Source of the DNA: a virus | Lineage: Duplodnaviria > Heunggongvirae > Uroviricota > Caudoviricetes | IMG/VR virus record: IMGVR_UViG_2534682158_000020 | Span: 1 to 10,864 of that record | DNA length: 10,864 nucleotides | Reading direction: 5' to 3' (one strand) | Part shown: positions 1-10,864 of the stretch, in pieces | How positions within the stretch are numbered: position 1 is the first letter of the stretch | Layout: the number at the start of each line of letters is the position of its first letter | Made by a program: the position numbers and the translations under genes | Notes under the pieces: model-generated | What the model saw: the letters and a program-made list of their open reading frames with translations, nothing else | What the model was told of the DNA's origin: nothing | Database searches by the model: none

Positions 1-1242
1 ATGGCACGAAAAACCACCCCACTAACCATTACGGAGATCAAAAACGCACGGCCAGGGGAAAAGGAATACACCCTGCAGGATGGCGGAGGATTATTTCTTC
101 TGGTGAAGCCCTCCGGATCAAAAATCTGGCGTTTTACGTACTACCGTCCGGCAGATAAAAAACGGACTATTATCAGCCTTGGATCGCTGAATGATGTTTC
201 CCTGTCTGATGCCAGAGAGCGACGGAATGAATACAGGTCACTCATAGCAAAGGGAACTGACCCACAGGACCACGAACGCCGGAAACGTGAAGCAGAGAGC
301 CGGAAAAAGGGCAACACGTTCGAAAAAGTTGCCTCGGACTGGTACGAGATGAAAAAAGGCCAGAATCTGGCTTACAACACGATTAAGGATATCTGGCGAT
401 CCATGGAAAAATACGTATTCCCGTACATCGGAAACACGCCAATAGATACCCTCACCGCTCGCCGCTTTGTTGAGATACTCACCCCCATTAAGGCGCGTGG
501 CAACCTGGAAACCCTGAAACGCGTTTTACAGCGCATCAATGAGGTGATGGATTTTGCTGCCAACAGTGGTCTGATTGACATCAACACCGCCGCGAACGTC
601 CGCAAGGCATTCCCCTCACCCACCAAAAAGCACATGCCAACCATCCGACCGGAACAGCTACCACAGCTAATGCACGATTTATCGGTCGCCAGCATAGAAC
701 GGCAAACCAGATTGCTGATTGAGTGGCAACTGCTGACCGTAGCACGCCCAGCCGAAGCAGCCGCCGCACGTTGGGAAGAAATAGATCTCGATGCCGAAAC
801 CTGGACGATTCCAGCCGGACGCATGAAGATGCGCCGTGACCATGTGATCCCCCTTTGCGGTCAGGCTATGGCTGTACTGGAAACCATGAAGCCAATCAGC
901 GCACACAGGGAACACGTTTTTCCCAGCCTTAAAAATCCGATGCTACCAATGAGCAGCCAGACCGCTAACGCTGCATTACGCCGGATGGGATACGCTGGTG
1001 TGCTGGTGTCTCACGGATTACGCGCCATATTCAGTACAGCAGCGAACGAGGAAGGATTCGAGCCGGACGTAATCGAGGCCGCACTCGCACACGTGGACAC
1101 AAACGAGGTAAGGCGGGCATATAACCGAAGTAACTACCTGGAAAAACGTGTAGTACTTATGCGCTGGTGGGGTGAATTTGTGGAAGCCGCAGCAACCGGA
1201 GTGACCATAGCCAGTGGTAAAAGGGGTATCCGTGCGGTGTAA
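1..1242 (+). CDS. int: Tyrosine site-specific integrase, P4/CP4-57 family
   Basis: 413-aa ORF starting at ATG at position 1. N-terminal region (KNARPGEKEYTLQDGGGLFLLVKPSGSKIWRFTYY) resembles the arm-binding domain of P4-type integrases; C-terminal part carries HxxR (HGLRAIFSTAAN) and a catalytic-Tyr region (RAYNRSNYLEKR). Upstream RBS, att and target gene lie outside the window. Confidence 0.9.
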   Translation: MARKTTPLTITEIKNARPGEKEYTLQDGGGLFLLVKPSGSKIWRFTYYRPADKKRTIISLGSLNDVSLSDARERRNEYRSLIAKGTDPQDHERRKREAESRKKGNTFEKVASDWYEMKKGQNLAYNTIKDIWRSMEKYVFPYIGNTPIDTLTARRFVEILTPIKARGNLETLKRVLQRINEVMDFAANSGLIDINTAANVRKAFPSPTKKHMPTIRPEQLPQLMHDLSVASIERQTRLLIEWQLLTVARPAEAAAARWEEIDLDAETWTIPAGRMKMRRDHVIPLCGQAMAVLETMKPISAHREHVFPSLKNPMLPMSSQTANAALRRMGYAGVLVSHGLRAIFSTAANEEGFEPDVIEAALAHVDTNEVRRAYNRSNYLEKRVVLMRWWGEFVEAAATGVTIASGKRGIRAV

Positions 1243-1266
1243 CTGTACAAAAAAACAGCACAACCA

Positions 1267-1295
1267 GTGCAAACCATGCTAAACCATCGTATAAT
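1267..1295 (+). promoter_or_regulatory. Putative sigma70 promoter: perfect -10 TATAAT (1290-1295), weak -35 GTGCAA (1267-1272), 17-bp spacer
   Basis: Hexamers read directly from sequence; would drive rightward transcription into the 1356-1598 region. No experimental support. Confidence 0.3.
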
Positions 1296-1355
1296 CGCCT
1301 ATCTCCTCAACAGACAAGGAAAAACCCGACTCATGAGAAATCGAGATTTATTGAA

Positions 1356-1598
1356 ATGGTCTGGCACGAAAAATCATCCAATGTCTGCGGTGAAGGGCTG
1401 CAACTGGCGTTAATGGCAAATCGTGAATTCTGGTCAACATACGATCCGGAAGACAAATCAACGGCCCCCACGAAACACGAGGTAGTCAGTTTTTTGCGTT
1501 CGCGTGGCGCATCCAAAAATCTGGCTGAAAGCATCGACAAGGTGCTGAGGCCCACCAGCCTTAAATGTGGTGGGCGACCTAAGAAGTGGAAACGGTAA
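1356..1598 (+). CDS. Hypothetical small protein (80 aa); coding status uncertain
   Basis: ORF between a TATAAT -10 element and a strong intrinsic terminator that starts 6 nt after its stop. No convincing Shine-Dalgarno before either in-frame ATG (1356, 1413); no recognisable family. Confidence 0.25.
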   Translation: MVWHEKSSNVCGEGLQLALMANREFWSTYDPEDKSTAPTKHEVVSFLRSRGASKNLAESIDKVLRPTSLKCGGRPKKWKR

Positions 1599-1603
1599 TC
1601 ACA

Positions 1604-1633
1604 ATAGCGGCCCCTTGCGGTCGCTATTTTTTT
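1604..1633 (+). terminator. Rho-independent terminator
   Basis: Stem ATAGCGGCC (1604-1612) pairs with GGTCGCTAT (1619-1627), 9 bp with one G-U, loop CCTTGC, followed by a 7-T run (1627-1633). Confidence 0.7.
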
Positions 1634-1675
1634 GCAGAAAGAAAAGCGTAATCAATGAGATAAAAAACAGTGGGT

Positions 1676-1691
1676 ACCGTTTTAAAACGGT
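1676..1691. promoter_or_regulatory. Perfect 16-bp palindrome ACCGTTTTAAAACGGT upstream of alpA; candidate operator
   Basis: Exact dyad symmetry read from sequence, about 80 bp upstream of the alpA start and flanked by GGTAC on both sides (1673-1677, 1693-1697). Confidence 0.35.
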
Positions 1692-1768
1692 TGGTACTGT
1701 TTTTCCCGCCCTGCCCTGTTTTACCGTATTTATCACCGGAATACGCCGGATTAACGAGGTAAAACATA

Positions 1769-1975
1769 GTGGAAACAATCAGAAAAATTCTTACCCGACA
1801 AGAAGTAAAAAATATTCTGCGCATCAAGGCAGACAGTTCGCTACAGGACATGATCAACGCCGGAAAATTCCCGAAAGGCTTCAAAATTGGTCTGCGTCGT
1901 GTTGGATGGTATGAAGATGAGGTACTGGCCTGGCTGAAAGAACGCCAGGAAGAAGCGCGCGGAACGGCTGCGTAA
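1769..1975 (+). CDS. alpA: AlpA-family DNA-binding regulator (prophage CP4-57 AlpA / P4 Vis-like HTH)
   Basis: 68-aa ORF with GTG start at 1769 preceded by GAGG (1756-1759). Sequence has the AlpA-type pattern (ILR.K...S....I..G.FPKG.KIG.R.VGW.E.EV.AWL). Confidence 0.8.
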   Translation: METIRKILTRQEVKNILRIKADSSLQDMINAGKFPKGFKIGLRRVGWYEDEVLAWLKERQEEARGTAA

Positions 1976-2005
1976 GGGTGTGAGGTGTAACGCAATGAAT
2001 ATAAC

Positions 2006-2037
2006 AAAAAGCGCCCCGTTGCCGGAGCGCTCTTGTG
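2006..2037. terminator. Hairpin between convergent transcription units; candidate bidirectional terminator
   Basis: GCGCCCCG (2011-2018) pairs with CGGAGCGC (2023-2030), 7 of 8 bp, loop TTGC. A5 on the 5' side gives a T5 tail on the - strand; TCTT on the 3' side. Confidence 0.4.
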
Positions 2038-2126
2038 AACAATTAACCTGCTGCGAAAAAATTGGATCAGTGCAGGGGAATTATATCAACCGTGTGACGA
2101 AGCGCCACAATTGCCGGATAACAGGC

Positions 2127-2153
2127 AAAAAAAGACCACCGTGACAGGTGGCC
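2127..2153 (-). terminator. Rho-independent terminator, minus-strand orientation
   Basis: On the - strand: GGCCACC / GGTGGTC stem (7 bp with one G-U), 6-nt loop, followed by TTTTTTT (plus-strand A-run 2127-2133). Confidence 0.45.
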
Positions 2154-2385
2154 CTTCGACACAAGTTACACGTTATCCCCAACGTATGAGCATTGCCAAC
2201 AATGCCACATTTGCGGCTGGTGGGCAAAGCGTAACCGGAAAAAAATTCCGGTGGGGCTATTCCTGCTCTTTGTCCTTGCGTCGCTGGCGACGTTTGATCT
2301 CATGCAGAATTTTTTCAGGTAAGAATCCTGCTGATTTATTTTCTGGTAGCAATGGTTTGTTATCTGTCTGCTTCCTGGTCATACA

Positions 2386-2583
2386 TCAACCTTTTGGTTC
2401 GTTACGTTTCCATACCTGCAATGGGCGAGTTTTCCTGTACTCTTTTAGGAATTTCTCAAGAGCAAAAGCACATGGTGAGAATCTTTCTGACTCATGCTCA
2501 TGCGCTATCTTGCTGCGCCGTCTTTTCCGTGAAGGTGATGTTTTTTCGGTTGATTCGTTGTTGGTCATTCTGTGTACCTGCAT
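2386..2583 (-). CDS. Hypothetical small basic protein (65 aa) downstream of the RHH-like gene; weak call
   Basis: ORF 42 nt after the RHH-like stop on the same strand. No clear Shine-Dalgarno and no recognisable family. Confidence 0.2.
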   Translation of the reverse strand: MQVHRMTNNESTEKTSPSRKRRRSKIAHEHESERFSPCAFALEKFLKEYRKTRPLQVWKRNEPKG

Positions 2584-2625
2584 AGCAATGCGCCGGAGTT
2601 CCTCACACCACGGCGCTGATAGTTA

Positions 2626-2931
2626 TTATTCTGATTCTTTGGCCTTGCGGCGCTGGAGTTCTTCACGTGCGACGGTGACGAGCTGCCCGATCTCCTCGGC
2701 GGCTTTGACTCCGATTTTTTCCACCTGCGCCAGTGCATCGAGCGAAGAAACCAGGGGATTTTCTCCGCTTCCTTCTGCCTGGCGCCTGGCGATCTCCCCG
2801 CGCATGGCGGTTACTATAAATCCGGCGTTGCTTTCGCCGTCCAGTTTTACGGATTCCATGCCTTCAATAACATCATGCGGGATCCGAGCTGTCAGTGATT
2901 GTGATTTTGTGTTTTTTGAACCTGTAGCCAT
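2626..2931 (-). CDS. Putative DNA-binding protein, possibly ribbon-helix-helix (Arc/CopG-like); candidate regulator of the divergent early operon
   Basis: ATG at 2931 with GAGAGG 7 nt upstream on the - strand, 101 aa. N-terminal segment SLTARIPHDVIEGMESV fits a beta-strand then helix RHH pattern. Fold assignment is by eye only. Confidence 0.55.
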   Translation of the reverse strand: MATGSKNTKSQSLTARIPHDVIEGMESVKLDGESNAGFIVTAMRGEIARRQAEGSGENPLVSSLDALAQVEKIGVKAAEEIGQLVTVAREELQRRKAKESE

Positions 2932-3020
2932 CTGTAATCCTCTCAATGAAAGTGTAAGACAATATACACACAAAAAGTATTACATAAAAGCATTGACATG
3001 TAAGCCACCTATAAACAAAG
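2932..3020. promoter_or_regulatory. Divergent promoter region between the RHH-like gene and the early operon leader
   Basis: Perfect -35 TTGACA at 2993-2998 on the + strand, but the nearest TATAAA (3010-3015) is only 11 bp away, so the exact promoter is unresolved. AT-rich and free of credible ORFs. Confidence 0.35.
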
Positions 3021-3290
3021 TTACTTACACCTTATTGGTGCAAGGTTCAGAAACGACGAAACCCGGCAGTGCGCGAACACTAACCGGGCTTCTAACCACC
3101 AGCGATAGAAAGATTATCGAGGTAGCTATGTTAAATCATACCACACACCCGCAAGGGCGGGACTTGCACAACCTGAATAAACCCGATGTAAAAAACCTGT
3201 TGCTCGCCACTGCCAGCCAGGGCTATGATTTATACGCACCAGCAAAATCTGGTGCCGGGATTGGCGTCCTGGTATTTAACGAAGCGCACA

Positions 3291-3313
3291 ACACGCGCCC
3301 TGCGTGTTTTTTT
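3291..3313 (+). terminator. Intrinsic terminator inside the early-operon leader (attenuator-like)
   Basis: Stem ACACGC (3291-3296) / GCGTGT (3302-3307), loop GCCCT, then a 7-T run (3307-3313). Lies about 160 bp upstream of the first early gene. Confidence 0.6.
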
Positions 3314-3475
3314 GTGCCGGATAGTCACACCTTATCAATGGTGGGCTGTATGGGGGCGGAGCAATCCGCGCCGGGTTCTTCGTTAACCGGTTACGCCAAC
3401 CCCGTACAGTCCACCGCCAGCGAAATTGGCGTTTCCTGCGGTGGGTTTATTAACCCTAACGAAGAGGCTGCCAAC

Positions 3476-3664
3476 ATGGCTACAGTCCCTACCCTTGTAC
3501 ATTCCCAAACTGCCTTTATCTGGCGCTTTATCATCTTTGGCGCGTCAGAATCCCAAATCATCCACGTCACCGCATGGACGGAACGCGAAGCGCGTAACCA
3601 TTGCCCGTCCGGTTGTGTCGCTGTATTCGCCGCCCGTATTCGTCAGGGGGTGAGTCATGCATAA
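3476..3664 (+). CDS. Icd/Kil-like small protein (host cell division inhibitor family), first gene of the early operon
   Basis: 62-aa ORF, ATG 3476 with AGAGG 8 nt upstream. Motifs FIWRF ... TEREAR ... VFAARI match my recollection of Icd-like proteins of P4-type elements. Stop overlaps the next start. Confidence 0.55.
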   Translation: MATVPTLVHSQTAFIWRFIIFGASESQIIHVTAWTEREARNHCPSGCVAVFAARIRQGVSHA

Positions 3665-3884
3665 AATACCCTTTGATGTTCTTGTTCATTCTGAAAACGC
3701 ATTAATCCGCGCAAAGGAAATGGACGCATTACTACTTAAGTTAATTGATGTGCCGGAAAGTGGCGATGAATCTGATTCAATGATGTTTTCTGCCGTGCGT
3801 ACGCTATTAACGCCTGTTATTAATGAATTAAATACAGTGATGGCAATTCACGAGAATAATAAAGCGCAGCACACCGGAGAATAA
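3657..3884 (+). CDS. Hypothetical acidic protein (75 aa)
   Basis: ATG 3657 preceded by AGGGGG and overlapping the Icd-like stop (coupled). No family recognised. Confidence 0.6.
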   Translation: MHKIPFDVLVHSENALIRAKEMDALLLKLIDVPESGDESDSMMFSAVRTLLTPVINELNTVMAIHENNKAQHTGE

Positions 3885-3889
3885 AAAAC

Positions 3890-4189
3890 ATGAAAAAGAA
3901 AAATACTGGCGTTAATGCCAGCGGCCCCGCTCGTCCTGAATTTATGAACGGCGATATTTACCGCGATAAATATGGCGGCATGGTAACGATTAAAGGCGTG
4001 GCAGAACGGCGCATCACTTACCGCCGTGATGGCTACGAATATGACTGCGTGATGCCTGTTTATCAGTTCCGGAGTGATTTTTCACTGATACAGGCCACAC
4101 CACGCAGACAGCCCACCAGCTACGCAAAGGCATGGGCAAATATTCAGAAAATGAAAAACATGATTAACGCATTCAGGGGCAAAAAATGA
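3890..4189 (+). CDS. Hypothetical protein (99 aa)
   Basis: ATG 3890 with GGAG upstream; its stop overlaps the primase start (ATGA at 4186-4189). No family recognised. Confidence 0.6.
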   Translation: MKKKNTGVNASGPARPEFMNGDIYRDKYGGMVTIKGVAERRITYRRDGYEYDCVMPVYQFRSDFSLIQATPRRQPTSYAKAWANIQKMKNMINAFRGKK

Positions 4190-5991
4190 AACTGGCACCG
4201 AACTTAAAAAAACAGCCACACGACAAAATGACCGAAGTCATTATTTTTGCGGGTAGTGATGCCTGGGCGCACGCGAAACAATGGCAGGAGCAGGACGGGC
4301 GACTTGCTGGCGACAATGTTCCGCCTGTATGGCTTGGAGACAGCCAGCTTGACGAACTGGCAGACCTGAAAATTATCGACGATGGTCGCTATTGTGTCCG
4401 GCTGTACAAGGCAGGCCACATCAAGCCGTCAAATATTAATGCCATCGGGCAAAAGCTGGCGGTGGCAGGTGTACGGGATGCGAATTATTACCCTGAGGGA
4501 ATGCACAGCCAGAAGCGGGAGAACTGGCACGAATATCTGGAGCGTGAGCGCCAGAATCTTTCTGATGGTCTGGTTATTCAGCTTCCTGTTAAGAAAAAAA
4601 CAGAAGACAGCGCCGCACCACTGGCGCTTAACCAGATGGGAGCAAGCCAGCGCGGCGAAGTTCTCCTGGCACGTTATGGCGGTGAACTGGCAATCAATGC
4701 GGACTCTGACACCGTTCACCACTACAACGGCGTTGTATGGGAGCCGGTACAGGATAAAGAGTTACAGCGGGCTATGGCGCAGATTTTTATTGATGCGGAG
4801 ATCAGTTATTCGCAGAACGCCATCAAATCGGCGGTCGATACAATGAAGTTAAGTTTGCCCGTAATGGGGAATACCGCCCGTAACCTGATTGGATTCAGTA
4901 ACGGTGTTTTTGATACCCGGACAGGCGATTTTCGGGAGCATGACAAAAACGACTGGCTGTTAATTGCCAGTGAATTACCGTTCAGCCCGCCAGCAGAGGG
5001 GGAAACGCTGGCAACGCATGCGCCGAATTTCTGGAAATGGTTGCGCCGTTCGGTGGCTGAGAATGACCGTAAAGCGGATCGCGTACTGGCGGCGTTATTC
5101 ATGGTGCTGGCGAACCGATACGACTGGCAGTTATTTCTTGAGGTAACGGGGCCGGGTGGAAGCGGTAAAAGCGTAATGGCGGAGATTTGCACCATGCTGG
5201 CGGGTAAGGCCAACACGGTATCGGCAAGCATGAAGGCGCTGGAAGATGCCAGGGAACGCGCGTTAGTGGTTGGATTTTCGCTGATTATCATGCCGGATAT
5301 GACCCGCTACGCTGGTGATGGCGCAGGAATTAAGGCCATTACAGGCGGTGACAAGGTGGCAATCGACCCGAAGCATAAAGCCCCCTACTCAACACGCATT
5401 CAGGCGGTCGTGCTGGCGGTGAACAATAACGCCATGTCATTCAGTGACCGCAGCGGGGGGATCTCACGTCGTCGGGTGATATTCAATTTTTCGGAGGTTG
5501 TACCGGAAAACGAACGCGACCCCATGCTGGCAGAAAAAATAGAAGGAGAGCTGGCGGTTGTGATTCGCCACCTGCTTACTCGTTTTTCTGACCAGGACGA
5601 AGCTAAACGCCTGCTGTATGAGCAGCAGAAATCAGAAGAAGCACTGGTGATAAAACGCGAGGGCGATTCGCTGGTGGACTTCTGCGGCTATCTCATGTCG
5701 TCGGTAATGTGTGATGGTCTGTTAGTGGGTAATGCCGAAATTATTCCGTTCAGTCCGCGCAGGTATCTTTATCACGCCTATCTGGCATATATGAGGGCAC
5801 ACGGATTCGGTAAACCTGTAACACTGACGCGCTTCGGTAAAGATATGCCGGGGGCAATGGCGGAATATGGCAGGGAGTATATGAAACGGAAAACGAAGCA
5901 CGGTTTGCGTTCAAATGTGACCCTTACAGAGGATTCAGAAGACTGGATGCCATCATGTGCATCGGTCACAAATGACGATGGAAAAAATTAA
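4186..5991 (+). CDS. Primase-helicase replication initiator, P4 alpha-like (satellite Pri-Rep)
   Basis: 601-aa ORF with AGGGG RBS. Walker A motif GPGGSGKS in the central region; overall resemblance to phage/plasmid primase P4-family proteins; immediately followed by the iteron cluster. Confidence 0.9.
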   Translation: MKLAPNLKKQPHDKMTEVIIFAGSDAWAHAKQWQEQDGRLAGDNVPPVWLGDSQLDELADLKIIDDGRYCVRLYKAGHIKPSNINAIGQKLAVAGVRDANYYPEGMHSQKRENWHEYLERERQNLSDGLVIQLPVKKKTEDSAAPLALNQMGASQRGEVLLARYGGELAINADSDTVHHYNGVVWEPVQDKELQRAMAQIFIDAEISYSQNAIKSAVDTMKLSLPVMGNTARNLIGFSNGVFDTRTGDFREHDKNDWLLIASELPFSPPAEGETLATHAPNFWKWLRRSVAENDRKADRVLAALFMVLANRYDWQLFLEVTGPGGSGKSVMAEICTMLAGKANTVSASMKALEDARERALVVGFSLIIMPDMTRYAGDGAGIKAITGGDKVAIDPKHKAPYSTRIQAVVLAVNNNAMSFSDRSGGISRRRVIFNFSEVVPENERDPMLAEKIEGELAVVIRHLLTRFSDQDEAKRLLYEQQKSEEALVIKREGDSLVDFCGYLMSSVMCDGLLVGNAEIIPFSPRRYLYHAYLAYMRAHGFGKPVTLTRFGKDMPGAMAEYGREYMKRKTKHGLRSNVTLTEDSEDWMPSCASVTNDDGKN

Positions 5992-6003
5992 ACTTATGGA
6001 ATA

Positions 6004-6233
6004 ACTGTTCACCACTGTTCACCATATCATAAATGTCTTTTATATCAGTATATTATAGGGTGAACAGTTATTTATGAACTGTTCACCAAACTATTCACTG
6101 TTCACCTTTTTGATTGTTTATTGAGCTTAAGGGTGAACAGTGGTGAACAGTTGGTGAATAGTTTCTGTGAAACTGTTCACCCCTTAACATCATGAATAAA
6201 AAGGGAAAATCTCAAAAGGTGAACAGGTGAAGG
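6004..6233. repeat. Iteron cluster / candidate replication origin (P4 ori1/crr-like)
   Basis: Nine perfect copies of the octamer TGTTCACC: forward at 6006, 6016, 6080, 6099, 6174; reverse (GGTGAACA) at 6059, 6132, 6142, 6218. Degenerate copies at 6092, 6153, 6226. AT-rich spacer at 6024-6057. Confidence 0.85.
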
Positions 6234-6277
6234 GTTAAAATGCAAAAATTTTATTTTATTGCTGTGAGGTAAAGCCT

Positions 6278-6523
6278 GTGACAACGAAGCACGCAAAAAA
6301 ACCACAATCTCACGCCCTTGATTTGACAGAACACTGGCTGAGGGTGGCGATAAAAATCATCGATCGCAACGCGGGAGAAGGATACGCGAAAGCACATCCT
6401 GAACTGATAAGCGCATTCATGACAACGGCGGCGGCAAACTTTGCCACGCTGACAGAACGGGAGATTGCCGAAGCGGAACAGGTGACAACCATCAATGTTA
6501 AAACCGGAGAGGTGGAATCATGA
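6278..6523 (+). CDS. Hypothetical protein (81 aa), translationally coupled to ssb
   Basis: GTG 6278 with GAGG 8 nt upstream; stop TGA overlaps the ssb ATG (ATGA at 6520-6523). No family recognised. Confidence 0.55.
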   Translation: MTTKHAKKPQSHALDLTEHWLRVAIKIIDRNAGEGYAKAHPELISAFMTTAAANFATLTEREIAEAEQVTTINVKTGEVES

Positions 6524-6942
6524 CAGCACAGATAGCGGCTTACGGGCGGCTGGTGGCTGACCCGCAGTTAAAGACCACCAGCAAGGGCACACAAATGGCG
6601 ATGGCGAGTATGGCGGTTCCCCTGCCGTGCAGCCAGGCAGATGACGGAACGGCGACGATGTGGTTATCCGTCCTGGCGTTTGGCAGACAGGCCGACGCAC
6701 TGGCAAAGCACCAGAAAGGCGAACTGGTGAGCGTGGCGGGTAACATGCAGATAAGCCAGTGGACAGGCCAGAACGGCGAAACGCGGCAGGGCTGGCAGGT
6801 TATCGCAGACAGTGTAATCAGTGCCCGAACGGCGCGACCGGGCGGCAAAAAAGGCCAGCAGGGCCAGGCTACTGACGCGCTGAACAGAGCAAAACAACAG
6901 GCGGGAAATGATGATCCGTACGGGGATGACATACCGTTTTAA
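6520..6942 (+). CDS. ssb: Single-stranded DNA-binding protein
   Basis: 140 aa; OB-fold region aligns by eye with E. coli SSB (LVADPQLKTT..., WLSVLAFGRQADALAKHQKGELVSVAGNMQISQWTGQNGETRQ); Gly/Gln-rich linker; acidic C-terminal tail ending DDIPF. Confidence 0.85.
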   Translation: MTAQIAAYGRLVADPQLKTTSKGTQMAMASMAVPLPCSQADDGTATMWLSVLAFGRQADALAKHQKGELVSVAGNMQISQWTGQNGETRQGWQVIADSVISARTARPGGKKGQQGQATDALNRAKQQAGNDDPYGDDIPF

Positions 6943-6950
6943 GCAACGAG

Positions 6951-6982
6951 TGACAGAAGCCGGAGCAATCCGGCTTCTGTCA
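6951..6982 (+). other. Perfect 14-bp stem with GCAA tetraloop after ssb; no U-tract
   Basis: TGACAGAAGCCGGA (6951-6964) / TCCGGCTTCTGTCA (6969-6982), loop GCAA. Followed by GTTGAGTCC, so not a canonical intrinsic terminator. Confidence 0.5.
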
Positions 6983-7002
6983 GTTGAGTCCGTCACACCA
7001 CG

Positions 7003-7030
7003 CAAAAAAAGGCCGGAATGTTCCGACCCC
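7003..7030 (-). terminator. Rho-independent terminator, minus-strand orientation
   Basis: On the - strand: GGTCGGA / TCCGGCC stem (7 bp with one G-U), loop ACAT, followed by TTTTTTT. On the + strand the stem has a mismatch and no T-tail. Confidence 0.4.
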
Positions 7031-7122
7031 TTCATCACCAAAGAGAATAATTTATGTCTTTGAACTTGTAACGCTGCACAGAATGACACGTAACGCCGGA
7101 TAAATAAACGAAGATTGAAACT

Positions 7123-7151
7123 TTGCACACTATTGCATAGCAATGCATAAA
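7123..7151 (+). promoter_or_regulatory. Putative promoter for the capsid/packaging operon
   Basis: Candidate -35 TTGCAC (7123-7128), 17-bp spacer, -10 CATAAA (7146-7151) with TG at 7144-7145. Overlaps the TGCAT-rich dyad ATTGCATAGCAAT. Weak call. Confidence 0.25.
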
Positions 7152-7213
7152 GATGCCGAACAAGGCAGATGATAAAATTAACGCGACACTTTTACTAAGT
7201 ATCAAGAGGTTAT

Positions 7214-8254
7214 ATGAGTGATTTATATTCGCCAGCTATGTTAATACAGGTTGTTAATGCCGAAGATATTCAATGGCAGATTAATTCTTTATTTATAAAC
7301 CTTTTTTTTAAGCGAGTCGTTACATTTGAGACGCGGGATATTGCGCTTGATATTATTGACGATCCAGACATCCCGATGGCTGCGTTTTGTTCACCTATGG
7401 TTGGTAGCAAAGTCTCACGCGATGAAGGCTACGAATCGAAAGTAATTCGTCCTGGCTACATGAAGCCAAAAAGTAGTATCGACCCAAATAAAATAGCCGT
7501 TCGTCAACCAGGCGTATCACCGGAACAATTCAATGCATATTCATCACGCAGTTTCAAAATAAAGCGAGCGTTAGTAAGACAAGCGCAGGCAATTCGTGCG
7601 CGTATTGAGTGGCTTGCTGTTCAGGCGGTTACAACGGGGAAAAATATCATTGAAGGCGATGGAATTGAACGTTATGAACTGGACTGGAATATAAAACCAC
7701 AAAATATTATCACGCAGTTCGGCGGTACGGAGTGGAGCGGTAGAGATTTATCAACATTTGATCCAAACGATGACATCGAAGAGTACGCAGAAATCAGCGA
7801 AGGTACTACAAATATCATCGTAATGGGCCGCAACGTATGGAAAAAATACCGCGCCTTTAAAGCAGTAAAAGATTGCCTTGATACTCGACGGGGATCTAAT
7901 TCCGTTCTTGAAACGGCCCTGAAAAATCTTGGGGATTCTGTAAGCTTCAAGGGTTACGTTGGCGATGTTGCTATTGTGGTATATAGCGGACGTTATACCG
8001 ACGAGGACGGAACTGAAAGATATTTCCTTGATCCTGATTTGATGGTGCTTGGCAACACATCATTACAGGGCATCGTTGCCTACGGTGGCATTCAGGATCC
8101 TGAGTTAATCAGAATGGGGCTTACTAAAGCCGAACTTGCGCCGAAAAATTACATCGTACCAGGTGATCCGGCTATTGAGTACGTACAAACGCACTCTGCA
8201 CCACAGCCAATACCGGCCCGCATCAATCGTTTTGTTACCGTTCGCATTGGTTAA
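7214..8254 (+). CDS. Major capsid protein, lambda gpE family
   Basis: 346 aa versus 341 for lambda gpE, with long collinear matches to gpE as I recall it: GGTEWS.RD.ST.DP.DDIE.YA, NIIV, FKAVK..LDTRRGSNS.LETA.K.LG..VS.KG..GDVAIVVYSG.Y, MVLGNT, YG.IQD. RBS AGAGG. Confidence 0.92.
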   Translation: MSDLYSPAMLIQVVNAEDIQWQINSLFINLFFKRVVTFETRDIALDIIDDPDIPMAAFCSPMVGSKVSRDEGYESKVIRPGYMKPKSSIDPNKIAVRQPGVSPEQFNAYSSRSFKIKRALVRQAQAIRARIEWLAVQAVTTGKNIIEGDGIERYELDWNIKPQNIITQFGGTEWSGRDLSTFDPNDDIEEYAEISEGTTNIIVMGRNVWKKYRAFKAVKDCLDTRRGSNSVLETALKNLGDSVSFKGYVGDVAIVVYSGRYTDEDGTERYFLDPDLMVLGNTSLQGIVAYGGIQDPELIRMGLTKAELAPKNYIVPGDPAIEYVQTHSAPQPIPARINRFVTVRIG

Positions 8255-8263
8255 GGGGGAGCA

Positions 8264-8605
8264 ATGGCTACTCATTACACTGAACTCATGGCTGGCACTG
8301 AAGCACTGGTTACTACGTTGGGGATATTTTCAGCTAATAAAGGGGTAATTCCTGCATTTACGCCACTGATGCAAGAAGATGCAACTGGTGCACTGGTGGT
8401 ATGGGATGGAACGAGCGCAGGCAAAGCTGTTTATGTTTCCGCTGTACAAATCGATACAGCGACAAAAACGCAGGCTCAGGTTTATAAAACCGGCGTCTTA
8501 AATGTTGATGCTCTGAACTGGCCTGAATCTGTAACACAACTATCAGCAAAAGTTGCTGCGTTTGTTGGCTCAGGTATTTCTGTTCAGCCGCTGGCTCGTG
8601 TGTAA
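8264..8605 (+). CDS. Head decoration protein, lambda gpD family
   Basis: 113 aa versus 110 for lambda gpD; matches gpD motifs TPLM, LV.WDGT..G.AV, YK.G, WPE, AF.G..IS. Starts 10 nt after the capsid gene with a GGGGGAG RBS. Confidence 0.9.
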   Translation: MATHYTELMAGTEALVTTLGIFSANKGVIPAFTPLMQEDATGALVVWDGTSAGKAVYVSAVQIDTATKTQAQVYKTGVLNVDALNWPESVTQLSAKVAAFVGSGISVQPLARV

Positions 8606-8616
8606 AGGGGGATACA

Positions 8617-9000
8617 ATGCAGAATGATTACAATGACCTTAAGCCAATTGCCGAAATGATGTACCCGAATCAAGCTGTAGAGGAATTAAAAGCTATCGCT
8701 GACAAAATGTGTTTAAGCGAGCGCCTTGTTGATATGAATCAGGTGATGGAAATTACAACCCTGAGTCGTCGTACACTGCTAAACCTTGAGGCTAGTGGAG
8801 AGTTCCCGAAGCGTGTGCAGGTTACGGAAGGGCGTAAGGCCTGGTATTTAAGTGAAGTGATCGACTGGATAAATAATATTCCTCGCGCTTCTGAATATTG
8901 CCGCGTACCTGTCCCAAAAAAGCCAGATGCGGCGCTATGCCTCAAGATTGAGCGTGTACGCCGCAATGCACGGGATGGTCGCTATAAGCTGATTGGTTGA
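8617..9000 (+). CDS. AlpA-family HTH protein with an N-terminal extension (127 aa)
   Basis: C-terminal half (MNQVMEITTLSRRTLLNLEASGEFPKRVQVTEGRKAWYLSEVIDWINN) has the AlpA/Vis-type motif. ATG 8617 with GGGG RBS, 12 nt after the gpD-like stop. Confidence 0.7.
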   Translation: MQNDYNDLKPIAEMMYPNQAVEELKAIADKMCLSERLVDMNQVMEITTLSRRTLLNLEASGEFPKRVQVTEGRKAWYLSEVIDWINNIPRASEYCRVPVPKKPDAALCLKIERVRRNARDGRYKLIG

Positions 9001-9029
9001 TGAAATTAGGGCCCGCTCTGGCTGGCGGG

Positions 9030-9140
9030 TCCTTTCCGGCGATCCAGAACGTTACGGGGCGGCTGACGCGCGGGTTTTCGCTATTTATGAGCATTTTAAG
9101 GGGACTGGTGGTGGTTTTGTTGTTCGTTGTATCTGTATGA
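9030..9140. other. Lambda-type cos site (cosQ-cosN-start of cosB)
   Basis: CGCGGGTTTTCGCTATTTATGA (9069-9090) is identical to lambda positions 13-34 as I recall them. Upstream TCCTTTCCGGCGATCC...GTTACG resembles the lambda right end. The inferred 12-nt cohesive-end position reads GGGCGGCTGACG (9057-9068). An R3-like element follows (GGTTTTGTTGTTCGTTG, about 9112-9128). Confidence 0.7.
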
Positions 9141-9216
9141 ATAATAAGAGAAAAGCACAATCAATACACCAACCTGAAACAGTAATTAAGTTGTGGTATC
9201 AATGAAATTGCACCTG

Positions 9217-9744
9217 ATGAACAAAAAAAACATGGCAAAAAGTTGCCGTGTAAGCGCCACTGCGTTCGATAAGTGGGGAGTGATTCCCGTCGAGCGTAAG
9301 GGCCGCGAGGCGTTTTATGATGTCGCCAGTGTAATAGATAATCGGGTTAACAATGCAATCAGCCAGATTACAAACGAAACGGGCGAGATTGATGATGATG
9401 AACTCCTACGAGTCAGGATCAGATTGCTGACAGCACAGGCAGAGGCGCAGGAGCTTAAAAACGAGCGCGAACGCGGCGACGTTATTGATACAGCGTTTTG
9501 TATATACGTGCTTTCAAAATTGGCGAGTCAGATTTCTTCAATCATGGACAGCCTGCCGCTTACCATGCAAAGGCGCTTCCCACAGATGACCCCCGCCATG
9601 CTGGATGGCCTGAAAAAAGAAGTTGTCAGAGCCTGTAACGCATGCACAAAACTTGATGAAAACATCCCGCGAATGCTGTCCGATTATCTGATGGAAACTA
9701 CCGGAAATGTGCCTGATAAGTTTCAGCCGGATAAAGACAAGTAA
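9217..9744 (+). CDS. Terminase small subunit, lambda Nu1 family
   Basis: Collinear with lambda Nu1 as I recall it: N-terminal NKK...FD.WG.IPV..KG.E..YD.A.VI; central LTAQAEAQELKNERERGDVIDTAFCIYVLSKLA..ISSIMDSLPLTMQRRFP; C-terminal KLDENIPRMLSDY. Start is ambiguous (in-frame GTG 9193, ATG 9202, 9217, 9232; none has a strong RBS); 9217 aligns best with the Nu1 N-terminus. Confidence 0.85.
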   Translation: MNKKNMAKSCRVSATAFDKWGVIPVERKGREAFYDVASVIDNRVNNAISQITNETGEIDDDELLRVRIRLLTAQAEAQELKNERERGDVIDTAFCIYVLSKLASQISSIMDSLPLTMQRRFPQMTPAMLDGLKKEVVRACNACTKLDENIPRMLSDYLMETTGNVPDKFQPDKDK

Positions 9745-9980
9745 CGTAGTGCACAATGACCGAAGCCAGTTTACTGACTGGCTTTCAGCGTTGCGCTGGT
9801 GGGCGTTATGCGTCAGTAATGAACAAAAAATAATCGAAATCGACACCGAAAAATAAAACATCAAGTCATATCAATATATTGCATTGGTGGTGATGACGAA
9901 TAAAAATGCAAAAACTAGCCTTTTTCCGCGATGCTCCCGCCCCGTGGCAGGGCACCCCACCAGGAGGACCCGCCATCACT

Positions 9981-10277
9981 ATGGAGGCCATGACCATGAC
10001 CGAGACCGAAGCGCTCGGGATAATCCGCAGTATTACCGGAATCAGCCAGCAGGCTGACGAACAGGCCACGCAGCCGGATACAGTCACCGCTGAAAATTAC
10101 GCGCGTGTGATGGCTGAGGTGATGCGCCGTGACGGTATCGAGCTTAATGGCGTGGATATACGCAACATACGCACCAGAGTTCTGGAGATGTTGTCGTACC
10201 GTCGCCGCGTGCAGATGTACCAGGAGAAAGAAAAAATTACGTACCAGTGGAAGAAGCCGGAGCGGTTACGGCGATAA
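9981..10277 (+). CDS. Hypothetical protein (98 aa, or 93 aa from ATG 9996)
   Basis: ORF downstream of the Nu1-like gene. AGGAGG at 9962-9967 is 13 nt before ATG 9981; GGAGG at 9983-9987 is 8 nt before ATG 9996. No family recognised. Confidence 0.5.
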   Translation: MEAMTMTETEALGIIRSITGISQQADEQATQPDTVTAENYARVMAEVMRRDGIELNGVDIRNIRTRVLEMLSYRRRVQMYQEKEKITYQWKKPERLRR

Positions 10278-10832
10278 ATATTGGTGGGAGGGAGGATCAA
10301 ATCCTTGCAGCCATGGCTGCCCGGGACCGACCGCCGACCCTTGTTCACATCGCCGCAGGTTCGAAAACTTTTTTGGGAAGATGTGCACGGGATTGATAGA
10401 TGAGGTCTATCTATAAAAAATCACAAAATCCGCGCCATTGCTGGATCCGCCAAAAATCCCCCACCTTACGGCAGACAAAGAAAACGCGAATTATGGGCCT
10501 GTTGCAGAGAAAAAAGGTCTCACTAGTTTTGCGCATCCTGGCATCGAGGTTCGTCAGCCTCCCATCAGCAACCAGATAACTAATCTCGCTGGTGGGCATG
10601 ATGCCGATATGGGGACTCCCATAACGGTTTATCCGTGATCATCCACCAGCTTGATGACAGATAACAGGGAGTCATAACGGTTAAAATTGTATACTTTTGC
10701 AGCAAACATTTTTAGCTACACGTTAAGCTATACGATTTTGAGTTTAAATTTTTCAAATTCAATTAAATCAAATGGTTATACGCACTTTTTGAATACTCTC
10801 GTGCACCAAAAAATCCCCAAAAAAAAAACACT

Positions 10833-10864
10833 ACGTTACGTTTACGTTTACGTTTACGTTTACG
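10833..10864. repeat. Tandem hexamer repeat (ACGTTT)n, truncated by the window end
   Basis: ACGTT, then four full ACGTTT units, then ACG, read directly from 10833-10864. Preceded by an A10 tract (10819-10828) and an AT-rich non-coding stretch. Confidence 0.7.

Follow-up and report, generated by a model that had tools for sequence, protein, structure and literature searches.

A probable P4-type IsrK/C4 RNA immunity cassette, and a candidate opposite-strand antisense RNA, in an E. coli PICI-like satellite

In the window analysed here (the whole stretch of DNA, 10,864 nucleotides), the segment 3182-3475 reads from its sequence, with high confidence, as a P4-type IsrK/C4 RNA immunity cassette (seqA-CI-seqC) carried by an E. 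coli PICI-like satellite. P4-style RNA immunity in this leader had been suggested in the initial annotation, which named a covariance-model search as a means of checking it. That search was positive for both families, with 76.4 bits for C4 (gathering score 45) and 80 bits for isrK (gathering score 50), and the suggestion is also supported by the Icd-like first gene. The main IsrK/C4 system is already known, and C4 and isrK Rfam matches have been published in several Gram-negative PICIs (PMC10111431); the only element of possibly new biology is a conserved antisense RNA opposite the icd 5'UTR. The features, with the evidence for each in brackets, are as follows.

2626-2931, minus strand: divergent YlcI/YnfO-family gene, 101 aa (NCBIfam NF041551, 71.1 bits; phrog_6522; RefSeq annotation of relatives)
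2993-3021, plus strand: candidate upstream promoter, TTGACA (2993-2998), 17 nt, CAAAGT (3016-3021) (sequence and aligned relatives)
3024-3044, no strand assigned: palindrome CTTACACC-TTATT-GGTGCAAG, which is copy 1 of a direct repeat (fold -6.3 kcal/mol, z -3.25)
3048-3127, minus strand: candidate SymR-like cis-antisense small RNA, ~80 nt, two hairpins (fold, covariation, sub-threshold Rfam symR)
3128-3181, plus strand: what remains of an icd gene of the C4-less type, its opening 18 codons (MLNHTTHPQGRDLHNLNK) (alignments with L125-L127)
3128-3664, plus strand: eta-like ORF, 178 aa, enclosing the internal promoter, IsrK, C4 and the icd/kil-like gene (Pfam, NCBIfam)
3135-3143, minus strand: extended -10 promoter element TGGTATGAT for the antisense RNA, within codons 3-6 of the plus-strand ORF
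3200-3229, plus strand: candidate PLE/PisrK-like promoter TTGCTC-18-TATGAT, putative +1 at ~3236 (read from the sequence)
3236-3312, plus strand: IsrK / P4 seqA-like RNA, made up of two hairpins at its 5' end, a linker that is single-stranded, and the intrinsic terminator (Rfam RF01394)
3256-3267, plus strand: a1 target, core ATTGGCGT at 3260-3267, in the IsrK hairpin-2 loop (inverted repeat, family-wide covariation)
3276-3284, plus strand: b1 target TTAACGAAG, 16 nt past a1 within the linker of IsrK (inverted repeat, covariation)
3290-3312, plus strand: intrinsic terminator (terminator scan, Rfam isrK match)
3334-3421, plus strand: C4 / P4 CI-like antisense RNA, predicted mature form ~3340-3419 (Rfam RF01695)
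3377-3399, plus strand: seqB-like recognition elements, b' being the hairpin-2 loop UCUUCGUUAA (3377-3386) and a' the junction ACGCCAA (3393-3399); written as RNA, this window-type pair is b' GUUCUUCGUUAA, a' ACGCCAA
3425-3432, plus strand: a2 target ATTGGCGT (direct repeat D7 with 3260-3267)
3457-3467, plus strand: b2 target TAACGAAGA (paired part 3457-3465), overlapping the icd Shine-Dalgarno (SD) AGAGG at 3463-3467
3476-3664, plus strand: Icd/Kil-like gene, 62 aa, the first regulated gene (NCBIfam NF033153, 59.7 bits; RefSeq annotation)
3657-5991, plus strand: downstream operon of a 75-aa ORF, a DUF4222 protein and a D5-type primase-helicase (Pfam, PHROGs)

The regulatory region is bordered on its left by the divergent YlcI/YnfO-family gene, and on its right the icd-like gene is followed by the DUF4222 gene and then the primase, an order that fits premature termination ahead of replication genes. 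From this gene order and the P4 analogy, the operon at 3657-5991 is presumed to be under immunity control. Pfam and PHROGs searches of the window ORFs found a lambda E-like capsid protein, a D-like decoration protein, AlpA, TerS, SSB and a D5-type primase, and gave no Psu, Sid or Delta match among the same ORFs. The element thus differs from P4 in being without sid, psu and delta and in carrying lambda E/D-like capsid genes, TerS and AlpA, and its window ORFs do not make up the hallmark set of P4-like satellites (sid, psu, delta, epsilon and an alpha-type primase). As a whole it fits the layout of Gram-negative PICIs and not that of a P4-like satellite. The PICIs with "Bro-zone" immunity RNAs have the same island organisation, sharing the order of an integration zone, a dynamic zone with the immunity RNAs, a replication zone (primase, SSB, DUF5906) and a late zone in which the captured capsid genes lie (Mageeney et al. 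2023, PMC10111431).

The immunity locus of P4 (PLE - seqA - CI RNA (seqB) - seqC - kil, within eta) contains the same two Rfam families in the same order, IsrK corresponding to seqA and C4 to CI (PMC3632133; PMC4825925). The C4 match is to the full length of the model, on which P4 CI itself scores 74.9 bits, and the RNA folds with -47.9 kcal/mol (z -4.7). Its closing stem (3340-3415) is followed by G-CCA, the same layout as in P4; by a fold-based test of NCCA placement after the closing stem, CCA lies within 0-1 nt of that stem in 56 of 83 distinct cores. RNase P processes both CI and C4 (PMC5499578), and because of the tRNA-like stem with NCCA and the P1/P4 precedent, the C4-like RNA is probably matured by RNase P at ~3339/3340 and trimmed after G-CCA at ~3419.

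The isrK match has an E value of 3e-16, and the seqA region of P4 matches the same family with 60.8 bits; taken alone, IsrK does not fold significantly better than its shuffles (z -1.6). Folding recovered all four hairpins listed in the initial annotation (3062-3089, 3148-3161, 3236-3255, and 3355-3370 with its GCAA loop), of which the third is hairpin 1 of isrK and the fourth hairpin 1 of C4, and the intrinsic terminator that it had placed at 3291-3313 was located by the terminator scan and the isrK match at ~3290-3312. Directly 5' of isrK lies the candidate promoter TTGCTC-18-TATGAT, which falls below the threshold of the consensus scan; its position relative to hairpin 1 matches that of TTGCCT...TATAGT in P4, and the isrK transcription start site (TSS) of Gifsy-1 has the same placement (PMC4825925). 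At the candidate upstream promoter, aligned relatives show TTGAC(A/G)...TAAAGT/TAGATT/TAAATT; it is weak by consensus, and a TSS at ~3027-3029 can be proposed for it with low confidence. Both leader promoters were proposed by eye and from alignments, and a sigma-70 consensus scan called neither, returning nothing usable in 2990-3240.

The initial annotation had sought a leader segment complementary to two repeated sequences 300 bp apart. A seqB-like element does exist, at 3377-3399, and its complements are a1/b1 and a2/b2, not the repeats. Of the 12 positions of the a1 site (3256-3267), 11 are complementary to 3393-3404 (inverted repeat I3); b1 is complementary to 3378-3386 at 9 of 9 (I9) and b2 to 3377-3385 at 9 of 9 (I10). 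The complementarity of a' to a1 and a2 extends over 7-12 nt. The b'-b2 pairing covers part of the SD only, with 9 Watson-Crick pairs reaching A3465 and possibly one further G.U. Predicted duplexes of the C4 loops are stronger than those of shuffled loops, both with IsrK (-39.5 kcal/mol vs -24.4 +/- 3.6) and with 3422-3480 (-30.6 kcal/mol vs -22.2 +/- 3.5).

The pairing is maintained across the family. In a sample of 100 unique related loci with 65 loop combinations, sites complementary to the loops stand at fixed offsets, a2 at +21 to +26 past the C4 core and b2 at +52 to +55, running into GGA/GAGG. The b' of a locus has an exact complement, 8 nt or longer, upstream in 72% and downstream in 74% of loci, as against 1% for loops taken from other loci; for a' (complement of at least 7 nt) the corresponding values are 96% and 5%. 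The near-identical E. coli island L001 has a 97%-identical backbone in which all six pairing sites have been switched jointly, giving the recognition pair b' UUUCCUUGAUUG, a' GUGGUAA. The cassette of this window is also carried by E. coli strains such as W12-1 and E21845/O/A, with ~97% identity from position 3027 of the window on. P4 shares this recognition geometry but has other sequences (TTCACAGG and GTGAGAA): recognition is at two sites (a, b), with the upstream targets in the terminated leader RNA and the downstream targets at the SD of the Icd-like kil. The spacing between IsrK and C4 is more compact here, with a1/b1 at -91 and -76 from the core vs -178 and -162 in P4. Every recognition sequence differs from that of P4, and a different immunity specificity is predicted as a result; it is proposed that the pair of loop sequences sets this specificity.

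The first regulated gene and its P4 counterpart are both Icd-like, the P4 kil region scoring 73.9 bits on NF033153, and their start contexts are near-identical. The SD of the gene here lies 8 nt before ATG 3476, and the gene is nested in frame inside the eta-like ORF. The initial annotation had found no credible ORF in the leader; this view has to be given up, as the 178-aa ORF, with an SD (GAGG, 3119-3122) and ATG 3128, matches Phage_ASH over residues 36-126 (Pfam, 58.9 bits) and Icd-like over residues 130-173 (NCBIfam). Read in the same frame as the downstream gene, the leader is in fact open from end to end (ORF 2111-3664). The architecture recurs in P4 Eta (8767-8168), where Phage_ASH scores 82.4 bits, and BLASTP matches the eta-like ORF to this protein with an E value of 5e-6. 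The leader is therefore not simply non-coding: an eta-like ORF encloses its RNA elements, as in P4. The idea that "Ash protein" is a purely spurious translation was softened, the enclosing ORF eta being real in P4. The likeness to P4 thus takes in the enclosing ORF with Phage_ASH, the closing stem with GCCA, and the primase-helicase operon downstream.

The 5' end of the ORF has another origin. Translation of eta in P4 is coupled to that of an alpA homolog lying upstream; the eta-like ORF here follows a 5'UTR taken over from a C4-less icd gene, together with a candidate SymR-like antisense RNA. In L125-L127, the annotated icd begins at the equivalent ATG, and isrK and C4 are absent (alignments A2, A3); strain 98E11 carries a C4-less island. 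By alignment, 3040-3181 is the start of such a C4-less icd gene, comprising its 5'UTR and 18 codons, with a putative recombination junction into the cassette at ~3182.

The proposed working of the cassette begins with the putative promoter just 5' of 3236, from which transcripts would mostly stop at the terminator, giving an IsrK/seqA-like RNA of ~77 nt that bears a1 and b1. Read-through transcripts would carry the C4/CI-like RNA, to be released by the probable RNase P cleavage. Its b' and a' would then pair with a2/b2 just downstream and occlude the SD of the nested icd/kil-like gene, leaving an untranslated RNA prone to Rho-dependent termination, so that the DUF4222/primase replication operon would be off. 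The pairing with a2/b2 is read here from the sequence, and the Rho-dependent termination is suggested by P4 and P1. Pairing of C4 with a1/b1 might reinforce early termination in cis, or free IsrK might titrate C4, as in the model for Gifsy-1. The IsrK effect here may be of either sign, because the Gifsy-1 IsrK acted as an activator (PMC4825925).

The Gifsy-1 precedent also offers the best-surviving alternative, in which the module would be mainly an induction switch and not an immunity repressor. The long read-through RNA would fold into an inactive "structure A", its IsrK middle being paired to C4-region sequence on the 3' side, and free IsrK would open this structure in trans, switching on an ORF from ATG 3338 or 3350 and thereby icd and the downstream genes. 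In the Salmonella Gifsy-1 isrK-orf45-anrP locus (IsrK sRNA and STnc1160), where this mechanism has been shown experimentally, a terminated IsrK-family RNA is likewise followed by a C4-like stable RNA (PMC4825925). Both loci have AUGs in the C4 5' stem and a long-range helix between the IsrK middle and the C4 3' side, the equivalent of helix b-I being 3256-3267 x 3393-3404 (11/12). The orf45 AUGs (+107, +120) have their equivalents at 3338 and 3350, in frame with icd and with no intervening stop, although the second AUG is absent from L001; orf45 is a separate 45-aa ORF in Gifsy-1, whereas its counterpart here is fused in frame to icd. Against this circuit, the downstream gene in Gifsy-1 is the lambdoid-prophage antirepressor anrP, whereas here icd and replication genes follow, as in P4, and throughout the family changes in the C4 loops go with matching changes in the a2/b2 sites, which are fixed at the SD, as a repressor-target relation predicts. 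We regard a Gifsy-1-type circuit as possible but on the unlikely side; it and the repressor model are not mutually exclusive.

A P1/P7-type immI system (c4 - icd - ant), with C4 blocking icd translation so as to hold back an antirepressor, is very improbable. The family match of C4 and the Icd-like first gene would suit it, and in P1/P7 too the a'/b' loops of C4 recognise a1/b1 and a2/b2, the latter at the icd ribosome-binding site (C4 recognition and RNase P maturation: PMC2864571; PMC5499578). However, no antirepressor follows icd here: next come the 75-aa ORF, DUF4222 and the primase, ant is absent, and Pfam and PHROGs found no Ant, KilA or Bro domain in the ORFs after icd. The upstream target is also of the terminated isrK type and not c4-a1b1. 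The model for the latter (RF03163) does give a sub-threshold match (39.8 bits vs a gathering score of 46.7), but the element scores as isrK above gathering and as c4-a1b1 below it, exactly as in P4.

Two further readings have next to no standing. The first takes the two ACACCTTAT..TGGTG segments 300 bp apart as seqA/seqC-like targets of the immunity RNA, as the initial annotation had proposed. The direct repeat itself is genuine (3022-3035 and 3322-3335, 14 nt, 86%, family D1), and its second copy lies just past the terminator. Dinucleotide shuffling of 2990-3475 gave an exact 9-mer direct repeat in 36.5% of cases and the composite of a 9-mer with a 5-mer within 0-3 nt in only 1.6%, the latter being mildly unusual but a pattern chosen post hoc. 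As immunity-RNA targets, the repeats are highly unlikely. They have no complement in the loops of the C4-like RNA, their duplexes with these loops (-10.1 and -11.6 kcal/mol) equalling those of shuffled loops (-11.8), and the copies fail to co-vary: L020 has an identical copy 2 and a degenerate copy 1, whereas L001 retains copy 1 and has an altered copy 2 (alignment A1). Copy 1 also lies outside the cassette, in a region missing from other cassette-bearing loci, and the co-varying a1/b1 and a2/b2 have been identified as the true targets. The point at which RNase P is predicted to cleave, at the start of the C4-like RNA, falls within copy 2. Copy 1, near the upstream candidate promoter and putative TSS, is the palindrome listed above and might serve as an operator or form a hairpin at the 5' end of the mRNA. 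The second reading, that the region is simply protein-coding (Ash/Eta family) and its RNA-family matches are by-products of conserved coding sequence, is scarcely credible: the frame is open over 3128-3664, and through C4 in ~80% of related loci, its translation has Pfam Phage_ASH and PHROG families, and RefSeq annotates an "ash family protein", but variation takes the form of complementary sets of three, a loop changing along with its upstream and its downstream site, and does not follow synonymous positions, structure-aware scores far exceed threshold, CI was established as an RNA by P4 genetics (PMC5499578, PMC3632133, PMC10111431), and P4 eta combines coding and RNA functions.

To return to the P4-type immunity cassette, translation of the eta-like ORF from an upstream promoter would, by analogy, override the block, as in P4, where the eta/kil logic has been summarised (PMC10111431). 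The 5' end of this ORF, inherited from a C4-less icd gene, appears in turn to be gated by a SymR-like cis-antisense RNA from the opposite strand. We tentatively propose that the opposite strand of ~3048-3143 encodes an uncurated RNA of this kind, which would gate translation of icd-type cell-division inhibitors in a type-I toxin-antitoxin-like arrangement, and which would here form a second RNA layer over the eta-like "override" ORF, the cassette having recombined in after icd codon 18.

The candidate folds with -35.3 kcal/mol (z -5.6). Among 50 variants of the block, 98.2% of cells are paired as a minus-strand RNA vs 84.9% as a plus-strand RNA (152 G.U cells), double changes are seen at 10 of 13 terminator pairs, and none of 500 shuffles reached the observed values of pairing and covariation. 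The layout is that of a cis-antisense RNA: the -10 falls within the opening codons of the target, the candidate RNA spans the SD and 5'UTR ahead of ATG 3128, and its second hairpin (3089-3062) with a U-rich tail is a predicted terminator of its own, the hairpin and T-rich tail being present on the minus strand only. Within the -10, TA...T is invariant, the variants being TGGTATGAT (40), TATAAT (4) and TATTAT (1).

The best Rfam model is symR (RF01809), which is sub-threshold, at 32.7-33.9 bits vs a gathering score of 61 (E ~1e-4), and a sub-threshold match is also found in L002 and L125. A MIR821 match in L002 (37 bits vs a gathering score of 249) was dismissed as noise. The likeness to the E. 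coli symE/SymR type I system, which concerns the minus-strand RNA only, lies in an antisense RNA of ~77-80 nt with two hairpins that covers the SD and 5'UTR of its target and has its -10 in the target's first codons; the -10 of symR lies in the symE ORF (PMC1891008). The score is well below gathering, however, and the target ORF is Icd-like (a division inhibitor) or Eta-like, not a SymE (AbrB-fold) toxin; the antisense TSS is predicted 1 nt before the start codon, whereas that of SymR is 6 nt inside the ORF. A search of the literature on C4 antisense RNAs and satellites, and on Icd-like genes and antisense RNA, found no description of the minus-strand RNA, which is weak evidence of novelty.

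By analogy with P4, then, a common E. coli PICI-like satellite would keep its replication operon silent by a P4-type IsrK/C4 RNA system. Now that the recognition sites have exact coordinates, hetero-immune islands can be predicted, given the 65 loop combinations seen and sister islands that differ only in their six pairing sites. Annotations of an "Ash family protein", or of long "Icd-like" proteins, over leaders of this kind hide RNA genes within an eta-like ORF. The antisense block is found in about one-quarter of complete E. coli genomes, as well as in islands of Yersinia, Serratia, Erwinia and Edwardsiella, and its RNA, if real, would add a widespread type-I-toxin-antitoxin-like control to the early genes of satellites.

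The leader upstream of the icd/kil-like gene carries a textbook immunity cassette of the P4 IsrK/C4 type. At Rfam gathering thresholds, isrK (RF01394) matches 3236-3312 with 80 bits and the C4 antisense RNA (RF01695) matches 3334-3421 with 76.4 bits, so that the covariance-model search for the C4/P4 CI family suggested by the initial annotation was positive; with relaxed thresholds only, c4-a1b1 (RF03163), the a1/b1 target motif, overlaps isrK at 39.8 bits. The same scan of phage P4 placed a C4 match on the CI RNA (8420-8507) and an isrK match on the seqA region (8615-8692), and the isrK and C4 pair was also found in phage SfV and two E. coli relatives. Published work has equated IsrK with seqA and C4 with CI (PMC3632133; PMC4825925). 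The C4 closing stem is followed by G-CCA, as in P4. All of the hairpins and the intrinsic terminator listed earlier are present, and three of these elements fall in isrK/C4:

3236-3255: isrK hairpin 1, inside the isrK match
3290-3312: isrK terminator, the intrinsic terminator of the initial annotation
3355-3370: C4 hairpin 1, with a GCAA loop, inside the C4 match

The segment complementary to the targets, sought in the leader as a seqB-like sequence, lies at 3377-3399 and has two parts: b', in the loop of C4 hairpin 2 (3377-3386), and a', in a single-stranded junction (3393-3399). The b' part has two exact 9/9 complements: b1 (3276-3284), which lies in the linker of IsrK 5' of the terminator, and b2 (3457-3465), which extends into the Shine-Dalgarno AGAGG (3463-3467), 8 nt from ATG 3476. 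The partner of a', ATTGGCGT, is present twice, as a1 (3260-3267, IsrK hairpin-2 loop) and as a2 (3425-3432). Computed duplexes of the loop region reach -39.5 kcal/mol with IsrK (3236-3312) and -30.6 kcal/mol with 3422-3480, compared to -24.4 +/- 3.6 and -22.2 +/- 3.5 kcal/mol for shuffled loops.

The proposal of P4-style immunity was thus right in kind, given the isrK/C4 matches, the pairing and the covariation described below, but the 300-bp-spaced repeats that had been put forward as its targets are not the targets. The repeat exists (family D1), but its copies are not a functional pair, because they vary independently in the alignment of the window with L001, a sister island in E. coli C311; their duplexes with the loop region (-10.1 and -11.6 kcal/mol) are at the level of shuffled loops (-11.8 kcal/mol). 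When the region was shuffled with its dinucleotides preserved, 36.5% of the shuffles contained an exact 9-mer repeat and 1.6% the 9+5 composite. Copy 1 forms a palindrome where an upstream transcript putatively begins, and copy 2 spans the RNase P site predicted for the 5' end of the C4-like RNA.

A C4-core scan of viral contigs supplied 120 loci, and the 100 unique loci analysed carry 65 b'/a' combinations. A complement to the locus's own b' (at least 8 nt, exact) is found upstream in 72% and downstream in 74%, against 1% and 1% for the loops of other loci; for a' (at least 7 nt) the values are 96% and 96%, against 5% and 5%. The a2 and b2 sites lie at fixed offsets 3' of the C4 core (+21 to +26 and +52 to +55), and the spacing of a1 and b1 is constant at 16 nt. 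The distance of a1/b1 from the core falls into three discrete classes. Positions 4036-4610 of L001 align with 2935-3500 of the window, with the upstream leader 97% identical and the flanks conserved, and all six pairing sites are swapped coherently (a1 ATTACCAC, b1 CAATCAAGG, b' TTTCCTTGATTG, a' GTGGTAA, a2 TTACCAC, b2 CAATCAAGGAGG). On this alignment, immunity specificity has been swapped naturally between two islands that share one backbone. The P4 sites have the same geometry as those of the window, with different sequences (TTCACAGG and GTGAGAA). Among the viral contigs, one b' is combined with several a' and vice versa, with TTTCCGATAACG seen with five a' types, which suggests that b' and a' are two specificity determinants shuffled as modules.

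The statement that the leader holds no credible ORF did not survive, since the downstream gene's frame stays open through the whole leader (ORF 2111-3664), which contains:

3128-3664, plus strand: 178-aa ORF starting at ATG 3128, with GAGG 3119-3122 as Shine-Dalgarno

This ORF is eta-like and encloses a kil/icd-like gene, based on the open frame, a Phage_ASH match and the eta/kil nesting of P4 (PMC10111431). Of 99 loci, about 80% keep the icd/kil-like frame open through C4 and for at least 250 nt 5' of the ATG, compared to 2% and 17% for the other frames. The Pfam Phage_ASH match coincides exactly with the translated isrK and C4 stretch (nt ~3233-3505), and the model also matches P4 Eta (8767-8168). 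PHROG 29966 and RefSeq "ash family protein" pseudogene calls likewise correspond to this translated span, inside the eta-like ORF. The 62-aa ORF 3' of the RNAs (ATG 3476-3664) scores 59.7 bits on the NCBIfam model "host cell division inhibitor Icd-like", on which the P4 kil region scores 73.9 bits, and the P4 kil start context, GAGGCTGCCAtCATGGCTACA, is nearly identical to that of the window. In P4, the PLE, seqA and CI are located inside gene eta, Kil is a nested truncated product made on read-through, and translation of full-length Eta from an upstream promoter prevents termination (PMC10111431, summarising Forti 1999). Positions 2922-2931 and 3476-3485 form a perfect 10-nt inverted repeat; ATGGCTACAG opens both the icd-like gene and the ylcI-family gene that diverges from it (cf. 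ATGGCTACAA at P4 kil), which may be chance or a common translation-initiation context.

Family membership of both RNAs, loop-target complementarity and its covariation, overlap of b2 with the Shine-Dalgarno of the Icd/Kil homolog, and the stem with G-CCA were computed directly. By the precedent of P4, P1 and Gifsy-1, a promoter at 3200-3229 (TTGCTC-18-TATGAT) would start transcription at ~3236, termination at 3312 would yield IsrK, and RNase P maturation would produce a C4-like RNA of ~80 nt (~3340-3419; PMC5499578). A block of icd translation would then lead to Rho-dependent termination 5' of the primase operon, and eta-like translation would override the block. The a1/b1 sites could serve as a second target in cis, following the P4 model, or IsrK in its free form could be an anti-antisense activator, as in Gifsy-1, which the window resembles in an equivalent of helix b-I (3256-3267 with 3393-3404) and of the orf45 AUG (ATG 3338 and 3350).

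The element is a Gram-negative PICI-like satellite, with the gene order int, small ORFs, ylcI (minus strand), RNA immunity cassette, icd, DUF4222, D5-type primase and SSB, followed by a lambda E-like major capsid protein, a D-like decoration protein, AlpA and TerS. The same layout, in which int is followed by a dynamic zone that holds the immunity RNAs, by primase and SSB, and by capsid, decoration protein, AlpA and TerS, has been described for such islands, several of which have C4 and isrK Rfam matches (PMC10111431). Relatives adjoin tRNA-Pro beside yejM, and the top E. coli match covers 85% of the window at 95.8% identity. Half-sites of the GTGTAAG/CTTACAC type (2952-2958, 2999-3003, 3024-3030) and a palindrome of the form CACC..GGTG that surrounds the putative upstream promoter, with AACACC/GGTGTT palindromes at the same place in relatives, may be operators for an island repressor (2949-3044).

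Judged from its sequence, the leader is recombinant, because the 5'UTR and first 18 codons of a C4-less type of icd switch to the P4-type cassette at ~3182; recombination appears to have brought in the isrK-C4-icd cassette behind codon 18. Of 5426 complete E. coli genomes, 1318 (~24%) carry the block 3040-3181, most of them with neither isrK nor C4, and in three such loci, L125 (1501-1795), L126 and L127, the annotated icd begins at the equivalent of ATG 3128. The window-type junction is found in only ~5% of block-bearing genomes (61/1318 cover at least 80% of 3040-3235). The hairpin at 3148-3161, CCCGCAAGGGCGGG, falls in the icd remnant at codons 7-12 and, read on the minus strand, immediately precedes the antisense -10; almost every Escherichia-type copy of the block has it unchanged, so that it gives no covariation signal.

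The same block holds one further feature:

3048-3143 including its -10, minus strand: candidate cis-antisense RNA of ~80 nt, opposite the 5'UTR and Shine-Dalgarno of the ORF from 3128

The hairpin at 3062-3089 is most likely the terminator of this candidate RNA over the Shine-Dalgarno of the icd/eta-like ORF, as argued by folding, covariation, strand asymmetry, a T-rich tail and a conserved -10. The 50 distinct variants aligned, including those from Serratia, Yersinia, Erwinia and Edwardsiella, fold into two hairpins with 98.2% of cells paired in the minus-strand sense, against 84.9% in the plus-strand sense (152 G.U cells). Double changes affect 10 of the 13 pairs of the second hairpin, the observed values were reached by 0/500 shuffles, and the covariation score was 0.239 compared to at most 0.085 in slid controls. 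The T-rich tail follows the hairpin on the minus strand only (44% T versus 8%), and codons 3-6 contain a conserved extended -10, either TGGTATGAT or TATAAT. Rfam SymR gives a full-length, sub-threshold match on the minus strand (3127-3055; ~33 bits versus a gathering score of 61), and symE/SymR has an analogous layout. A literature search for a minus-strand antisense RNA opposite icd found no description of one. The P4-type cassette has already been noted in print for PICIs, and the SymR-like antisense RNA may be the only part of this leader that is new.

Follow-up and report, generated by a model that had tools for sequence, protein, structure and literature searches.

The two small open reading frames (ORFs) that lie between an Icd-like gene and a primase gene in the stretch of DNA analyzed here (the window, 10,864 nucleotides in all) are genuine protein-coding genes under purifying selection, and the second of them, ORF2, is almost certainly a member of the RgdR/DUF4222 family. 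On gene content and order, the surrounding element is identified as a Gram-negative phage-inducible chromosomal island (PICI) of the EcCICFT073 type. The reading that we favor, and that we consider moderately probable as a whole, is that ORF2 would be an RgdR-type pleiotropic transcription co-factor produced from the early operon of the island, with ORF1 as a modulator that travels with it.

There are 89 ORFs of at least 40 amino acids in the window, and ORF length is therefore by itself no evidence of a gene; coding status was tested directly. For ORF2 (43 unique sequences) the ratio dN/dS was 0.35 in frame, against 1.29 and 0.86 when the frame was shifted, while ORF1 gave 0.20 in frame and 0.94 and 2.31 in the shifted frames (27 unique sequences). 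Protein homologs of the same length are numerous, which further supports coding status, and the gene order around the pair is kept in Escherichia coli C311, CFT073, and Sakai. The ATG of ORF1 overlaps the stop codon of the Icd-like ORF by 8 nucleotides (ATGCATAA) and is preceded by a Shine-Dalgarno-like element (Table 1). Only 5 nucleotides separate the ORF1 stop from the ORF2 start, with GGAG 10 nucleotides upstream of ORF2, and the TGA of ORF2 shares the tetranucleotide ATGA (4186-4189) with the ATG of the primase, a protein of 601 amino acids. Judged by these junctions, ORF1, ORF2, and their neighbors are translationally coupled. The sequence-only reading had described two coupled small ORFs at positions 3657 to 4189 between the Icd-like gene and the primase, and the coordinates, the overlaps, and the dN/dS values all agree with that description.

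Table 1. Features of the window, in order of position
Feature	Position	Strand	Remarks
P4-type integrase (int)	1-1242		
AlpA-like gene	1769-1975		
YlcI/YnfO gene	2626-2973	-	Well supported; antisense to the Eta-like frame at 2111-3664
isrK / P4 seqA-like leader RNA element	3236-3312	+	Rfam RF01394, 80 bits, E 2.9e-16
C4 / P4 CI-type antisense (immunity) RNA	3334-3421	+	Rfam RF01695, 76.4 bits, E 6e-14
Icd-like ORF	3476-3664	+	62 aa; C-terminal part of the Eta-like frame; NCBIfam NF033153, E 2e-16
Shine-Dalgarno-like GGGGGTGAG for ORF1	3646-3654	+	Read directly from the sequence
ORF1	3657-3884	+	ATG start; 75 aa; acidic (pI 5.0); predicted helical-hairpin protein; conserved upstream neighbor of rgdR
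Shine-Dalgarno GGAG for ORF2	3876-3879	+	Within the end of ORF1; read directly from the sequence
ORF2	3890-4189	+	ATG start; 99 aa; basic (pI 10.2); RgdR-family/DUF4222 protein, NGD allele
D5_N/DUF5906/Pox_D5 primase-helicase (pri-rep)	4186-5991	+	Pfam and PHROG matches; start overlaps the ORF2 stop
Iteron array ACTGTTCACC	6000-6230	both orientations	About 12 copies; repeat search; directly 3' of pri

EcCICFT073 of strain CFT073 is the model Gram-negative PICI (PMC6092414), and its gene order is identical to that of the window island; a related island with the same gene order adjoins tRNA-Pro in E. coli C311. The window island has the inward-facing int, the alpA gene, the pri-rep gene with an iteron origin at its 3' side, the size of about 10 to 15 kb, and the small number of morphogenesis genes by which PICIs are recognized. 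The iterons are the probable replication origin, and in PICIs the origin directly follows the 3' end of the gene for replication initiation (PMC6092414). An Rfam MIR821 match on the iteron repeat region was dismissed as spurious. The island also encodes an SSB and homologs of lambda capsid protein E and decoration protein D. The two lambda homologs lie within positions 7214-9744 (+); a second AlpA-like gene is at 8617-9000 (+) and a Nu1-like small terminase gene is at 9193-9744 (+). Upstream of the pair, the Eta-like frame at 2111-3664 (+) runs for 517 codons without a stop, has a Phage_ASH domain at amino acids 375-465, and closes with the Icd-like ORF; the frame as a whole probably represents an Eta-like "Bro zone" gene containing the immunity RNAs.

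Identity as a P4-like satellite was considered and rejected in favor of the EcCICFT073-type architecture: none of the island proteins scanned with Pfam, PHROG, and NCBIfam matched sid, delta, or psu, which argues that the element is not a P4-like satellite. In place of those three P4 genes, the window island carries lambda-type capsid and decoration genes and a Nu1-like gene. Induction by a helper phage and high-frequency transfer have been demonstrated for EcCICFT073 only (PMC6092414), and the packaging of that island is redirected by RppA (PMC6739421). The packaging strategy of the window island may differ from the RppA-based one. Positions 3657-3783 of the window also match E. coli GF43 and F11 (H38 and H39), and this match suggests either mosaic recombination or a differently arranged island.

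The region upstream of ORF1 resembles the immunity region of P4. Both RNA matches in Table 1 lie above the Rfam gathering scores (50 for RF01394 and 45 for RF01695), P4 itself matches both models, and a C4 RNA is also present in two further loci of our set (L001 and L008). By these matches, the isrK-like and C4 RNAs are assigned to an RNA immunity leader of the P4/P1 type, here carried by a PICI; Mageeney et al. (PMC10111431) had already noted, in general terms, such RNAs in Gram-negative PICIs. The C terminus of P4 Kil/Icd and the Icd-like ORF share 31% identity. In P4, the CI(C4) and seqA(isrK) RNAs are followed by Kil/Icd, by epsilon and orf151, and by the primase, and the order in the window is equivalent. 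As with epsilon, ORF1 is the first ORF after Icd, lies downstream of a CI-type RNA, and overlaps the Icd stop; the start of P4 epsilon overlaps the Kil/Icd stop by 8 nucleotides, exactly as does the start of ORF1.

Between the protein sequences no such likeness could be established. P4 epsilon matches the Pfam family PF25738 (Derepression protein) with an E value of 9e-51, and neither ORF1 nor ORF2 matches that family; direct comparison of ORF1 with epsilon gave a BLASTP E value of 1.9 and an hhalign probability of 0.3%. The core of ORF2 could be aligned with residues 6 to 52 of orf151 at 29 to 30% identity, at a BLASTP E value of 0.087 and an hhalign probability of 10% that give the alignment no statistical support; with a broader profile the probability was 1.9% and the alignment was lost, and hmmscan gave no link between orf151 (phrog_10748) and ORF2. 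On these results, which include no link through Pfam or PHROG, homology to epsilon was rejected and homology to orf151 is unsupported. The orf151 gene is located at 7443-7895 (-) of the P4 sequence (L013), in the same operon slot as ORF2. The earlier proposal that the pair sits where P4 carries epsilon and orf151 is thus borne out for position, by the RNAs, the Icd-like ORF, the 8-nucleotide overlap, and the primase, and is not borne out for sequence homology. The roles in helper induction, anti-repression, or interference that had been suggested for proteins in this slot found no support in the sequence analyses or the literature.

ORF2 matches the Pfam family PF13973 (DUF4222) along the entire profile (positions 1 to 53 of 53), with an E value of 1.1e-24 and a score of 86.2 bits, where the family cutoff is 27 bits, and it matches phrog_285 with an E value of 5e-30. 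Over all 99 amino acids, and without gaps, it is 69% identical to ECs1581 (O157:H7 Sakai) and 71% identical to C1493 (CFT073). RgdR (ECs1581, encoded on O-island 51/Sp7 of O157:H7) and C1493 are likewise 99 amino acids long with a DUF4222 core, and their genes lie, as does ORF2, immediately upstream of and overlapping a replicase gene in an island with a P4-type integrase and AlpA. The ORF2 protein diverges from both in the N-terminal 20 residues and in residues 69 to 80. The RGD tripeptide for which RgdR is named (residues 20 to 22) is absent from ORF2, which has asparagine rather than arginine at position 20 and thus reads NGD. Among 161 cluster representatives the tripeptide at these positions was NGD in 51, RGD in 50, and PGD in 47, with G21 and D22 near-invariant; because position 20 is N, R, or P within the family, RGD is not a family signature. 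A lysine at position 35, a residue reported to affect RgdR activity (PMC3378721), is conserved in ORF2. [quoted passage not shown] A tblastn search of 50,697 phage records returned nothing for ORF1 and, for ORF2, a single weak match in a record of 8.6 kb. This near-absence from phage records indicates that the two genes belong to satellites rather than phages, and a phage origin of the pair was ruled out by the same search. The one phage record with a weak DUF4222 match, PV189483.1 (Klebsiella phage KpnBHU6, 8587 bp, unannotated), has a size that is better suited to a satellite than to a phage.

What RgdR proteins do has been described by Flockhart et al. In that report, ecs1581 alone complements both an ecs1581 deletion and an OI-51 deletion for type III secretion, and RgdR activates a LEE1-gfp reporter without Ler, represses motility, and raises Congo-red binding (PMC3378721). 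The purified protein shifts LEE1 DNA and control DNA alike, that is, it binds DNA nonspecifically, and C1493 and RgdR are interchangeable (PMC3378721). The activities on LEE1, motility, and DNA are established there for ECs1581 and C1493 only, and the documented activity of the family is host-gene regulation (PMC3378721). The sequence-only reading held that neither ORF resembles anything recognized, and this fails for ORF2, a DUF4222/RgdR protein with characterized relatives (PMC3378721). Neither ORF showed homology to housekeeping proteins.

In the final homolog search, too, only close E. coli sequences were listed, and the structure models are consequently built on shallow alignments. The AlphaFold2 model of ORF2, made from 98 sequences, has a mean pLDDT of 78.6, rising to 88 to 92 over residues 21 to 70. 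It predicts a disordered basic N terminus (residues 1 to 20), a five-stranded small barrel (21 to 68) that corresponds to the DUF4222 core and appears Tudor/SH3-like, and a basic C-terminal helix (78 to 96). The last 31 residues contain eight basic and no acidic side chains (a net charge of +8), a composition that is consistent with nonspecific DNA binding. Matches to the predicted fold include the Tudor-like C-terminal domains of UvrD/PcrA, the Tudor-like N-terminal domains of CarD/CdnL, and the KOW domains of Spt5. The Tudor-like domains of UvrD/PcrA and CarD/CdnL, which interact with RNA polymerase, are five-stranded small barrels equal in size to the one predicted for ORF2. In CarD the barrel is followed by a C-terminal part that contacts DNA, an arrangement to which the predicted one of ORF2 can be likened. 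The Tudor/SH3-like resemblance is to be taken as a predicted fold class and as a lead, and does not imply binding to RNA polymerase. Sequence searches returned no solved relatives of ORF2 at E values up to 10, and comparison with BFVD returned only uncharacterized small barrels and DUF1653 proteins.

ORF1 belongs to a narrow, fast-evolving family, with relatives in 14 cluster representatives among 1.84e9 proteins in a full HMMER scan. It matches phrog_2196, a group of unknown function (E value of 4e-10), and had no match in Pfam, NCBIfam, or PADLOC; we found no publication on any member of the family. AlphaFold2 predicts a two-helix hairpin (helices at residues 6 to 30 and 38 to 72; pLDDT of 86), for which Foldseek returned only generic helical hairpins from the PDB, all at E values above 0.5, and no meaningful match came from searching PDB sequences with a profile.

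On the contigs that were recovered, relatives of ORF1 are in the same operon, no more than one gene away from a DUF4222 gene and upstream of a replicase, and divergent relatives adjoin DUF4222 also where an AAA_25/RepA helicase takes the place of the primase. Of 88 ORFs directly upstream of rgdR, 61 group with ORF1, ECs1580, and the CFT073 homolog in a single BLAST cluster; a member of the ORF1 family is thus the direct upstream neighbor at about 70% of loci, and an unrelated ORF takes that place at roughly 30%. ORF1 is of a different type from the upstream neighbors in Sakai and CFT073, being 22% identical to ECs1580 and 44% identical to the CFT073 protein. Association of types, expressed as adjusted mutual information (AMI), was 0.49 between ORF1 and ORF2 and 0.16 between ORF2 and the replicase. 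All three genes abut, and the contrast in AMI points to recombination that tends to break at the junction of rgdR and the replicase while ORF1 and rgdR stay together.

Three IMG/VR contigs (L065, L069, and L073) carry an ORF1 homolog that is frameshifted or truncated next to an intact rgdR-like gene, so ORF1 is dispensable in at least some islands. The plasmid pECs1581 complements deletion of the whole island according to Flockhart et al. (PMC3378721), which indicates that ORF1 is not an obligate partner of RgdR. The frameshifts, the unrelated upstream ORFs, and the activity of RgdR without its island together argue against an obligate partnership.

The favored reading can be put as follows. 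The operon order is alpA, the Eta/Icd-like ORF with its embedded isrK and C4 RNAs, ORF1, ORF2, and pri-rep, and ORF1 and ORF2 would close the series of small genes in the early operon of the PICI. When the switch formed by the RNAs and AlpA opens the operon, ORF2 would be made together with the replicase. Like the characterized RgdR members, it would bind DNA nonspecifically and modulate transcription pleiotropically, and it would probably act as a co-factor of DNA or of RNA polymerase rather than as a site-specific regulator. ORF1 would be neither an enzyme nor a DNA binder; it would act by binding protein, as a partner or modulator either of RgdR or of the target that RgdR acts on. The reading draws on the reality of the two genes, the family membership and predicted fold class of ORF2, the synteny, and the coupling, as established above; our confidence in the mechanism and in the role of ORF1 is much lower than our confidence in family membership.

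A role in replication could be another explanation of the conserved ATGA junction with the replicase gene. The DUF4222 protein, with or without ORF1, would then aid the replicase at the iteron origin, for instance as a loader, by melting the origin, or by controlling copy number, and host genes would be affected only incidentally, by a basic protein that binds DNA. The overlap of the DUF4222 stop with the replicase start as ATGA was present in 91 of 92 loci and spans at least three replicase types (D5_N primase in 59 loci, AAA_25/RepA helicase in 26, and a 710-aa primase in 2), the origin iterons are just downstream, and RgdR is reported to bind DNA nonspecifically (PMC3378721). However, a given RgdR type can be found beside replicases of different families, and the AMI value is low, which speaks against a co-adapted partner; moreover, the published account of RgdR describes transcriptional phenotypes obtained from the gene alone, in trans and without the island, and 63-aa truncates that persist outside replication modules (PMC3378721). 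We regard this alternative, including its account of the host-gene effects, as unlikely. A function akin to that of epsilon, in which one of the proteins, more likely the helical ORF1, would be an anti-repressor or inducer acting on a helper prophage, has in its favor the precisely equivalent position behind the isrK-like and C4 RNAs and the Icd-like ORF, down to the 8-nucleotide overlap, and the rapid evolution of ORF1 into many types, as expected of a protein that tracks variable phage targets. Phage P1 (Ant) and Gifsy-1 (AnrP) encode antirepressors downstream of c4/isrK. Against these points stand the lack of epsilon homology in all three comparisons above, a helical hairpin without an informative fold match, and the direction of control in EcCICFT073, which runs from helper to island via alpA, with helper derepression by the island not reported (PMC6092414); we consider such a function rather improbable.

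RgdR might also compete with, or bind, proteins of the H-NS family and so counter the silencing of AT-rich, horizontally acquired DNA, the island itself included. Increased LEE1 expression, decreased motility, and increased Congo-red binding together resemble loss of H-NS function. This is the set of phenotypes attributed to RgdR, and its authors noted a short similarity to the linker of Ler and proposed interference with Ler autorepression (PMC3378721). Searches of Pfam, PDB, and predicted folds nevertheless found no relation of sequence or fold to H-NS, Ler, or known H-NS antagonists, and we think antagonism of this kind very doubtful. The gene arrangement and the charges of the two proteins would suit a type II toxin-antitoxin-like pair that stabilizes the island, with ORF1 as the acidic antitoxin and ORF2 as a basic toxin with an SH3-like barrel. 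But no toxin-antitoxin family was matched in Pfam or NCBIfam and no defense family in PADLOC, RgdR expressed alone, even without the island, gave regulatory phenotypes with no toxicity reported in the available text (PMC3378721), and some islands retain ORF2 next to a frameshifted ORF1. The literature and the pseudogenes largely refute such a pair, which we hold to be extremely improbable. Membership in a defense system was rejected on the PADLOC result. A bolder variant of the favored reading would make the two proteins a satellite-specific device: the RgdR barrel would dock on RNA polymerase in the manner of UvrD, CarD, or Mfd, the basic tail would hold DNA, and ORF1 would gate or redirect the complex or target a helper-phage protein, so that host and island transcription would be reprogrammed at induction. 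This is offered as a tentative and improbable extension.

The finding that began with two small ORFs is therefore real and largely explained: ORF2 adds an allele to a family already studied by experiment, the satellite that carries it is of a known type, and the window reveals no new kind of system. What keeps it of interest is the unstudied ORF1-rgdR module, the fold prediction, and the use that a satellite has for RgdR. The conservation of that module, the predicted Tudor/SH3-like fold, and the position of the two genes downstream of an RNA immunity switch of the P4 type provide handles for testing. One rgdR allele is reported to have a measurable effect on type III secretion and ruminant colonization by O157:H7 (PMC3378721), and if the two-protein device were real, a widespread virulence regulator of E. 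coli would be a by-product of warfare between satellites and their helpers.

Follow-up and report, generated by a model that had tools for sequence, protein, structure and literature searches.

A mirror-symmetric iteron array directly downstream of rep is the probable replication origin of an Escherichia coli PICI

The DNA analysed here, a stretch of 10,864 nucleotides to which we refer as the window, represents an integrated E. coli phage satellite of about 11 kb, a Gram-negative PICI of the EcCICFT073 family. The integrase gene occupies positions 1-1242, and the window also encodes an Ash/Icd-like region, a DUF4222 protein, Rep (4186-5991, + strand), a small ORF, an SSB, a lambda-E-type major capsid protein, a D-type decoration protein, an AlpA-family regulator and a small terminase subunit. 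The small ORF (6278-6523, +; 81 aa, phrog_1231) is conserved and lies directly downstream of an array of short repeats that follows rep; the SSB gene (6520-6942, +; Pfam SSB, E = 6.9e-16) is part of the replication module adjoining the putative origin, and its place in the gene order is kept in EcCICFT073 and other PICIs. The hallmarks of a PICI are all found, namely a size of about 11 kb, int, alpA, unidirectional genes, an att site of its own and the gene order of EcCICFT073. An assignment to the P4-like satellites was rejected, as sid, delta, psu and a full-length alpha gene are all absent from the window and the gene order is that of EcCICFT073.

The att repeat TTTTAGCTACACGTTAAGCTATACGA is located at 10710-10736, and a near-identical copy lies upstream of int in E. 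coli EC43 (locus L002, 3904-3930), in which the element is inserted next to tRNA-Pro, between yejM and yejO. The two copies are probably attR (window) and attL (EC43 copy), a pairing which implies that the window holds essentially the whole element. At 10832-10864, up to the end of the window, there is a (TACGTT)n microsatellite of 5.7 copies that is absent from this place in the EC43 copy. Two structured RNAs scored above the Rfam gathering score, isrK with 80 bits (3236-3312, +) and the C4 antisense RNA with 76 bits (3334-3421, +); they are placed shortly upstream of the Icd-like coding region and make up a P1/P7-type c4-icd control module within the island. A 517-aa ORF with a TTG start at 2111-3664 is probably not a gene, and in annotated relatives the equivalent stretch is taken up by small genes (Icd-like, YlcI/YnfO on the other strand, hypotheticals). 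In the window, the same stretch also holds the isrK and C4 RNAs.

Rep is a protein of 601 aa with the Pfam domains D5_N, DUF5906 and Pox_D5, and is built from a PICI-type N-domain, a D5_N/SF3 helicase region and a C-terminal winged-helix origin-binding domain of the P4 type. Residues 134-591 are 50% identical to residues 313-771 of P4 alpha, with the match limited to that region of alpha, and identity to the EcCICFT073 Rep is 48% over the full length. The origin-binding domain (aa 493-589, encoded at 5662-5952, +; wing at about aa 563-581) matched PDB 1KA8, the solved C-terminal domain of P4 alpha, with a phmmer E value of 2.4e-24. Alpha combines a primase, an SF3 helicase and a winged helix (PMC2777425; PMC8628076), and the Zn_Ribbon_Prim and Toprim_3 domains found in alpha are both missing from Rep. 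The name primase-helicase, which the initial annotation had given to this gene, therefore goes beyond what has been demonstrated for Rep. Since Rep has no recognisable primase active site, priming is most likely performed by the host and not by Rep, with priming and synthesis presumably carried out by host DnaG and Pol III.

The N-domain (aa 1-122, encoded at 4186-4551, +) contains neither a Zn ribbon nor a P4-type primase. The first ~130 residues of Rep gave no sequence match in Pfam, NCBIfam or PDB, a profile-profile comparison of the N-domain with the P4-type primase region (hhalign) returned a probability of 0.4%, and a Foldseek search of the N-domain model against PDB yielded no matches. 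The fold is probably Toprim-like and degenerate; as judged by eye, the acidic EG and DxD motifs appear to be missing, and the strand ends where they would be expected read FAGSD and KAGH. The N-domain recurs, at 89% identity, at the head of the unrelated AAA_25 helicase of EcCI11128, and its presence in both proteins indicates a mobile, island-specific module.

The first repeat of the array starts 15 nt past the TAA stop codon of the 4186-5991 ORF. Nine perfect copies of the octamer TGTTCACC are found within 6006-6225 and eleven in the whole window, for which the expected count is 0.33 ± 0.55; none of 200 dinucleotide-preserving shuffles gave eleven copies. The perfect sites of the left half start at 6006, 6016, 6080 and 6099 on the + strand and at 6059 on the - strand, and those of the right half at 6132, 6142 and 6218 (-) and 6174 (+). 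Three degenerate sites complete the array, one with a single mismatch (TATTCACC, 6153, -; one-mismatch scan) and two with two mismatches each (TATTCACT, 6092, +, and CCTTCACC, 6226, -; two-mismatch scan). In relatives, the equivalents of 6153, 6092 and 6226 are mostly one-mismatch or perfect copies, which indicates that the three belong to an array of twelve sites and have decayed, and do not resemble the octamer by mere chance. The conserved repeat unit is longer than the octamer, about 10-11 bp with the consensus (A)ACTGTTCACC, and the GC content of the array is 30-37% vs 48.5% for the window. Two further perfect copies of TGTTCACC stand alone, at 5418-5425 (-) within rep and at 7388-7395 (+) in the capsid gene, and the copy within rep is also present in the EC43 element (L002, 9314). 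A second iteron cluster was found neither in the window, from int to attR, nor in 4 kb of DNA flanking the EC43 copy; no DnaA boxes were found near the array and no P4 type 2 repeats in the window. These results agree with the initial annotation in its count of nine perfect and at least three degenerate octamers in both orientations, in placing them right after the 4186-5991 gene and in seeing only one cluster in the window. Its description of an AT-rich spacer holds as to composition; there are three spacers instead of a single one (6024-6058, 6107-6131 and 6182-6217).

The spacing of the sites, described earlier as irregular, turned out to be highly ordered. Start-to-start distances are 10, 43, 21, 12 and 7 bp in the left half, 33 bp between the halves and 10, 11, 21, 44 and 8 bp in the right half, so that nearly all spacings correspond to about one, two or four helical turns, the degenerate sites giving the values of 7, 8 and 12 bp. 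When the outermost left site was paired with the outermost right site, and so on towards the centre for all six pairs, the sums of left start and right end were 12239, 12241, 12240, 12240, 12241 and 12238, implying that all twelve sites mirror each other, within 1.5 bp, about a dyad at 6119.5-6120.5. An independent repeat search returned a 53-nt inverted repeat (I1, 6037-6089/6151-6203; 72% complementary), indicating that the symmetry reaches beyond the octamers. The array thus divides into two mirrored six-site modules about ~6120. The left module (6006-6106) comprises 6006(+), 6016(+), an AT-rich spacer, 6059(-), 6080(+), the degenerate 6092(+) and 6099(+), and the right module (6132-6233) comprises 6132(-), 6142(-), 6153(-), 6174(+), an AT-rich spacer, 6218(-) and the degenerate 6226(-). 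A CRISPR array, with regularly spaced direct repeats of 24-40 bp and unique spacers, was rejected, as it had been earlier, given units of 8-11 bp in mixed orientation, some of which overlap. A classical plasmid iteron origin, with direct iterons of 17-22 bp and DnaA boxes, was likewise rejected in view of the 8-11 bp units, the two orientations and the lack of a nearby DnaA box.

The 35-bp spacer of the left module (6024-6058) lies between convergent iterons and is 70-80% AT in 20-bp windows. The least stable 20-mer of the interval 5950-6320, at 6038-6057 (-17.35 kcal/mol), falls within it, and base stacking thus predicts 6024-6058 as the best candidate for an unwinding element. The spacer of the right module (6182-6217) contains a TAAC...ATGAA motif that is conserved in an alignment of 16 loci, and the central spacer (6107-6131) holds the dyad centre, at ~6120 according to the mirror sums. 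After the last iteron pair, outside the interval 6004-6233, there follows an A/T tract (6240-6257) that most of the 16 aligned loci share in the form ATATTTTTTAATTTTAT. The 20-mer window ranking third in instability (6244-6263) overlaps this tract, which may serve either as another unwinding element or as a promoter element.

The octamer links the array to P4. GenBank record X51522 annotates TGTTCACC as 'ori type 1 repeat' in both ori (9310-9413) and crr (4291-4590), in line with its earlier identification as the P4 type I iteron of ori1 and crr; that alpha binds these iterons is taken from the GenBank annotation, from citing papers and from background. The resemblance extends to the arrangement of the sites. 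The layout of P4 ori is (-)10(-)11(-)22(+)43(-)10(-) and that of the right module (-)10(-)11(-)21(+)44(-)8(-), with the same order and orientation of sites and near-identical spacing; the left module shows this layout as its reverse complement. Window and P4 ori therefore have one module plan in common: three sites, 21-22 bp, one inverted site, an AT-rich spacer of 43-44 bp and two sites. By blastn, 6129-6187 of the window is 83% identical to the ori region of a P4-like element (L005) that carries sid, delta and psu. The two systems differ in how the modules are deployed. P4 has one module at ori, a distant crr and type 2 repeats, whereas in the window two modules are fused head to head and, with one cluster in the whole element, the second distant cis site of P4 is lacking. 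P4 ori is located 2.3 kb upstream. The DUF4222 protein encoded upstream of rep is not homologous to P4 Cnr/ORF106.

The position of the array matches what has been reported for PICIs. The origin of Gram-negative PICIs lies immediately 3' of the replication gene, and a pri-ori plasmid of EcCICFT073 was maintained while its delta-pri and delta-ori versions were not, or only poorly (Fillol-Salom et al. 2018, PMC6092414). As in the window, the EcCICFT073 origin follows rep and consists of short iteron sets flanking AT-rich DNA in a 6+6 mirror layout; this allele, the one tested, differs in its iteron, TGTCTACC, and in a binding domain only ~33% identical to that of the window. The islands of CFT073, ATCC 25922 and IHE3034 have the architecture of the window built from the octamer TGTCTACC, while the catalogued PICIs EcCI224 and EcCIRM13514 (PMC6092414, Table S1) carry the TGTTCACC array, EcCI224 with a site pattern almost identical to that of the window. 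Other PICIs have a different replicon in the same place: 042 and 11128 encode an unrelated AAA_25 (RepA-type) helicase followed by repeats of the AAGTGAGG or AAGTGGGGA type, and RM12579 and D i14 have an AAA_25 helicase of the type in 042 and 11128. The repeats of the AAA_25 PICIs (L090, 6619-6821; L092, 5424-5625) lie between rep and the same small-ORF and SSB genes, with DUF4222 upstream, and such a change of helicase and repeats within one gene frame implies that whole rep-ori cassettes are exchanged within a fixed frame. In SaPIs and Gram-positive PICIs, the origin is described as an AT-rich region 3' of pri-rep that has a set of iterons on either side and is bound by the island's own helicase-initiator (Ubeda et al. 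2007, as cited in PMC6092414). SaPI origins presumably differ from that of the window in the sequence of their iterons and in an unrelated Rep binding domain.

The array is widespread. Of 5426 complete E. coli genomes, 671 contain a match to the 286-bp intergenic region, almost always along its full length and at 90-99% identity, and none of them has it annotated. The rep-array module is also present in vB_KppS-Ant, a 16.5-kb induced 'phage' with terminase, portal and capsid genes of its own. The 10,790-bp circular record deposited as E. coli plasmid pZ1323HEC0475-3 (NZ_CP148328.1; L097) is in fact an EcCI224-like PICI with int, AlpA, Icd-like, DUF4222, Rep and protease-capsid fusion genes, and its rep and array are 95% identical to those of the window. 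The record probably represents an island that was excised and then assembled in circular form, which speaks for excision and assembly and not necessarily for replication, for which it is circumstantial evidence.

We collected 80 further homologue loci from species-representative genomes and analysed them jointly with the window and the loci collected before. Clusters of four or more iteron-like sites lie directly downstream of rep in 81 of 87 Rep homologue loci (window counted), and the sites fall into five octamer types: TGTTCACC, TGTCTACC, TCTCCACC, TGTCCGCC and TGTCCACC. The mirror layout, 2-43-1-21-3/3-21-1-44-2, is kept across octamer types and is also found at the loci of ~810-aa alpha-type proteins in Xenorhabdus and Photorhabdus. 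Single genomes of these genera (L038-L087) contain several loci with an ~810-aa alpha-type gene followed by a mirror TGTTCACC array, X. ehlersii at least five, and thus house many co-resident elements of one iteron specificity. As evidence of selection on the sites, 16 type-A loci from Escherichia, Klebsiella, Raoultella, Kluyvera, Pluralibacter, Citrobacter, Pectobacterium and Pantoea were aligned; the mean majority fraction was 0.94 in iteron columns vs 0.72 in spacer columns (Mann-Whitney p = 3e-15).

The iteron types cannot be told apart by identity over the whole origin-binding domain; most of the differences fall in the wing, whose sequence and indels track iteron type across 88 loci. 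The wing reads EYMKRKTKHG-----LRSNVTL in type A, EYKRAKCTKGPDKGRVITNVLL in type B, EYIRKKSTKG----NMRSNIRL in type C and EYKKAESKKKATRGRIQSNITL in type D. The Rep of Escherichia ruysiae, which has the iteron TGTCTACC, is identical to that of the window at 60 of 70 positions in residues 493-562 and at 7 of 24 in the wing (563-581). The wing is short in all 68 proteins of type A, and insertions in it are found in all proteins of types C, D and E and in five of the seven of type B. The two deeply divergent type-B proteins, among them that of EcCICFT073, also have a short wing, but one that differs in sequence, and the existence of two type-B lineages with one iteron and different wings argues that the relation between wing and iteron is not a simple one-to-one code. 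Homology to alpha, taken together with this co-variation, suggests that Rep would bind the TGTTCACC sites.

We conclude that the array is the vegetative replication origin of the PICI, with a probability of about 0.85. The initial annotation had proposed the array as the probable origin, and this proposal is supported by its position, its architecture, the cognate 1KA8-type domain of Rep and the published pri-ori experiment on EcCICFT073. A single cluster may be sufficient for replication, even though P4 needs two separated cis sites.

A first alternative would be that the array is mainly a Rep-binding site for regulation or copy control, either as an operator for the orf81-ssb-capsid genes or in titration or handcuffing. 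Plasmid iterons commonly double as control sites. The array lies between rep and the downstream genes, in an interval with no terminator or + strand promoter match, and is followed by the conserved A/T tract, at which no sigma-70 match was found on the + strand. As the main function, this is very unlikely, because it would leave unexplained the P4 ori architecture, the AT-rich spacers between convergent sites and the lack of any other candidate origin; as an additional role, regulation is compatible with origin function and does not exclude it.

The array could also be a cis enhancer like P4 crr, with the true initiation site elsewhere in the element. P4 crr likewise lies directly downstream of the replication gene, carries the identical octamer and consists of two repeated modules. 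The modules, however, are of another kind: those of crr are 120-bp direct repeats, 180 bp apart, with the site pattern '< 14 > 18 } 43 < 9 {' occurring twice, whereas those of the window are inverted and of the ori type. Moreover, neither the int-to-attR stretch nor the DNA flanking the EC43 copy contains another cluster that could serve as the initiation site, and in EcCICFT073 rep and its 3' region alone support replication, all of which makes an enhancer role in place of an origin highly improbable. A decayed or chance cluster, or a packaging or attachment site without a role in replication, can practically be dismissed, since nothing specific favours it beyond the 3 degenerate sites among the 12 of the window copy, the shuffles never reach the observed count, the positions of the sites are kept across genera while the spacers drift, attR is located at 10710-10736 and the cos sequences of EcCICFT073 (PMC6092414, supplement) look unrelated. 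Readings of the array as an att or cos site, a DnaA-dependent plasmid origin, a terminator or a promoter were rejected.

With the array as the origin, initiation could proceed as follows. Rep would be made after induction, and its C-terminal winged helix would bind the twelve TGTTCACC-type sites by means of the wing and the recognition helix. Given spacings near whole helical turns (10, 11, 21 and 43-44 bp), the domains, once bound, would sit on the same side of the double helix, and binding would gather the SF3 helicase domains, of the D5/P4 alpha type, into hexamers on the two mirror modules. The AT-rich spacer between convergent sites would then open, most readily at the least stable stretch, 6024-6058. 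The two-fold symmetry would suit the loading of two helicases that depart in opposite directions and hence bidirectional theta replication, with the opened strands coated by the SSB of the island (6520-6942). Speculatively, the two adjacent modules may meet in compact form the two-site need that P4 meets with ori and crr. The SF3 helicases of SV40 and papillomavirus also carry an origin-binding domain of their own, and their sites are inverted and symmetric around or beside AT-rich DNA, which lets two hexamers load; this likeness is an analogy only, and their binding domains and sites are presumably unrelated to those of the window.

The kind of origin described here is already known, given that the P4 type I iterons and PICI origins 3' of rep have both been published and that the array is present in catalogued PICIs. 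A literature search with the bare octamer TGTTCACC returned primer sequences only. In the literature examined we did not find stated that the PICI allele of the window carries the P4 octamer and two mirrored P4 ori modules, that wing and iteron co-vary over five specificities, or that a degenerate Toprim-like N-domain is shared. The basic picture of an iteron origin adjoining its initiator gene is unchanged, and the refinements are modest. They locate the origin of a satellite that is very common in E. coli (~12% of complete genomes), and they describe a PICI origin built from the classical P4 ori module. The latter qualifies the published view, in which Pri-Rep is only distantly related to alpha and the PICI and P4 families evolved independently (PMC6092414).

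The P4-like satellites and the PICI replicon have the octamer, the ori module and the short-wing binding domain in common. It is conceivable, at somewhat below even odds, that they form one replication-specificity group, in which alpha and Rep might fire or titrate each other's origins. If so, two satellite families with different helper phages would be coupled in one cell, and the replicon would have been exchanged between families and not 'evolved independently'. As a corollary, specificity would reside in an exchangeable cassette, the wing (aa 563-581), by which at least five iteron groups are set apart. The co-variation of wing and iteron provides a testable handle on how initiator specificity changes and on the compatibility of satellites within one cell.

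Follow-up and report, generated by a model that had tools for sequence, protein, structure and literature searches.

Why should a stretch of DNA carry genes for a lambda-type capsid, a decoration protein and a small terminase, but none for a portal, a protease or a large terminase (TerL)? A first-pass annotation of the window (the whole stretch analysed here, 10,864 nucleotides) had read it as a phage satellite with a P4-like chassis, in which the capsid genes might form a small shell of the element's own. Satellite status was supported by our analysis, as were most of the gene assignments; the chassis and the shell are better explained in another way. We consider it very probable that the window is a complete Gram-negative phage-inducible chromosomal island (PICI) of ~10.8 kb, belonging to the E. 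coli EcCICFT073 family and situated beside tRNA-Pro/yejM, which encodes its own full-length small terminase (TerS), possesses an island-specific cosB, and is most likely packaged as concatemers in full-size helper heads.

The extent of the island was determined from the att repeat and from its relatives. The attR core marking the right end (Table 1) has its repeat partner between tRNA-Pro and int in E. coli EC43 and three other strains, and this attL/attR repeat by tRNA-Pro/yejM is identical in type to the PICI-specific att site of published yejM-site PICIs. EC43 harbors the closest relative of the window island (95.7% identity). Together with four other near-identical E. coli islands it is flanked by chromosomal genes (yejM/tRNA-Pro and yejO, or abgA and smrA); related islands in five other strains span 10-11 kb each, and the 10 kb past attR in relatives consists of annotated chromosomal genes. 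Because these islands are bordered by chromosomal genes and attR falls inside the window, there are no hidden island genes beyond position 10864. Portal, protease and TerL genes were found neither in the window nor in the complete related islands. ORFs scanned against Pfam, PHROGs and NCBIfam gave zero matches to Sid, Psu, Delta, portal, protease, TerL, tail or holin, and no head-tail connector or adaptor gene was found in any ORF; epsilon and Delta/Ogr were also without a Pfam or PHROG match in any ORF. The gene absences reported in the first-pass annotation therefore hold for the ORFs and, by way of the relatives, for the flank.

Table 1. Coordinates and supporting matches of the features in the window.
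Feature	Position	Strand	Evidence and remarks
Integrase	1..1242	+	Pfam Phage_integrase 9.6e-27 plus Arm-DNA-bind_3; 83% identity to EcCIATCC25922 integrase, same yejM/tRNA-Pro site
AlpA regulator/excisionase, PICI activator	1769..1975	+	Pfam Phage_AlpA 4.6e-08
YlcI/YnfO-family protein, variable early region	2626..2973	-	NCBIfam NF041551 8.6e-20; phrog_6522 2.7e-58
P4/P1-type immunity RNA region	3236..3421	+	isrK-like sRNA 3236-3312; C4/CI-type antisense RNA 3334-3421
Icd-like cell-division-inhibitor ORF, C-terminal part of long open frame 2111-3664	3515..3664	+	NCBIfam phage_ICD_like 6.4e-15, frame residues 469-512
DUF4222 protein, coupled to primase gene	3890..4189	+	Pfam DUF4222 1.1e-24; gene found in all related islands
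Primase/replicase (D5_N, DUF5906 helicase core, Pox_D5 domains)	4186..5991	+	Pfam; phrog_864 DNA primase 1.8e-190
Replication origin immediately 3' of primase gene, with nine TGTTCACC iterons distributed over both strands	6006..6225		
Conserved 81-aa protein	6278..6523	+	phrog_1231 3.2e-50
Single-stranded DNA-binding protein (SSB)	6520..6942	+	Pfam SSB 6.9e-16
Full-length major capsid homologue (346 aa) of the lambda gpE / Phage_cap_E family	7214..8254	+	
Head decoration homologue, lambda gpD / HDPD family, 113 aa	8264..8605	+	
AlpA2, second AlpA-family winged-helix protein with N- and C-terminal extensions	8617..9000	+	
cos site: cosQ-like block, predicted 12-nt cohesive end GGGCGGCTGACG (9057-9068), conserved right flank	9026..9097	+	
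Island-specific cosB including GGTGGTGGTTTTGTTGTTCG	9098..9201	+	Kept in 6/6 TerS-type islands
Full-length Nu1/N15-type TerS, 180 aa	9202..9744	+	Pfam Phage_Nu1 2.8e-24; phrog_57 4.6e-53
Conserved 93-aa protein, last gene of late module (phrog_1561)	9996..10277	+	74% identity to EcCICFT073 last gene
attR core TTTTTAGCTACACGTTAAGCTATACG, right end of island	10709..10734		Imperfect direct repeat

To classify the element we applied the SatelliteFinder PICI model and the criteria of Fillol-Salom 2018. All five core components of the model (integrase, AlpA, primase, capsid and TerS) are present in the window and forbidden components number zero. The integrase gene occupies one end of the element, alpA lies downstream of it in the same orientation, the primase-replicase gene is followed by an iteron origin, a capsid homologue and a small terminase are encoded, and the island falls within the PICI size range of about 10-15 kb. 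AlpA acts in the induction of EcCICFT073 (PMC6092414). The immunity RNA region scored 80 bits for RF01394 (gathering score 50) and 76.4 bits for RF01695 (gathering score 45), and the Icd-like leader gene and the iterons of the first-pass annotation were both recovered. The iteron occurs 11 times in the window against 0.33 expected, a count reached in 0 of 200 shuffles, and the origin agrees in position with that of Gram-negative PICIs (PMC6092414). The start of the 93-aa gene was assigned from homologues and a GGAGG Shine-Dalgarno sequence.

The late module contains the genes that raised the question, and profile searches matched the capsid, decoration, AlpA-like and small terminase ORFs, all intact, to the families first proposed for them. 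The capsid aligned with Pfam Phage_cap_E (E=1.5e-40, profile positions 9-327 of 329), with the phrog_29 major head protein (1.5e-88), and in the PDB with 3BQW (1.5e-121) and lambda gpE 7VI9 (7.4e-76, residues 11-345 on 7-340); the PDB describes 3BQW no further than as a putative prophage capsid protein, and its sequence matches the CFT073 island capsid gene. It is 42.6% identical to lambda gpE and 54-55% to c1499 of EcCICFT073, and its identity to any phage capsid in the phage collection is only ~42%. The decoration protein matched Pfam HDPD (2.6e-16) and gpD-family chains in the PDB, with 54% identity to c1500 and 40% to lambda gpD. AlpA2 matched Pfam Phage_AlpA (1e-09, residues 36-85), phrog_2790 (4e-49) and PDB 8C3T (1.1e-09), and is unrelated to the 137-aa protein at the equivalent position of EcCICFT073. 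Consistent with the tight coupling and good ribosome binding sites described at first pass, gaps of 9 and 11 nt separate E, D and AlpA2, each preceded by a Shine-Dalgarno sequence, and the order E, D, AlpA, cos, TerS is constant across hundreds of genomes. Capsid and decoration were intact in every copy looked at, with at least 80% of the capsid-decoration query covered in 395 of 396 matching E. coli genomes. Values of dN/dS were 0.07-0.09 for capsid and 0.06-0.09 for decoration (dS up to 1.5), ~0.08-0.09 for AlpA2 in divergent comparisons, and 0.11-0.2 for TerS. Capsid and decoration are thus real proteins under strong purifying selection, inherited as a pair, and the proposal of a functional, evolved module was borne out.

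Between AlpA2 and TerS lies the cos site that had been placed in the late module. It occupies the position of EcCICFT073 cos1; its sequence matches the lambda cosQ-cosN block at 85% identity and the cos sites of lambda-like phages at 85-88%. The predicted cohesive end differs from lambda at five positions and from N15 at three, and no phage in the phage collection has an identical one. While cosQ and cosN are common to lambda-like phages, cosB is island-specific: it resembles N15 GAGGTTGTTGTTTAA, is unlike both lambda R3/R2/R1 and EcCICFT073 cos1, and yielded no internal repeats when searched. The TerS gene begins 134 nt past cosN, probably at the ATG at 9202 annotated in relatives rather than at a GTG at 9193. 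Its product shares 48% identity with N15 gp1 and 41% with lambda Nu1 over the full length, with the conserved blocks TAFC..VLS, PL..QRRFP and C-terminal LDExIPxxLxxY. On the published TerS domain map (PMC9026076), the alignment spans the predicted DNA-binding, oligomerisation and C-terminal TerL-binding regions; all three regions and the adjoining cos place the protein in the Nu1 family by sequence. TerS and cosB vary together as one cassette: the N15-like DNA-binding domain is paired with GGTGGTGGTTTTGTTGTT cosB, and a lambda-type Nu1 N-terminus with lambda-type cosB at two loci (L015 and L016). The window holds no Rpp, a protein of ~144-153 aa with a TerS-like DNA-binding domain and no TerL-binding tail. 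RppA (L002 17660-18094) showed no BLASTP similarity to the late-module proteins compared and, by hhalign, a weak N-terminal helix-turn-helix match only (E=0.031); the PDB search gave no match to RppC, a null that is weak because the search also missed the lambda Nu1 domain 1J9I.

The prototype of the Gram-negative PICIs is EcCICFT073 (Fillol-Salom 2018, 2019). It shares with the window the order int, alpA, Icd region, DUF4222, primase, iteron origin, small ORF, SSB, capsid, decoration, one further gene, cos, packaging-specificity gene and 93-aa gene, and has the cosQ/cosN block in the same place; the capsids are 55% and the decoration proteins 54% identical. The two differ in integrase and att site (roxA-phoQ region in EcCICFT073), in the unrelated 137-aa protein that stands in place of AlpA2, and in cos, of which EcCICFT073 has two, with cosN identical to lambda, and the window one. 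Where the window encodes full-length TerS, EcCICFT073 encodes RppA (144 aa, without the TerL-binding tail), which re-aims helper TerS. The packaging cassette, N15-like TerS with its own cosB in place of Rpp, is what sets the window apart from EcCICFT073. That cassette is shared by the yejM-site PICIs of the EcCIATCC25922 and EcCIED1a.1 group (Table S1 of Fillol-Salom 2018), which have the same att site type and, like the window, capsid, decoration and TerS but no portal, protease or TerL; EcCIATCC25922 TerS is 84% identical and its cosB is the same. The group differs in a CFT073-type capsid (56% identity to that of the window), the 137-aa protein instead of AlpA2, and a cosN of GGGCGGCGACCT. 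The combination of capsid, decoration and TerS is therefore already catalogued and the architecture is not new, contrary to the distinct partial capsid-forming strategy first suggested: capsid and TerS are core PICI markers, of 29 Gram-negative PICIs used as references, 21 are reported to carry a capsid gene, and EcCIATCC25922 was listed in 2018.

The window-type capsid itself recurs in helper-embedded satellites of the 11capE type (bioRxiv 10.1101/2022.07.18.500453), with 84% identity in capsid, 96.5% in decoration and 98.4% in AlpA2, in the same order and followed by cos. Unlike the chromosomal window island, these satellites interrupt gene E of a lambda-like prophage, and their capsid module has been suggested to act there as a backup; they have lambda-type cosB, a downstream Nu1-type gene that is truncated or has an internal stop, and extra defence-like cargo. 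The cf-PICIs such as EcCIEDL933 resemble the window in the left half (int, alpA, rep) and in having capsid-related genes, but encode an HK97-type capsid, protease, portal, connectors, HNH, TerS and TerL and make their own small capsids, whereas the window is without a portal, prohead protease, connectors, HNH or TerL of its own.

By homology with EcCICFT073, the only such island for which helper-induced high-frequency transfer has been shown (PMC6092414), a lambda/N15-type cos helper phage would turn on alpA, and the island would excise and replicate from the iteron origin by its own primase-replicase. Judging by sequence, island TerS is expected to bind island cosB and could recruit a gpA-type helper TerL through its conserved C-terminal domain, whereupon TerL would nick the lambda-like cosN. 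This role is similar to that in pac-type SaPIs, whose TerS redirects helper TerL to satellite DNA; SaPIs differ in their unrelated sequences, Gram-positive hosts and headful (pac) packaging. The DNA would then enter helper-built full-size proheads, most likely as concatemers some four units long, in line with what was shown for EcCICFT073, whose packaged DNA is phage-sized (PMC6092414). For TerS-type E. coli PICIs in general we infer which phage is the helper, how induction proceeds, that TerS contacts TerL, and how large the capsid is. In lambda-type heads, capsid and decoration would most likely supplement the shell subunits or substitute for them, being redundant in the laboratory with helper gpE and gpD. 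Helper redundancy alone is insufficient to explain such strong purifying selection in chromosomal islands, and since the island capsid is only ~42% identical to phage capsids, its assembly together with the helper's gpE, portal and Nu3 scaffold is hypothetical.

The first-pass annotation had argued that an 11 kb genome is too short to fill a lambda head and that the island may build a small shell, with the helper supplying portal, scaffold, protease, TerL and tail. On this model single 10.8 kb units would be packaged. Four island copies amount to 43.2 kb, which equals 89% of lambda and 93% of N15 in genome length, so with multimer packaging the size argument falls away. In EcCICFT073, the sole tested relative, only phage-sized DNA was packaged and deletion of c1499 (capsid) or c1500 (decoration) left resident-prophage transfer and lambda interference unchanged (PMC6092414), both of which argue against a small capsid; neither gene expressed alone from pBAD reduced lambda plaque formation (PMC6739421), and later reviews place E. 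coli PICIs in large capsids. Pointing the other way are the co-conservation and constraint of the pair, its ~42% identity to every phage homologue, and the island's own TerS, which EcCICFT073 lacks. There is also precedent: PmCI172 has small heads and a capsid homologue (PMC6092414), and SaPIbov5 encodes a capsid homologue, Ccm, that demonstrably alters head shape and size (PMC8569155). Scaling from lambda by volume, a T=3 shell would hold ~13.6 kb (one unit, 79% fill) and a T=4 shell ~20.9 kb (two units, 103% fill). We regard a small shell around single units as unlikely, and a size-determining role for capsid and decoration in a private small capsid as less likely than a supplementary or substitute one.

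With only 55% identity between the two capsids, the EcCICFT073 null phenotypes may not transfer to the window. There is a small chance that, with the natural helper, island capsid and decoration form satellite-specific shells on helper portal, scaffold and protease, filled by island TerS/cosB and either small, with T=3 or T=4 geometry and room for one or two units of 10.8 kb, or full-size with gpE and gpD replaced. If so, TerS-type E. coli PICIs would be intermediate between classical PICIs and cf-PICIs, and the EcCICFT073 nulls with lambda and phage 80 would reflect the helper or redundancy in the assay.

A slightly poorer prospect is that capsid and decoration act mainly in interference or defence, as dominant-negative subunits that poison the heads of competing gpE-type phages. 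Phage interference and defence cargo are frequent among PICIs, HEPN+DUF262 or DUF2971 genes occur in the related helper-embedded satellites, and such a function would fit strong selection on genes dispensable for transfer. Yet the pBAD and deletion results just cited show neither a drop in lambda plaques nor relief of interference, and a matched decoration protein would be of no evident use to a decoy.

A decayed lambdoid prophage that happened to keep E, D and Nu1, suggested by three genes of lambda head and packaging families, is refuted by the selection and synteny data (intact copies, dN/dS around 0.1, constant order), and stands against the island's own integrase, att sites, origin, primase and exact chromosomal borders and the lack of any phage gene more than 49% identical to capsid, decoration or TerS.

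Equally improbable is a P4-family satellite exploiting a P2-like helper. The P4-like chassis of the first-pass annotation was correct in its parts, since integrase, AlpA, an alpha/D5-type primase, a C4-family (C4/CI-type) RNA with icd, a cos site and a length close to 11 kb are all shared with P4, but the chassis is that of an EcCICFT073-family PICI. Integrase, AlpA, primase, C4-family RNA and icd are common to P4 and PICIs and so do not discriminate between the families. What P4 has in addition, a psu-delta-sid operon, in which Sid resizes P2 heads and Psu and Delta are further late genes, and epsilon, is absent from the window, and P4 has no capsid, decoration or TerS gene. The published comparison likewise sets E. 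coli PICIs apart from P4 (PMC6092414), and the window's cos and TerS are of lambda/N15 type, where the cos of P4 is P2-type.

The late module of the window belongs to a satellite, as the first-pass annotation had proposed, but that satellite is a PICI and not the P4-like element it had been taken for. Its genes correspond one to one and in the same order with those of the prototype Gram-negative PICI, EcCICFT073, whose capsid gene (c1499), decoration gene (c1500) and last gene are 55%, 54% and 74% identical to their counterparts, and whose cos1 lies at the same position as the window cos. Fillol-Salom et al. 2018 (Table S1) list PICIs inserted at yejM whose att repeat is of the kind seen here, and one yejM-site PICI, EcCIATCC25922, has capsid and decoration genes together with an integrase and a small terminase (TerS) that are 83% and 84% identical to those of the window. 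The PICI core defined by SatelliteFinder has five components, namely an integrase, an AlpA-type regulator, a primase-replicase, a capsid-morphogenesis gene (its 'capsidPE' is probably Phage_cap_E) and a small terminase; 375 elements carry the full set, and E. coli accounts for 97% of these. Another study reported a capsid gene in 21 of 29 reference Gram-negative PICIs. The TerS gene was present in 228 of 5,426 complete E. coli genomes; 396 of the complete E. coli genomes searched have a capsid-decoration pair of the window type. Together, the synteny, the 2018 catalogue, the SatelliteFinder core and the genome counts establish that the architecture is known and common, at a frequency of several percent among complete E. 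coli genomes. The earlier claim of novelty therefore fails, as the design has been described since 2018 and SatelliteFinder detects such elements automatically. As a discovery the element carries little weight; what retains value is its strongly constrained capsid-decoration pair and the interchangeable packaging cassettes.

Profile searches placed each of the capsid, decoration, AlpA-like and Nu1-like ORFs of 7214-9744 in a named family, bearing out their initial reading from the DNA alone. Compared with PDB entries, the capsid matched 3BQW (1.5e-121) and lambda gpE (7.4e-76, residues 11-345 on 7-340); the printed sequence of 3BQW matches the CFT073 island capsid gene, the entry being labelled only 'putative prophage capsid protein'. 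The TerS start is probably ATG 9202 rather than GTG 9193, following the annotation of relatives. For the last late gene, a mechanical ORF call gives 9906-10277 (123 aa). A promoter and terminator scan of 6900-10864 returned sites no more numerous than in shuffled sequence.

Features of the late module and of the RNA region, in window coordinates
Feature	Coordinates	Strand	Length	Evidence
isrK-like sRNA and C4/CI-type antisense RNA	3223-3421	+		80 bits and 76 bits, both above Rfam gathering scores
Icd-like ORF	3515-3664	+		just 3' of both RNAs
Capsid	7214-8254		346 aa	Pfam Phage_cap_E end to end, E=1.5e-40; phrog_29, 1.5e-88
gpD-family decoration protein	8264-8605			HDPD, 2.6e-16
AlpA2, AlpA-family winged-helix protein	8617-9000			profile and PDB matches
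cos	9026-9097			between AlpA2 and TerS; 85% identical to lambda cosQ-cosN block
Nu1-family TerS	from ATG 9202		180 aa	Phage_Nu1, 2.8e-24; phrog_57, 4.6e-53
Last late gene	ATG 9996 to 10277		93 aa	start in all homologues; preceded by GGAGG Shine-Dalgarno

The best match to the window, an element in E. coli EC43 (95.7% identical), is flanked by tRNA-Pro/yejM on one side and yejO on the other and is bounded by imperfect direct repeats of 26 bp, the right copy of which (attR) lies at 10709-10734 in the window. The late module recurs in four more islands, each 10-11 kb in length and with chromosomal genes immediately at its borders; portal, protease and large terminase (TerL) genes were sought in these four and none was found. 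Checked through its relatives, the flank beyond 10864 thus hides no portal, protease or TerL gene, in agreement with the first-pass reading. Of the head genes, the element carries capsid, decoration and TerS and nothing else. Outside the island, in the upstream flank of yejO, about five copies of the hexanucleotide ACGTTT follow an A-rich run (10827-10864); the rest of the flank aligns with EC43, and this stretch alone does not.

The cosQ-cosN comparison was made against the actual lambda and N15 records. A second site like EcCICFT073 cos2 was sought in the window, which has a single cos only. For the 12-nt cohesive end, predicted to be GGGCGGCTGACG (9057-9068), we compared the window with the equivalent positions in loci L001, L007-L009, L011 (an island at abgA-smrA), L012, and L015 and L016 (satellites embedded in a helper). 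Islands and phages that are otherwise near-identical differ in the right half of this end, and so of cosN (variants GGGCGGCTGACG, GGGCGGCAGACG, GGGCGGCGACCT and GGGCGTCAGGCG, with GGGCGGAAGGCG in phage PhiR46_1), and the flanks are conserved. The DNA 3' of cosN (GGTGGTGGTTTTGTTGTTCG...) is kept in all 6 of the 6 islands with their own full-length small terminase (TerS-type islands). Their cosB is unlike lambda R3/R2/R1 and unlike EcCICFT073 cos1, and resembles the N15 sequence GAGGTTGTTGTTTAA; repeated R elements were sought within the window cosB and none was found, which fits the single-site cosB described for N15. Alignments of the window TerS to N15 gp1 (48% identical) and lambda Nu1 (41%) run the full length of the protein, and the N-terminal domain of this TerS has the indel pattern of N15 relative to lambda.

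Among the weaker matches to the capsid-decoration pair are satellites that have inserted into gene E of lambda-like prophages, namely the published helper-embedded satellites (bioRxiv 10.1101/2022.07.18.500453). Amino-acid identity to the window is 84% for their capsid, 96.5% for decoration and 98.4% for AlpA2, whereas from cosN onward their cosB and Nu1 gene are both of lambda type, the Nu1 gene being truncated in L015 and interrupted by an internal stop in L016. Between TerS-type islands and these satellites, cosB and the TerS DNA-binding domain therefore switch together as one cassette. This co-change supports the proposal that the island TerS would recognise its own cosB specifically. In place of the window's TerS and 93-aa genes, the two satellites hold defence-like cargo (HEPN and DUF262 at 11286-13002 of L015; DUF2971 at 11686-12444 of L016). 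The best phage capsid matches, records of about 20 kb named 'vB_EcoM-569R10', were considered as gpE-type satellites and rejected, being partial myovirus prophages with lambda-like head genes. One of them, ON470596.1 (19.9 kb), was deposited as the complete genome 'Escherichia phage vB_EcoM-569R10'; it begins in a yecA-like host gene and is a partial myovirus-type prophage, neither a complete phage nor a satellite.

EcCICFT073 has no TerS; its RppA (144 aa) binds the helper TerS, which is thereby redirected to the island cos. Our first expectation, that the Nu1-like ORF is such an Rpp, was rejected: BLASTP against RppA returned nothing, hhalign gave a weak match to the helix-turn-helix region alone, and the TerS alignment takes in a C-terminal region absent from Rpp, the predicted equivalent of the TerL-binding region of lambda Nu1 (PMC9026076). 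PDB searches for RppC also gave no match, which is weak as evidence since they missed the lambda Nu1 domain 1J9I too. By sequence and PDB comparison, neither AlpA2 nor the last gene is a hidden Rpp; the last gene is the late gene most widely common to Rpp-type and TerS-type islands. One capsid-decoration module thus occurs with three packaging solutions: Rpp; an N15-like TerS paired with a dedicated cosB; and a helper lambda-type cosB with a decaying TerS. These interchangeable cassettes offer a natural series of cos satellites that re-aim the helper TerS or bring their own.

Estimates of dN/dS, in comparisons spanning islands with synonymous divergence up to 1.5, were 0.07-0.09 for the capsid, 0.06-0.09 for decoration, 0.11-0.2 for TerS and, in divergent comparisons, about 0.08-0.09 for AlpA2, and the late-module genes were intact in every copy. 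Such strong purifying selection without decay upholds the view of a functional, evolved module. No phage capsid more than 42% identical to that of the window was found in the phage collection. Most Gram-negative PICIs carry capsid and decoration genes; purifying selection on them is very strong in the islands compared here, yet the one island tested could do without them.

Most likely, the island capsid and decoration proteins would serve in shells as accessory subunits or as substitutes, with gpE and gpD making them redundant in assays so far. Their occurrence as a matched pair suggests real incorporation into shells, and the presence of the module inside satellites that interrupt the helper gene E provides a context that would select for a spare capsid gene; a spare or backup role has been proposed by others for those satellites. 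The small private capsid suggested by the first-pass annotation has precedents in PmCI172 and in SaPIbov5 Ccm (PMC8569155), but is unlikely here because data from EcCICFT073, the closest studied relative, disfavour it. With lambda, all packaged DNA of that island was phage-sized, and both interference and transfer by resident prophages were unaltered when c1499 or c1500 was deleted (PMC6092414); either gene expressed alone caused no lambda inhibition (PMC6739421). The argument that the element is too small for a lambda head is not compelling, as four units amount to 43.2 kb (89% of lambda, 93% of N15), which is within range. Lambda heads accept DNA over a range about 13 kb wide, and for every unit below 13 kb some multiple therefore falls within that range. 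Virome contigs cannot tell monomer from concatemer packaging, since both assemble to a single unit.

In the early region, the TGTTCACC iterons (nine copies in 6006-6225, where chance predicts 0.33 across the entire window) and the Icd-like ORF were confirmed, and Sid, Psu and Delta were absent from profile searches. Two stray iteron copies lie outside the origin, inside the primase (5418-5425) and capsid (7388-7395) genes. An Rfam match of the array to plant MIR821 (6032-6211; 40.8 bits, gathering score 249) is spurious, an artefact of repeats. A c4-a1b1 target match below threshold lies in the RNA region as well; the PICI thus contains an RNA immunity region in the style of P4/P1, whereas the PICI literature describes AlpA control. 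The segment 2230-3860 is the only part not collinear with the EC43 island (68-90% identity in short blocks, versus 94-96% elsewhere) and partly aligns with EcCICFT073 instead, which makes it a mosaic regulatory or accessory segment. The island at abgA-smrA (L011) carries the late module (capsid, decoration, AlpA2, TerS and 93-aa gene; 2167-7778) with a different integrase and att site and with a RepA-type helicase in place of the D5-type primase, an arrangement that shows exchange between early and late island halves.

What the first reader, a model, noticed from the sequence alone, without database searches (positions are those of the whole stretch)
8617..9000. Second AlpA-family protein embedded between the head genes and cos
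This is an unusual place for an AlpA/Vis-type HTH gene: it ends 30 to 60 nt before the cosQ-like sequence and has a 60-aa N-terminal extension that the first AlpA lacks. It could be a late regulator, an excisionase, or a DNA-binding factor acting at cos.
Basis: inference. Interest (0 to 1): 0.4.

Follow-up and report, generated by a model that had tools for sequence, protein, structure and literature searches.

The report
Second AlpA regulator in satellite capsid cassette
A phage satellite island of E. coli carries a second small DNA-binding gene fused into its capsid-gene cassette; it most likely switches those capsid genes on or off, and there is no evidence that it acts at the neighbouring DNA-packaging site.

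Summary
The gene is real: 8617-9000 (+), 127 aa, strong RBS. It has a Pfam Phage_AlpA winged-HTH at residues 36-85 and ends 26 nt before cosQ and 56 nt before the cosN nick. The "60-aa N-terminal extension" is wrong. There are about 30-35 extra residues at the N-terminus (two helices) and about 40 at the C-terminus (one basic helix).

The window is an EcCICFT073-type PICI satellite. In 17 loci from at least 10 enterobacterial genera the gene is always the third gene of one cassette: promoter, lambda-E-like capsid, lambda-D-like decoration, AlpA2, hairpin/terminator, then cos.

The cassette promoter has 3-5 direct hexamer repeats (TTGCAY here, 7119-7148) at a 10-bp period, then 21-22 nt, then an extended -10, with no -35. 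A matrix built from other genera finds only this site in the window. The repeat sequence follows the AlpA2/capsid lineage, not the integrase/AlpA1 lineage.

AlpA2 combines freely with TerS or Rpp downstream of cos, and with unrelated integrases.

Best reading (about 0.5): a cassette-specific, Cox/Vis/BldC-like regulator of the capsid operon, probably an activator. The cos-factor and excisionase readings are disfavoured. No binding was tested. Moderately interesting: a new variant of a known kind.

The parts
8617..9000 (+). AlpA2 CDS: 127 aa, the second AlpA-family winged-HTH protein and last gene of the capsid cassette
   Evidence: ORF and RBS. Pfam PF05930 E=1e-9 and phrog_2790 E=4e-49. A full-length family of 112-129 aa occurs across Enterobacterales. 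Purifying selection.
8722..8871 (+). Winged-HTH core (residues 36-85), nearly invariant across genera
   Evidence: Pfam match. Nearly invariant alignment columns. AF2 pLDDT about 90 for residues 41-90. Foldseek best hit 8c3t, GIsul2 excisionase: 42% identity, rmsd 0.9, TM 0.85 normalised to the target.
8617..8721 (+). N-terminal extension: residues 1-20 are variable, residues 21-35 form a conserved helix
   Evidence: Alignments. AF2 helices 5-15 and 19-33 at lower confidence. dN about 0.45.
8872..8997 (+). C-terminal extension with the conserved motif PxxPxxxLxLKxxRxR, a basic amphipathic helix at residues 105-119
   Evidence: Invariant P100, P103, L107, K110, R113 and R115. AF2 helix 105-119, pLDDT about 85. 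Also conserved in the distant members P0100 and P0101.
7119..7148 (+). Three direct repeats (TTGCAC, TTGCAT, ATGCAT) at an exact 10-bp period: the putative AlpA2 operator of the capsid-operon promoter
   Evidence: It is the only such cluster in the window. A position weight matrix built from other genera scores it 24.8 bits; in 300 shuffles the maximum had mean 8.2, sd 3.1 and highest value 19.4. The architecture is conserved in 16 related loci.
7170..7178 (+). Extended -10 (TGATAAAAT) lying 21 nt after the last repeat, with no -35 hexamer
   Evidence: Read directly from the sequence. TGnTAnnAT sits at the same 21-22 nt distance in most of the other loci; in L016/L017 the spacing is 23-25 nt, depending on which -10 hexamer is chosen. 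The consensus scan missed it because there is no -35.
7214..8254 (+). Lambda-E-like major capsid protein gene, first gene of the cassette
   Evidence: Pfam Phage_cap_E E=1.5e-40. Always syntenic with AlpA2.
8264..8605 (+). Lambda-D-like head decoration protein gene, second gene of the cassette
   Evidence: Pfam HDPD E=2.6e-16. Same synteny calls as for the capsid gene.
9011..9030 (+). GC-rich hairpin (GCCCGC-N8-GCGGGT) between the AlpA2 stop and cosQ, overlapping cosQ
   Evidence: Sequence. Clear intrinsic terminators occupy the same place in L002, L006 and L016.
9027..9073 (+). cosQ-like element (9027-9039) and cosN (about 9052-9073; predicted cohesive end 9057-9068)
   Evidence: Alignment with the EcCICFT073 cos and with related loci. 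Published PICI cos layout (PMC9026076).
9202..9744 (+). Nu1-like small terminase (TerS) downstream of cos; replaced by Rpp or by other genes in other AlpA2 islands
   Evidence: Pfam Phage_Nu1 E=2.8e-24. PGAP start in L001. Rpp occupies this place in L011.
1769..1975 (+). AlpA1, the canonical int-proximal AlpA. It is listed for contrast and is not part of the cassette
   Evidence: Pfam. Its own upstream repeats, TACCGTTTT x3 at 1675-1730, differ from the capsid-promoter repeats. It co-varies with the integrase.

Best explanation
AlpA2 is the dedicated transcription regulator of a self-contained capsid cassette of the PICI satellite. The cassette consists of a promoter, a lambda-E-like capsid gene, a lambda-D-like decoration gene, alpA2, and a terminator or hairpin.

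Proposed mechanism (inferred, not shown): several AlpA2 monomers bind head-to-tail on the 3-4 direct hexamer repeats spaced one helical turn apart at 7119-7148. This is how Xis, Cox, RdfS and BldC-type MerR-like winged-HTH proteins bind. The last repeat lies at about -42 to -37 relative to the start site implied by an extended -10 promoter that has no -35 element. That is the position of a class-II activator. AlpA2 is therefore most likely an activator, with its conserved N-terminal helix and/or basic C-terminal helix mediating oligomerisation or RNA polymerase contact.

Because alpA2 is the last gene of the operon it would control, the circuit is autoregulatory. One plausible consequence is a switch that turns on once the island has been induced and amplified. 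Repression cannot be excluded.

The position next to cos is a consequence of PICI architecture, in which late-zone genes end at cos. It is not evidence of a function at cos.
For: 1. AlpA-family winged HTH. The nearest structures are excisionases (8c3t, 8dgl, 4j2n) and BldC bound to DNA (6ama, 6amk). That excisionases and BldC bind direct repeats cooperatively is my own knowledge for BldC and RdfS, and comes from PMC3936717 for Cox and Xis.
2. Invariant synteny capsid-decoration-AlpA2 in 17 loci. These include the most divergent members, from Serratia (44% identity) and an unassigned Logan contig. The replication modules differ (D5-type primase, AAA_25, DUF927), as do the integrases and AlpA1 types.
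3. The cassette is preceded by hairpins or terminators after ssb and followed by a hairpin or terminator before cosQ, so it needs its own promoter.
4. Conserved promoter architecture: 3-5 direct repeats at a 10-bp period, then a spacer of 21-22 nt in most loci, then TGnTAnnAT.
5. A matrix trained on other genera picks one site in the window: 24.8 bits, against a highest shuffle maximum of 19.4. It finds nothing at cos, at the alpA1 promoter, or in the AlpA2-less EcCICFT073-type islands L002 and L008.
6. The repeat sequence changes with the AlpA2 lineage. It is TTGCAY in the window group, TTATAC in Buttiauxella/Scandinavium, alternating TATAC and TTGCAY in L016, and TTAGAC/TTGTGC in Serratia. 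The recognition helix and wing change in parallel: NLEA to DMEE/DMEK, and RVQVTEGRKAWY to RRRISEGRYAWH.
7. AlpA1 types are shuffled independently of the repeats. L011 and L014 have AlpA1 71% identical but different repeats. The window, L006, L011 and L012 have the same repeats but AlpA1 only 6-28% identical.
8. Precedent: P4 Vis (AlpA family) regulates late promoters of a satellite (my recollection of Polo et al. 1996, not read here). P2 Cox both represses Pc and activates P4 PLL through repeated cox-boxes (PMC3936717).
Against: - No binding or expression data exist. The link between AlpA2 and the repeats rests on cis-linkage and co-variation among only about 5 independent lineages, and the capsid gene co-varies equally.
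- A host or helper-phage factor could bind the repeats.
- An activator encoded at the end of the operon it activates needs a trigger, which I cannot identify.
- In EcCICFT073, deleting the capsid or decoration homologues, or inserting a marker in the gene that occupies the AlpA2 position, did not abolish transfer (PMC6092414). The cassette may therefore be dispensable under laboratory conditions.
- The sign of regulation is inferred from geometry only.
- A weak two-repeat match (15.9 bits) lies at 10683-10702 beside the attR arm sites.
Confidence: 0.5

Rival explanations
1. Packaging accessory factor. AlpA2 binds at or near cos (cosQ side), or binds TerS or Rpp, to help or redirect terminase.
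For: The stop codon is 26 nt from cosQ in the window, and a short gap before cosQ is seen in every locus whose downstream DNA was examined. The MerR-like winged HTH is the same fold class as the Nu1 and Rpp DNA-binding domains; Foldseek hits 7lw0 and 1j9i at E of 0.1-0.3 (PMC6739421).
Against: - The DNA between the stop codon and cosQ is not conserved among loci.
- The only cos elements shared by all the loci are cosQ and cosN, and these are also shared with helper phages and with AlpA2-less PICIs, so they give no specificity.
- All four combinations exist: AlpA2+TerS, AlpA2+Rpp, scaffold-like+Rpp and scaffold-like+TerS.
- There is no sequence hit to Rpp (6hlk) or to Nu1.
- Known specificity sites (R3) and Rpp/TerS lie downstream of cosN, not upstream.
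- No operator-like motif lies near cos.
Confidence: 0.1
2. Recombination directionality factor. AlpA2 is the island's excisionase, or a second one.
For: The closest solved structures are excisionases: 8c3t GIsul2 Xis (42% identity in the core), RdfS and Pukovnik Xis. PHROG 2790 is labelled 'excisionase and transcriptional regulator'. A weak two-repeat operator-like match lies at 10683-10702 next to the attR arm-type sites. Cox and Vis combine both roles.
Against: - AlpA2 does not co-vary with the integrase. It is 72% identical between the window and L012, whose integrases are about 5% identical. Int and AlpA1 do co-vary: 66% and 71% for L011/L014.
- AlpA2 is 7.4 kb from int, whereas AlpA1 is adjacent to it.
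- The att arms carry a different repeat, TAGCTAYACG.
- Complete islands L011-L013 have no second operator-like site.
- EcCICFT073-type islands excise without any AlpA2 (PMC6092414).
Confidence: 0.1
3. Helper-directed factor. AlpA2 acts on the helper prophage, either standing in for its excisionase, as shown for the second AlpA (alpA_1) of EcCIMP1, or regulating or interfering with helper genes.
For: EcCIMP1 carries a second AlpA-family gene at its far end. That gene is dispensable for the island and partly substitutes for the helper Xis (PMC11773190). Many relatives of this island sit inside the helper's capsid gene (PMC10111431).
Against: - tblastn against 50,697 phage records finds no relative at E<=1e-5. 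TorI/Kapi1-Xis (1z4h) matches only at E=1.9.
- The window-type operator DNA occurs once per genome, in the island itself, in the 30 genomes that have it.
- No operator-like site occurs in the CFT073 helper prophage.
- Orientation and operon membership differ from EcCIMP1 alpA_1.
Confidence: 0.12

Closest known systems
P4 Vis (AlpA-family protein of satellite phage P4)
   Same: A small AlpA/Xis-type winged-HTH protein encoded by a satellite. It is reported to regulate satellite late promoters, including the capsid-size operon promoter, as well as being needed for excision (my recollection; its excision role is cited in PMC6092414).
   Different: Vis is 88 aa and is the first gene of the late operon next to att/int. 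AlpA2 is 127 aa with N- and C-terminal extensions, is the last gene of a capsid operon, and shows no linkage to the integrase. No close sequence relationship was shown here.
P2 Cox / lambda Xis / RdfS / BldC (MerR-like winged-HTH proteins that bind arrays of direct repeats)
   Same: The fold class is the same (Foldseek hits 8dgl, 6ama, 4j2n). The predicted target is an array of direct repeats one helical turn apart. Cox both represses and activates promoters, and its C-terminal helices drive oligomerisation (PMC3936717).
   Different: There is no detectable sequence homology to Cox or BldC, and the repeat sequence differs (TTGCAY against the cox-box TTAAAG/CNCA). Binding by AlpA2 is untested.
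GIsul2 excisionase (PDB 8c3t)
   Same: It is the best sequence and structure match: E=1e-9, 42% identity over the winged-HTH, rmsd 0.9 Å.
   Different: It is a 73-aa single-domain excisionase of an integrative element. It lacks both extensions and is not embedded in structural genes.
EcCICFT073 AlpA (master activator of Gram-negative PICIs), equivalent to AlpA1 of this window
   Same: Same Pfam family. It is an autoactivating transcription factor of a PICI (PMC6092414).
   Different: It is int-proximal, 66-83 aa, about 24% identical to AlpA2, has different upstream repeats, and co-varies with the integrase rather than with the capsid module.
EcCIMP1 alpA_1 (second AlpA of an E. coli PICI)
   Same: It is the only published case I found of a PICI with two AlpA-family genes. 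The second copy is dispensable for island excision and transfer (PMC11773190).
   Different: alpA_1 is TorI/Xis-like, lies on the opposite strand at the island end, is not in a capsid operon, and that island has no capsid genes. The authors state that typical E. coli PICIs encode only one AlpA. Here, however, the AlpA2 gene is found in 408 of 5426 complete E. coli genomes.
EcCICFT073 c1501 (the gene at the same position, between the decoration gene and cos)
   Same: Same slot in the homologous cassette (capsid-decoration-X-terminator-cos), and X co-varies with the capsid lineage.
   Different: It is unrelated in sequence. It resembles the C-terminal Nu3/scaffold part of head protease genes (phrog_53, E=1e-8) and has no HTH.

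Membership tests
Pfam Phage_AlpA (PF05930) / MerR-like winged-HTH excisionase-regulator superfamily | HMM match above the curated gathering score | tested here: met
   38.5 bits against a cutoff of 21, E=1e-9, residues 36-85 covering profile positions 2-51 of 51.
Pfam Phage_AlpA (PF05930) / MerR-like winged-HTH excisionase-regulator superfamily | beta-alpha1-turn-alpha2-beta-beta-alpha3 winged-HTH fold | tested here: met
   The AF2 model has core pLDDT of about 90, with elements E37-38, H40-47, H51-60, E67-70, E73-77 and H78-86. Foldseek best hit 8c3t: rmsd 0.9, target TM 0.85.
Pfam Phage_AlpA (PF05930) / MerR-like winged-HTH excisionase-regulator superfamily | Small single-domain protein of about 60-90 aa | tested here: not met
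   The protein is 127 aa, with a 35-aa N-terminal and a 42-aa C-terminal extension conserved within its subfamily. In the search of 1.84 billion representatives, only 5 clusters score at E<=1e-30, and generic AlpA proteins match only residues 31-95.
Recombination directionality factor (excisionase) of the island | Genetic linkage and co-variation with the cognate integrase | tested here: not met
   AlpA2 is 71-72% identical among islands whose integrases are 5-26% identical. AlpA1 and Int do co-vary.
Recombination directionality factor (excisionase) of the island | Binding sites in the att arms | tested here: inconclusive
   The att arms carry TAGCTAYACG repeats, not the capsid-promoter repeat. 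Only one borderline two-repeat match exists, at 10683-10702 (15.9 bits; such matches occur by chance about once per 20-25 kb).
Recombination directionality factor (excisionase) of the island | Required for, or stimulates, excision | not testable with these tools
   This needs a delta-alpA2 excision PCR or an in vitro recombination assay.
PICI master activator AlpA (EcCICFT073 type) | Located directly downstream of int at the head of the island's main operon | tested here: not met
   AlpA2 is 7.4 kb from int, at the end of the late zone. AlpA1 (1769-1975) holds the canonical position.
Rpp / TerS-type cos-specificity proteins | Sequence or profile similarity to Rpp (6hlk) or Nu1 | tested here: not met
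   The PDB sequence search of AlpA2 finds only 8c3t. In contrast, the protein after cos in L011 hits RppC at 1.3e-15, and the protein after cos in the window hits Pfam Phage_Nu1.
Rpp / TerS-type cos-specificity proteins | Encoded downstream of cosN, with its binding site (R3) between cosN and the gene | tested here: not met
   AlpA2 lies upstream of cosQ. The published layout is cosQ-cosN-R3-rpp/terS (PMC9026076).
Rpp / TerS-type cos-specificity proteins | Co-variation with cosB or with the packaging-specificity gene | tested here: not met
   All four combinations of slot gene and cos-downstream gene occur.
Cox/Vis/BldC-like repeat-array transcription regulators (functional class) | An array of direct repeats at helical periodicity within a promoter linked in cis | tested here: met
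   Three repeats at 7119-7148 with a 10-bp period, then 21 nt, then an extended -10. A cross-genus matrix scores it 24.8 bits against a highest shuffle maximum of 19.4. The architecture is conserved in 16 other loci.
Cox/Vis/BldC-like repeat-array transcription regulators (functional class) | Cooperative binding of the protein to the repeats, with an effect on transcription | not testable with these tools
   This needs EMSA or footprinting and reporter assays.
Pseudomonas aeruginosa AlpA (Q-like antiterminator) | Eight-helix Q-like fold with an N-terminal ring and a C-terminal HTH | tested here: not met
   That AlpA has eight helices, with DNA-contact residues at positions 128-142, and is structurally 21Q-like (PMC9371919). 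Neither the PDB sequence search nor the Foldseek list for AlpA2 shows such a complex. The shared name is a coincidence.

The most novel reading that the evidence does not exclude
The capsid-decoration-AlpA2 unit may be an autonomous, horizontally exchanged 'capsid module' that carries its own switch. AlpA2 would sense island amplification through cooperative binding to the repeat array and turn on satellite-encoded capsid and decoration proteins late. Through its conserved basic C-terminal helix, or through the hairpin that overlaps cosQ, it would also couple that switch to the adjacent packaging site. It would then be a regulator that coordinates capsid supply with cos cleavage or termination in a satellite. 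This dual role is not excluded by anything tested here, but nothing supports it beyond adjacency.
Probability: 0.07. Interest if true: 0.7.

Novelty: new variant of a known kind. Interest (0 to 1): 0.4.

Why it matters
Most Gram-negative PICIs carry a lambda-E-like capsid gene, yet its role is unknown: deleting it in EcCICFT073 gave no phenotype. This work shows three things about one widespread lineage of these capsid genes.
- It travels as a fixed three-gene cassette.
- The cassette has a conserved, apparently activator-dependent promoter.
- It encodes its own AlpA-type DNA-binding protein.

The AlpA2 gene is found in about 7.5% of complete E. coli genomes and in at least 10 enterobacterial genera.

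This gives a concrete experimental handle. Expressing or deleting AlpA2 should show when these genes are on, which is a precondition for learning what satellite-encoded capsid proteins do. That includes the helper-embedded PICIs, which split the helper's own capsid gene.

It also shows that 'AlpA' annotations in PICIs cover at least two functionally separate modules: integration/induction, and the capsid module.

Tried and rejected
1. Rpp-like reading. AlpA2 has no sequence similarity to RppC, RppA or Nu1. The real Rpp and TerS genes sit after cos.
2. Pseudomonas AlpA antiterminator. It is an unrelated Q-like protein that only shares the name.
3. Sigma-54 reading of the TTGCA repeats. The spacing is 10 nt rather than 12, and there is no GG element. 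This was my own reasoning on the sequence, and I rejected it.
4. The HE-PICI attP doubled motif TGTATTGCa (PMC10111431) resembles the ATTGCA core. However, it has a 12-bp period, tracks the integrase clade, and sits where the window's island has its own arm repeats TAGCTAYACG. I therefore take it to be an arm-type or AlpA1 site. The resemblance remains unexplained.
5. The first AF2 model, from 18 close homologues, was too poor to use (pLDDT 57). A 40-sequence alignment gave pLDDT 77.
6. The genome-contig scan returned only 4 loci. Contexts were instead gathered with exact-protein look-ups.
7. tblastn against the phage collection returned nothing.
8. The consensus promoter scan missed the capsid promoter because it has no -35.
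9. BLASTP found no local alignment (E <= 100) between AlpA2 and the scaffold-like c1501.
Full report
**What the window is.** The 10.9-kb window is a phage-inducible chromosomal island (PICI) of the EcCICFT073 type.
- Its gene order is int (1-1242), alpA1 (1769-1975), a P4-like immunity RNA region, a DUF4222 gene, a D5-type primase (4186-5991), ssb, a lambda-E-like major capsid gene (7214-8254), a lambda-D-like decoration gene (8264-8605), the gene in question (8617-9000), a lambda-like cos, a Nu1-like small terminase (9202-9744), and a small conserved ORF.
- A 96%-identical island in E. coli EC43 sits between tRNA-Pro/yejM and yejO.

**Checking the observation.**
- The ORF is real. It has a strong SD and starts 11 nt after the decoration-gene stop. 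Pfam Phage_AlpA matches residues 36-85 (38.5 bits against a cutoff of 21), and PHROG 2790 matches at E=4e-49.
- cosQ-like GGGTCCTTTCCGG lies at 9027-9039. By alignment with lambda-type cos sites, the cohesive end is GGGCGGCTGACG at 9057-9068. The stop codon is therefore 26 nt from cosQ and 56 nt from the nick.
- The stated 60-aa N-terminal extension is wrong. Relative to AlpA1 the excess is about 30 aa at the N-terminus and about 30-40 aa at the C-terminus. The commonest E. coli allele is 114 aa, with a shorter N-terminus.
- The family has 112-129 aa. Its winged-HTH core is almost invariant, its C-terminal motif (P100, P103, L107, K110, R113, R115) is conserved, and its first 20 residues are variable.
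- Synonymous sites are saturated. Core dN is about 0.05, N-terminal dN about 0.45 and C-terminal dN about 0.29, so selection is purifying.
- The gene occurs in 408 of 5426 complete E. coli genomes, with up to six copies in one genome. The whole decoration-AlpA2-cos-TerS block occurs in 264 genomes.

**Structure.**
- With a 40-sequence alignment, AF2 gives pLDDT 77 overall and about 90 in the core. The model has two N-terminal helices (5-15, 19-33), a beta-alpha-turn-alpha-beta-beta-alpha winged HTH (37-86), a short helix, and a C-terminal helix at 105-119.
- Foldseek against the PDB puts the GIsul2 excisionase 8c3t first (42% identity, rmsd 0.9). RdfS excisionase, BldC-DNA complexes, Pukovnik Xis and MerR-family DNA-binding domains follow. 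Small-terminase DNA-binding domains appear more weakly.
- The fold is therefore the MerR-like Xis/AlpA class. Its small members typically bind arrays of direct repeats head-to-tail. For Cox and Xis this comes from PMC3936717. For BldC and RdfS it is my own knowledge.

**Genomic context is the main evidence.**
- I retrieved 16 related loci: E. coli, Kosakonia, Kluyvera, Superficieibacter, Cedecea, Buttiauxella, Scandinavium, Trabulsiella, Pluralibacter, Salmonella, Serratia and unassigned Logan contigs.
- In every one the order is capsid, decoration, AlpA2, with gaps of 7-12 nt. In every locus whose downstream sequence was examined, a hairpin or intrinsic terminator and then cosQ/cosN follow.
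- Everything else varies. The primase type is D5, AAA_25 or DUF927. The integrases are 5-66% identical. The int-proximal AlpA/HTH_17 gene falls into at least five unrelated types.
- The gene after cos also varies. It is TerS in the window. It is a bona fide Rpp in Trabulsiella L011 (RppC 6hlk, E=1.3e-15). It is a tail-assembly-like gene, or nothing recognisable, in others.
- In EcCICFT073 itself the homologous cassette is capsid (55% identity), decoration, c1501, terminator, cos, RppA. c1501 is unrelated to AlpA2 and resembles the Nu3/scaffold C-terminus of head proteases. An O145 island combines the c1501-like gene with TerS.
- So the gene before cos co-varies with the capsid lineage. It assorts independently of the packaging-specificity gene.

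**A conserved promoter for the cassette.**
- Hairpins and terminators follow ssb, so the cassette is insulated from upstream transcription.
- About 70-95 nt upstream of the capsid start codon, all AlpA2-type loci have 3-5 direct hexamer repeats at an exact 10-bp period.
- In most loci, 21-22 nt after the last strong repeat comes an extended -10 (TGnTAnnAT); in L016/L017 the spacing is 23-25 nt, depending on which -10 hexamer is chosen. There is no -35 hexamer.
- In the window these are TTGCAC, TTGCAT and ATGCAT at 7123-7148, and TGATAAAAT at 7170-7178.
- A position weight matrix built only from other genera scores the window's triple site at 24.8 bits. In 300 Markov shuffles the maximum had mean 8.2, sd 3.1 and highest value 19.4. 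The next-best site anywhere in the window, including cos, the right end and the alpA1 promoter, scores 6.7 or less.
- The AlpA2-less islands L002 and L008 have no such site.
- The alpA1 promoter has its own, different repeats: TACCGTTTT x3 at 1675-1730.
- The window-type promoter DNA occurs once per genome in the 30 E. coli genomes that have it.

**Co-variation.**
- The repeat hexamer differs between cassette lineages. It is TTGCAY (preceded by TTATAC) in the window group, TTATAC in Buttiauxella/Scandinavium, alternating TATAC and TTGCAY in L016/L017, and TTAGAC/TTGTGC in Serratia.
- These groups coincide with changes in the AlpA2 recognition helix and wing.
- They do not coincide with AlpA1 or Int. 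L011 and L014 share AlpA1 (71%) and Int (66%) but have different repeats and AlpA2 (43%). The window, L006, L011 and L012 share the repeats and AlpA2 (60-79%) but have AlpA1 proteins only 6-28% identical.
- AlpA2 is the only DNA-binding protein common to all these islands. It is the parsimonious binder, but this is inference. The capsid gene co-varies equally, only about five independent lineages are available, and a host or helper factor is not excluded.

**Mechanism proposed.**
- AlpA2 oligomerises head-to-tail on the repeat array. The last repeat lies at about -42 to -37, where a class-II activator would replace the missing -35.
- It thereby controls, and probably activates, the capsid-decoration-alpA2 operon, which ends at the hairpin before cosQ.
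- The conserved helix at residues 21-33 and the basic C-terminal helix are candidates for oligomerisation or RNA polymerase contact. In Cox the C-terminal helices drive filament formation.
- The autoregulatory wiring could make expression depend on island copy number after induction. That step is speculative.
- Shown: the fold, the synteny, the promoter architecture, the uniqueness of the site, and the co-variation pattern.
- Inferred: binding, the sign of regulation, and the trigger.

**Why not cos.**
- The DNA between the stop codon and cosQ is not conserved.
- The conserved cos elements are shared with helpers and with AlpA2-less islands.
- Published and observed specificity determinants lie downstream of cosN.
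- AlpA2 occurs with TerS, with Rpp, or with neither.
- Adjacency to cos is a general property of the last late-zone gene in these PICIs.

**Why not the excisionase.**
- There is no linkage to the integrase.
- The att arms of this island carry TAGCTAYACG repeats on both sides.
- Only a borderline two-repeat match, at 10683-10702, lies nearby.

**Why probably not a helper-directed Xis, as in EcCIMP1 alpA_1** (PMC11773190).
- No phage relative was found.
- TorI matches only at E=1.9.
- No operator copy occurs outside the island.

**Literature.**
- I found no paper that discusses this gene.
- The PICI papers treat AlpA as a single int-proximal gene (PMC6092414).
- The HE-PICI paper files all Phage_AlpA hits under 'Integration' (PMC10111431).
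- The EcCIMP1 paper states that typical E. coli PICIs encode only one AlpA.
- In EcCICFT073, a tetA marker inserted in c1501 (the positional counterpart) still allowed transfer, and overexpression of genes from this region other than rppA did not block lambda. Those results concern an unrelated protein.

**Verdict.**
- AlpA2 is a distinct, extended subfamily of AlpA/Xis-type proteins that belongs to the satellite's capsid module rather than its integration module. It comes with a recognisable candidate operator.
- I class it as a new variant of a known kind, of moderate interest.

Noticed in passing
L010 1-12200; L007 6683-7471; L003 9326-10117; L006 9020-9817; L009: Close relatives of this island are integrated inside the lambda-E-like capsid gene of a resident prophage. 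The order is a prophage N-terminal capsid fragment, then the island with its own capsid, decoration and AlpA2 genes, then the C-terminal capsid fragment, FI and tail genes. This is the published 'helper-embedded PICI' configuration (PMC10111431). The window's own island instead sits at tRNA-Pro.
   Followed up: partly
window 3223-3421 (+): Rfam finds isrK (80 bits), C4 antisense RNA (76 bits) and a c4-a1b1 target. Together these look like a P4-like RNA immunity system. The 517-aa ORF listed across 2111-3664 is almost certainly spurious.
   Followed up: no
L002 2084-2497 (EcCICFT073 c1501): The uncharacterised gene that occupies the AlpA2 slot in EcCICFT073 matches the C-terminal (Nu3/scaffold) part of head-maturation-protease PHROG 53 (E=1e-8). 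This suggests that the model PICI carries a capsid + decoration + scaffold trio.
   Followed up: partly
window 10704-10735, and L001 3010-3090: Repeats of TAGCTA(C/T)ACG occur on both sides of the reconstructed attP, direct and inverted. They lie about 105-120 bp from the tRNA-Pro core and are probably integrase arm-type or AlpA1 sites. A weak capsid-promoter-like double site (AAAATTGTATACTTTTGCAG, 10683-10702) lies immediately upstream.
   Followed up: partly
window 9104-9126 and 9165-9185: GCTGGTGGTGGTnTTGTTGTTC, about 40-60 nt after the cos nick, and AATACACCnACCTG are conserved only in islands that have TerS after cos. They are candidate TerS (R-site) elements. EcCICFT073 has the reverse-complement-like ACCACCACCAC at the same place.
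   Followed up: no
window 9057-9068: The predicted cohesive end GGGCGGCTGACG differs from lambda/EcCICFT073 GGGCGGCGACCT at 5 of the 12 positions. Relatives show further variants, such as CAGACG and CAGACT.
   Followed up: no
window 1663-1730: The alpA1 upstream region has three TACCGTTTT direct repeats and a 21-nt inverted repeat. It is a candidate AlpA1 autoregulatory site, distinct from the capsid-promoter repeats.
   Followed up: no
window 10835-10864: The window ends in a run of ACGTTT tandem repeats that is absent from the otherwise collinear EC43 locus (L001).
   Followed up: no
L001 11615-12160 compared with window 8617-9200: Between two islands that are 99-100% identical in capsid, decoration and orf123, AlpA2 is only 75% identical (a 114-aa allele) and TerS 92%. 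The segment from alpA2 through cos to the 5' end of terS is therefore a recombination hot spot.
   Followed up: no
P0103: A 140-aa database protein is a fusion of an internal capsid-protein segment to the AlpA2 C-terminal 50 residues. It is probably a deletion derivative of the cassette.
   Followed up: no

Follow-up and report, generated by a model that had tools for sequence, protein, structure and literature searches.

The question raised by this locus is whether the cohesive end of a satellite cos site decides which helper terminase can cut it. The window (the whole stretch of 10,864 nucleotides that was analysed) harbors at positions 9027-9201 a site which, judged from its bases, is a lambda-type cos site with predicted cutting and end structure. 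It begins with a cosQ-like heptamer GGGTCCT (9027-9033, plus strand) located 30 nt to the left of where the top strand is predicted to be nicked, and it corresponds to lambda in sequence and spacing; the role of cosQ in the end of packaging is taken from lambda (PMC9026076). This is followed by a cosQ-cosN spacer (9034-9054, plus strand) of lambda length and variable sequence, and by the 16-bp cosN (9055-9070), the predicted nicking site of a lambda-type large terminase (TerL), composed of a 12-mer between two CG pairs according to the definition in PMC9026076. The predicted 12-nt 5' cohesive end is GGGCGGCTGACG (9057-9068, plus strand; GGGCGGCGACCT in lambda), the overhang being deduced from homology and conserved spacing. 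To its right lie the 22-mer CGCGGGTTTTCGCTATTTATGA (9069-9090, plus strand), which equals lambda bp 13-34, and a satellite-specific cosB core TGGTGGTGGTTTTGTTGTT (9106-9124, plus strand; bp 50-68 from the nick), which we propose as the putative binding site of the small terminase (TerS). The order in the window is thus ...CGGGTCCTTTCCGGCGATCCAGAACGTTACG / GGGCGGCTGACG / CGCGGGTTTTCGCTATTTATGA GCATTTTAAGGGGAC TGGTGGTGGTTTTGTTGTTCG..., with the homology to lambda right of cosN ending after bp 34 and an interval between cosN and terS of 145 nt, versus 190 nt in lambda.

Comparison was made with phage DE3 (lambda), in which a 12-nt 'cos site' is annotated. MAFFT aligns positions 9057-9068 to GGGCGGCGACCT without gaps, and the mismatches (8, 9, 10 and 12) are confined to the right half. 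The sequence-only reading had reported four of 12 bases differing from lambda next to a lambda-identical 22-mer; the DE3 alignment confirms the lambda sequence used for that comparison, the altered predicted end and the 22-mer. BLAST favours another alignment of the 12-mer, with a T inserted after C7, one C deleted and a T12->G substitution, i.e. three events versus four substitutions, and this leaves the predicted overhang length unchanged. The same reading had expected a change in cosN symmetry, which did not hold: 10 of the 16 bp are rotationally symmetric, the same as in lambda, with one symmetric pair lost and another gained. The cosN-type pattern, with up to three mismatches allowed, occurs once in the window versus 0.03 expected. 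No promoter-like sites were found in 8900-9300, and the sole terminator-like match in this region is on the minus strand, within terS.

Gene content indicates that the window is occupied by a PICI-type satellite of E. coli of about 10.7-10.8 kb. The left end of the island is formed by an integrase gene (ORF 1-1242, plus strand), which is annotated as such beside tRNA-Pro/yejM in relatives; in E. coli relatives the island is located between tRNA-Pro/yejM and yejO. Further to the right are an Ash-family region (inside ORF 2111-3664), a D5-type primase-helicase (4186-5991), an SSB (6520-6942), and, all on the plus strand, a lambda E-like major capsid gene (7214-8254; Pfam Phage_cap_E, E=1.5e-40), a lambda D-like decoration gene (8264-8605; Pfam HDPD, E=2.6e-16) and an AlpA-family HTH gene (8617-9000; Pfam Phage_AlpA, PHROG 2790), which ends 27 nt before cosQ. 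The cos is directly followed by the gene for a TerS of 180 amino acids (9202-9744, plus strand), a full-length homolog of lambda Nu1 (Pfam Phage_Nu1, E=2.8e-24; PHROG 57 over residues 2-173). All island modules are intact open reading frames. Inspection of ORFs and Pfam matches showed that TerL, portal and tail genes are absent from the window. Gene content, size and specific insertion site are those of Gram-negative PICIs, and a full virion gene set is absent. Classification as a cf-PICI, which would carry TerS, TerL, portal, protease, capsid and head-tail connector genes, was rejected; only the E-like, D-like and TerS genes are present. The window is nearly identical to contig AFDR01000018.1 of GCA_000225045.2 (one mismatch in 10,864 bases), and close relatives are found within gene E of lambda-like prophages.

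Several further features of the island were observed. ORF 2111-3664 (517 amino acids, TTG start) is probably not one gene; its counterparts in relatives are a 178- or 486-amino-acid Ash-family protein plus Icd-like genes. Within this ORF two sub-variants, L406 and L407, depart from the window sequence and give no alignment over about 2228-3085. A 93-amino-acid ORF at 9996-10277 (PHROG 1561) is kept 3' of terS in all relatives and could be part of a packaging or interference module. Exact matches to the IHF consensus WATCAANNNNTTR are found at 7200-7212, 9869-9881 and 10766-10778 (three versus 0.56 expected); one of these is just upstream of the capsid gene start and none is in cosB. The packageable range of lambda is about 38-51 kb. 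Four island units of 10,864 bp amount to 43.4 kb, which lies in this range. Packaging of multimers into heads of helper size, which is reported for EcCICFT073, would agree with this; small heads made from the island's own E- and D-like genes are possible.

A lambda-style cosB, with the R3-I1-R2-R1 arrangement for Nu1 and IHF, was sought between cosN and terS and rejected. Within 9069-9201 there is no match to the lambda R sequence at up to three mismatches and none to the IHF consensus, and a repeat search of cosB gave no R-like repeats. Instead, the motif GGTGGTGGTTTTGTTG, situated within TGGTGGTGGTTTTGTTGTT, occupies the R3 position and has zero entropy in 83 of 83 aligned family members; lambda-like phages carry GGCGTTTCCGTTCTTC in its place. 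In lambda, R3 covers bp 50-65, and Murialdo and Feiss put the R3 equivalent of PICIs at the same position (PMC9026076). The divergence of cosB next to a satellite-encoded TerS, which had been pointed out from the sequence, thus extends to the whole aligned family.

The window TerS shares 39% identity with lambda Nu1 over the full length, from the N-terminal HTH region through the C-terminal TerL-binding region, and its counterpart in relatives is annotated 'terminase small subunit'. The first 60 residues occur in 13 variants in the family, and the recognition-helix region SCRVSATAFDKWG in the conserved DNA-binding domain is unchanged in all common variants. The most variable part of the protein is formed by the last ca. 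45 residues, which in lambda Nu1 bind TerL (ca. 40 codons at 9622-9744 in the window); this C-terminus may follow different helper TerLs. The satellite TerS and the invariant R3-position motif always co-occur among the 83 aligned members. It is more likely that specificity resides in the satellite cosB motif and the TerS, possibly including its variable C-terminus, than in the 12-mer.

We consider it probable that the locus represents a single PICI cos in which the lambda cosQ and cosN are combined with a cosB and TerS of the satellite's own, with the 12-mer as a natural allele and not as the determinant of specificity. The satellite would retain those cos parts that are used by the helper TerL (gpA), namely cosQ, the nick-flanking bases of cosN and the 22 bp right of cosN, and in place of the lambda cosB it would carry a single site, at the R3 position, that is particular to the satellite. 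The satellite TerS would bind this site and its Nu1-like C-terminus would recruit the lambda-type TerL of the helper. Nicking by TerL at positions 12 bp apart would produce the 5' overhang GGGCGGCTGACG and its complement, packaging would run rightward to a later cos where cosQ and cosN would end it, and after injection the two ends of the molecule would anneal to each other. Such an architecture is in line with published work on PICIs, which keep lambda cosQ and cosN and possess a cosB of their own, probably with just one R3-like site, spanning bp 48-65 (PMC6092414, PMC6739421, PMC9026076).

A different role of the Nu1-like protein would be that of an Rpp, pairing with the TerS of the helper, which in turn brings TerL. 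Rpp-type PICIs share the layout of a cos followed by the specificity gene, and Rpp mimics the interface of the TerS DNA-binding domain (PMC6739421, PMC9026076); the N-terminal and central regions of the window TerS align to Nu1 as well, which makes a heterodimer conceivable. However, Rpps have 139-154 amino acids and do not possess the C-terminal region of ca. 40 residues that binds gpA in lambda Nu1 (PMC9026076), whereas the window protein has 180 amino acids and is aligned through this region. A phmmer search of the window TerS against PDB chains gave no meaningful match, RppC included. The full-length alignment with Nu1 thus argues that the window TerS is not an Rpp, and we regard an Rpp-like action as unlikely.

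The 12-mer itself varies naturally. Satellite sites were collected with the satellite TerS as anchor, i.e. independently of the 12-mer, which gave 84 loci (80 from IMG/VR, three from E. coli and the window). The lambda type GGGCGGCGACCT is present in 63 of these, followed by GGGCGTCAGGCG in eight, GGGCGGCAGACG in five, GGGCGGAAGGCG in four, GGGCGTCGACCT in two, and GGGCGACGACCT and the window allele GGGCGGCTGACG in one each; the flanks are conserved throughout. Sites anchored on lambda Nu1 (n=78) comprised 66 lambda-type sites, eight with GGGCGGAAGGCG and four singletons. A scan of IMG/VR for G9/G12 variants yielded 90 sites (68 GGGCGGAAGGCG, 14 GGGCGTCAGGCG, four GGGCGGCAGGCG, three GGGCGGCAGACG and one GGGCGTCAGACG), most of which are in prophages with a Nu1 93-100% identical to that of lambda downstream, and then gpA. 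An earlier degenerate scan of IMG/VR, which is no census, gave lambda-type sites only among the matches listed.

Variability was compared in 83 aligned satellite cos sites and 76 lambda-like cos sites. In both samples variation in the 12-mer is limited to positions 6-10 and 12; its positions 1-5 and 11 and the flanking CG pairs are essentially fixed. The cosQ heptamer and the 22-mer are nearly invariant in the two samples, the left arm varies most in the cosQ-cosN spacer in either of them, and the symmetry of 10 out of 16 bp is retained across the alleles compared. Alleles on identical flanks differ at four to five positions at once. A single 60-nt right-flank haplotype is found with three different 12-mers, and the 31-nt left flank of the window itself also with the lambda 12-mer (L003). 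This pattern in prophages and satellites agrees with the cosN variation that PMC9303873 attributes to Vahanian, Oh, Sippy and Feiss (2017, Virology 509:140), cited there for natural cosN variants of lambda-like phages. Such natural variants of lambda-like phages likewise vary inside the 12-mer and keep its first bases and the nick-flanking bases, and another cos variant, GGGCGGCGCGCT, is known from mEp213/LLS (PMC12315714). In the literature text searched, GGGCGGCAGGCG was the only non-lambda allele encountered, once and in an unrelated gene-editing preprint; the other four were absent.

Some loci in these samples have additional features. GGGCGGAAGGCG (IMG/VR L208-L293; L401 of Escherichia sp. 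E1V33) is a common alternative allele, present in about 10% of prophages whose Nu1 has 98-100% identity to that of lambda, and occurs beside gpA proteins up to 100% identical to lambda gpA. The minus strand of L177 (IMG/VR 2617271340_000010) has at site 1537 a second cos-like site with the lambda 12-mer and another right flank (…CGCGGTTTTTATCTGTTTATGAAAATTTTCCTG…), which lies near a satellite of the window's family and probably belongs to another PICI type in the same region. In L004 (7028-9691), L125 and L127 the E/D/HTH module is replaced by a ClpP-protease/capsid fusion gene, and the left cos arm differs (…GGGTCCTCCCGGTGGAGTGGCCTTACCACG) and resembles that of prophages with a Nu1 ca. 82% identical to that of lambda. 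The 12-mer, cosB and TerS are unchanged in these three loci, and cos thus forms a junction between exchangeable modules.

According to the sequence-only reading the altered 12-mer might define which helper terminase can cut the site, so that only a helper with a matching TerL or cos of its own would serve. The four differences indeed cluster in the half-site beside cosB, the window allele was not found among sequenced phages in INPHARED or in the IMG/VR scans, and non-lambda alleles are commoner in the closest TerS clade (18 of the 36 loci) than at lambda-Nu1 sites (12 of 78), although this clade comparison counts related, non-independent sequences. The terminases argue otherwise. The gpA proteins encoded beside a GGGCGGAAGGCG cos in 27 prophages are 98.0-100% identical to lambda gpA (median 99.4%), and those of a GGGCGTCAGACG and a GGGCGTCAGGCG prophage are 98.9% and 99.4% identical, respectively; a special terminase would therefore not be needed for variant 12-mers. 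Taking the prophage around an embedded satellite as its presumed helper, we found that two of five satellite/prophage composites are mismatched in their alleles, and that the three matched ones have the majority allele on either side. In the complete genome of E. coli WP8-S17-ESBL-12 the prophage has a lambda-type cos and cosB and a gpA identical to that of lambda in 640 of 641 residues, and the satellite embedded in it has GGGCGTCAGGCG; in IMG/VR 2923302340_000009 the prophage carries GGGCGGAAGGCG and the embedded satellite the lambda 12-mer. The C-terminal TerS type of the window co-occurs with four different 12-mers. Three possible correlates of the 12-mer were rejected in this way: TerS type, as one type has several alleles, flank haplotype, as the 60-nt right flank has three, and gpA sequence, in view of the 98-100% identity beside variant alleles. 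Furthermore, the positions that vary are those that vary in phages, and the bases flanking the nicks do not change. Selection of the helper by the 12-mer is unlikely, and the assignment of specificity to its right half appears very improbable to us; to judge from these comparisons, TerL evidently does not read the interior positions that differ. The alleles are shared by lambda-like prophages and satellites, and short-patch recombination, acting across the conserved flanks, has probably spread them.

The change in end compatibility expected in the sequence-only reading was not supported either. Ends need to be compatible only within one molecule, where the two arise from a single cos sequence, and circularisation of the satellite itself is not hindered by a different overhang. 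A variant of the compatibility argument is that the interior of the cohesive end is a selected barcode, with cassettes swapped between phages and satellites and the window allele as a new compatibility type. If true, unlike overhangs would stop the chromosomes of satellite, helper and rivals from annealing to each other, or would evade a recogniser of cos ends. This would suit the differences at four to five positions at once on identical flanks, the common occurrence of non-lambda alleles in the TerS clade of the window and the embedding of satellites in prophages with a different allele, but random pairing at the observed allele frequencies would give about as many mismatches as the two in five composites. 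We hold such a barcode for highly doubtful.

The window allele itself is one substitution (A8->T) away from GGGCGGCAGACG of related satellites. It is present with identical flanks in seven out of seven assemblies that encode the exact window TerS, of which four are NCBI drafts and three are from SRA, and its recurrence in seven independent assemblies shows that T8 is not a sequencing error. These assemblies include two island sub-variants of which the left 2.2 kb is only 94% identical, and all belong to a single island lineage, which occupies the same chromosomal site throughout. Searches elsewhere gave no T8 sites: there was no match in INPHARED phages and none in JGI metagenomes, and the IMG/VR scans (NGACG; G9/G12) returned only A8 relatives and other alleles. 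Among GTDB species representatives, 28 of 29 matches were chance occurrences in GC-rich genomes and the remaining one is a true cos with GGGCGGAAGGCG in Escherichia sp. E1V33. With the flank context of the window as query, 5,426 complete E. coli genomes gave no full-length match above 93.9% identity, a result that applies to T8 on the window's own flanks. T8 is a genuine, rare and lineage-restricted allele. Because it is limited to one lineage, its tolerance is extrapolated from the G or A found at position 8 elsewhere. That the island is an immobile remnant, with T8 as a neutral or damaging mutation in a disused cos, would agree with vertical inheritance of one lineage at one chromosomal site and with the single published test, in which the TerS-encoding E. 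coli PICIs (IHE3034, 18098) were not mobilised by resident prophages (PMC6092414), but is hardly probable considering that every module is an intact open reading frame, that no change is seen in cosQ, the bases beside the nicks, the 22-mer or the motif at the R3 position, that position 8 also varies among otherwise conserved sites, and that two sub-variants with a recombined left end share T8.

The preferred reading of a lambda cosQ and cosN joined to a satellite cosB and TerS moves the focus away from the sticky end, and suggests that the lambda-type large terminase is apparently blind to the middle of the 12-base overhang. The specificity module of this widespread E. coli satellite family is likely to consist of a single R3-position site and a complete Nu1-type TerS of its own, as far as can be deduced from conservation. 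Such a module would be a third route to the packaging motor of a helper, besides a copied helper cos and Rpp adaptors. The lambda-type cos of a PICI is already known, and T8 is a rare allele of it; the more interesting threads are the pairing of a Nu1-type TerS with an R3-position site and the way in which prophages and satellites share overhang alleles like cassettes. The natural 12-mer alleles on identical flanks provide a ready series to probe what lambda terminase reads in cosN.

Among characterized systems, the lambda cos with gpNu1/gpA shares with the window the sequence and spacing of cosQ, the nick-flanking bases, the 10/16 symmetry, bp 13-34, the position of terS directly downstream and a full-length Nu1 homolog. 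Unlike lambda, the window has a 12-mer that differs at positions 8, 9, 10 and 12, lacks R3-I1-R2-R1 and the IHF consensus, has the shorter distance between cosN and terS (145 instead of 190 nt) and is devoid of a TerL gene. The Rpp-type PICIs, such as EcCICFT073 with cos1/RppA (PMC6092414, PMC6739421, PMC9026076), are likewise satellites of lambda-like phages with lambda cosQ/cosN and a different cosB, probably with a single R3-position site, and have the specificity gene just right of cos. The window gene differs from the 139-154-amino-acid Rpps in being a complete Nu1-type TerS with a TerL-binding tail, and in comparison with EcCICFT073 the window has one cos rather than two and additionally possesses the E- and D-like head genes. 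As in the pac-type SaPIs (TerS-S), the satellite would supply its own small terminase to steer the helper TerL, but SaPI packaging is of the pac (headful) type whereas the window has a cos with predicted defined ends. Fillol-Salom et al. 2018 (PMC6092414) also noted TerS in two E. coli PICIs, from strains IHE3034 and 18098; that resident prophages did not mobilise these islands counts against the preferred reading.

Finally, helper-embedded PICIs such as 11capE (Tommasini, Mageeney and Williams 2023, PMC10111431) resemble those relatives of the window that are likewise located inside prophage gene E. One of these, L412 of E. coli WP8-S17-ESBL-12 (11049-23119), has two cargo genes, one encoding a TIR domain and the other for abortive infection, and its cos region is matched at 99% identity or more in 33 complete E. 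coli genomes. In contrast to the helper-embedded PICIs, the window island resides in the chromosome, at the tRNA-Pro/yejM site, and its integrase is a different one. The relatives inside gene E encode primase, SSB, E-like capsid, D-like decoration and HTH proteins followed by cos and TerS, in the gene order of the window, and whereas 11capE was described without terS (PMC10111431), these embedded relatives are annotated with it.
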